In this document: one piece after another, positions 1 to 9,955 of the stretch | Position numbering within the stretch: position 1 is the stretch's first letter | Layout of the letters: the number at the start of each line of letters is the position of its first letter | Source of the DNA: a virus | Taxonomy: Duplodnaviria; Heunggongvirae; Uroviricota; Caudoviricetes | Reading direction: 5' to 3' (one strand) | IMG/VR virus record: IMGVR_UViG_2703718815_000001 | Span: 1-9,955 of that record | DNA length: 9,955 nucleotides | Made by a program: the position numbers and the translations under genes | The notes under the pieces: model-generated | The model's input: the letters and a program-made list of their open reading frames with translations, nothing else | Told to the model about the DNA's origin: nothing | Databases searched by the model: none

Positions 1-27
1 CTTTCGGGTCGCCGGTTTTCAAGACCG
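1..27 (-). other. 3'-portion fragment of a tRNA-Ser(UGA)-like gene (anticodon stem-loop plus start of long variable arm), cut by the window edge; probable att core duplicate
   Basis: Reverse complement of 1-27 is CGGTCTTGAAAACCGGCGACCCGAAAG: a CGGT/ACCG stem around the 7-nt loop CUUGAAA (U33, anticodon UGA, A37), then GCGACCCGAAAG as in class II seryl-tRNA variable arms. This matches my recollection of E. coli serT. Positions 28-60 are A-rich and cannot form the D-arm or acceptor 5' half, so only the 3' part is present. Confidence 0.5.
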
Positions 28-168
28 AAGAAAAATAAAGAAAAATCAGTATAATACGCAAAATAGCCGAAAAGTTAATCAGACTTAACACCAAGAAAAA
101 TCAAGATGTTAGGGAGTTATTCAGAGTTAATATACCAGGTCTTTTTGCCAGAAAATTTTCTGGATTGT
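28..168. repeat. AT-rich att arm region with direct repeats AAGAAAAAT(A/C)A (28-38, 38-48, 93-103) and a 16-bp palindrome CCAGAAAATTTTCTGG (148-163) abutting the int stop codon
   Basis: Repeats and palindrome read directly from the sequence. The position, between the tRNA-like core and the 3' end of int, is where arm-type Int/IHF/Xis binding sites lie in lambdoid attP/attL. Function is inferred. Confidence 0.35.
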
Positions 169-1188
169 CTACTTACTGACCACAAGCGGCAAATCCAGTG
201 TTGGCGTGATTTTGGTTTTACGATCGTAAATCAACACCTGATTTTCTGTTTTGTGTCCACTGAAAATTTGTTTGTCGCGACTGCTGCCTTCATAATCTGA
301 AATTCCTTTGGCTTTTATGTCATGGAAGTTGCACCCAAACGGAACACCGGCTTTTTGCTCGGCTGCACGTTTAGCCTGATTCCACCAGTTGTTCAGCGTT
401 TTAGCTATGACCTTCCCGCCTTTGGTTGTGTTGATCACATACTCGCATGTGCCGGAAGATACATTTCGGGCTAACTGGATCGCCGTACGTAATCGTGGAG
501 ACCATTCCTTGATTTGTTTGGTGCCGGTCTTGTTTTGCTCAATGTAAATCCCTTTGTCCATAATATCCTCCCATTTCAGCTCGAGCACATCACCGAGCCT
601 TGCCGCACAGAGATAGGATATCTCCATTGCAATACGTAACTGTGGAATTGCTTCCGCATATATCGCAGCATACTGTTCATCGGTGATGTAAACAGTACGG
701 GCTTTAAGCGTGAATTTTCTGACTCCTTTGCATGGATTATTTTTCACATACCCACGCTCATATCCCCATCCGTATACGCGACTCAGACTTGCCAGTTCAT
801 GGTTTGCCTGGGTCTTGCTCTCAAGACCCCGCTTATCCATGAAAATTCTTACCTGCTCAATTTTTACATTATCAGCAAGCATTTTCCCGAATACCGCCAG
901 TAATGCCCTTTGATGTTGCCGATAATCTTTTTGGGTTCGGGGGGCCAGTTCTGTAAATGCAGGGGAGTCCATAAACATGTGCCATAATTTAGCTACGGTC
1001 ATTATGTCGTGGAGTTTTGCCTTTTCCAGTTCATAATTTTGCCAGACTTTAGCCACGCTGGTTTCCCGCACTCTTCCGAGCTTTATCGTTCTTGTGCTTC
1101 CTTTGGGTTTCCATACGTAACTGTAACCATTCGATCTAACGCGCGGTGGCAGTACATTATCTTTTTTGTCTTTTCTTGGTCTTCCCAT
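169..1188 (-). CDS. int: Tyrosine-type phage integrase (lambda Int family)
   Basis: 339-aa ORF. The central segment TDEQYAAIYAEA...LRIAMEISYLCAARLGDVLELKWEDI...YIEQNKTGTK parallels lambda Int (LTADEYLKIYQAA...LRLAMELAVVTGQRVGDLCEMKWSDI...YVEQSKTGVK). The C-terminal region has His and Tyr in the expected catalytic arrangement (FHDIKAKGISDY...SGHKTENQVLIYDRK). It lies next to xis and the att core. Confidence 0.9.
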   Translation of the reverse strand: MGRPRKDKKDNVLPPRVRSNGYSYVWKPKGSTRTIKLGRVRETSVAKVWQNYELEKAKLHDIMTVAKLWHMFMDSPAFTELAPRTQKDYRQHQRALLAVFGKMLADNVKIEQVRIFMDKRGLESKTQANHELASLSRVYGWGYERGYVKNNPCKGVRKFTLKARTVYITDEQYAAIYAEAIPQLRIAMEISYLCAARLGDVLELKWEDIMDKGIYIEQNKTGTKQIKEWSPRLRTAIQLARNVSSGTCEYVINTTKGGKVIAKTLNNWWNQAKRAAEQKAGVPFGCNFHDIKAKGISDYEGSSRDKQIFSGHKTENQVLIYDRKTKITPTLDLPLVVSK

Positions 1189-1408
1189 TATTCAGTGCCT
1201 CAAAATCGGGTTCAGCAGAAACCAGTTCAGATACTTTTGACATTGCTGTTAGTCCACGTGGAATATCACAGCGTAGAACTATCGGCTCGTTTTTAGGCCC
1301 GATTAAAAATGGGATGCCGTGCAGTCTTAACTGGTGTTGCTGTCTTGTGTATCGCTTGTATTTCGTGATCTCTTGAATCTCTGCTGGCGATAGAGTTAAT
1401 TCATACAT
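1157..1408 (-). CDS. xis: Excisionase-like small DNA-binding protein (Xis/YdaQ-like)
   Basis: 83-aa basic ORF directly upstream of int, overlapping its start by 32 nt (classic xis-int arrangement). AAGG lies about 12 nt upstream of the ATG at 1408. Family assignment (DUF1233-type excisionase) is recollection, not a search result. Confidence 0.65.
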   Translation of the reverse strand: MYELTLSPAEIQEITKYKRYTRQQHQLRLHGIPFLIGPKNEPIVLRCDIPRGLTAMSKVSELVSAEPDFEALNNGKTKKRQKR

Positions 1409-1433
1409 GTGGTCACGTGCCTTACAGCATGAC

Positions 1434-1460
1434 CGCCGCCAATATAATTCGGAGGCGGCG
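1434..1460 (-). promoter_or_regulatory. Hairpin (7-bp GC stem CGCCGCC/GGCGGCG, 13-nt loop) between the exonuclease stop and the xis start
   Basis: Inverted repeat 1434-1440 / 1454-1460 read from the sequence. No U-tract follows on the minus strand, so it is not a canonical intrinsic terminator; it may be an RNA-processing or retroregulation element. Confidence 0.25.
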
Positions 1461-1474
1461 ATCAGGGTTGAACA

Positions 1475-3955
1475 TTAAAAATCAGCCTGACTCGGGATCA
1501 GTTTTTGTATCGTAGCTGTAACGTATTTTGCCTGGTGACGGGCGTCATCCAGTGCATTGTGGCGCACGCCTTCGAATGGAATAACGGTTCTGGCATCAAA
1601 GTCGATTGTTTTTCCCAGCTCAACGATTGTGCGTACATCGCGATCGTTGTGGTAGCTCCACGGGCAGGGGATGTCCAGACGTTCGTATGAGGTGCGCAAA
1701 ATTGCGTTATCGAAAGTTGCACCATTACCCCATACCTGAACGAATTTTTCATCTGAGTATTCGTTGATGAACTCCCGAAACTGCGAAAGGGCATCCTTCA
1801 GTTTTACCTGGTCTGTTAAAATGGCAGCTCTGGCTTCACTGGACTGCTTCAGCCACCATTCGATGGTTCCACCGTCAGGAACAGCCCCTGTATTCATTGC
1901 GTCAGTCAGACTGATAACGATATAAAATACTGGCCCGATTTCCCCTGTTTGTGGGTCGAAGAAAACCGCACCAATAACCACGATGGGCGCATTGGTGTTG
2001 GTTCCCATTGTTTCAAGGTCGATCATCAGGTGGTACCACACTCTGCTGGTGGATGTGATAACGTGATGACCGTTCACCGCAATTAAGGGATCTGCCGTCT
2101 CGCCAGTTTCATTATCGCTGGCGTGGTCCTGAGCGCTGCCAGCATTCTCCTTGTGTGGATGTTCAGCGCCTTCCATTTCCTCCGGATCATTTTCCTGAAC
2201 TTCAACCTGATTCTCTTCATCGAATGTTTCCTGATATGTTGCGTCGCCCATCACCGCACCACAATCAGGGCAGTTGCCGCCACCGATCTGACCGCAGGCG
2301 GTGCAGACTTTTTCCGCTTCCTGTTGCGCTACCGGTTCGGATTGTTTCGTTTCTGGCTCGTTTTGTAACGCATTTTGGCTGTTTTGTTCCGCTTTCTGGT
2401 TGTTCTGTTCCGTTTCTTGCTGGTTCTGGTTCACAGAATCGCGGGTTTCAATCCCCTTCACCCATTTCGGATCATTCGGGTCGCTAATCCCTGCAACAAA
2501 TTCTCCGCGAGAGGCAGCAAGCAGTTCATTAGCGTCAGGCTGGCTGATATTGGCTGCCTGCATAATTTTGTTTACTTCGTCAGCGGTAACTTTTACCGGC
2601 TCTGGTTGTGCGGTCGTGTCAGATGCACCAGTATTTTGTTGTGAGCCTGAGTATGTACCGTTTTTGCGGGCAAAATATTCTTCTTTCGTGATTTCAGTAG
2701 CCCCTGCAGCCAGCGCCTTATTCAGACCAGAAAGTTTGTTTGCACGACCATATTTTTCGCCATCCTTATCGGTGAAAAGGAAGTAGAACGGCCCCTCACG
2801 CTCTACAGATGGTTCAGTTTCCAGCGTGTTTTCATTTTTTTGGGTATCAGATACTTCAGTTTCCACTGCATCAGTTTGTACTGCTGACGGCTGGAGAATA
2901 TCAGCAGTGTTCTGGTCTGTTTCTTCATCCTCAAACACGCCCTTTGTCGCCAGGTATTCAGTGATGTATTTGTTCAGTGCTACGGGATCTTTGTGAATGT
3001 CGATCGGACGCTCACGGACAAGGCCAAAAATAGTCTGACGGTCGTAGCGAACGGCATCGGGTTGTTTGCGCATAGATGCGGAAATGCGCTTCCAGTCTTC
3101 GCGATCTTTGTCGATAACTTCATTTTTTGCCCAGCGATGGATGCTGCCGTCAATGTTTCCGGCATTAATATCGCCAGGCCACAGAGCGTAGGCCAGTTCT
3201 TCATCCAGCGTTTTCCATGTCTGCTTGTATTCGCGATGAATGGCGGCAGTGGTGGGGTTGATTTTTCCTGCTGAGTTTTCAGTGTGCTGCCGGTTGACTC
3301 TGGCGCGGGCAAGATCAACAACAGACGTGTATTTCCCGGTTTCTTTGCGTTCGGTTTCGCGACGTTTTTTCCAGGTGCGTAATTCTGTCTGGATCTCAGG
3401 CCATTTTGCACCCGGCTTACATTTATGTTTAACCCACCCGATGGCGAGCAGCTTTAGTTCTGAATACATGACGTTAACTTCAGGCATTTTCATCAATGCC
3501 TCAACGATATGCCCGTCGAATGTTGCCATGTCCTCCTGCAACAATTCCTGTGCACTAATCACCATATCAACGGTGATGTTTTCACATGTACCGAACTTAA
3601 CCAGGACCGCGTTCTGTACTTCAAGGGACAGCTTGTCAAAATTGACGTTCATCGGATCGGATTCTGGTTCGACCGGGACAAAGGAAGCGCCTTCCTCATC
3701 CCAGCGGTTTTCCAGCATATATTCGGTATCCCAGGAGTCGATGGCAGGGCGGGGCATGCCGGGTTTATCCTCGCAGACAAGAAATTTATAAGCGCAGTCC
3801 TGAGCAGCCGGATATTGCTCCAGGAATTGCCAGGTAAATTTGGCACGGGCGCGACGTTCGTCGCCGGCTTCAATGGCAGTGGCTACAGCGACTGCACCTT
3901 CTTTCTTTATTGCCTGTTCGTCCGGAATGGCGGCGCAAATAAAGACTTTACTCAT
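1475..3955 (-). CDS. Large multidomain phage exonuclease (often annotated exodeoxyribonuclease VIII-like): N-terminal domain of unknown function, Q/N/E-rich linker, CxxC...CxxC zinc ribbon, C-terminal DEDDh (DnaQ-like) 3'-5' exonuclease domain
   Basis: 826-aa ORF with GAGG 9 nt upstream of the ATG at 3955. The C-terminal ~183 aa carry DEDDh motifs: MIDLET (Exo I), [12 protein letters not shown] (Exo II), [13 protein letters not shown] (Exo III). [16 protein letters not shown] is a 4-Cys ribbon (DNA about 2255-2305). A low-complexity [18 protein letters not shown] linker is encoded by tandem DNA repeats at about 2330-2420. The segment [29 protein letters not shown] resembles my memory of the RecE middle region; the N-terminus resembles what Qin ydfE encodes (recollection). 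Confidence 0.8.
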
Positions 3956-4035
3956 TTTGTTTTAACCTCATTACAGATTTAAGGGTGAACAAATCCCTGC
4001 CATTGCTGGCATATAAAAATGAAACCGGATATTAA

Positions 4036-4239
4036 TTACGGCGCTGTTTTAAGTCCTGCCGGGATTTCGTTATTATCCATGTGAATAACTTTATCGACCG
4101 GATAGCAGTTACCGGGAATTTTTTGTTCTGCTGCGGCAGCCATGCATTCTTTCATTGAACCGTAAATGTCAATAACCATGTCAACAGGCTCGCCAGTATT
4201 AAGGAAAACAGTCAGAGTGAGGGCAATAGCAGTATTCAT
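4036..4239 (-). CDS. Small membrane protein, YdfD-like (Qin prophage lysis-associated protein family), 67 aa
   Basis: Start chosen at the internal ATG 4239 (AAGGA 8 nt upstream), which overlaps the dicB-like stop as ATGA (translational coupling). N-terminal hydrophobic helix MNTAIALTLTVFL. Size and position match ydfD downstream of dicB in Qin. The track ORF 4036..4293 begins upstream, inside dicB. Confidence 0.6.
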   Translation of the reverse strand: MNTAIALTLTVFLNTGEPVDMVIDIYGSMKECMAAAAEQKIPGNCYPVDKVIHMDNNEIPAGLKTAP

Positions 4240-4424
4240 TGCCAGTATCCTTTTTGCATCGGGCGTAAACGTGCCAGCATTGAAAGAATGCATATTTTAT
4301 TTAATAGCTCCCGTTCGTGTTTTCTCTTATTAATGGCATCTTCAGTAAATGCAGGGTTACTGATTTTGACACCAATTTCAAAACAACCTTCAGACGTATT
4401 AACGTTTGGTAATAACGTTTCCAT
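4236..4424 (-). CDS. dicB: Cell-division inhibitor DicB homolog, 62 aa
   Basis: From the internal ATG at 4424 (GAGGA 7 nt upstream) the product is METLLPNVNTSEGCFEIGVKISNPAFTEDAINKRKHERELLNKICILSMLARLRPMQKGYWQ. This matches the length and, closely, the sequence of Qin DicB as I recall it. It follows a DicF-like element, as in Qin. Confidence 0.75.
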   Translation of the reverse strand: METLLPNVNTSEGCFEIGVKISNPAFTEDAINKRKHERELLNKICILSMLARLRPMQKGYWQ

Positions 4425-4607
4425 TATCGCGTCCTCAACAATGAATTTTGTGATACGGTGCCTGGTGCCTCCAGGTGACGTTAACCAGTTAACAATTAAC
4501 GCCGGATACAGAGAACCCACCCATAAGAACCAATACGGAAGTCAACTGGCCTTTTTAACTGTTCCGCGTGCGCTGAGCCGCATTCACCGCATCACAAAAT
4601 TCACTTT

Positions 4608-4670
4608 AAAAAGGGCGGGTATCACAAGGGAAAACAAAAAACGGATACCCGCCAAAAGGTAATCAACATG
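4608..4670 (-). ncRNA. dicF: DicF-family small RNA (divergent variant) with intrinsic terminator
   Basis: Minus strand reads ...UGUUGAUUACCUUUUGGCGGGUAUCCGUUUUUUGUUUUCCCUUGUGAUACCCGCCCUUUUUAAAGUGAAUUUUGUGAUG. It has a 10-bp stem (4614-4623 / 4644-4653) followed by a CUUUUU tract. It shares UUUGGCGG...UAUC.GUUUU...CCGCCCUUUUU with K-12 DicF (recollected 53-nt sequence), but the 5' dozen nucleotides differ. It sits between the ydfC-like and dicB-like genes as in Qin. The 5' end is estimated by alignment, not mapped. Confidence 0.55.
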
Positions 4671-4790
4671 GGTTGTTGCAGCGGGGTTGTCACTTAAGCG
4701 TATGGTCAACCTGACAACCCGGTGTCCTCAACGGGGAAGGAATAACCCCGCCATACTTACCGCCGCGCCATTTCGCGGAGTGCCACAACC

Positions 4791-4857
4791 GGAAGCGCAC
4801 AGACGAAGATGTCAGTGGTACACAACAAAGGGAGGAATGACTTCGCTGTGCGCTTCC
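4791..4857 (-). promoter_or_regulatory. Long near-perfect RNA hairpin (12 bp + 1-nt bulge + 5 bp stem, about 32-nt loop) in the untranslated leader upstream of the DicF-like RNA; candidate RNase III processing stem
   Basis: GGAAGCGCACAG-A-CGAAG (4791-4808) pairs with CTTCG-CTGTGCGCTTCC (4841-4857). It lies about 120 nt upstream of the inferred DicF-like 5' end. In K-12 the DicF precursor is cut by RNase III upstream of the mature RNA (established knowledge); the assignment here is inference. Confidence 0.3.
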
Positions 4858-4985
4858 GTGTTATGCCCTGACTTTTCAGGGATATATCCTTTCAGTAAAC
4901 TGCCAGTGCCGGATGCTCACCCGTGTCCGGCGCACGCACTCCACCTCACCCGTGGAGAACTCCTTAATTAACAACCCTCAGGAGG

Positions 4986-5216
4986 GTGATTTTGAACACA
5001 ATAAAAACCACTATTAATAATGATTTATCCCATGATGGAATAAATGCCGAATTAAGAGCCATTAAGCTCGCGATAGCTTTGATGGCAACAAGACTTCCGC
5101 CAGAACTTCGCTCAGATTGTGTAACAGATGCTTTAAAAAGCACAGGTGATAAACATGCCACTGAATTAGCAAACCTGATTCAACAATTCATAGATGAGGC
5201 GAATTCTCAAAACTGA
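4986..5216 (+). CDS. Hypothetical small protein (74-76 aa), AT-rich, opposite orientation to the surrounding operon; no family recognised
   Basis: Perfect AGGAGG at 4980-4985. Start is GTG 4986 (0-nt spacing) or, more plausibly, TTG 4992 (6-nt spacing); there is no in-frame ATG near the start. First codon positions are purine-rich and third positions A/T-rich, consistent with coding in an AT-rich acquired gene. Predicted helical and soluble. No obvious sigma70 promoter seen upstream. Confidence 0.4.
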   Translation: MILNTIKTTINNDLSHDGINAELRAIKLAIALMATRLPPELRSDCVTDALKSTGDKHATELANLIQQFIDEANSQN

Positions 5217-5367
5217 TTGTTATTTCTTTCTGAAAACTTTTACTATCCAGGCATTTTTTTGCTAACCAAATGCGGGCCTCTGTGCCTGCATTGGGCTCCA
5301 GTTCATGTAAGCGTTTTGCATCTTCCAGAAGCAAGGCAATAACGTGTTTAAGTTCTGTTTCATTCAT
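5188..5367 (-). CDS. Hypothetical small protein (59 aa; 63 aa if started at 5379); no family recognised
   Basis: ATG at 5367 with GAGG 6 nt upstream, 15 nt after the ydfC-like stop and co-oriented with the operon. The 3' end overlaps the plus-strand ORF by 29 bp (5188-5216). Product: MNETELKHVIALLLEDAKRLHELEPNAGTEARIWLAKKCLDSKSFQKEITISFENSPHL. Confidence 0.45.
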   Translation of the reverse strand: MNETELKHVIALLLEDAKRLHELEPNAGTEARIWLAKKCLDSKSFQKEITISFENSPHL

Positions 5368-5382
5368 CGTCAACCTCATCGG

Positions 5383-5598
5383 TCAGTAGTTTGCAATCAC
5401 TCGCGAAACGTTTAATGCCGCTCTTTTTGCCAGAGTGGTAATATCTTGCTCCGCTGATGCCAGTTCTTTAGAGAGGCGCTCTTTGTAGTCAGCAGCCTGC
5501 TTCATGTCATTAATGGCGCGTATCTTCCCGCACATCCATTCGTAAATTTCATCATCGGTATAGTCTGGCGCGATGATGACGGGTTCTCGTTTCTGCAT
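5383..5598 (-). CDS. YdfC-like small protein (71 aa) of the dicB-type operon
   Basis: GAGGAA 7 nt upstream of the ATG at 5598. Size (Qin YdfC is 72 aa) and position (third gene of the operon) match; sequence similarity is from memory only. Confidence 0.6.
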   Translation of the reverse strand: MQKREPVIIAPDYTDDEIYEWMCGKIRAINDMKQAADYKERLSKELASAEQDITTLAKRAALNVSRVIANY

Positions 5599-5628
5599 AC
5601 TGAATTCCTCGCGGTGCCGCTTCGCTTA

Positions 5629-5757
5629 TCAGCCGTTAGATTTTGCCGAACTGGAAAGCGCCTGTTTAAACTCACTGAAGCTGAGAGCTTCTTCGCCTTC
5701 GGCAAGGCCTTCGAAGTATTCTTCGTAAGCCTTTTCCATGATTGTGTCGAAATCCAT
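5629..5757 (-). CDS. YdfB/YdaG-like small acidic protein (42 aa); not in the supplied ORF track (below its length cutoff)
   Basis: Manual translation of the reverse complement: MDFDTIMEKAYEEYFEGLAEGEEALSFSEFKQALSSSAKSNG, with AGGTGAG just upstream of the ATG at 5757. It starts 1 nt after the ydfA-like stop. Size matches Qin YdfB (42 aa). Confidence 0.6.
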   Translation of the reverse strand: MDFDTIMEKAYEEYFEGLAEGEEALSFSEFKQALSSSAKSNG

Positions 5758-5758
5758 A

Positions 5759-5914
5759 TCACTCACCTGAGTTTCTTTCCAGCCAGCGACGAGCGCCAGT
5801 TTCGGTTTTAAACGTTTTGCTTTTGGTATACGTCATCGCGGTGAATGTGCCGTCCTGGTTGGGGAACACGCCACATACCAGAGATTCGCTGTTGCCAAGA
5901 TCGATAGTATCCAT
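5759..5914 (-). CDS. YdfA/YdaF-like small protein (51 aa), first gene of the leftward early operon
   Basis: Internal ATG at 5914 with GAGG 6 nt upstream gives MDTIDLGNSESLVCGVFPNQDGTFTAMTYTKSKTFKTETGARRWLERNSGE (51 aa, the size of Qin YdfA and Rac YdaF). An alternative upstream ATG at 5992 (77 aa) also has a GAGG and cannot be excluded. Confidence 0.6.
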   Translation of the reverse strand: MDTIDLGNSESLVCGVFPNQDGTFTAMTYTKSKTFKTETGARRWLERNSGE

Positions 5915-6092
5915 GTTGACCTCATTTCCCCTTAACGCCGGGGTAGCGGAACAAAAACCTGCTGCATAGTTAAAGTTGAACCCTGCCGTCATGTTCTTAC
6001 GCCTCGGGCTGGCTACTTAACCCCTGACCACTGCCTGGTAACTCGAAGTATTGCCCTGCATTCTGTGGGGCGGGGTGGGTTGGTATGAGAAA

Positions 6093-6134
6093 ACTATAGG
6101 TAATGCCTAATTGCTTGTCAATAGGCTATGCCTA
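6093..6134 (-). promoter_or_regulatory. Leftward early promoter (pL-like) with overlapping operators (OL)
   Basis: On the minus strand: -35 TTGACA (plus 6116-6121), 17-nt spacer, -10 TATAGT (plus 6093-6098). Operator palindromes TAGGT-AAT-GCCTA (6097-6109) and TAGGC-TAT-GCCTA (6122-6134) overlap the promoter. Confidence 0.5.
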
Positions 6135-6231
6135 ATGTTTTTTGCGCACAACCTAATAGGCGATGGTATGTGGAAGAGGTAATGGGAGCTAAATAACGGG
6201 ATCTAGGAGCTTCCCGTCGGACCATATAAGT

Positions 6232-6708
6232 TTAAGTTCCCGTTTTGGTGATGTTCTGGCTTTTCCGTTCTGATTCTTGATTTTTCAGATAGTTACTTAC
6301 CTTCATTTCCATTGCAGTAATGTAGGCGCGAACGTCATGATCAACCCAACCAGACTCCGCAGCATTTCCAGATAAGAGGAAAGCTACAATTGCTCTTTTT
6401 TCATCAGAAGCGGCTTGATAAAGGCTGTTTATGTCTAAAAGTTCTCTTTTTGAATCTGAGCAGGAAGGGGTTGGTATGGGGTATTCGTTAAGCCCCCAAT
6501 GCTCTGGACCAACCACATCAGAAAAGAAACGCCATAGTTCTGGAAGTTTATCTTTACTTATCGAACCTTTCTTAATCCAGTCATGGATTGATGGTGGTTG
6601 GACTTTGAAATGGCGTGCGATCTCCGCCTTTGATTTGACGGCTCCTGATGCAATTTTTTTATTAATGGCCTGCTCTATCGCTCGGCCTAAGTCTTTACCA
6701 CTAAGCAT
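6232..6708 (-). CDS. racR: Prophage repressor, cI-type HTH protein (RacR-like), 158 aa
   Basis: N-terminal HTH region (KSKAEIARHFKVQPPSIHDWIKKGS). It sits between two operator/promoter regions and is divergent from the Cro-like ydaS. Length is identical to Rac RacR (158 aa). Symbol is given on synteny and size; the sequence is not recalled residue by residue. Confidence 0.75.
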   Translation of the reverse strand: MLSGKDLGRAIEQAINKKIASGAVKSKAEIARHFKVQPPSIHDWIKKGSISKDKLPELWRFFSDVVGPEHWGLNEYPIPTPSCSDSKRELLDINSLYQAASDEKRAIVAFLLSGNAAESGWVDHDVRAYITAMEMKVSNYLKNQESERKSQNITKTGT

Positions 6709-6736
6709 TGCTTAATAGTCTCCTATGTGCATTGCA

Positions 6737-6805
6737 TTAGGCAATCCCTACCTATTGGTTGTTAGGCATAGCCTATTGACAATGATGTTAGGCGTCGCCT
6801 AATAT
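6737..6805 (+). promoter_or_regulatory. Rightward early promoter (pR-like) with three operators (OR)
   Basis: -35 TTGACA at 6776-6781, 18-nt spacer, -10 TAATAT at 6800-6805. Operators TAGGC-AAT-CCCTA (6737-6749), TAGGC-ATA-GCCTA (6763-6775) and TAGGC-GTC-GCCTA (6789-6801) have centres 26 bp apart. Confidence 0.55.
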
Positions 6806-6832
6806 CATTGTGTGTTTTTTGGAGTTCATTCG

Positions 6833-7156
6833 ATGAAAAAAGAGAACTATTCATTCAAACGAGCTTGTGCTGTTGTCGGTGGGCAATCAGCAATGGCCAG
6901 ACTTTTAGGGGTATCGCCTCCAAGCGTAAATCAATGGATCAAAGGTGTACGTCGGTTGCCTGCCGAGAGATGTCCAGCGATTGAACGAGCAACAAAAGGT
7001 GGAGTCCTGTGTGAAGAACTTCGTCCTGATGTTGACTGGTCATACTTACGACGTTCGTCATGTTATTCGCAGAATATGTCGATGAAGCAACCAAATGACA
7101 AAAACGATCATACCCGAAGTATCAAGAGGCAAATGATTCATGAAAATCAAGCATGA
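6833..7156 (+). CDS. ydaS: Cro-like HTH protein YdaS
   Basis: ATG at 6833 with GGAG 8 nt upstream. The track's GTG start at 6812 would sit inside the -10 region. MKKENYSFKRACAVVGGQSAMARLLGVSPPSVNQWIKGVRRLPAERCPAIERA closely matches Rac YdaS as I recall it. Confidence 0.75.
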   Translation: MKKENYSFKRACAVVGGQSAMARLLGVSPPSVNQWIKGVRRLPAERCPAIERATKGGVLCEELRPDVDWSYLRRSSCYSQNMSMKQPNDKNDHTRSIKRQMIHENQA

Positions 7157-7565
7157 ACACATCCGCATGGCGATGAATGCCTGGGCGCATCCGGACGGTG
7201 AAAAAGTTCCGGCAGCTGAAATAACCCGGGCTTATTTTGAGCTGGGTATGACGTTCCCGGAGCTATATGACGACAGCCATCCGGAAGCCCTGGCTCGCAA
7301 TACTCAGAAAATATTCCGCTGGGTGGAGAAAGACACCCCTGATGCTGTTGAAAAAATTCAGGCGTTGTTACCAGCGATCGAAAAAGCAATGCCACCTCTG
7401 CTGGTGGCCCGAATGCGCAGCCACAGTTCAGCCTATTTTCGGGAGCTGGTGGAGACGCGGGAACGACTGGTGAGAGACGCTGATGATTTTGTCGCAGTGG
7501 CGATCGCTGGTTTCAACCAGATGAATCGTGGTGGTCCGGCGGGAAATGCCGTGGTGATGCACTAA
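7140..7565 (+). CDS. ydaT: YdaT-family protein (141 aa), reported as toxic on overexpression and as a CII-like regulator
   Basis: Overlaps the ydaS 3' end; AAGAGG 10 nt upstream of the ATG. Size (Rac YdaT is 140 aa) and position (after ydaS, before the replication genes) match. Confidence 0.7.
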   Translation: MKIKHEHIRMAMNAWAHPDGEKVPAAEITRAYFELGMTFPELYDDSHPEALARNTQKIFRWVEKDTPDAVEKIQALLPAIEKAMPPLLVARMRSHSSAYFRELVETRERLVRDADDFVAVAIAGFNQMNRGGPAGNAVVMH

Positions 7566-7588
7566 AAGCACGGTGTTCGGAGTTTTTT

Positions 7589-8536
7589 ATGAGCAGCAAG
7601 CTTCATGGTCTTGTCTGGGAAGGGTGTGCCTTCACCGGCATGATCTTATCCAGGGTGGCAGTAATGGCTCGCCTTGCAGATTACAGCAATGACGAAGGTG
7701 TGTCATGGCCTGCAGTGGAGACCATTCGTCGTCAGATTGGGGCAAAGAGTGAATCAACGGTTAAAGCTGCGATAGCAGAACTGGAAAAGAACGGCTGGCT
7801 GACGAAGGAAGAACGTAAGGTCGGTGGGCGTAATGAAAGCAATATCTACCGTCTTAATGTGGAAAAACTCGAAGCAGCAGCAGCGGCGGCGCGTGAGGCA
7901 TATAAACCGAAAAGAAAAATTAACCCGGTAAAAAATGACCCGTCAAATATTGACCCCTCAACGGTTGACCCCTCAAATTTTGATGGATCAACCGTTGATA
8001 AAAAACATCCGGTTAGGGGGGCGATGGTTGGCCCCGATCCGTCAGTATTAAAACCTGATCCGTCAGATAAAAGATCTTTTCGTCCGGACGCTTCGCAACC
8101 GGACCCGCAGACGGCTGAACAGGATTTTTTAACCCGACACCCTGACGCGGTTGTGTTCAGTGCGAAAAAACGCCAGTGGGGCAGCCAGGAAGATTTGGCG
8201 TGTGCGCAGTGGATCTGGGGACGAATCGTGAGTCTTTACGAGCAGGCTGCCAGCGATGATGGCGAAATCATGCGACCGAAAGAACCAAACTGGACTGCAT
8301 GGGCCAATGATGTGCGCACAATGCGGATGCTGGATGGCAGAACTCACAGACAAATTTGCGAAATGTTTGGTCGGGCACAGCGGGATCCATTCTGGGTAAA
8401 AAACGTCATGAGCCCGTCAAAGCTTCGCGAAAAATGGGATGAGCTGGTTATTCGTCTGGGGCGTTCGCCTGTACAGCGTTGCGTGAATCATATTTCCGAG
8501 CCGGACGCCGAAATTCCGCCGGGATTCAGGGGGTAA
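7589..8536 (+). CDS. Replication initiation protein (lambda O-like / YdaU-like) with N-terminal HTH DNA-binding domain
   Basis: 315-aa ORF with GGAG 5 nt upstream. N-terminal winged-helix-like region. The central linker (NPVKNDPSNIDPSTVDPSNFDGSTVD) is encoded by iteron-like DNA repeats, as the lambda ori lies inside O. Immediately followed by the DnaC-like loader. Confidence 0.75.
   Translation: MSSKLHGLVWEGCAFTGMILSRVAVMARLADYSNDEGVSWPAVETIRRQIGAKSESTVKAAIAELEKNGWLTKEERKVGGRNESNIYRLNVEKLEAAAAAAREAYKPKRKINPVKNDPSNIDPSTVDPSNFDGSTVDKKHPVRGAMVGPDPSVLKPDPSDKRSFRPDASQPDPQTAEQDFLTRHPDAVVFSAKKRQWGSQEDLACAQWIWGRIVSLYEQAASDDGEIMRPKEPNWTAWANDVRTMRMLDGRTHRQICEMFGRAQRDPFWVKNVMSPSKLREKWDELVIRLGRSPVQRCVNHISEPDAEIPPGFRG
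7936..7991. repeat. Putative replication-origin iterons: four 11-bp units TGACCCGTCAA / TGACCCCTCAA / TGACCCCTCAA / TGATGGATCAA at an exact 15-bp period, followed by an A-rich tract
   Basis: Units start at 7936, 7951, 7966 and 7981, each with an internal TGA...TCA inverted symmetry. They are located inside the O-like gene linker. Origin function is inferred by analogy to ori-lambda. Confidence 0.5.
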
Positions 8537-8542
8537 CGAAGC

Positions 8543-9289
8543 ATGAAAAATATTGCGACAGGCGGTGTTCTTGAACGCATCCGTAAGCTGGCTCCGCAGC
8601 ATGTAACCGCGCCATACCGAACAGTGGACGAGTGGCGCGAGTGGCAACTTGCAGAAGGCCAGAAGCGTTGCGAGGAGATCAACCGCCAGAATCGTCAGTT
8701 GCGGGTGGAAAAAATTCTGAATCGCTCCGGCATCCAGCCGTTGCACCGCAAGTGCTCGTTTGCGAATTACCAGGTGCAGAATGACGGCCAGCGATACGCG
8801 TTGAGCCAGGCGAAATCCATCGCCGATGAACTGATGACCGGATGCACAAATTTCGCATTCAGCGGAAAACCTGGTACCGGAAAAAACCATCTGGCGGCGG
8901 CTATCGGGAATCGCCTGCTGAAAGATGGCCAGACAGTGATTGTGGTTACCGTGGCTGATGTCATGAGTGCTCTACACGCCAGCTATGACGACGGGCAATC
9001 AGGCGAAAAATTTTTGCGGGAACTGTGCGAAGTGGATCTGCTGGTTCTTGATGAAATTGGTATTCAGCGCGAGACGAAAAACGAGCAGGTGGTACTGCAC
9101 CAGATTGTTGATCGCCGGACAGCGTCGATGCGCAGCGTGGGGATGCTGACAAACCTGAACTATGAGGCCATGAAAACATTGCTCGGCGAGCGGATTATGG
9201 ATCGCATGACCATGAACGGCGGGCGCTGGGTGAATTTTAACTGGGAGAGCTGGCGCCCGAATGTTGGTCAGCCAGGTATTGAGAAGTAA
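8543..9289 (+). CDS. DnaC-like helicase loader / IstB-type AAA+ ATPase (YdaV-like replication protein)
   Basis: 248-aa ORF with Walker [16 protein letters not shown] and Walker [10 protein letters not shown]. It follows the O-like initiator; length matches Rac YdaV (248 aa). Confidence 0.9.
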
Positions 9290-9311
9290 TTTTTACCGGG
9301 AGGAAATTTTA

Positions 9312-9955
9312 ATGGAGACCGTTTTTGACGCACTGAAAGCGATGGGAAAAGCCACGTCGGTAGAACTGGCTGCGCGACTTGATATCAGTCGTGAAGAGGT
9401 ACTGAACGAGCTGTGGGAACTGAAAAAGGCTGGTTTCGTTGATAAAAGCGTATACACCTGGCGTGTAGCTGGTGAAGGTGAATCCGGGGTAGCCGAAGAG
9501 CAGCCAGCACAATCTGAAGTACAGGATGTGCTAACCAGGGAGGTCGAACGAAAAGTTACCGCTGACATGATGATTGAGTTTATCGGTCAGGAGGGAGCTA
9601 AAACGTGTGAGGAACTGGCGGGTAAGTTTGGTGTCAGCACTCGCAAGGTTGCTTCCACGCTGGCGGTAGTAACCGCAACGGGGCGGCTGGCACGCGTAAA
9701 CCAGAACGGTAAATTTCGCTACTGCATGCCGGGCGGTAATTTACCAGCAGAGCCGAAAGCTGCATTGGTAGCGGAAACTGATGGTAAAGCCTTTCCTCAG
9801 CCAGCAAGTGTTGCGTTACCAGTACAGGAAGCTGCAACACAGGAAGATATTAAAACAGAAACTGTGGCGGACATTGTGCAGCCGCTTGAGAAGCGAGTGG
9901 ATAATCTGGTTCTGCCATCGCTGCGACAGGCAAACCGCGAACTGCGTCGGGCGAA
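9312..9955 (+). CDS. Hypothetical phage protein, 3'-truncated by the window end; two tandem winged-helix-like repeats at the N-terminus
   Basis: ATG at 9312 with GGGAGG 8 nt upstream; open frame to the window end (not in the track because it is incomplete). Internal duplication: [33 protein letters not shown] versus [39 protein letters not shown]. Confidence 0.6.

Follow-up and report, generated by a model that had tools for sequence, protein, structure and literature searches.

RecET is a basic tool of recombineering. In the Rac prophage of Escherichia coli K-12, the nuclease of RecE belongs to the PD-(D/E)xK type and acts in the 5'-3' direction, and recE is followed by recT. In lambdoid phages, a Rec module has been defined as a gene for a strand-annealing protein that is contiguous with a nuclease, SSB and/or anti-RecBCD gene (Zheng, Casjens, Davidson, Amundsen and Smith, 2025; PMC12315714). 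The same study described a "No Rec module, high Chi" class, with 8 or more Chi sites in the active orientation and no more than 6 in the inactive one. DnaQ-type nucleases encoded near int and "RecE-2" proteins, distant RecE relatives that lack the nuclease domain, were set aside there as non-members of the Rec module.

A second line of work concerns the DexA family. For EcD, an E. coli homolog of phage T4 DexA linked to HREX defense, digestion of T4 DNA and of 5hmC-containing DNA, but not of unmodified dsDNA, has been described together with protection from T4 (Kang et al., 2025; PMC12153337). In the Qin prophage, ydfD and ydfE are transcribed from the dicB promoter as one DicA-repressed transcript (PMC11430063).

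Here we describe a gene in which these lines meet. It lies in a 9,955-nucleotide stretch of a Caudoviricetes record (IMG/VR IMGVR_UViG_2703718815_000001, positions 1 to 9,955; hereafter the window), and its 826-aa product is a domain-swapped RecE relative. The molecular identity of this protein and its action independent of an annealase, taken jointly, seem to us somewhat better than an even bet, an estimate that concerns these two points and leaves the specific biological role outside.

The gene and its scaffold domains

The gene starts with ATG and forms one uninterrupted frame (Table 1). The ORF list, Pfam and existing annotation agree on a single gene between the dicB module and xis/int, as the initial annotation had placed it. 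PHROG 2082 ("exonuclease") matches the protein from end to end. The name exodeoxyribonuclease VIII, initially given as the usual label, is found in older annotations only; RefSeq now uses "exonuclease", "3'-5' exonuclease" and "3'-5' exoribonuclease domain-containing protein". Rfam models gave nothing at the gathering score over the window, and relaxed thresholds added only a sub-threshold match to STnc100.

Table 1. Features on and around the exonuclease gene (window coordinates; aa, residues of the 826-aa protein)
Feature	Position	Strand	Basis
Tyrosine integrase, prophage edge	169..1188	-	Pfam, PHROG; annotation adjoining yccA
Excisionase (DUF4224)	1157..1408	-	Pfam, PHROG; start 67 nt past exonuclease stop
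Exonuclease gene, YdfE/RecE-scaffold chimera	1475..3955	-	ORF list; complete 826-aa ORF, stop codon included
DEDDh 3'-5' exonuclease domain, aa 642-814	1514..2032	-	Pfam PF16473, E 6.5e-68
Chi site GCTGGTGG, linker/DEDDh boundary inside gene	2045..2052	+	lambda-top-strand orientation
Acidic disordered linker, aa 571-636	2048..2245	-	blastp and blastn against K-12 recE; pLDDT <50
Four-Cys zinc ribbon CTAC-x7-CPDC, aa 551-565	2261..2305	-	cysteine positions, near-identity to K-12 RecE
Q/N/E-rich disordered linker, aa 501-546	2318..2455	-	composition; pLDDT <40
Conserved motif beginning LAAxRGE[FY], aa 475-500	2456..2533	-	family alignment
Small folded domain C, aa 388-435	2651..2794	-	pLDDT >90
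Helical domain B, aa 240-345, common to RecE-type proteins	2921..3238	-	pLDDT >90
N-terminal folded domain A, aa 1-210, YdfE_N type	3326..3955	-	pLDDT >90
ydfD-like gene (DUF1482), upstream neighbor	4036..4239	-	Pfam, annotation; 77/86 related loci
dicB, cell-division inhibitor, transcription unit shared with exonuclease gene	4236..4424	-	Pfam, NCBIfam; 79/86 loci
Sigma-70-like promoter TTGACA-17-TATAGT, early-left operon head	6093..6121	-	consensus scan, 11/12 positions

An AlphaFold model of the whole protein contains three confidently folded domains, A to C, and two of them make up the N-terminal stretch of about 340 residues that had been described as one domain of unknown function. A search for structural relatives of domain A (dN/dS 0.19) returned none that was informative. 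Domain B (dN/dS 0.13) is present in both YdfE-type and RecE-type family members, and domain C (dN/dS 0.08) in most family members. The motif beginning LAAxRGE[FY] (dN/dS 0.09) is kept in nearly all members, whichever C-terminal domain they carry. Newer Pfam releases label the N-terminal domains YdfE_N (PF27430) and YdfE_C (PF27432); the assignment rests on labels precomputed for a protein 98% identical to ours (P0001), the local Pfam copy giving zero matches to either family for the query itself.

The Q/N/E-rich linker noted at the outset is borne out by composition (27 of 50 residues are Q, N or E in aa 501-550) and is disordered in the model. A four-Cys ribbon is also present (C551, C554, C562 and C565), with a spacing of CxxC-x7-CxxC in place of the CxxC-N10-CxxC first read. 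It occurs in 8 of 48 family representatives, and its cysteines are retained wherever it occurs.

Relation to RecE and ydfE

The initial annotation overlooked the RecE-like nature of the central region and ribbon, as well as the ydfE-type N-terminus. Residues 279-625 of the protein align with residues 294-591 of K-12 RecE at 38.6% identity (E 7e-61), a stretch that holds the LAAxRGE[FY] motif, the ribbon and the acidic linker, the last being shared as far as RecE residue 591. Over aa 476-624 the DNA is 76.6% identical to K-12 recE. A recent recombination junction with recE was considered and ruled out: with identity over the shared segment at just this level, the exchange is not recent.

The homology ends before the nuclease of RecE, in agreement with the original proposal that the chemistry differs. 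PF12684, the PD-(D/E)xK domain at about residues 600-866 of RecE, has no Pfam match in the 826-aa protein. The NCBIfam equivalog model for RecE (NF007259) scores 270.4 bits against a cut-off of 1269 and is matched at positions 246-603 of 877. In a phmmer dissection, the near-identical representative P0121 matched the DEDDh module (module E) and not the RecE nuclease. The N-termini differ too, RecE carrying PF06630 (Exonuc_VIII), which has no match in our protein of the YdfE_N type.

That N-terminus is the intact form of K-12 ydfE, a pseudogene of Qin: aa 1-256 match ydfE at 86.7% identity, and the dicB-ydfD-ydfE order equals that of the window. In K-12, ydfE is truncated by IS2, whereas the copy in the window is intact. 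A second K-12 fragment, the exoD pseudogene of DLP12, gave no tblastn match to the 826-aa protein. The family as a whole is modular: two N-terminal types occur with nucleases of the DEDDh or the PD-(D/E)xK kind, or without a recognizable nuclease.

Distribution and selection

A DEDDh domain of this type can be detected in 4072 of the 5426 complete E. coli genomes (about 75%). The 826-aa protein at coverage of at least 80% occurs in 3528 complete genomes, and the record of Escherichia phage Evi carries the gene. By comparison, the RecE-type nuclease together with recT is found in 1750 of the 5426 (32%). The ORF is intact in 82 of 86 related loci. With dN/dS of 0.08-0.22, against 0.5-0.9 in the linkers, the folded domains are under purifying selection. 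An identical copy of the gene in ETEC1746 is flagged as frameshifted.

The DEDDh domain and its comparison with DexA and EcD

The domain search, which could have shown that the C-terminal domain is not of the DnaQ-like DEDDh type, returned PF16473 (Rv2179c-like 3'-5' exoribonuclease) at 228.3 bits against a gathering cut-off of 27, over profile positions 2-175 of 177. PF00929 (RNase_T) matches the same domain weakly, and oligoribonucleases such as REXO2 and Orn give weak profile and fold matches. All five catalytic residues are present. Aligned with T4 DexA and three relatives, the query shows no variation at D646, E648, D749, H799 and D804, which pair with D7, E9, D119, H186 and D191 of DexA in the ExoI, ExoII and ExoIII motifs. 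The active site of this 3'-5' exonuclease domain is, as read from the alignment, intact. AlphaFold modeled the domain poorly, because few alignment rows contain it, and the assignment rests on sequence. It exists as several alleles and is the most diverged part of the gene, with a dS of 0.65.

The only PDB relative found by sequence is T4 DexA (8kel); Rv2179c was not retrieved by sequence search even at E <= 1. DexA (PDB 8kel, 8ken) shares PF16473 and is 30% identical to the query domain. According to Kang et al. (2025; PMC12153337), D90 of DexA is the tetramer-forming Asp, replaced by Ala78 in EcD, and W152 is needed for activity on T4 DNA, W152 and D169 being tied to 5hmC recognition. D90 aligns with D721 of our protein, an Asp invariant in the five aligned sequences. 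W152 aligns with H769, a position filled by W, C or Y in relatives, and the alignment is anchored there by the conserved motif N-x-R-D-[VI]-R-T; the D169 loop cannot be aligned reliably. Of the features that Kang et al. tied to the behavior of EcD, the loss of the D90 Asp is, on this alignment, absent from the 826-aa protein, and the Trp at W152 appears to be.

EcD, of the same PF16473 family, is a family member in E. coli that acts on phage DNA. Its termini (MIDTET... and ...TIPETY) mark it as a protein distinct from the 826-aa product. One candidate EcD in viral contigs, a single exact match to a primer 20-mer, was discarded as a chance match, there being no DEDDh ORF at that place. PADLOC, with a library older than the EcD work, gave no match for the 826-aa protein or its small neighbors.

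Gene neighborhood and annealase

The placement of the gene in the recE/recT slot, proposed initially, is confirmed by its position between dicB-ydfD and xis-int and by a sister variant (P0129) in the exact Rac position, between sieB-kilR-ydaE and xis-int, where recT is absent. The order dicB-ydfD-exo-xis-int recurs across 86 related loci, which are closely related and not independent observations; a scan of genome contigs gave 6 loci, all close relatives that add no cross-genus diversity. Four xis types occur in the related loci, with median start offsets of 59-79 nt. The consensus scan for sigma-70-like promoters found no site directly upstream of the exonuclease gene comparable to the one at the head of the operon.

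No annealase was detected, in line with the earlier reading that no RecT/Bet-like ORF follows. RecT gave no tblastn match in the window, the neighboring ORFs matched no annealase family, none is annotated across the 43-kb prophage of a 99.99%-identical record, and none was found in the 86 related loci. An annealase hidden in another frame of the gene region, as re-annotation might have revealed, was also sought and rejected, the alternative-frame ORFs matching no annealase family.

The comparison of variants shows that annealase presence tracks nuclease type, on a PD-(D/E)xK sample that is small (three cases). DEDDh forms are followed directly by xis/int in about 90 loci. Variants that combine the RecE-type N-terminus with DEDDh also lack recT, both in a Rac-like context (L093) and in dicB contexts (L094, L095). 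Conversely, YdfE_N variants with a PD-(D/E)xK nuclease have a RecT-like gene next to them (E 3.5e-101 and 1.5e-97), so that recT comes next in three of the three PD-(D/E)xK cases examined, K-12 recE included. The absence of an annealase from DEDDh loci is a family-wide rule and not a local accident.

The prophage and its Chi sites

The gene resides in an Stx2e prophage that has no Rec module. Annealase, Gam/Abc2-like and SSB genes had no match among the early-left ORFs, and none is annotated in the whole prophage. The 43.4-kb prophage of the 99.99%-identical record contains 13 Chi sites in the active and 5 in the inactive orientation, where shuffled sequences lead one to expect 1.2 and 0.4. 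These counts agree with the published RecBCD-dependent "No Rec module, high Chi" lambdoid class. The window holds three Chi sites, every one on the + strand. Across 80 related genes there are 78 Chi sites, all in lambda-top-strand orientation, and 78 related early regions are also Chi-rich with a strong orientation bias.

Proposed mechanism and alternatives

We do not expect the protein to serve as the nuclease partner in a two-component annealing recombinase, since digestion in the 3'-5' direction consumes the 3' tail on which an annealase or RecA depends. The protein would be produced from the repressor-controlled early-left (dicB-ydfD) transcript once this is induced. The scaffold would deliver the nuclease to the target of RecE, whether DNA ends or a host partner, where it would shorten DNA from the 3' end with the help of metal ions. 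For recombination-dependent replication the phage would rely on host RecBCD, RecA and Chi. The most likely role, to which we give a substantial chance somewhat short of even, is that the protein may destroy or disable linear DNA other than the phage's own, for example that of competing phages, as EcD does with T4 DNA. Whereas anti-defense had been among the initial suggestions, the EcD precedent points to possible defense against other phages (PMC12153337). Against a defense role stand the apparent repression of the gene in the lysogen, uncommon among prophage defense genes, the differences from EcD described above and the lack of a PADLOC match.

Possession of the same scaffold as the recombination nuclease RecE speaks for some connection to recombination or to the processing of ends. 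The exonuclease that it bears might trim 3' overhangs blunt for RecBCD loading and thus be a helper of host RecBCD-Chi recombination, a third kind of lambdoid recombination accessory. RecBCD needs ends that are blunt or nearly so, which 3' exonucleases of the host can provide. The helper role would suit the Chi-rich, oriented prophage and 78 related early regions, with one Chi inside the gene itself, as well as a standalone DEDDh gene of PhiR47_1 that occupies the same place adjoining yfdP-yfdQ-yfbR, genes named for LLS-type phages. The published RecBCD-dependent lambdoid class fits as well, but 3'-5' ssDNA exonucleases usually inhibit recombination (PMC12315714), and we regard this role as unlikely, if a serious contender. 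Related to it is a still more tentative idea, that the scaffold is a delivery platform with swappable effectors, docking through its conserved domains and motif either to DNA ends or to some component of the host, for example RecBCD, SSB or the replisome. Just as speculatively, the scaffold might carry a 5'-3' nuclease and work with RecT, carry a 3'-5' nuclease and work by itself, or lack a nuclease and be accompanied by Gam-like partners. Equally doubtful is the corollary that the DEDDh version represents a new, annealase-free RecBCD/Chi strategy, wider in E. coli than RecET.

Other readings detach the nuclease from recombination. T4 DexA, the closest characterized relative, classically breaks DNA fragments down to mononucleotides that feed the synthesis of phage DNA, and nucleotide scavenging or host DNA degradation during lytic growth would agree with early expression of the exonuclease gene, as the promoter scan and the analogy with the Qin operon suggest. 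Temperate lambdoid phages are not known to break down the host chromosome, and for a simple scavenging enzyme a conserved 630-residue scaffold under purifying selection would be superfluous; standalone versions of 190 aa exist. Scavenging of host DNA is one of two roles described for DexA (PMC12153337); for the present protein we think it improbable. We judge an RNA exonuclease to be about as improbable. Rv2179c, the founder of PF16473, is an RNase, so that an RNA substrate has to be considered, and trimming of RNA 3' ends, for example of host or phage transcripts or small RNAs, would accord with the Pfam family name, the RefSeq label "3'-5' exoribonuclease" and the weak matches to REXO2 and Orn. 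However, the sole solved relative recovered by sequence is the DNase DexA and not Rv2179c, the scaffold to which the domain is fused is that of a DNA recombination nuclease, and EcD of E. coli acts on DNA (PMC12153337). The gene could, finally, be a decaying remnant, a mosaic formed by illegitimate recombination in cryptic prophages and functionless today, as the fragments in K-12 (ydfE cut by IS2, the exoD pseudogene) and the flagged ETEC1746 copy might hint. This is very improbable given the intact ORF in 82 of 86 loci, the contrast in dN/dS between folded domains and linkers, the invariant catalytic residues, and the presence of the gene in the phage Evi record and in 3528 complete genomes at the coverage given above.

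Comparison with known systems

Destruction of the DNA of competing phages, the role we favor, would have implications for phage therapy and for how prophages compete, provided that the protein acts like EcD; if it aids RecBCD-Chi recombination instead, it would fill a gap in the newly described lambdoid class without Rec modules. The large N-terminal body of RecE recurs here beside a nuclease that works in the opposite direction, and no annealase accompanies it. The body therefore likely has its own function, one that the natural swap opens to testing. With its nuclease domain detectable in roughly three of every four complete E. coli genomes, Shiga-toxin prophages included, the DEDDh variant is more widespread than the RecE-type nuclease together with recT. 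The scaffold-DEDDh fusion is a real, common variant whose domains are already named in databases, and whose role we infer.

Two papers from 2025 (PMC12315714, PMC12153337) touch this class, neither of which characterizes the scaffold-DEDDh fusion. The gene agrees in position and family with the DnaQ-type nucleases near int of PMC12315714, where neither a fusion of a DnaQ-type nuclease to the RecE/YdfE scaffold nor a coupling of nuclease type to annealase is described. DexA (227 aa) and EcD are standalone proteins, whereas the nuclease described here is fused to a 630-aa scaffold. RecE occupies the same early-left operon slot just upstream of xis/int and has a similar overall length and modular layout; it differs in ending in a 5'-3' PD-(D/E)xK nuclease followed by recT, where the 826-aa protein ends in a 3'-5' DEDDh domain.

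Domain organization of the exonuclease

The ORF listing of the window gives a single 826-aa ORF for the exonuclease, as the initial annotation had proposed (see table). Pfam assigns aa 642-814 to the Rv2179c-like 3'-5' exonuclease domain (PF16473; E 6.5e-68, 228 bits against a cut-off of 27). Pfam also gives a second, weak match to the general RNase_T/DEDD family. In an alignment of the domain with T4 DexA, two fused relatives and one standalone homologue from a phage, the DEDDh set (D646, E648, D749, H799, and D804) is invariant, so that the PF16473 match and the five catalytic residues bear out the C-terminal DEDDh nuclease domain read from the sequence. The Q/N/E-rich linker is likewise found, with Q, N or E at 27 of the 50 residues of aa 501-550. 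A zinc ribbon is present, but its cysteines lie at 551, 554, 562, and 565, and the spacing is therefore CxxC-x7-CxxC rather than the CxxC-N10-CxxC first described. The N-terminal part, which had been called a domain of unknown function, is YdfE-like in aa 1-256, and aa 279-625, in the middle of the protein, are homologous to RecE. The original observation is thus confirmed with minor corrections only.

The K-12 Qin pseudogene ydfE is 86.7% identical to aa 1-256, and Qin shows the same gene order as the window, dicB-ydfD-ydfE. The precomputed Pfam labels on close relatives, PF27430 and PF27432, stand for YdfE_N and YdfE_C. In NCBIfam, aa 219-626 match positions 246-603 of 877 in the RecE equivalog model, with 270 bits against a 1269-bit cut-off. 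By BLASTP, aa 279-625 align to residues 294-591 of K-12 RecE (38.6% identity, E 7e-61), with near-identity in the zinc ribbon and in the acidic segment that follows it. The alignment stops shortly ahead of the PD-(D/E)xK nuclease domain of RecE. A recent exchange with recE was considered for the segment encoding aa 476-624 and rejected, since the two are homologous but only 76.6% identical at the DNA level.

Locations of features in the window and in related loci
Feature	Location	Strand	Remarks
Exonuclease gene	1475-3955	-	
Chi site	2045-2052	+	Within the exonuclease gene; overlaps codons S635-T636-S637, exactly at the linker/DEDDh boundary; conserved
STnc100-like match	4392-4615	-	Sub-threshold in Rfam (34 bits, gathering score 47, E 1.7e-05); overlaps dicB leader and start
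Position of K-12 dicF	about 4600-4660	-	Upstream of dicB; flanks almost identical to Qin; no Rfam call for DicF
Small ORF family	5188-5379	-	Starts MRLTM(E/N)...; variable length, 63 to 216 aa
ETEC1746 prophage locus (L006)	NZ_CP122727.1 2987000-3036800		
Family member without a recognizable nuclease (P0131)	L098:5001-7337		
Escherichia phage PhiR47_1 gene	L100:2995-3567		Standalone DEDDh gene; annotated exodeoxyribonuclease VIII

Modularity of the family and prevalence of the gene

When 1.84 billion cluster representatives were searched with aa 1-631, only 245 relatives appeared at E <= 0.001. The 52 long members were dissected by phmmer, with segments of the exonuclease and of K-12 RecE as queries, and fall into two N-terminal types, YdfE-type and RecE-type (PF06630). 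Either is followed by modules B and C (aa 240-345 and 388-435 in the exonuclease) and sometimes by a zinc-ribbon module, which occurs in only 8 of 48 representatives and retains its cysteines wherever it occurs. The C-termini are of three kinds: DEDDh, RecE-type PD-(D/E)xK, and a tail of 310-390 aa. All four combinations of N-terminal and nuclease type occur, and a motif beginning LAAxRGE[FY] and continuing for 12 further residues is kept in almost all members, independently of the C-terminus. Of ten proteins with the tail that were scanned, Pfam finds nothing in the tail of nine and a sub-threshold match to Ead_Ea22 in the tenth. Members whose tail shows no recognizable nuclease, P0131 for example, lie between a gam-like gene and a Mu Gam-like end-protection gene; they probably correspond to the 'RecE-2' proteins, lacking a nuclease domain, that Zheng et al. 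(2025, PMC12315714) mention.

Of 5426 complete E. coli genomes, 4800 contain a DNA match to the whole gene (3528 at >=80% coverage) and 4072 a match to the DEDDh domain alone (7164 places), whereas K-12 recT together with the recE nuclease is matched in 1750. Among 86 related loci, 82 have an uninterrupted ORF; the folded domains and the motif show a dN/dS of 0.08-0.22, and the linkers one of 0.5-0.9. Intactness, low dN/dS, and prevalence together indicate that the gene is, as judged from sequence, functional and common. A relative 57% identical over aa 218-825 is found in an enterobacterial-type prophage context in a contig assigned to a Veillonella parvula MAG (L009, JAGZPX010000007.1), which is probably a binning error.

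Annealase partner and nuclease type

The absence of an annealase partner also stands: tblastn with RecT finds no match in the window, neighboring ORFs match no annealase family in Pfam, NCBIfam or PHROGs, and the alternative-frame ORFs within the gene region, where a hidden annealase gene had been considered, match none either. The order dicB-ydfD-exonuclease-xis-int is essentially invariant in the 86 related loci, which come from species genomes and from viral contigs; four xis types begin at a median of 59-79 nt past the exonuclease stop codon, several integrase types follow, and the larger same-strand upstream ORF clusters match only unknown-function PHROGs or Kil. Two members that join a RecE-type N-terminus to DEDDh follow the same pattern, P0129 in a Rac-like sieB-kilR-ydaE-[gene]-xis-int context lacking recT and P0139 as dicB-DUF1482-[gene]-int on two separate contigs. 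Two YdfE-type variants with PD-(D/E)xK have a RecT-like gene directly downstream (phrog_561, E 3.5e-101 and 1.5e-97), as K-12 recE has recT. These observations are consistent with annealase presence tracking nuclease type, in a small PD-(D/E)xK sample and among mutually related DEDDh loci.

Host prophage and Chi sites

The window is 99.99% identical, with one 1-nt gap, to part of a ~43-kb prophage of E. coli ETEC1746 situated between a tRNA-Ser gene and yccA, which carries stx2e, a P27-family terminase, a contractile tail, and RusA. This prophage is Stx2e-converting, with a Rac-like immunity/replication region (racR, ydaS/ydaT-like, ydaU/ydaV-like) and a Qin-like left operon; its exonuclease copy has a 1-nt indel relative to the window and is annotated as frameshifted. 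No annealase, Gam or SSB is annotated in it.

Lambdoid phages that have no Rec module are rich in Chi and rely on the RecBCD of the host, typically with >=8 Chi sites in the active orientation and <=6 in the other, and DnaQ-type nuclease genes 'very near int' were mentioned but excluded from the Rec genes (Zheng et al., 2025, PMC12315714). The ETEC1746 prophage has 13 Chi sites on the lambda-top-strand equivalent and 5 on the other (shuffle expectation 1.2 and 0.4), and so conforms to this 'no Rec module, high Chi' class. All three Chi sites of the window are on the plus strand; in the 769 kb covered by 78 distinct loci that carry DEDDh, 198 sites lie in the lambda-top-strand orientation and 9 in the other, and the recET-carrying K-12 Rac segment has none. 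Eighty related genes hold 78 Chi sites, always in the orientation of the in-gene site; a site so placed could serve to mark the module junction or to promote it.

Expression and upstream region

No promoter-like site of its own was found for the exonuclease gene, and in Qin a promoter repressed by DicA drives ydfE as part of the dicB-ydfD transcript (PMC11430063). The gene is thus probably expressed early, once the prophage is induced, and not in the lysogen. At the dicF position, a different sequence stands in place of the sRNA body; it ends in a hairpin, GGCGGGTATC...GATACCCGCC, then TTTTT, and may represent an sRNA allele that has diverged and carries another seed. Most related loci have a member of the small ORF family upstream of dicB; the family matches only PHROGs 1363, 2151, and 30817, of unknown function.

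Proposed role and comparison with known systems

On the best reading, the exonuclease is not a RecET-like recombinase. The sequence features suggest an annealase-independent 3'-5' DNA exonuclease, in which the RecE-type scaffold would deliver the nuclease domain, while phage recombination would depend on Chi and the RecBCD of the host. Attack on DNA other than the phage's own is tentatively favored as its most likely role. That the enzyme instead trims ends as a helper for RecBCD is unlikely, and nucleotide scavenging is improbable. An RNase is equally improbable: the nearest solved relative of the domain by sequence is T4 DexA, a DNA 3'-5' exonuclease.

The domains are already named in databases, and the class is touched by two 2025 papers (PMC12315714; PMC12153337); no account of the exchange of nucleases on this scaffold, or of its link to the loss of an annealase, was found in the literature. 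The standalone DexA homologue EcD of E. coli digests T4/5hmC DNA, spares unmodified dsDNA, and protects cells from T4 (Kang et al., 2025, PMC12153337). It is a different protein, with primer-derived termini MIDTET... and ...TIPETY, and the residues linked to its behavior do not appear to be reproduced in the exonuclease, in which the equivalent of DexA D90 is still Asp and W152 aligns with His769; of the EcD/HREX traits, the catalytic core is the one clearly shared. The exonuclease departs from RecE in model score, nuclease domain, N-terminal domain, and recT partner, the central region being common to both, and it belongs by the tests applied to the DEDDh/PF16473 and YdfE families.

Follow-up and report, generated by a model that had tools for sequence, protein, structure and literature searches.

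A conserved multi-helix RNA domain preceding a DicF-like small RNA in the early-left operon of a lambdoid prophage

The locus and its surroundings

The window, i.e., the whole stretch of 9,955 nucleotides of viral DNA analysed here, represents a lambdoid prophage of E. coli of the Qin/Rac-like type, which is 100% identical to the ETEC1746 prophage over the part used as megablast query (4400-5250); partial matches to this query occur in 4727 of the 5426 complete E. coli genomes. The segment of interest, 4654-4985, was itself matched by blastn in 4427 of the 5426 genomes, nearly always without annotation, and of 40 genomes sampled, 38 have no RefSeq annotation over it. On its minus strand, the identical RefSeq record encodes a RacR-type repressor, a DUF1391/ydfA-like gene, ydfB, two hypothetical ORFs and dicB, followed by a DUF1482 gene, a large exonuclease, a DUF4224 gene and an integrase, and nothing is annotated from dicB up to a small ORF on the plus strand. 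The dicB product of the window matches Pfam PF05358 (E 8e-37). A candidate promoter of the PL type (TTGACA...TATAGT) is located on the minus strand near 6080-6120, and as judged from this leftward promoter and the gene order of the minus strand, the segment is a minus-strand part of the early-left (dicBF-type) operon. The small early-left ORFs tested yielded no match to an antiterminator family, and no N-like protein was detected among them.

The stretch 4675-4976 is homologous to the ydfC-dicF intergenic region of K-12 (blastn against strain GM4792; 87.2% identity over 302 nt, query positions 22-323), the match being located in the Qin prophage between ydfC and dicB. A side-by-side reading places DicF of K-12 (UUUCUGGUGACGUUUGGCGG...GCCGCCC) immediately after the homologous stretch, and a related yet different hairpin, UUGAUUACCUUUUGGCGGGUAUC...GAUACCCGCCCUUUUU, at the corresponding position of the window. 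This hairpin forms a small RNA at 4610-4665 on the minus strand, recognised from its sequence, MFE fold and hairpin design, which carries an intrinsic terminator (GGCGGGUAUC...GAUACCCGCC plus U5); with the U5 run it spans 4606-4665, the terminator ending at about 4606, and the dicB leader and dicB come next. The hairpin design (UUUGGCGG...CCGCCCUUUUU) is the same as in K-12 DicF and recurs in all 22 representative loci read. The Rfam DicF model (RF00039), which reaches 76.7 bits for K-12 and 41 bits for phage Rac-SA53, gave no match at 4610-4665 at either the gathering threshold (48 bits) or E ≤ 10. Because Rfam misses the variant of the window, it is called DicF-like here, a label that refers to position and hairpin design only, and by these two features the RNA should be regarded as a divergent variant of K-12 DicF. 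The homology to the K-12 region and the adjoining hairpin of DicF design bear out the preliminary description of the segment as the minus-strand leader of a DicF-like RNA, and this leader is what PMC5069750 refers to, in the dicBF operon, as the "long untranslated region containing dicF". The sole sub-threshold Rfam match, to STnc100, falls on the neighbouring dicB leader, outside 4654-4985.

At its distal end the segment meets a convergent ORF of 74 aa on the plus strand (4992-5216), which is treated as context outside the RNA element. The identical RefSeq record lists it as a hypothetical protein; it matches phrog_7249 (E 2.7e-19; function unknown in PHROG) and has no Pfam match, and other prophages carry differing plus-strand ORFs at the same junction. 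The segment itself had been thought to contain no credible ORF, which agrees with the missing RefSeq annotation and with length differences of 1, 3, 4 and 5 nt between homologs in a hairpin lying within the frame (helix P3, see below). A coding function of the 94-aa plus-strand ORF at 4687-4971 or of the short minus-strand ORFs is rejected because of these frame-breaking indels and the lack of annotation. ARAGORN detected no tRNA or tmRNA in the window and hence no cloverleaf, and the helix and loop sizes of the RNA domain described below do not fit one.

Structure and covariation of the leader

The segment is as GC-rich as previously noted, with a G+C content of 0.53-0.60 over 4650-4999 versus 0.36-0.46 in the flanks. 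Compared to dinucleotide shuffles, it folds unusually well on the minus strand (-137.8 kcal/mol versus -112.2 ± 6.4; z -4.0, none of 100 shuffles being as good) and on the plus strand (-126.3 kcal/mol, z -4.6). Sequence reading and a repeat search recovered the previously listed stems, namely a 9-bp stem at 4684-4692/4712-4720 (100% complementary), CGGGG/CCCCG at 4732-4736/4746-4750, CCGCG/CGCGG at 4763-4767/4774-4778 and a long hairpin with a perfect 13-bp core (4790-4802/4846-4858); the 10-bp palindrome GGATATATCC (4880-4889), GCCGGA/TCCGGC (4908-4913/4926-4931) and CTCCAC/GTGGAG (4939-4944/4952-4957) were likewise found in place. As to the direct repeat CTCACCCGTG, the copy at 4945-4954 stands, whereas the first copy is at 4916-4925 and had been placed one base off at 4917-4926. 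A long-range pairing of GGGUUGUU (4971-4978) with AACAACCC, taken from the MFE fold of the whole segment, is not kept in K-12 and was discarded. The repeat search also returned a stem absent from the earlier list, 4671-4680/4781-4790, which joins the three small hairpins into one domain.

This conserved multi-helix domain of about 120 nt (4673-4791, minus strand), called R1, was first recognised by aligning the window with K-12, phage P1 and phage cdtI, which revealed a near-invariant core of about 105 nt; its definition combines a covariance model, pair counts and MFE folding. R1 is composed of a closing helix P1 of the GUUGUGG/CCACAAC type (4782-4789 with 4675-4682), helix P2 (4774-4778 with 4763-4767), helix P3 with a variable loop (4746-4750 with 4732-4736), and helices P4a (4712-4720 with 4684-4692) and P4b (4709-4711 with 4697-4699), to which a pseudoknot between UAUGG (4751-4755) and CCAUA (4701-4705) is added. 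An energy-only fold of a 192-nt RNA of the window, with its ends at the predicted RNase III cut and at the terminator, yields the same four-way junction of P1-P4 together with the terminator hairpin and its U-run, and leaves a single-stranded linker between R1 and the DicF-like RNA (4666-4672, minus strand), whose sequence and length vary among homologs.

The preliminary description had proposed an Rfam search and a look for compensatory base changes. Rfam returned no match for the segment at the gathering threshold or at E ≤ 10, and control runs on R1 of K-12 and phage P1 agree; compensatory changes across homologs are present in 4673-4791 and scarce in 4866-4985. For helices P1-P4 and the pseudoknot, 94.3% of the cells are paired among 39 representatives, with 12 double-change pairs versus 3.5 ± 1.3 after shuffling, and a refined model covering 73 distinct sequences gives 96.2% paired cells and 15 double-change pairs, a number reached by none of 500 shuffles (4.2 ± 1.5). 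Sliding the partners by 1-3 columns leaves only 34-55% paired. The covariance model, built from the 39 representatives, scores 145 bits on the window (E 5e-40) and finds exactly one copy per locus in all 79 loci searched, which supplied the 73 distinct sequences. Helix P3 is swapped for hairpins of other sequence and length among the unique sequences, and compensated changes are seen in P4 (e.g., GGGUAACCA/UGGUUACCC in Izhakiella) as well as in the closing helix P1. The pseudoknot had been left out of the covariance model, so its pair count is unbiased: four of the five pairs are invariant in the 73 sequences, and the fifth is U-A in 68, C-G in the phage P1 group and U-G in two. This pair is also the exact difference between the close relatives P7 (U-A) and phage P1 (C-G), the lambdoid copies having U-A. 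An extension of the pseudoknot by UAAG/CUUA was dropped because U-to-C changes break it in many sequences. RNAalifold also offered an alternative pairing CGGU/ACCG within R1, which involves invariant columns only. About 40 columns of R1, many of them unpaired (J2/3 CGGUAAGUAUGGC, L4 GGUUGACCAUACGC), do not vary between the E. coli prophages, Erwinia, Serratia and phage P1.

Helices P1 and P4b contain many U-G and G-U pairs, which would turn into A-C mismatches on the opposite strand, and the structure of R1 therefore belongs to the minus strand. This bears directly on the alternative of a functional plus strand, on which the segment would either be a promoter/operator or structured leader of the ORF 4992-5216 or code for the 94-aa ORF. 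Such a role would fit the good folding of the plus strand, the ORFs with good Shine-Dalgarno sequences abutting the junction in many prophages and the hairpin ACCCU/AGGGU covering the Shine-Dalgarno sequence of the ORF 4992-5216. However, apart from the strand-specific pairs, the whole segment is also kept in K-12 and in phage Tritos, where ydfC adjoins it and no plus-strand ORF is present, no sigma-70-like promoter was found in 4400-4990 at the threshold of the scan, and the indels in P3 and the lack of a RefSeq gene speak against the coding variant, leaving a functional plus strand highly improbable. By the same evidence, nothing indicates the protein-binding sites that had been suspected of controlling this ORF: the scan revealed no sigma-70-like plus-strand site upstream of it, and K-12 retains the module next to no such ORF.

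The distal part of the leader (4866-4985, minus strand), defined by sequence reading and repeat search, consists of small hairpins: CCCUG-AAAAGU-CAGGG (4866-4881), the palindrome GGAUAUAUCC, CAGU/ACUG, GCCGGA/UCCGGC and CUCCAC/GUGGAG, with two copies of the direct repeat CACGGGUGAG and, at the far end, the ACCCU/AGGGU hairpin that overlaps the Shine-Dalgarno sequence of the plus-strand ORF. The sequence is kept in Qin-type prophages and sits after the ydfC stop codon in K-12. Its helices are 64-98% paired; GCCGGA/UCCGGC and CAGU/ACUG are invariant, the others are often broken (64-86%), and few changes are compensated. The loci L024 and L135 are deletion variants with endpoints at the two copies of CACGGGUGAG, and a protein site at this repeat was rejected, since other lineages have a different sequence in its place and the repeat chiefly coincides with the ends of deletions. 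Neither the covariation counts nor the plus-strand promoter scan gave evidence for a separate RNA or protein sites in the distal module. The suggestion of a second structured RNA in the leader is thus upheld for the hairpins of 4684-4778, which form one covarying domain, but not for 4866-4985. The hairpin CCCUGAAAAGUCAGGG at 4866-4881 shares CCCUGAAAA with boxB of lambda nutR. It differs from the lambda nut site in its loop of 6 nt instead of the boxB pentaloop, and it is degenerate in K-12 and covaries weakly; a lambda-type nut site was rejected on account of this loop, the lack of a boxA on reading and the missing antiterminator family among the ORFs tested.

Between the distal module and R1 lies the long bulged hairpin (4784-4865, minus strand), which is supported by the repeat search, MFE folds and homology to the RNase III site of K-12. 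Its outer stem is formed by CAUAAC (4860-4865) and GUUGUG (4784-4789), the 3' strand being common to helix P1 of R1, and in 41 Qin-type sequences the pairing of its base stem amounts to 90%, with one compensated pair. In the cdtI-type, Citrobacter, Erwinia and Izhakiella loci, a long hairpin of unrelated sequence occupies the same position, always with an outer stem of the CAYAAC/GUUGUG type.

Distribution and modularity of R1

Pattern scans found R1 in at least 120 viral contigs and in 16 genome contigs, the latter bearing the labels Escherichia, Shigella, Citrobacter, Trabulsiella, Serratia symbiotica, Erwinia tracheiphila, Izhakiella and three non-enterobacterial MAG bins. The downstream sequence was read in 22 representative loci, including phage P1, and in each of them R1 is followed after 15-50 variable nt by a DicF-like terminator hairpin. 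Divergence is much more rapid in the sequence downstream of R1 than in R1 itself. The functional phage Tritos shows the order ydfABC-R1-DicF-dicB-ydfD-exonuclease-xis, with DicF annotated. In Ayreon, cdtI and pPE4, the PL transcript opens with the R1 unit, which directly follows the repressor gene, and kil or other early genes come next; in phages P1 and P7 it is placed about 20 nt after the C1-controlled ban promoter (P1ban), followed by tRNA genes and tciABC. As judged from the sequence, the unit of phages P1/P7 would be made as a primary transcript some 185 nt long, which is the same size as the 190-nt species of K-12. Phages P1/P7, pPE4 and two Shigella-type copies are devoid of both the 5' strand of helix P1 and the RNase III hairpin, and the universal core of R1 consists therefore of P2-P3-P4 and the pseudoknot. 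The inducible Rac-type phages Rac-SA53 and 666R9 contain the hairpin and the DicF-like RNA without R1, the junction lying exactly between the two strands of helix P1, and the N-encoding Stx phage POCJ13 has only the last 30 nt of R1 left. These cases indicate that R1 is not needed for DicF biogenesis as such, and together with the constant presence of a DicF-like hairpin next to R1 they identify R1 as an optional cassette depending on a DicF-type RNA, not the reverse.

The placement of R1 invites comparison with the put RNA of phage HK022. R1 might be a cis-acting antitermination or anti-pausing RNA of the put type, with the nascent domain binding RNA polymerase and reading through the DicF terminator and later ones, which would allow N-less expression of dicB/kil, exonuclease, xis and int, or of the tRNAs, tciABC and ban in phage P1. 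R1 is indeed always found just upstream of a strong intrinsic terminator that downstream early-gene expression must pass, at the promoter-proximal positions given above for Ayreon, cdtI, pPE4 and phage P1; its unpaired nucleotides are invariant, no antiterminator family is represented among the small early-left ORFs tested, and POCJ13, which encodes N, keeps a mere stump. Like put, R1 is a structured RNA in the early operon of an N-less lambdoid phage ahead of terminators, but the architectures are unlike, put being an RNA of about 70 nt with two stem-loops (PMC9378689) and R1 one of about 120 nt with four helices and a pseudoknot. There is no sequence or model similarity either: homology was rejected on the best match of the R1 model in the HK022 immunity region, run with filters off, which reached 8.5 bits (E 0.66). 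Moreover, R1 is dispensable in the N-less, inducible Rac-type phages, which share the hairpin, the DicF-like terminator and kil/recE downstream; in the window it lies about 1.3 kb from the promoter and would be severed from the upstream transcript by RNase III, and RNA that stops at the DicF terminator is one of the major transcripts in K-12 (PMC10448788). Antitermination by R1 is accordingly considered unlikely. The phrog_204 protein encoded downstream of R1 in Ayreon was dismissed as an N-like candidate because it has no arginine-rich motif.

A different role would be that of a sensor or decoy, R1 being either a small-molecule aptamer or a site or sponge for a host protein (an RNase, chaperone or defence factor), with the 190-nt RNA as the functional product and the DicF-like hairpin serving mainly as terminator or stabiliser. 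R1 combines a four-way junction, a pseudoknot and junction and loop nucleotides that do not vary, features typical of specific ligand or protein recognition, and the fold with its approximately 40 invariant columns is aptamer-like in this sense. The unit of about 190 nt is also conserved as a whole, being bounded by the RNase III hairpin in the lambdoid phages and by the primary transcript in phage P1, and R1 outlasts the rapid divergence of the sequence following it. On the other hand, the linker and the terminator interior are unconserved and no conserved alternative pairing of R1 with the terminator was found, which means that there is no expression platform; no Rfam aptamer class is matched, and the gene context yields no candidate ligand or protein. 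R1 was never seen without a DicF-like hairpin, which points to a DicF-linked function, and we regard the sensor or decoy as a rather doubtful alternative.

Processing of the leader and relation to known systems

DicF was among the first bacterial small RNAs described and acts as a cell-division inhibitor, and to our knowledge the 190-nt form has for more than 30 years been seen as no more than an intermediate of processing. The dicBF operon of the K-12 Qin prophage and the 190-nt species are reportedly covered by Faubladier et al. (1990). In K-12, the 190-nt species is lost without RNase III and accumulates upon inactivation of RNase E, which is required for the 53-nt form and makes its 5' end (Ragunathan et al. 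2023, PMC10448788). The 5' end of the 190-nt species is located within "...cgucgaccgugcgcuuccgguugugg...", as given in the text and Fig. S1B of the same study, the sequence in Fig. S1B running from the apical part of the K-12 hairpin via "...cgucgaccgugcgcuuccgguuguggcaacccgcg..." to the end of DicF (PMC10448788). This 5' end falls at the foot of the homologous hairpin, within its 3' arm, and counting 190 nt back from the terminator leads to 1617-1621 of the K-12 locus (L004), corresponding to 4791-4795 of the window. The cut was placed on the window by the 190-nt size, the sequence of Fig. S1B and the alignment rather than by the "813/814" numbering, and RNase III is predicted to cleave in the 3' arm near 4791-4795. 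The assumption that the long hairpin represents an RNase III site is thus supported by its homology, and from homology and structure it should be regarded as homologous to the site from which the 190-nt DicF of K-12 arises. The RNase E cut releasing the short form would be expected within the linker at 4666-4672, and by analogy the same RNase III and RNase E cuts should occur in the window as in K-12.

Taken together, the segment probably serves, on balance, as the 5' precursor of a DicF-family RNA that is matured by RNase III and then RNase E, with R1 exerting a role in cis on the DicF unit. This reading builds on the observed homology, covarying structure, strand and constant linkage to a DicF-like terminator. 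Transcription would start at the repressor-controlled PL-type promoter near 6080-6120 and proceed through four small ORFs and the antisense strand of the plus-strand ORF into the segment, where RNase III would cleave the long hairpin at 4784-4865. The RNA released would comprise about 190 nt, of which the first two-thirds represent R1 (4673-4791) and the last third the DicF-like RNA up to the terminator at about 4606. As the GUUGUGG strand is common to the base of the hairpin and to helix P1, the latter cannot form until the hairpin has been cut or opened; the strand freed by RNase III would then pair with CUGCAAC, and the compact junction and pseudoknot fold would bury the new 5' end and present the linker, where cleavage by RNase E would give the mature short RNA. 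The fold of R1 may thereby set the site and rate at which RNase E converts a long stored form to active DicF. This strand swap cannot be universal, since helix P1 and the RNase III hairpin are missing in phages P1/P7, pPE4 and the two Shigella-type copies.

We infer that R1 acts in cis on its DicF-type RNA, most likely as a 5' domain that is accessory to long DicF and affects its maturation or stability. A simple protective or positioning role would leave about 40 invariant positions unexplained, and this sequence pattern suggests a specific partner. The more far-reaching proposal that R1 represents an uncatalogued class of structured phage RNA binding a ligand or factor (riboswitch-like, or recognising RNA polymerase or an RNase), which is spread over many enterobacterial temperate phages including P1 and gates DicF as well as read-through to dicB/kil, with the 190-nt form as a real regulator, is put forward tentatively and with low confidence. 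The locus and its processing were already known, but the R1 domain appears to be new: an exact-match literature search with its sequence found nothing, and the folded domain is not described in the DicF literature examined. With two-thirds of the 190-nt form being a covariation-supported domain with invariant unpaired bases, which is also present in other Enterobacterales and in phages P1/P7, there is concrete and testable ground for asking about the role of the long DicF form. The R1 covariance model, the Rac-type phages as natural R1-less controls and the natural compensatory pseudoknot pair of phages P1 and P7 are resources for this purpose. If R1 does control the maturation of a toxic small RNA or the read-through beyond it, this would add a new layer to the prophage timing of cell-division arrest.

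A precedent for RNase E processing of a 3'-UTR small RNA directed by structure is provided by MicL, as cited in PMC9438474. In small RNAs of the MicL type, a terminator-ended RNA likewise matures from a longer transcript with a structure upstream adjoining the cleavage site, while R1 differs in its large size, its conservation between genera, the unvarying bases in its unpaired parts and the RNase III step that precedes it. A closer relative is the "dicF-like region" of phages P1 and P7 (misc_feature in NC_005856), which shares the R1 core of P2, P3, P4 and pseudoknot at 77-82% identity, the terminator hairpin next to it, a repressor-controlled early promoter and the position upstream of putative cell-division inhibitors (tciABC), but has no RNase III hairpin, no GUUGUGG/CCACAAC closing helix, and tRNA genes downstream. 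The closest counterpart is the Qin dicBF operon of K-12: although its DicF core is recognised by Rfam and that of the window is not, the apical half of the hairpin differs, an A-U/G-C change is compensated at the hairpin base and a plus-strand ORF takes the place of ydfC at the distal end of the window, both systems share the repressor-controlled early-left context and the same order of hairpin, domain of about 120 nt, DicF with terminator, dicB leader and dicB.

Elements flanking the R1–DicF unit in related loci

Among the related loci fetched for comparison (numbered L, each with its own coordinates), a conserved motif, CCACCUCGCCUGACGUGGUUAAAAGCAGGCACACAAC, which is absent from the window, lies immediately 3' of operator-like repeats (TTGTTGTTGGGGA) and shortly 5' of the RNase III hairpin. 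It contains two stems, CCAC/GUGG and GCCUG/CAGGC, and resembles an H-type pseudoknot because these stems interleave. Its 30-nt core is found exactly in 23 of the fetched loci, and examples of the motif are located at L034 3440-3480, L103 4652-4681, L009 607-636, and L151 2210-2245. On the other side of the unit formed by R1, the conserved multi-helix RNA domain, and the DicF-like RNA, the cdtI/Ayreon-type phages carry a long inverted repeat, ACAAAACAGAGAAG...CUUCUCUGUUUUGU, 3' of the DicF-like terminator (3676-3775 in phage Ayreon, L144). This repeat may serve as an RNase III site on the 3' side, in which case the R1-DicF unit would be flanked on either side by double-stranded processing sites.

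Variants of the DicF-like unit and host labels

The variant of the DicF-like unit found in the window is tandemly duplicated in phage vB_Apl-pPE4 (L146, 3085-3270), the two copies each extending from CCCCGCCACAACAACCCAUG... through ...UUUUGUGAU; this phage is labeled as an Actinobacillus phage, yet its DicA, Kil, and exonuclease VIII genes are of the E. coli type. In five other loci, L012 (Serratia), L020 (Trabulsiella), L022 (Erwinia), L023 (Izhakiella), and L063, the DicF-like hairpin (30-110 nt 3' of R1) encloses AGGAG followed by AUGUUCUACCG..., possibly a tiny ORF whose start lies in the terminator stem and which extends into the conserved downstream block. Three genome-contig matches, L015, L016, and L019, bear the MAG labels Bacillota, Veillonella parvula, and Collinsella. 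Their R1 regions are of the P1 type or the E. coli prophage type, and the labels most likely reflect binning contamination rather than the true hosts.

Protein-coding genes of the early-left operon

The large exonuclease gene of the window (1475-3955, minus strand) reads as a single ORF of 826 aa; the RefSeq record of identical sequence lists it as a frameshifted pseudogene of slightly different span. A plus-strand ORF of 74 aa (4992-5216, phrog_7249) lies convergently within the minus-strand early-left operon, and its Shine-Dalgarno sequence is contained in the palindrome ACCCTCAGGAGGGT (4974-4987). Unrelated plus-strand ORFs adjoin the same junction in other prophages.

The dicB leader and its similarity to STnc100

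The 5' leader of dicB, directly 3' of the DicF-like RNA (4392-4615, minus strand), matches the Rfam family STnc100 with 34.1 bits, which is below the gathering threshold of 47. Elsewhere the family scores are 34.4 bits for K-12, 43.8 bits for the Rac-SA53 sequence preceding kilR, and 33.4 bits for the P1 sequence preceding tciA. The STnc100-like segment appears to be a second leader RNA conserved ahead of cell-division inhibitor genes.

Follow-up and report, generated by a model that had tools for sequence, protein, structure and literature searches.

Does a sequence that stands where dicF stands in the cryptic prophage Qin represent DicF, another small RNA or only a terminator? DicF is the textbook prophage sRNA that touches host cell division, metabolism and EHEC virulence, and the RNA, which is about 53-72 nt long and Hfq-dependent, causes filamentation when it is overproduced. 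Melson and Kendall are said to have described four EHEC copies of dicF in 2019, and dicF-like prophage sequences, in Rac and other strains, were reportedly noted by Faubladier and Bouché in 1994. The question is raised here by a 9,955-nt stretch of DNA, called the window below (positions 1 to 9,955 of the IMG/VR record IMGVR_UViG_2703718815_000001, a virus of the Caudoviricetes), for which a sequence-only reading had proposed a DicF-family sRNA with a divergent 5′ region. We consider it reasonably likely that the element is a terminator-ended putative sRNA allele of the DicF/KilS group whose target set is different from that of DicF.

The element at the dicF position

On the minus strand, window positions 4670 to 4608 read CAUGUUGAUUACCUUUUGGCGGGUAUCCGUUUUUUGUUUUCCCUUGUGAUACCCGCCCUUUUU. 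Compared with K-12, the sequence is near-identical over approximately 120 nt upstream and 55 nt downstream, and the approximately 63 nt between these flanks are replaced, including both the 5′ tail and the hairpin interior. The sequence-only reading had set the start of the variable segment four bases too far downstream; it lies at 4674 (Table 1).

Table 1. Features of the element and its surroundings in the window; module B and class H2 are terms of the allele census.
Feature	Position	Strand	Basis or remark
Variable slot, whole putative sRNA allele (5′ to 3′: module B, U-rich stretch, hairpin, U-tail)	4608..4674	-	Alignment with K-12 and phage Tritos; allele census of ~200 loci
5′ module B, AACCCAUGUUGAUUACC	4658..4674	-	AU-rich, single-stranded
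UUUU directly 5′ of the hairpin, U-rich stretch	4654..4657	-	Direct sequence reading
Class H2 hairpin, 10-bp stem GGCGGGUAUC/GAUACCCGCC	4614..4653	-	Fold
H2 hairpin loop, 20 nt, U/C-rich, CGUUUUUUGUUUUCCCUUGU	4624-4643	-	
CUUUUU tail	4608..4613	-	Identical to the K-12 dicF 3′ end and the annotated KilS 3′ end
GC-rich conserved upstream block, left anchor of the slot	4675..4790	-	Common to all allele classes
Conserved spacer and dicB leader, long stem, right anchor of the slot	4447..4603	-	Fold
Second variable block, AGGCCAGUUGACUUCCGUAUUGGUUC, apex of the leader stem	4527..4552	-	Tightly linked to module B
dicB, cell-division inhibitor, 62 aa	4236..4424	-	Pfam DicB PF05358, 125 bits, E 9e-37; also annotated by PGAP at the matching O121 locus

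The hairpin has a minimum free energy of -18.5 kcal/mol (z = -4.6). Because none of 200 shuffled sequences was equally stable, and because the 201-nt stretch around the hairpin recurs with 100% identity in at least 18 complete E. coli genomes, we consider the structure to be more than a product of chance. The hairpin and the CUUUUU tail form a predicted Rho-independent terminator, which is presumed to be the 3′ end of the sRNA. With its 20-nt loop and a run of only five U's, this terminator is weaker than most, and the full hairpin was not called by a simple terminator scan. An independent promoter for the element was rejected, since no sigma-70-like site was predicted on the minus strand between 4200 and 5700, including the 1 kb upstream; this result fits the processing of the element from an operon transcript. 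A protein-coding reading was also rejected. The overlapping 41-aa ORF with a TTG start (4584-4709, minus strand) has no ribosome-binding site, the corresponding K-12 frame has a stop inside DicF, and the H2 loop lengths (17, 18, 19 and 20 nt) differ by non-multiples of three; the ORF is also lost in other alleles.

DicF is a trans-acting sRNA that ends at the terminator of this slot (PMC5069750; PMC9438474). Its 53-nt form is ended by Rho-independent termination, its 5′ end is RNase E-dependent, and the dicBF transcript is processed by RNase III (PMC9438474). By analogy with this 5′ end, an RNase E site may lie near GA|UUACC in module B. The UUUU stretch, which corresponds to the UUU preceding GGCGG in DicF, may bind Hfq, by analogy with Hfq-dependent sRNAs.

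The flanks have structures of their own. The upstream block is 94-99% identical between canonical-DicF loci and H2 loci and is predicted to be structured. In the predicted fold of the dicB leader, AAUUUUGUGAUGCGGUG is paired with CACCGUAUCACAAAAUU, and this stem may hold the RNase III site that gives the longer, 72-nt form of DicF. The leader (4447-4601) matches the Rfam family STnc100 (RF02076) over model positions 21-154 of 206 with 33.8 bits (E 1e-5), below the gathering threshold of 47, and seven related loci score 31-40 bits; the dicB leader is probably a distant relative that the curated cut-off places outside the family. Loci with module A carry CCAAAAACAGUG in place of AGGCCAGUUGACUUCCGUAUUGGUUC at the stem apex. 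The idea that this block and the 5′ module, whether A or B, co-vary through base pairing was rejected: no pairing with the slot was specific to cognate combinations, and non-cognate ones pair equally well or better (A x D_B, -22.4, versus A x D_A, -14.0). The linkage between module B and the block probably reflects shared ancestry and not RNA-RNA contact.

The element lies in the early operon of a lambdoid prophage, between ydfA/B/C-type genes and dicB, and its U-tail is 184 nt from dicB. The identical O121 locus has a DUF1391 (ydfA-like) gene upstream and dicB downstream. The slot is bounded by CCCCGCUGCAAC upstream and UUUAAAGUGAAUUUUGUGAUG downstream and occupies the leader position that precedes dicB or, in relatives, kilR.

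Comparison with DicF, KilS and other sRNAs

DicF of Qin (RF00039; K-12 b1574) occupies the same position: ydfA-type early genes precede it, and dicB follows at a distance of 175-185 nt. The flanks of DicF and the window allele are near-identical on both sides, and the two have in common the GGCGG/CCGCC stem base, the CUUUUU tail, a UUU(U) before the stem and a loop that starts with AUC-N-GUUUU. In the alignment, the downstream spacer CUUUUUAAAGUGAAUUUUGUGAUG agrees with the K-12 dicF locus at every base, and the 12 nt preceding the conserved UUUGGCGG are different (UGUUGAUUACCU in the window versus UUUCUGGUGACG in K-12); the sequence-only reading was correct on both points. Its statement that the terminator half matches K-12 holds for the stem base and the tail, which are identical, but not for the upper stem and the whole interior. 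The K-12 hairpin is GGCGGUA-U-CAGU...ACUG-CUC-UGCCGCC, whereas that of the window is a 10-bp stem with a 20-nt loop. Because the upper stem and the whole interior differ, the DicF segment that is used against ftsZ and pykA has been replaced too: the inner stem CAGU/ACUG and ACUCCGUGACUGCUCUG, which both take part in pairing with ftsZ and pykA, gave way to a simple stem and a U/C-rich loop. The 5′ end of DicF has a role in xylR pairing (PMC5069750), and this seed, UUUCUGGUGACG, is missing from the window allele, which has AUGUUGAUUACC in its place; module B also supplants the bases that lie upstream of the seed in DicF. The 5′ region is thus divergent, as had been claimed, but so is the hairpin interior.

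A search with the Rfam DicF model RF00039, which had been suggested as a check, gave no match at the gathering threshold of 48 bits and none at E ≤ 10 on either 501 nt or 101 nt, with K-12 (76.7 bits) and phage Tritos (72.5 bits) as positive controls. The window element thus falls outside RF00039, the curated DicF family. Its description as a DicF-family sRNA can be kept with respect to the position, the flanks near-identical to those of Qin, the downstream dicB and the match of our own model (R1, below), but not in the sense of Rfam. Among the records examined, no annotated DicF copy is exactly identical to it. Three matches to other Rfam families at E 2.7 to 7.1 (RF_site3, DUF2815 RNA and a fungal snoRNA) were discarded as noise. 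According to Balasubramanian et al., the DicF copies that they analysed are >99% identical. Literature searches for relatives or variants of DicF returned nothing on natural variants, and searches with 11-mers of the stem on either strand returned unrelated primer matches only.

Pairing with the known targets of DicF was scored as hybridisation plus opening energy, RNAduplex and RNAcofold having produced meaningless long duplexes without accessibility terms. For xylR the score was -14.3 kcal/mol with DicF versus -4.0 with the window allele, and for pykA it was -11.9 versus -4.7; both pairings are predicted to be lost. Since the 5′ seed for xylR and the loop for pykA are replaced, the target set should therefore differ from that of DicF. 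The proposal that a variant 5′ end could retarget the sRNA is in keeping with these losses, although no convincing new target emerged among those scored, which included ftsZ, xylR and pykA.

KilS (K-12 Rac, b4833) lies in the same slot, in the leader of the division-inhibitor gene kilR, and some H2 alleles are likewise located upstream of kilR. KilS and the window allele share the downstream flank AAAGUGAAUUUUGUGAUGCGGUGAAUGCGG, the stem base and the U-tail, and the 3′ end of KilS is the same CCGCCCUUUUU. In contrast, KilS lacks the upstream flank, its stem is of the H3 type (GGCGGCAUCAG/CUGAUGUCCGCC) with another loop, and its 98 nt include a longer 5′ part unrelated to that of the window allele. 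With an H2 stem and module B, the window element is not KilS. KilS was found bound to Hfq by RIL-seq, with yncL as its partner, was verified by northern blotting and is possibly transcribed from a promoter of its own (Bar et al. 2021, PMC8175672). Although its description in 2021 made no reference to DicF, KilS is one allele of the dicF slot, and it demonstrates that non-DicF alleles of the slot can be Hfq-bound sRNAs. DicF in Qin and KilS in Rac are the two characterised alleles of an sRNA gene in the leader of lambdoid division inhibitors (dicB here, kilR in some relatives).

Beyond prophages, SroC, CpxQ and SdhX are Hfq-dependent sRNAs of 3′-UTR or intra-operonic origin, made by early termination and RNase E trimming, and their biogenesis and architecture are the same as those proposed for the window allele. 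They belong to the core genome and their seed is conserved, whereas the candidate seed regions of the window slot vary between alleles. In sRNAs of this type, the sequence outside the seed evolves fast (review, PMC9438474).

A polymorphic and modular position

Approximately 200 related loci demonstrate that the position is polymorphic and modular: the 5′ part comes as one of two modules and the hairpin in at least four classes. The classes have GGCGG...CCGCC-CUUUUU in common, and each folds to a hairpin on this base; the upper-stem sequences differ between classes, and the sixth stem pair covaries (GC 7, UG 3, AU 1). In a MAFFT-based profile, which was preferred to ungapped identities because the latter are distorted by indels, identity between classes is 0.36-0.60 in the slot versus 0.94-0.99 in the flanks (unique sequences: 86 canonical and 30 H2). 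Module B is combined with an H2 hairpin at some loci and with an H3 hairpin at others. The allele B+H3 (for example in E. coli SE11; approximately 136 complete genomes, unannotated) has the same module B, flanks and linked downstream block as the window allele, but its hairpin resembles that of KilS and not H2, and it scores 34 bits with the Rfam DicF model, which does not match the window allele. H3 has its hairpin type in common with KilS and its 5′ module in common with the window allele. The Rfam DicF scores fall stepwise, from 76.7 (K-12) to 43.5 (A+H3′), 34 (B+H3) and none (B+H2).

Model R1 is a covariance model built from DicF, KilS, A+H3′ and A+H4, and it contains no module-B or H2 sequence. 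Its only significant match in the window is 4608-4661(-), with 21.7 bits (the next match has 8.7 bits) and an E-value of ~3e-4; R1 E-values are approximate, and most of the score comes from the base of the terminator and the tail. All seven H2 alleles tested were detected at 20-23 bits.

Within class H2, the stem is nearly invariant and the loop is the most variable part. Eight loop variants of 17-20 nt were found, much of the change being in homopolymer length, of the slippage type, and loop identity is 0.74-0.87 among H2 alleles compared with 0.97-1.00 among canonical DicF alleles. This variability looks more like relaxed constraint than like a conserved seed.

Of the 5426 complete E. coli genomes, 158 carry the window allele, among them O121:H19 strains RM8352 and 16-9255 and O55:H7 strain CB9615; at least two isolates have it beside canonical DicF. 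Its prophage immunity contexts differ. The non-DicF alleles together occur in approximately 5% of complete E. coli genomes, including the O121:H19 and O55:H7 pathogens. PGAP annotates nothing at the site of the window allele in any of the listed genomes.

Possible function of the window allele

Only five base pairs and the U-run, which are terminator features, are invariant across all classes, and the minimal allele H4 is a bare 6-bp hairpin with little beyond the terminator. Indels in U-runs vary the H2 loops, no target stands above background, and a division-inhibitor gene follows the slot (dicB at 162 and kilR at nine of 180 loci, with neither at the other nine). These observations would be expected if the element were only an intrinsic terminator or attenuator that guards the lysogen from read-through into toxic dicB or kilR, the tail and the loop being filler and the trans function of the RNA gone. 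However, a loop of 17-20 nt is needless for termination and weakens it, yet UUCCC is present in all eight H2 loop variants and GUUUU in nearly all. The U-rich stretch 5′ of the stem has been kept, as has the U-tail, and both characterised alleles of the slot are Hfq-associated sRNAs. Furthermore, the two roles are not exclusive, as DicF is a terminator and an sRNA at once. We believe that a role as terminator alone is rather unlikely.

It is improbable that the element is a functional orthologue of DicF that still represses ftsZ, with the U/C-rich loop pairing to the purine-rich ribosome-binding site GGAGAGAAAC and only the secondary metabolic targets being different. Every H2 loop has UUUUCCC-type stretches that can pair with ftsZ -12..-1, and H2b, the commonest sister variant, reaches -7.5 kcal/mol, near the -8.3 of the proven DicF pairing; the loop aligns with GUUUUACUCCGUGA of DicF as GUUUU..CCC..GUGA, and the locus adjoins a second division inhibitor, as DicF does. 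The window allele itself, however, scores -3.8 kcal/mol, a weaker value than the median for 180 background translation-initiation regions, 66% of which are equal or better, in a low-power method that places the proven DicF-ftsZ pair only in the top 12%. Such pairing also amounts to generic anti-Shine-Dalgarno complementarity. A decaying, pseudogene-like remnant of dicF in a cryptic prophage, with neither an sRNA nor a regulated-terminator function, would explain the failure of the Rfam DicF model, and it would agree with the often defective state of the host prophages and with the existence of deletion alleles that lack half of the hairpin (L165, L178). We regard such decay as very improbable, for the 10-bp stem is perfect and has been rebuilt with other bases rather than eroded, single changes that break the stem occur at only ~5 of 49 H2 loci, and the allele has spread across its 158 genomes in several prophage backgrounds.

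We therefore return to the element as a putative sRNA allele of the DicF/KilS group. We infer that it is expressed, processed and bound by Hfq, and that it acts in trans on targets of its own. The early-left prophage operon (a racR-like repressor gene, the DUF1391 gene and others) would be transcribed toward dicB, and most transcripts would end at GGCGGGUAUC...GAUACCCGCC-CUUUUU, which would both limit the expression of toxic DicB and make the 3′ end of the RNA. Trimming of the AU-rich 5′ tail by RNase E could then yield an RNA of approximately 55-65 nt that consists of the U-rich stretch, the stable stem, the 20-nt U/C-rich loop and the U-tail, which is the architecture of Hfq-dependent sRNAs. 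Read-through transcripts would be cut in the long downstream stem, as those of DicF are by RNase III. The RNA would act by base pairing, most likely through the loop core GUUUU...UUCCC, which is anti-Shine-Dalgarno-like. In Staphylococcus aureus, RNAIII and the Rsa RNAs have C-rich loops with UCCC motifs that pair with Shine-Dalgarno sequences. The UUCCC of the window loop could occlude ribosome-binding sites in a similar manner; the analogy is one of mechanism only, as the lineages are unrelated.

A more far-reaching model, which we put forward tentatively and consider doubtful, is that the dicF position is a modular "seed-swap" locus. The flanks and the terminator base would serve as recombination anchors between which 5′ tails and hairpin interiors (DicF, KilS, H2, H3 and others) are exchanged, each prophage would supply the host with an Hfq sRNA directed at other targets, and complementary regulators would build up in polylysogens. 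H2 would then be a functional sRNA with its own target set, possibly unrelated to cell division.

Studies and annotation pipelines have recognised only near-identical DicF copies, and PGAP depends on the model from Rfam. The non-DicF alleles, which are without the known seeds of DicF, are invisible to annotation. If H2 is expressed, the strains that carry it have an extra horizontally acquired regulator, and the locus would be a natural example of the retargeting of an sRNA by module exchange, in which the terminator and the biogenesis signals are kept.

Setting and structure of the element

The window belongs to a lambdoid prophage, and in the direction of minus-strand transcription a 158-aa ORF is followed by small early genes, the element (a putative sRNA-like hairpin at the dicF position), dicB, a DUF1482 gene, an 826-aa exonuclease, a DUF4224 gene and an integrase. 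No Pfam family was matched at E ≤ 0.01 by the first ~640 residues of the exonuclease.

Coordinates of the features discussed (window positions unless a locus is named)
Feature	Position	Strand	Remarks
Element	4608-4674	-	window allele, class H2
Spacer between element and dicB	4447-4601	-	folds into a long stem
Second variable block	4527-4552	-	AGGCCAGTTGACTTCCGTATTGGTTC; apex of the leader stem
Upstream block	4675-4790	-	GC-rich, unannotated, predicted structured
dicB	4236-4424	-	Pfam DicB, 125 bits
826-aa "exonuclease"	1475-3955	-	early-left operon; C-terminal Rv2179c-like 3′-5′ exoribonuclease domain (PF16473, 228 bits)
158-aa ORF		-	at the racR position of the closely related O121 prophage; opposite a YdaT-family gene
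KilS	L204 2406-2503	-	NC_000913.3 1418405-1418502

Read 5′ to 3′ from 4674 to 4608, the element is AACCCAUGUUGAUUACC-UUUU-GGCGGGUAUC-CGUUUUUUGUUUUCCCUUGU-GAUACCCGCC-CUUUUU, which folds into a 10-bp stem with two weak additional pairs and a loop of 15-20 nt. The hairpin has a free energy of -18.5 kcal/mol (z = -4.6), and 0 of 200 shuffled sequences were equally stable. The element is non-coding; an overlapping 41-aa ORF was rejected as a coding sequence, being interrupted in K-12, and the loops of its hairpin class (H2) are 17, 18, 19 or 20 nt long. The surrounding 201 nt recur with 100% identity in at least 18 complete E. coli genomes, including O121:H19 strains, and PGAP has no annotation at the site in any of them. 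The same slot, by which we mean the variable segment between conserved flanks where K-12 Qin carries dicF, lies inside differing prophage backgrounds, because the window and the O121 RM8352 prophage are just 85-91% identical outside the slot region (5150-5620(-) vs L002 5182-5571) and the window lacks a 129-aa hypothetical gene of that prophage. Six places in RM8352 match the slot region.

The window region was aligned with the dicF loci of K-12 Qin and of phage Tritos, in whose record DicF is annotated. An upstream flank of ~117 nt (ending ...CCCCGCUGCAAC) and a downstream flank of ~55 nt (CUUUUUAAAGUGAAUUUUGUGAUG...) are near-identical to both, and the intervening 63-70 nt are replaced. The sequence-only reading had described a DicF-family sRNA with a divergent 5′ region, and it was right that the spacer matches the K-12 locus, with which it is identical in the alignment, and that the 12 nt preceding UUUGGCGG differ from K-12 DicF. 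The match that it reported for the terminator is confined to the CUUUUU tail and the five pairs at the base of the stem; all else in the hairpin differs. The divergence is therefore broader than a 5′ change, as the inner stem of DicF and its ACUCCGUGACUGCUCUG segment are also missing. The family assignment did not survive comparison with the Rfam DicF model, which gave 76.7 bits for K-12 and 72.5 bits for Tritos as positive controls but found nothing in the window, even when just 101 nt of it were searched at E ≤ 10. Thus, the element is not a DicF under the curated definition.

Alleles of the slot and their relationship to DicF and KilS

A gapped pattern made of the two flanks, and then the window's 5′ module, served to scan IMG/VR; species-representative genomes were scanned too, loci from complete E. 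coli genomes were added, and the resulting set comprised 197 slot sequences. Two main 5′ modules were found, module A (...UCAAUUUUCUGGUGACG, the DicF 5′ end) and module B (AACCCAUGUUGAUUACC, as in the window, with a rare B′ form). They are combined with at least four hairpin classes, all built on a GGCGG/CCGCC base: the canonical DicF hairpin (H1), the window's type (H2), H3/H3′ (GGCGGCAUC(A/U)G...CUGAUGUCCGCC) and a bare 6-bp hairpin (H4). The combinations number 116 for A+H1, 49 for B+H2, 24 for B+H3, four for A+H3′ and two for A+H4, plus two deletion alleles, and these counts are not frequencies because they were drawn from two scans with different targets. In the deletion alleles, which come from IMG/VR (L165 and L178, AACCCATGTTGATTACCTTTTCATTGCTGGCTGATGTCCGTCC), the 5′ half of the H3 hairpin is missing, and the division-inhibitor gene should therefore no longer be preceded by a working terminator. 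When 142 unique sequences were aligned with MAFFT, canonical and H2 alleles were 0.94-0.99 identical in the flanks vs 0.36-0.60 in the slot.

A flank-bearing locus occurs in 4373 of 5426 complete E. coli genomes, at a median of two places per genome; 158 of the 5426 have an H2 slot and ~136 an H3 slot, and no RNA is annotated at these H2 or H3 sites among the genomes listed. A single record of the INPHARED sequenced phages has H2. The gene 3′ of the slot is dicB at most loci and kilR at 9 of 180 across all classes, including an H2-class allele in NZ_CP137737.1 (L136 3001-3457), and the immunity regions adjoining H2 alleles vary among prophages. Canonical DicF and an H2 allele lie on separate prophage contigs in two isolate genomes; the same-genome IMG/VR pairs L024/L183, L086/L203 and L101/L198 show either this arrangement or two H2 copies. 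An E. coli-type H2 slot (94% identity) is also found in a phage record assigned to Actinobacillus pleuropneumoniae (PP818812.1 5992-6055), and canonical dicF slots in MAGs labelled Veillonella parvula and Collinsella (L130, L132); host mis-assignment or mis-binning is the likely cause.

KilS, a 98-nt ncRNA (kilS, b4833) annotated by RefSeq upstream of kilR in K-12 Rac, has the 3′ part GGCGGCAUCAG-UUUUUUUCUUGAAGUUCGG-CUGAUGUCCGCC-CUUUUU, followed by the AAAGUGAAUUUUGUGAUGCGGUGAAUGCGG flank as downstream of dicF. Because its 3′ end thus combines an H3-type hairpin with the dicF downstream flank, we regard KilS as an allele or paralogue of the dicF slot. KilS was detected with Hfq by RIL-seq and verified by northern blot, with yncL as the reported partner, in a paper that does not mention DicF (PMC8175672). 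Therefore, two alleles of this slot, DicF and KilS, are experimentally supported sRNAs.

Intermediates form a chain linking the window allele to DicF and KilS. Scores of the Rfam DicF model fall from 76.7 bits (A+H1) to 43.5 (A+H3′) and ~34 (B+H3 and B′+H3″), with none for B+H2, and H3 and H2 have the 5′ module, the flanks and a linked downstream block in common. As a direct test of relatedness, we built a covariance model (R1) from four DicF variants, A+H3′, the KilS 3′ part and A+H4, with no module-B or H2 sequence. With filters off, its best hit in the window, 4608-4661(-), scored 21.7 bits (roughly calibrated E about 3e-4) against 8.7 bits for the second of 16 listed hits, and each of seven H2 alleles put to it was recovered with 20-23 bits. 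Since its matches fall in the columns UUUGGCGG, AUC-N-GUUUU and CCGCCCUUUUU, most of the support stems from the base of the terminator and the beginning of the loop. The five basal pairs are uninformative because they are invariant; the sixth covaries (GC 7, UG 3, AU 1, with four unpaired from the H3 register shift), and the class-specific upper stems (UA/UG, GUAUC/GAUAC, CAUCAG/CUGAUG, A/U) are every one paired in MFE folds.

The second variable block is nearly perfectly linked to the 5′ module, B occurring with AGGCCAGTTGACTTCCGTATTGGTTC and A with CCAAAAACAGTG (exceptions 1/108). The former block and module B look like imperfect direct repeats of each other (CCAxGTTGAxTxCC), and a search for cognate-specific base pairing between block and module found none. 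Rfam's model of STnc100, an sRNA of Salmonella, matches the spacer below its gathering score of 47 (33.8 bits, E 1e-5) and gives 31-40 bits for seven related loci; STnc100 may be the Salmonella counterpart of the dicB/kilR leader. The upstream block, 94-99% identical between allele classes and absent upstream of kilS in K-12 Rac, could hold a processing or antitermination signal.

Target pairing and possible function

According to Balasubramanian et al. (PMC5069750), DicF uses its 3′ region to pair with the ribosome-binding site of ftsZ and its 5′ end to pair with xylR, and pykA is a third target. Our pairing score, the hybridisation energy plus the opening energies of both partners over -60 to +30 of each mRNA, recovers DicF-xylR at -14.3 (seed GGUGACGUUU), DicF-pykA at -11.9 and DicF-ftsZ at -8.3. 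The window allele scores -4.0 for xylR, -4.7 for pykA, -3.8 for ftsZ and -4.4 for manX, and its xylR and pykA seeds are lost. That the element is essentially still a DicF repressing ftsZ is improbable in our judgment. Its best ftsZ contact joins the loop UUUUCCCU to CGGAGAGAAA, and other H2 loop variants score -3.4 to -7.5 with the same segment; this pairing is generic anti-Shine-Dalgarno complementarity. Among 180 Shine-Dalgarno-containing translation-initiation regions from the fetched loci, 66% equal or beat the ftsZ score of the window allele, a test of little power because 12% do so even for the proven DicF-ftsZ pair, and these scores speak neither for nor against ftsZ as a target of the window allele.

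The H2 stem is nearly invariant (about five single stem-breaking changes among 49 loci) and the 5′ module of this class is invariant, and a decayed relic is the reading to which we give the least credence. The loop has eight variants, many differing by U-run length, with UUCCC in all and GUUUU in nearly all, and its column identity is 0.74-0.87 vs 0.97-1.00 in canonical DicF. Two readings suit this pattern: the loop may have a short conserved core whose flanks are free to change, or it may be a terminator loop under relaxed constraint. A role as terminator or attenuator only seems rather unlikely, although it deserves more weight than a relic or a DicF acting on ftsZ. The element's product would have a U-rich stretch, a stable hairpin and a U-tail, as in Hfq-dependent sRNAs, and we believe that the element is probably an allele of the DicF/KilS group that is expressed as an sRNA and whose target set differs from DicF's.

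DicF has a 53-nt form, made by early Rho-independent termination and RNase E trimming, and a 72-nt form that RNase III cuts from the operon transcript (PMC9438474). By analogy, the operon transcript of this prophage would terminate at 4608, which would restrict dicB expression and free an RNA; RNase E would trim its AU-rich tail, transcripts that read through would be cleaved within the long stem (4447-4470 paired with 4581-4603), and the product would act via its exposed loop. No promoter-like site was predicted upstream of the element on the same strand. RNase E prefers RN|WUU, which GA|UUACC in the element's tail resembles.

Faubladier and Bouché reportedly described dicF-like sequences in Rac and other strains in 1994, so the general idea of prophage dicF relatives is old. 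Among the full-text papers searched, none contained this sequence and none dealt with natural DicF variants, and a 2016 survey was limited to DicF copies more than 99% identical (PMC5069750). The specific H2 allele, the modular picture of A/B with H1-H4 and the link between KilS and DicF appear to be new. The H2 allele is unsurprising in kind and cheap to test, and it is relevant to annotation and to STEC biology.

Follow-up and report, generated by a model that had tools for sequence, protein, structure and literature searches.

A convergent gene pair in the early-left operon of a Rac/Qin-type lambdoid prophage: a rare small gene set head-on to a YmfJ-family gene

Lambdoid prophages are a main source of strain-specific E. 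coli genes, and genes expressed from a silent prophage often decide which phages infect a strain. The stretch of DNA analysed here (9955 nt, referred to as the window) raises the question of whether such a gene might lie within an operon that runs the other way. In the midst of a series of leftward early genes lies a short AT-rich segment with two small open reading frames (ORFs) that converge and overlap at their 3′ ends. An earlier note, made by reading the sequence, had picked out this segment as the strongest candidate in the window for something undescribed. We therefore asked what the two ORFs are, how the segment relates to the corresponding region of other prophages, and what their opposed orientation might mean for their expression. 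The features referred to below are collected in Table 1.

Table 1. Coordinates of features in the window and the basis of each assignment
Feature	Position	Strand	Basis or remark
int	169–1188	−	Annotated; left end of minus-strand gene run
DUF1482 gene	4036–4239	−	
dicB	4236–4424	−	Pfam DicB, E 2e-36
dicB leader, conserved, untranslated	4425–4976	−	Aligned to Qin, Rac and L003
AT-rich 412-bp segment between ydfC-like gene and dicF/dicB leader	4977–5388		BLASTN against K-12 Qin
AGGAGG Shine-Dalgarno	4980–4985	+	Sequence; six nt before TTG; in conserved flank, outside cassette
Rightward ORF, 74 aa, TTG start	4992–5216	+	PGAP hypothetical protein WP_032083067 in ETEC1746 record
Overlap of the two 3′ ends, 29 bp	5188–5216		Coordinates of both ORFs
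Leftward ORF, 59 aa	5188–5367	−	PGAP hypothetical protein WP_062873958 in ETEC1746 record
Cassette-specific C-terminal tail of leftward ORF, AKKCLDSKSFQKEITISFENSPHL	5188–5256	−	ymfJ homology boundary at 5257
Conserved core of leftward ORF (YmfJ N-terminal domain), predicted helical hairpin	5257–5367	−	~80% DNA identity to ymfJ and phage genes
ydfC-like early gene, immediately upstream of leftward ORF, common operon	5383–5598	−	PHROG 1744; 86.5% DNA identity to Qin ydfC region
racR (repressor)	6232–6708	−	

A variable slot in the early-left operon

The window is a lambdoid prophage of the Rac/Qin type, integrated beside yccA, and is 99.99% identical to the E. coli ETEC1746 record NZ_CP122727. 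Its minus-strand genes run from int through xis, an 826-aa exonuclease gene and a DUF1482 gene to dicB. To the right of dicB there follow a 567-bp untranslated leader, the two small ORFs, a ydfC-like gene, ydfB, a DUF1391/ydfA gene and racR, and beyond racR cro-like, ydaT, O-like and P-like genes are read rightward. This is a dicBF-type early-left operon as described for Qin, where ydfA-ydfB-ydfC, a long untranslated region with dicF, dicB and ydfD form one repressor-controlled polycistronic transcript (PMC5069750). DicF had no Rfam match in the window, and folding combined with alignment to Qin, Rac and another E. coli prophage (L003) places a diverged hairpin at 4609–4653, the position of DicF in the leader. 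Leftward early transcripts must cross the two small ORFs before they reach the dicB leader. The rightward ORF is the only plus-strand coding sequence between int and racR, and the leftward ORF follows the ydfC-like gene after a gap of 15 nt, co-oriented with racR-ydfA-ydfB-ydfC; in both respects the earlier note had read the operon correctly.

The suspicion that the segment is an insertion was borne out by BLASTN against K-12 Qin, which aligns to window positions 3900–4976 and 5389–5952 and has 29 bp in place of everything between. The G+C content falls to 0.356 in the cassette-specific part (4990–5256) and to 0.396 over the whole segment, compared with 0.513 in the leader, 0.483 in ydfC-ydfA and 0.481 in the window as a whole. 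Thus, the local drop that had been described is present, but the flanks, which had been called GC-rich, are of average composition.

The site is filled in many ways. Other E. coli prophages show at least six different contents here, and between the same flanks are found a 92-aa rightward gene with a 133-aa leftward gene (L003), 77-aa and 135-aa genes (L011), a 69-aa gene with a pseudogene (L010) and a 129-aa leftward gene that has no partner (L009). Homology with prophages carrying other cargo ends at 4936–4989 on the left and restarts at 5365 on the right; the breakpoints therefore essentially coincide with the two start codons, and both ribosome-binding sites lie in the conserved flanks. Of 5426 complete E. 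coli genomes, four have the filling seen in the window; strains with this prophage include ETEC1746, CEA224S and 52F4. In Rac, the kilR leader is homologous to window 4440–4624 and ydaF is homologous to the ydfA-like gene of the window, with sieB converging on ydaF, and the positional analogy with sieB that had been drawn earlier is therefore correct. Most likely, the early-left (dicBF-type) operon of Rac/Qin/e14-like lambdoid prophages contains a hypervariable slot for accessory genes, and the segment is one of its fillings. The segment has two traits of morons, a deviant base composition (0.356 against 0.48–0.51) and a presence/absence polymorphism (the site is empty in Qin), and antisense orientation to prophage lytic genes is a recognised signature of such accessory loci (PMC7067206). 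When the functions of the alternative fillings were checked, only a weak, sub-threshold similarity to GhoS was obtained, in the YmfI family.

The two coding regions and their overlap

The rightward ORF was found as the earlier note had given it, with a perfect AGGAGG. This motif sits within a perfect 14-nt palindrome (ACCCTCAGGAGGGT, 4974–4987) that was flagged as a hairpin, and homology with prophages carrying other cargo extends past it, to 4989. Two start codons had been considered, GTG 4986 and TTG 4992. The TTG is the likely start because homologues have ATG at the aligned position, and PGAP places the start there likewise.

The two PHROG families that the encoded protein matches, 7249 and 36251, are of unknown function. 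When 1.84 billion representatives were searched exhaustively with HMMER, nine hits were obtained, five or six of them genuine small homologues at 35–47% identity. A profile search of 5.8 billion proteins gave 15 clusters, whose members come from E. coli, Salmonella, Yersinia and Arsenophonus. Relatives of the 74-aa protein are 35–63% identical to it. A single cultured phage, Salmonella phage 118970_sal3, carries a copy, and no relative was found in a one-genome-per-species collection or in JGI metagenomes. In distant pairs the synonymous sites are saturated, with pS at 0.76–0.86 and pN at ∼0.37. The nearest variant, from strain A8, differs by five synonymous and two non-synonymous changes, and the ORF is intact in every full-length copy. 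Since pN is well below pS, the ORF is a protein-coding gene and not a chance antisense ORF.

The AF2 model of the protein (pLDDT 67.5) has helices at residues 13–31, 40–48 and 53–71, preceded by 12 residues that are strand-like and unmodelled. With moderate confidence, the protein is predicted to be a soluble acidic three-helix bundle, with a pI of 5.1 and no transmembrane segment; its maximum 19-residue hydropathy is 1.0, compared with 0.13 for the leftward protein and 2.19 for Rac SieB. There was no meaningful match in Pfam, NCBIfam or PADLOC, and no fold or sequence match in the PDB or BFVD (Foldseek of the AF2 model; PDB sequence profiles); among the Foldseek hits of the two ORFs' models, one to HK446 Rip1 (E 7.3, rmsd 14.9) is meaningless. 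The possibility of a divergent YmfI was rejected, as there is no NF051477 hit, hhalign against the YmfI alignment gave a probability of 0.4%, and the protein is predicted to be all-helical, whereas YmfI has an alpha/beta MAKFxVRVEL core. A divergent SieB was rejected on the lack of a Pfam hit, the lower hydropathy maximum and the lack of a membrane segment. The rightward ORF belongs to a rare uncharacterised family. The superinfection-exclusion or defence role suggested earlier is a guess, because the 74-aa protein could be linked to no known function and PADLOC gave no match; by analogy with sieB, one might guess at competition with other phages.

The earlier statement that neither peptide belongs to a nameable family therefore holds for the rightward ORF, where the family and fold searches gave no known function, but fails for the leftward ORF, which is a YmfJ-family early gene. 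The leftward ORF has 79.6% DNA identity to K-12 ymfJ, and a protein search with it gave 174 clusters across Enterobacterales at 57–88% identity. It starts at ATG 5367, with homologues beginning MNETELK, although a longer frame to 5379 is also open. The similarity lies in the first ∼37 codons, which have ∼80% DNA identity to e14 ymfJ, Cronobacter phage phiES15 gp10 and Aeromonas phage pAEv1818 gp20, and the core peptide LKHVIALLLEDAKRLxxxEPNAGTEARIW is near-identical across these three. Members of the family are 44–104 aa long, many consisting of just the ∼45-aa core (47–50 aa), and an alignment of 20 sequences has 16 invariant columns. In the core, pS is 0.5–0.84 and pN 0.08–0.15 (pN/pS ∼0.15–0.2), which points to strong purifying selection, and AF2 models residues 1–40 as a helical hairpin with a pLDDT of 85–93. 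The leftward protein had no meaningful match in Pfam, NCBIfam, the PDB or by fold (Foldseek against PDB and BFVD, where the best E for either of the two proteins was not below 0.7), and PADLOC gave a chance-level hit only (E 0.02). The YmfJ protein of K-12 appears late after SOS induction (PMC11002266). We rejected the idea that the leftward ORF as a whole came in with the cargo, as its core is conserved framework and only the last ∼20 codons, beyond the ymfJ homology boundary, are cassette-specific.

These last codons encode a tail that is predicted to be disordered (pLDDT 49–64). Its pN/pS is ∼0.6 in comparison with a deletion derivative described below (L025), and close variants differ non-synonymously only, suggesting weak constraint. 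The last nine codons of the tail are antisense to the rightward ORF. The 29-bp overlap reported earlier is thus present, and as the coding regions converge and overlap, the two transcripts must overlap if both are made, a transcript of either gene being antisense to the other within 5188–5216. The substitution 5195 T>C turns an H of the tail into R but is silent in the plus frame, which argues that the plus frame dominates within the overlap. Frameshifts or stops in both ORFs of related prophages had been named as the observation that would speak against coding. Instead, the full-length copies of the rightward ORF are intact and both ORFs have pN below pS, and neither is due to chance.

Head-on pairs at related loci

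To judge how unusual the arrangement is, we turned to 80 IMG/VR viral loci with a YmfJ-type gene, 78 of which could be scored. A convergent partner was defined as an ORF of at least 60 aa ending between −110 and +10 nt from the stop of the YmfJ-type gene. Such an ORF was present at 74 of the 78 loci, which are not phylogenetically independent, while in a crude control the proportion was 26% for other ORFs of the same loci. Overlaps are typically 4, 24, 29, 30, 41 or 63 bp. The partners belong to several unrelated families, of which YmfI is the commonest (e14 ymfI, pAEv1818 gp19 and an unannotated ORF in phiES15), and the rightward family of the window serves as partner at three loci, essentially all of one prophage. 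The head-on architecture occurs in E. coli, Klebsiella, Cronobacter, Salmonella and an Aeromonas phage. It is therefore the normal layout for the YmfJ family and is neither unique nor, as the earlier note had thought possible, undescribed: K-12 RNA-seq places both ymfI-ymfJ and sieB-ydaF among the convergent excludons (PMC12288877), and the locus belongs to this recurrent, already annotated and functionally uncharacterised arrangement.

The e14 pair resembles that of the window in its leftward gene, which has the same YmfJ N-terminal domain, a place in the early-left operon downstream of the repressor, and a convergent partner with a 3′ overlap of 63 bp, compared with 29 bp in the window. It differs in that the partner in the window is not YmfI, and in that e14 YmfJ has 102 aa, compared with 59 aa and another tail in the window. 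Unlike the e14 pair, the pair in the window lies four genes from the repressor and within a dicBF-type operon. Rac sieB/ydaF occupies the same slot as the pair in the window, with the small early genes on one side and the kil/dicB leader on the other, and likewise includes a converging opposite-strand gene, there with a 4-bp overlap. However, ydaF is a DUF1391/ydfA homologue and not a YmfJ-type gene, and SieB, with 162 aa and a hydrophobic segment, has no sequence similarity to the 74-aa, predicted soluble protein. With excludons in general, defined by convergent genes, overlapping transcripts and mutually exclusive expression, the window shares the overlapping convergent coding regions seen in the sequence. 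The locus marks the sieB/ymfI position as a general point of exchange, where a YmfJ-family early gene is almost always faced head-on by a variable small gene. All the slot fillings found, sieB excepted, are functionally uncharacterised, a set that the 74-aa protein extends by one more family, rare and new. At present the rightward ORF stands as a well-placed gene of unknown function, and not as a new kind of system.

The relatives of the rightward gene behave similarly. At all 15 distinct loci examined they are antisense to their neighbours, with the 3′ end overlapping a leftward gene by 26–119 bp. The usual site is just downstream of the prophage repressor, while the Arsenophonus homologue lies between rusA and the lysis genes, in the nin/late region. 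Varied positions combined with constant opposition to the neighbours are typical of a mobile accessory gene. In this, as in deviant composition, presence/absence in close relatives and antisense orientation to lytic genes, the segment resembles Hendrix-type morons. Natural deletion derivatives also occur that keep the leftward gene and its tail and drop the rightward gene: one is without window 4808–5102 (L008), in a second the last eight plus codons remain (L025), and in a third the deletion reaches deeper (L027).

These distributions bear on the earlier proposal of a toxin-antitoxin-like pair, either a type I module with 3′-overlapping convergent RNAs or an atypical type II module. Prophage type I toxin-antitoxin systems of Gram-positive bacteria do have a 3′-overlapping convergent layout like that of the window. 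However, neither protein is hydrophobic (the 19-residue maxima given above; GRAVY −0.30 for the rightward and −0.43 for the leftward protein), no toxin-antitoxin or defence model in Pfam, NCBIfam or PADLOC matches, and since both ORFs are protein-coding, neither is a dedicated antisense RNA. For a type II module the genes would be convergent where co-directional genes are expected, and no toxin or antitoxin domain is recognisable. The minus gene occurs without the plus gene, and YmfJ-type genes pair with unrelated partners; both the deletion derivatives that keep the leftward gene and these unrelated partners argue against an addiction module. We regard a toxin-antitoxin function as very improbable.

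Expression of the rightward gene and the role of the tail

A conserved promoter-like element lies 36–70 nt upstream of the ATG in most relatives of the rightward gene, in eight independent contexts. It consists of a −35 element TTxACC, a 16–17 nt spacer with CCACNTCAGGC-N2-3-GGTGG, and an extended −10 element TGgTATCTT. The element was present at 47 of 116 fetched loci. It is also found ahead of opposite-strand genes from other families, e14 ymfI among them, which supports independent transcription of such genes in general. The window differs from e14 ymfI in this respect: its rightward ORF is without the element, and is preceded instead by a related palindrome (4939–4957) and the Qin-type leader. 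A consensus promoter scan upstream of 4992 found nothing convincing, but is uninformative as it also misses sieB, the positive control, and a scan for a terminator between the two ORFs found none. A promoter and terminator of its own, as expected of a Hendrix-type moron, were not identified in the copy in the window, with the same proviso about the scan.

The reading that we favour, to which we would give a rough probability of 0.55, is that the rightward ORF is an accessory gene expressed in the lysogen, that it occupies a cassette-exchange slot where it faces a YmfJ-family early gene head-on, and that early-left transcription switches it off. It starts from observations, namely the family membership of the ORFs, the insertion, the coding constraint on both ORFs and the recurrence of the convergent architecture. 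The leftward ORF would be an ordinary YmfJ-family early gene, sharing with ydfA-ydfB-ydfC a transcript made from the early-left promoter under repressor control. The rightward ORF would be a moron, an accessory gene that evolves independently and belongs to a rare three-helix family; its head-on placement in the operon makes the two 3′ ends overlap and would set early-left transcription against it. With the operon silenced by the RacR-type repressor, the rightward gene could be expressed. Upon induction, strong leftward transcription towards the dicF-position RNA and dicB would run antisense through it, and collision and RNA pairing would shut it off, following the excludon logic of ymfI/ymfJ and sieB/ydaF. 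Rightward transcription in the lysogen, mutual exclusion of the two genes and any role of the 74-aa protein are the parts of this scheme that we infer. If the head-on layout does act as a lysogeny/induction switch, prophage accessory genes could be recognised by a simple rule that needs sequence alone. The rarity of the cassette (in four of the 5426 genomes) and its loss by deletion in relatives mean that it may contribute little.

A precedent for such control is sieB/esc/sas of P22, where an antisense RNA of the infecting or induced phage controls an early-left accessory gene that is expressed in the lysogen (PMC12197685, PMC7067206). The window resembles it in logic only, as it has no homology to this system, no evident internal start and no Esc-like product.

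The opposed transcription could also be the point of the arrangement, the protein being secondary. In such a case the rightward unit would act in the lysogen as a brake: its head-on transcription and antisense RNA would damp early-left transcription that leaks through to dicB and the toxic dicF-type RNA. The unit does lie directly upstream of the dicB leader, as Rac sieB lies upstream of kilR, the dicBF operon is toxic when expressed (PMC5069750), and the proteins in the slot are unrelated while the architecture is constant. However, the rightward protein has been under purifying selection over long divergence, which indicates that the protein itself matters; Qin and many relatives have no insert at all, and one homologue, being in the nin/late region, has no kil or dicB gene anywhere near it. 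We consider a brake of this kind unlikely. The opposite extreme, that the rightward gene is a decaying passenger without a current role, left by recombination between lambdoid phages, seems equally doubtful. It would account for a presence in so few E. coli genomes, the three deletion derivatives, the loss of the native promoter-like element and the TTG start, but does not sit well with an ORF that is intact in all full-length copies, with the excess of synonymous over non-synonymous changes from strain A8, or with a perfect Shine-Dalgarno sequence at optimal spacing. The lysogen-expressed accessory gene switched off by early-left transcription remains our preferred reading.

A further possibility concerns the tail. 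The leftward partners of genes of the rightward family all have C-termini that resemble one another, with the pattern h-x-h-x-F-[DE]-x-[AS]-P, on N-terminal domains that differ (YmfJ-N, a ClpX-type zinc finger, ydfC-like and others). The cassette might therefore supply a cognate pair, the 74-aa protein and a C-terminal tail grafted onto the upstream early protein, and the tail-bearing protein would, after induction, neutralise (or activate) the 74-aa protein, giving self-immunity like that of P22 SieB/Esc. More speculatively, and somewhat less probably again, this would be a portable two-part module, a lysogen-expressed 74-aa effector with an ‘antidote’ tail, partly antisense to the 3′ end of the effector gene, that can be grafted onto any upstream early-left protein so that an induced prophage neutralises its own accessory protein; the YmfJ-type gene, the head-on variable gene and the shared promoter-like element would then form a conserved cassette-exchange platform of enterobacterial lambdoid phages. 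Should the conserved tail be an antidote, this would represent a novel means by which a phage is shielded from the exclusion factor that it encodes.

Much of the motif, however, appears to be dictated by the opposite strand, the plus stop codon setting positions −2/−1 and the plus [EK]-A-[HN] setting [AS]-P. In addition, the tail is predicted to be disordered and is weakly constrained, the sample comprises only ∼7–9 independent lineages with two alignment rows gapped by hand, and one locus (L109) keeps the motif poorly. Given the small sample, the hand-aligned rows and the poor fit of L109, pairing through the tail is a minority hypothesis, and an improbable one. In its favour are the persistence of the motif on different N-terminal domains and the first 12 residues of the rightward protein, which are strand-like and unmodelled. 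Position −4 of the motif is always I, L, M or V, encoded by seven codon types and lying outside the rightward ORF at most loci. Over the codons of the motif, conservation is highest at position 2 and lowest at position 3, a pattern that fits selection in the leftward frame.

A promoter-like element ahead of the opposite-strand accessory genes

A conserved element, (A/G/T)CCACNTCAGGC-N2-3-GGTGG followed by TATCTT, was seen to precede opposite-strand accessory genes that belong to many unrelated families. It was found in 47 of the 116 fetched loci, mostly 36-70 nt upstream of these genes. The element can be read as a sigma-70 promoter whose -10 is extended. Since it contains interleaved inverted repeats, it could also function as an operator or as a site of recombination.

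This promoter-like element is absent from the window. At the position where homologues of the plus ORF (the rightward 74-aa ORF) have it, the window carries one of two perfect palindromes, CTCCAC-CTCACCC-GTGGAG, located 35 nt ahead of the plus-ORF start. The second palindrome, ACCCTCAGGAGGGT, includes the Shine-Dalgarno sequence of the plus ORF and could sequester it in RNA.

Partners and domains in the slot

The commonest head-on partner of the leftward YmfJ-type genes is the YmfI family, represented by ymfI of e14 and by YmfI-type partners in L031-L090. Its similarity to GhoS of Pfam, the endoribonuclease antitoxin of GhoT/GhoS, is weak and stays below threshold (18.7 bits for a cutoff of 21, best E 0.0012).

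On the leftward strand of the slot, the hypervariable site between the ydfC-like gene and the dicF/dicB leader, a second small N-terminal domain (MEFKDLPxPFQEMAANIV...) takes turns with the YmfJ domain, and a 133-aa protein of L003 has the two in tandem. Given this alternation and the tandem protein, the position seems to be one where small domains are shuffled. One viral contig whose cassette is identical has lost the stop codon of ydfC, so that its ydfC-like and YmfJ-type ORFs form a single 136-aa ORF.

The dicB leader and other variable features

At the Qin dicF position, the window has a GC-rich hairpin and T-run, GGCGGGTATC...GATACCCGCC TTTTT (dG about -20 kcal/mol), that differs from Qin dicF. 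Rfam DicF was not detected there, whereas the K-12 Qin sequence scores 76.7 bits. The hairpin may be an sRNA that takes the DicF position but differs in its seed; in Rac a third variant is present. Within the leader, immediately upstream of dicB, lies a sub-threshold Rfam match to the STnc100 sRNA (34 bits, gathering score 47, E 1.6e-4). Rac kilR is preceded by this same leader, and a 28-bp leader core is also present in e14 and phiES15.

The site between the repressor and the ydfA-like gene is another variable slot of the same operon, holding a RelE/ParE toxin-antitoxin pair in related prophages of strains A8 and 06-00048. In the window the 826-aa exonuclease ORF is uninterrupted, but NZ_CP122727 has it annotated as frameshifted; a single indel is the difference between the two sequences.

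Coordinates of features in the window and in comparison loci (L-numbers)
Feature	Sequence	Position	Strand	Remark
Palindrome ACCCTCAGGAGGGT	window	4974-4987		conserved flank upstream of plus ORF
Palindrome CTCCAC...GTGGAG	window	4939-4957		conserved flank upstream of plus ORF
Hairpin and T-run	window	4609-4653	minus	Qin dicF position
Leader core	window	4564-4591
STnc100-like stretch	window	4392-4615	minus
Exonuclease ORF	window	1475-3955	minus
Promoter-like element	L004 (e14)	2464-2482		upstream of ymfI
Promoter-like element	L005, L011, L013, L016, L017, L027, L048, L068, L086, L108, L110-L116
ymfI	L004 (e14)	2524-2865
MEFKDLPxPFQEMAANIV... domain	L003	3032-3433		whole leftward gene (133 aa, both domains)
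MEFKDLPxPFQEMAANIV... domain	L009, L011, L109			leftward genes
ydfC-like/YmfJ-type fusion	L019	3194-3604
RelE/ParE pair	L002	3991-4469
RelE/ParE pair	L011	3337-3816

Follow-up and report, generated by a model that had tools for sequence, protein, structure and literature searches.

A probable bipartite immunity control region with paired operators in a Rac-type lambdoid prophage

The segment between positions 6093 and 6805 of the window, which is the whole 9,955-nucleotide stretch of DNA analysed here, raises the question of whether the repressor of this prophage acts on early promoters on both sides of its gene or on the right side only. The window belongs to a Rac-type lambdoid prophage and is 100% identical to E. 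coli ETEC1746. The genes int-xis-exo...DUF1391 lie to the left of the leftward promoter pL, which is followed by racR and by the rightward promoter pR leading into ydaS(cro)-ydaT(cII)-O-dnaC. This gene order, with the segment placed between divergent early promoters, agrees with a preliminary description that had read it as an immunity region. In our view the segment probably (about 0.85) constitutes the bipartite immunity control region of such a prophage. The locus contains the RacR equivalog, the divergent ydaS and ydaT genes in their K-12 order, the operator consensus and the PydaST promoter of the Rac-type module. The repressor gene is positioned between outward early promoters that each carry at least two operators of the same consensus, as in the lambdoid OL/OR plan.

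The preliminary description had also attributed the immunity specificity to this prophage. The immunity region itself stands, but the specificity is that of a common Rac immunity type, with at least 80% of the 1.3-kb region present in 1085 of 5426 complete E. coli genomes. The right operator, pR and the fold of RacR are already published for the Rac prophage of E. coli K-12. The left half, formed by OL and pL, seems to be new to the literature, as a small novel detail: a literature search for a described Rac OL/pL or for genome-wide RacR binding data, K-12 included, found none. The OL sequence is also present in K-12 Rac.

Operators and promoters on either side of racR

The 21-mer TTAGGCATAGCCTATTGACAA forms an exact inverted pair, with one copy on the minus strand at 6115–6135 and the other on the plus strand at 6762–6782. 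None of 200 shuffled sequences contained a match to it when up to 3 mismatches were counted. The identity of the two copies and the position of the right one are as initially described, whereas the left copy had been placed one base off, at 6116–6136. The pattern TAGGC-N3-GCCTA with at most one mismatch occurs at five sites in two clusters that flank racR, compared with 0.09 expected, and no shuffle reached five. The left cluster is formed by OL1 (TAGGTAATGCCTA, 6097–6109, one mismatch) and OL2 (TAGGCTATGCCTA, 6122–6134, perfect), the right one by OR3 (TAGGCAATCCCTA, 6738–6750, one mismatch), OR2 (TAGGCATAGCCTA, 6763–6775, perfect) and OR1 (TAGGCGTCGCCTA, 6789–6801, perfect). A sixth site with two mismatches, OR4 (TAAGCATTGCTTA, 6702–6714), covers the racR start codon ATG at 6706–6708 and corresponds to a published K-12 RacR operator, described as 'O3' or the fourth inverted repeat (PMC9638921); it is invariant in 57 OR variants. 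The centres of OL1 and OL2 are 25 bp apart and those of OR4, OR3, OR2 and OR1 are separated by 36, 25 and 26 bp, in agreement with the 25–26 bp proposed earlier for the further operators.

The two best sigma-70 matches in a promoter scan of positions 5700–7200 are pL (11/12) and pR (10/12), and both overlap the operator clusters. The leftward pL has the form TTGACA-17-TATAGT, with the −35 box at 6116–6121 and the −10 box at 6093–6098 on the minus strand. The rightward pR, TTGACA-18-TAATAT, has its −35 box at 6776–6781 and its −10 box at 6800–6805 on the plus strand, and the K-12 PydaST promoter, whose strength has been characterised previously, has the same form (PMC11879457). OL2 and OR2 abut the −35 boxes of pL and pR, so that an operator is fused to a perfect TTGACA at both promoters, as had been noticed from the sequence. 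OL1 and OR1 are positioned in the spacers and overlap the −10 boxes by 2 nt. The OL and OR modules can be aligned over approximately 46 bp.

The full 21/21 match should not be taken as the functional unit: the central triplets of the two copies differ in K-12 (ATA versus ACA), and among 110 related loci, 68 are ATA/ATA and 23 are ATA/ACA. The conserved unit is TTAGGC-N3-GCCTA-TTGACA rather than the whole 21-mer. Another conserved box (ACCTAATAGG, 6151–6160), which consists of two outward-facing half-site-like elements, is invariant over 36 unique OL variants in spite of its variable flanks, and is possibly a third, atypical OL element. The palindromes of OL2 and OR1 were flagged by a scan as intrinsic terminators. 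Both were rejected as conserved terminators, as OL2 has a 5-bp stem and a T-run that is not conserved across loci, and the long palindrome of OR1 is absent from K-12.

To the right of pR, the plus strand encodes a ydaS-like cro gene (6833–7156, 107 amino acids; Pfam YdaS_toxin E 1e-29, P22_Cro E 1.5e-8) and a ydaT-like cII analogue (7140–7565, 141 amino acids; Pfam YdaT_toxin E 7e-10). The minus strand of ydaS contains a promoter-like site, TTGTCA-17-CATATT (7073–7101, 9/12 in the promoter scan), which by analogy and position is a candidate counterpart of the published PracR4, the pRE analogue (PMC11879457). The inverted repeat ATGATTCATGAAAATCAA at 7133–7150, over the ydaT start codon, has one mismatch to the YdaT box TTGATT-N6-AATCAA; by count alone it is not significant, and its position is the same as in K-12 and CP-933P (PMC11879457, PMC9986795).

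These neighbours raise the possibility that RacR is not the main ligand of the repeats, and that they serve chiefly as operators for the Cro-like YdaS or the cII-like YdaT. In K-12 and CP-933P, both of these proteins bind in the interval between racR and ydaS (PMC11879457, PMC8630535), and YdaS-family cro genes co-occur with the operators in all loci examined. The binding of both proteins to the K-12 OR region (PMC11879457) indicates that RacR is not the sole protein acting on OR sequences. However, binding of RacR to the OR of K-12 was demonstrated by EMSA and DNase I footprinting, and the consensus T/ATAGGC-n3-GCCTAT/A is published (PMC5700373, PMC9638921), with the footprint on ATTAGGC half-sites (PMC9638921). 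Repressor binding at the TAGGC-N3-GCCTA sites of OR, as predicted in the preliminary description, thus concerns the same sites that are footprinted in K-12. In contrast, the YdaT repeat has a different sequence, TTGATT-N6-AATCAA (PMC9986795), which is present at 7133–7150, and no palindrome or evident motif could be distinguished in the YdaT footprint over pR (PMC11879457). Sharing of operators by repressor and Cro is the norm in lambda, so YdaS or YdaT acting in addition to RacR is likelier than their acting instead of it, and we regard the latter as very unlikely.

Leftward transcription from pL would begin with a predicted leader of approximately 170 nt (5915–6086, minus strand) that has a C-rich, G-poor 5' end. 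The first gene of the leftward operon encodes a DUF1391/YdaF-like protein (5759–5914, minus strand; PF07151 E 3e-27), annotated as 51 amino acids by PGAP in the identical ETEC1746 locus, and a longer 77-residue reading frame extends to 5992. In an alignment, the leader is highly conserved relative to K-12 Rac despite the different first downstream gene. Its predicted fold is no more stable than those of shuffled sequences (z = +1.42), and the same holds for the RNA downstream of racR (z = +0.49). When the entire window was compared with Rfam at E ≤ 1, positions 5900–6900 gave nothing; the sole notable hit was a sub-threshold STnc100 match outside that interval. We infer that the leader could serve as a Rho-loading site.

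Conservation and role of the left operator module

In 112 RacR loci, the half-site columns have entropies of 0.03–0.05 bits, compared with 0.48–0.56 bits for the linkers. The difference, which includes sites not used for fetching the loci, has Mann-Whitney p-values of 6e-4 for OL and 1e-7 for OR, which are indicative only because fetching loci by DNA pattern favours conservation of OL2 or OR2 and because the unique sequences share phylogenetic history. In loci picked by protein alone from Yersinia, Klebsiella, Pectobacterium and Providencia, the repressor is followed by the same OL module, operator-TTGACx-6 nt-operator, and preceded by three OR sites. The position of OL1, whose half-sites have an entropy of 0.11 bits, is shared with K-12 and with the loci from these four genera. 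The distance between OL and OR varies from 0.64 to 2.2 kb across loci, and the sites persist.

An exact inverted pair around a single gene might also mark the boundaries of an 'immunity cassette', composed of racR and its flanks, that moves or recombines, with repeats that have no operator role, and immunity regions are exchanged between lambdoid phages. However, each repeat belongs to a row of similar palindromes at 25–26 bp spacing and coincides precisely with a promoter close to consensus. The central bases of the repeats differ freely from locus to locus, the distance between the repeats changes with unrelated cargo inside, and no transposase or recombinase is encoded between them. It is extremely improbable that the repeats are cassette ends of this kind.

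The left cluster could instead be a non-functional copy, left for example by recombination or gene conversion between the two sides of racR, with the leftward genes transcribed solely by read-through from the racR promoters and silenced by Rho. In one published model, which does not invoke pL, kil is silenced by Rho termination of such read-through, and the Rho terminator 'trac' within racR is reported to hold kil silent (PMC4150792). The C-rich, unstructured pL leader resembles Rho loading sites, and pL is so far a predicted promoter. Nevertheless, across 36 unique variants the pL −10 box does not vary at all, and the −35 box and the half-sites of OL1 and OL2 show little or no variation, whereas neighbouring bases vary. 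The OL module is kept in other genera even where cargo genes lie between it and the repressor. Furthermore, depletion of RacR in K-12 raises ydaG, ydaF, kilR, ydaE, racC and further leftward genes 40- to 100-fold even with racR mRNA falling (PMC6765115; preprint 10.64898/2026.09.06.749655). In the first of these studies the leftward genes rise 40- to 70-fold as racR mRNA falls (PMC6765115), contrary to what read-through would lead one to expect. A leftward promoter of its own, under repression by RacR, is needed to account for the derepression. Rho attenuation does not preclude a repressed pL, as the two can operate together, and a non-functional left copy appears very unlikely. We infer that pL is active and that RacR binds OL.

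The DNA-binding domain of RacR and the same operators are also found with Peptidase_S24 C-terminal domains, and three relatives (P0100, L058 and L004) combine a RacR-type N-terminal domain with PF00717. It is about evenly balanced whether the RacR DNA-binding domain and its operators form a portable cassette common to repressors with unrelated C-terminal domains; in the RacR type, the octamer would bridge OL and OR over approximately 0.65 kb. The operators of the proposed cassette would be two at OL, located on pL, and three to four at OR, distributed over pR and the repressor start. Its C-terminal types would be the helical, SOS-blind domain of RacR and the self-cleaving Peptidase_S24 of Pectobacterium and Achromobacter. 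If so, prophages with opposite induction logic would form one DNA-level immunity group, in which cross-repression is possible.

The repressor and its proposed mode of action

The racR gene (6232–6708, minus strand) encodes a 158-residue repressor, 89% identical to that of K-12, that scores 241.7 bits with the NCBIfam RacR equivalog model NF049929, above its cutoff of 200. In a search of a phage collection, RacR was carried by in-silico prophage records only. The protein has an N-terminal five-helix HTH domain, a disordered linker and a C-terminal domain that is all-alpha, with three helices, in the AlphaFold2 model (pLDDT 82). A Pfam search with RacR gave no match and no S24 domain, and a sequence search of the PDB gave no match. 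Foldseek detected weak similarity of the N-terminal domain to XRE, HipB and lambda cI proteins; for the C-terminal domain it returned no match, S24 structures included. The lack of an obvious peptidase domain, noted in the preliminary description, is borne out by these searches, which place RacR outside the self-cleaving LexA/lambda-CI class with its C-terminal S24 domain, Ser-Lys dyad and Ala-Gly cleavage site, and the C-terminal domain of K-12 RacR is published as a non-peptidase. Among the homologues found, the N-terminal domain hardly varies and so offers no covariation of operator and recognition helix to read; the divergent locus L139, with TAGC-type half-sites, ends before OL.

In the proposed mechanism, RacR dimers would bind the 13-bp inverted repeat TAGGC-N3-GCCTA through the lambda-cI-like helix-turn-helix of the N-terminal domain. 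The plan common to pL and pR would consist of an operator, the −35 box TTGACA, 6–7 nt and a second operator over the first two bases of the −10 box. With operators positioned over both promoter boxes, RacR on OR1 and OR2 would keep RNA polymerase off pR and silence ydaS/cro, ydaT/cII and the replication genes, while RacR on OL1 and OL2 would keep it off pL and the genes DUF1391 ... dicB, exo, xis and int. OR3 and OR4, over the racR promoters and start codon, may provide autoregulation. Pairwise cooperativity is likely because the sites are 25–26 bp apart, about the distance in lambda, and RacR is an octamer. Multi-site binding, anticipated in the preliminary description, is supported by the three EMSA complexes of K-12 RacR (PMC5700373) and its octameric state in solution (PMC11014345). 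By analogy, a loop of approximately 640–690 bp between OL and OR is plausible.

Derepression is presumably not caused by RecA-stimulated self-cleavage, because the all-helical C-terminal domain replaces the S24 peptidase, and may proceed by an antirepressor, proteolysis, dilution or competition. The earlier suggestion to this effect fits the literature, which regards RacR as SOS-unresponsive and possibly controlled by an antirepressor (PMC3121763, PMC10448788). No LexA box CTGT-N8-ACAG is present in the window, nor does one occur in 19.3 kb of the identical ETEC1746 genome, and no annotated antirepressor gene (ant) is recognisable over these 19 kb.

Immunity regions of the Rac type are widespread and control toxic or otherwise consequential genes, among them division inhibitors of the kilR/dicB type, recET-type recombinases, xis/int and YdaS/YdaT. 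RacR operators on a near-consensus leftward promoter would directly explain the strong leftward derepression in K-12 transcriptomes and qualify the view of Rho-terminated read-through as the silencer of kil. OL would be a natural second DNA partner for the reported RacR octamer. In practical terms this yields a modest return: an OL fragment with defined limits for binding, reporter and looping work, and TTAGGC-N3-GCCTA-TTGACA in inverted pairs as a DNA signature for typing the Rac immunity group.

Comparison with known systems

The window prophage shares with K-12 Rac the closely similar repressor, the OR operators, the form of pR, the YdaT box over the ydaT start and the OL sequence (PMC9638921, PMC11879457). 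The linkers between operators differ, as does the centre of OR2, which is ACA in K-12 and ATA in the window prophage; the exact 21/21 repeat is therefore present in the window variant and not in K-12. The first pL gene is ydaG in K-12, whereas it is DUF1391/ydaF-like, without sieB, in the window prophage. K-12 Rac is inserted in ttcA, whereas the window prophage adjoins yccA and looks more complete.

The antirepressor-controlled Gifsy repressors GfoR and GtgR and DicA resemble RacR in size, at approximately 150 residues, and in the absence of a self-cleavage domain. RacR was placed among such short repressors by Lemire et al. (PMC3121763) and is described as SOS-unresponsive (PMC10448788). Control of the phage 186 CI/Tum type belongs to the same class, in which a cognate antirepressor gene typically lies behind a LexA box. 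The 19 kb covered for the window prophage showed neither such a gene nor such a box.

The sister prophage CP-933P of E. coli O157:H7 (PaaR2/YdaS/YdaT, PL933P, OL1-3) also has a short octameric repressor without a peptidase motif, a PL with −35 and −10 boxes identical to those of PR, and similar operators at both promoters (PMC8630535). Its unresponsiveness to mitomycin C (PMC8630535) is counted as a further likeness. However, its operators are 18-bp palindromes of the GTTTAGTAA type, its immunity specificity is different, and a toxin-antitoxin pair is located downstream of the repressor.

Lambda differs from the window prophage in its 17-bp operators, compared with 13 bp; in its three OL sites, compared with two clear OL sites and four inverted repeats in OR; and in the OL-OR distance of 2.3 kb, compared with about 0.65 kb. 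The CI repressor has an S24 peptidase, whereas the C-terminal domain of RacR is a three-helix bundle, which implies no RecA-mediated cleavage, and YdaS was reported not to repress racR (PMC9638921). Nevertheless, in both systems pL and pR diverge from either side of the repressor gene, each promoter has several related palindromic operators with centres 23–26 bp apart, and a promoter-proximal operator pair covers the −35 and −10 boxes. An octameric repressor, a leaderless repressor mRNA and a cII analogue acting on a reverse promoter inside cro, described for K-12 Rac (PMC9638921, PMC11014345, PMC11879457), are likewise common to the Rac and lambda systems.

Operator and promoter modules flanking the repressor gene

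The 21-bp sequence TTAGGCATAGCCTATTGACAA has exactly two matches in the 9955-bp window, at 6762–6782 (+) and 6115–6135 (−), which form an inverted repeat pair. In 200 dinucleotide-preserving shuffles, no match appears even when three mismatches are allowed. The preliminary description had already reported the inverted duplication and the position of the right copy; the left copy, placed at 6116–6136, was shifted by one base. If up to one mismatch is allowed, the palindrome TAGGC-N3-GCCTA is present at five sites in the window versus 0.09 expected: the left operators OL1 (6097–6109) and OL2 (6122–6134), and the right operators OR3 (6738–6750), OR2 (6763–6775), and OR1 (6789–6801). A sixth palindrome with two mismatches, OR4 (6702–6714), covers the start codon of the repressor gene between the clusters. 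The left operator centres are 25 bp apart, and those on the right are separated by 36, 25, and 26 bp, so that the 25–26 bp periodicity described previously holds except for one interval.

The early promoters pL and pR are the top two sigma-70 matches of a promoter scan within 5700–7200. The leftward pL (−) consists of a −35 TTGACA (6121–6116), a 17-bp spacer, and a −10 TATAGT (6098–6093), and scores 11/12. The rightward pR (+) consists of a −35 TTGACA (6776–6781), an 18-bp spacer, and a −10 TAATAT (6800–6805), and scores 10/12. In the transcribed direction, both share a common plan, in which a perfect operator adjoins TTGACA, as had been proposed, and is followed after 6 or 7 nt by a second operator, the final two bases of which are the first two of the −10 hexamer. 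Because of this plan, repressor dimers bound to each operator pair would cover the −35 flank and the spacer/−10 region.

OR1 is embedded in a 33-bp near-perfect palindrome (6779–6811; 16-nt arms, 94%) extending from the pR −35 to about +1, which is perfect in some related loci (ATGAT/ATCAT or ATAAT/ATTAT versions) and absent from K-12. The box ACCTAATAGG (6151–6160), formed by two outward-facing half-site-like elements 21–35 bp past OL2, is invariant across 36 unique OL variants, whereas its flanks are variable. It could serve as a third, atypical OL element, or another protein may bind there. The predicted pL leader (5915–6086, −) is near-identical to that of K-12 Rac despite a different first gene downstream, ydaF-like in the window and ydaG in K-12. 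Its 5'-terminal ~25 nt appear by eye very rich in C and poor in G, resembling a Rho loading site, and may relate to the Rho silencing of Rac kil (PMC4150792); the fold of the leader is no more stable than those of shuffled sequences. A small hairpin, ACGGGA...TCCCGT (6196–6217), directly past the racR stop codon carries a compensatory change in K-12-type loci (ACGGAA...TTCCGT), and is not notable thermodynamically.

Gene order and conservation of the operators

A prophage of E. coli ETEC1746, inserted beside yccA, matches the window with 100% identity. Of 5426 complete E. coli genomes, 4206 match part of a 1.3-kb query and 1085 contain at least 80% of it. The genes of the window are arranged as in a Rac-like lambdoid prophage, which supports the assignment as an immunity region. 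Genes for an integrase, a DUF4224 protein, a large exonuclease, DUF1482, dicB, small ORFs, and a DUF1391 protein are oriented leftward (−), as is the 158-aa repressor gene (6232–6708). The YdaS/Cro-like (6833–7156) and YdaT/cII-like (7140–7565) genes, followed by O-like and DnaC-like genes, are on the plus strand. A sub-threshold Rfam match to the STnc100 sRNA family (4392–4615, −; 34.1 bits versus a gathering score of 47, E 1.6e-4) overlaps the dicB-like gene at its 5' end, together with the sequence immediately upstream of it.

The preliminary description had suggested searching other prophages for the 21-mer. In a comparative scan of public collections, TTAGGC-N3-GCCTATTGACAA was found in 13 stretches of species-representative genomes, as well as in no fewer than 119 contigs of viruses or prophages. 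Most of these loci contain two inverted copies, 644–647 bp apart, flanking the RacR gene. The 112 loci with full-length RacR provided 37 unique OL sequences and 58 unique OR sequences; the entropy analysis covered 36 and 57 of them, one divergent locus having been left out. Mean entropies of half-sites and linkers are 0.05 versus 0.48 bits in OL (Mann-Whitney p 6e-4) and 0.03 versus 0.56 bits in OR (p 1e-7), values that are indicative only, given the relatedness of the sequences and the use of the pattern to select one site in each locus. The pL and pR hexamers are near-invariant, whereas the 3-nt operator centres vary freely. OL1, OR1, OR3, and OR4, which lie outside the search pattern, behave in the same way.

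To remove the selection bias, further loci were retrieved on the basis of the protein alone, namely from Yersinia (repressor 59% identical), Klebsiella (57%), and Providencia, and from a Pectobacterium relative. All of them have three OR sites, one over the ATG, the next at +35 bp, and the third a further 25 bp away, and, downstream of the repressor gene, the module [TAGGC-N3-GCCTA]-TTGACx-6 nt-[TAGGC-N3-(G/A)CCTA], which in two of them comes after one or two cargo genes. OL–OR distances range from 0.64 to 2.2 kb across loci. The retention of the left module across genera and distances indicates that it is a conserved, selected part of the system. Inverted copies around a gene might also mark the ends of a mobile cassette; beside promoter-linked modules kept at such different distances, this is very improbable.

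In relatives, the interval from the repressor gene to OL contains one to three unrelated cargo genes (L085:7981-8937; L136:4137-5291; L137:4208-4940); for example, a 384-aa HSDR_N-domain protein is encoded there in Klebsiella, and L085 has three small ORFs. The cargo occupies the position of rexAB in lambda; the window has none there.

The repressor and its S24-bearing relatives

The RacR-like repressor is 89% identical to K-12 RacR and passes the NCBI RacR equivalog model (241.7 bits, cutoff 200). No Pfam domains and no sequence relatives in the PDB were found. The AlphaFold2 model (pLDDT 82) has five N-terminal helices (4–71), a disordered linker (80–90), and three C-terminal helices, and Foldseek gave only weak matches, of the XRE/HipB/lambda-cI type, for the N-terminal domain. 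The model contains no S24 fold; therefore, RecA-stimulated self-cleavage is unavailable, as anticipated from the lack of an obvious peptidase domain. This agrees with the literature: RacR was placed among Gifsy-type short repressors as one that an antirepressor may control (PMC3121763), it was reported not to respond to SOS (PMC10448788), and PaaR2, which also lacks the peptidase motif, shows no response to mitomycin C (PMC8630535). Neither the window nor 19.3 kb of the identical genome contains a LexA box, and no antirepressor is annotated at the ETEC1746 locus.

The first ~73 residues of RacR, which contain the presumed recognition helix PPSIHDWIKKGSISKDKLPELW, are near-invariant in all homologues found. 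Fusions of the N-terminal domain (~77% identity over residues 1–77) to Peptidase_S24 domains are of three kinds: 226–256-aa proteins such as P0100 from Pectobacterium (L137:3501-4208), a 362-aa Achromobacter protein (L004:3060-4148), and a 350-aa protein from an IMG/VR contig whose host was not identified (L058:2243-3295). Both OL and OR of these loci, whose repressors span 235–362 aa, retain the TAGGC-N3-GCCTA operators, which indicates that the operator set follows the DNA-binding domain irrespective of the C-terminal domain. Judged from these sequences, one DNA specificity appears to be common to SOS-cleavable and SOS-blind repressors, of which no mention was found in the literature consulted. 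A 46%-identical homologue (L139:3430-3510) has an altered recognition helix, PPSVHGWIDKGAISKSKLPELW, and TAGC-type instead of TAGGC half-sites, read at OR only, as the contig stops short of OL; it possibly represents an altered specificity.

Proposed control of pL and comparison with K-12 Rac and CP-933P

Both racR-flanking sequences are also present in K-12 Rac. The K-12 racR-ydaS intergenic region contains three palindromes and forms three RacR–DNA complexes in EMSA (PMC5700373). DNase I footprints were published along with ATTAGGC as the monomer motif, T/ATAGGC-n3-GCCTAT/A as the consensus, and an operator covering the racR ATG (PMC9638921). Beside these RacR footprints, it is most unlikely that the repeats are operators mainly of YdaS or YdaT. 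Four inverted repeats and a RacR octamer in size exclusion were also reported, with a lambda CI-like N-terminal fold and an unrelated C-terminal domain (PMC11014345). PydaST of K-12 (TTGACA-18-TAATAT) is a very strong promoter, a YdaT-box overlaps the start of ydaT, and ydaS contains a reverse promoter (PMC11879457). A YdaT-box-like repeat over the ydaT ATG (7133–7150) and a reverse promoter-like site from the promoter scan inside ydaS (7101–7073, −) resemble by position the pRE-like PracR4/YdaT-box arrangement of K-12 (PMC11879457). Since the window reproduces the published K-12 features, the right-hand part of the finding is a rediscovery in a close relative.

RacR dimers on OR1/OR2 would occlude pR, those on OL1/OL2 would occlude pL, and OR3 and OR4 would serve autoregulation. 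The 25–26 bp spacing and the octameric RacR make pairwise cooperativity likely and an OL–OR loop plausible; by our analysis, the chances of such looping are about even. Kil silencing was ascribed in a Rho study to terminated read-through from the racR promoter (PMC4150792), and the left cluster could accordingly be a non-functional relic, with control by Rho only. However, RacR depletion increases leftward ydaG, ydaF, kilR, ydaE, racC, and beyond 40–100-fold, and in C-protein experiments the leftward genes increase while racR mRNA decreases (PMC6765115; preprint 10.64898/2026.09.06.749655), which is not explicable by read-through from the racR promoter. The relic explanation is thus hardly credible, and the published transcriptomes are consistent with a RacR-repressed pL. 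We infer, with a probability of roughly 0.85, that OL/pL is a functional RacR-controlled promoter-operator.

No published description of RacR operators or of a promoter downstream of racR was found, and the principal RacR literature does not mention ydaG, ydaF, or looping in connection with a left operator or promoter. The left-operator concept is not new, because PL933P of the sister prophage CP-933P, with −35 and −10 hexamers identical to those of PR and operators OL1–3, was described and tested (PMC8630535). The region belongs to the known Rac immunity type, and only the previously undescribed left operator/pL and the operator cassette common to S24-type repressors are modestly new.
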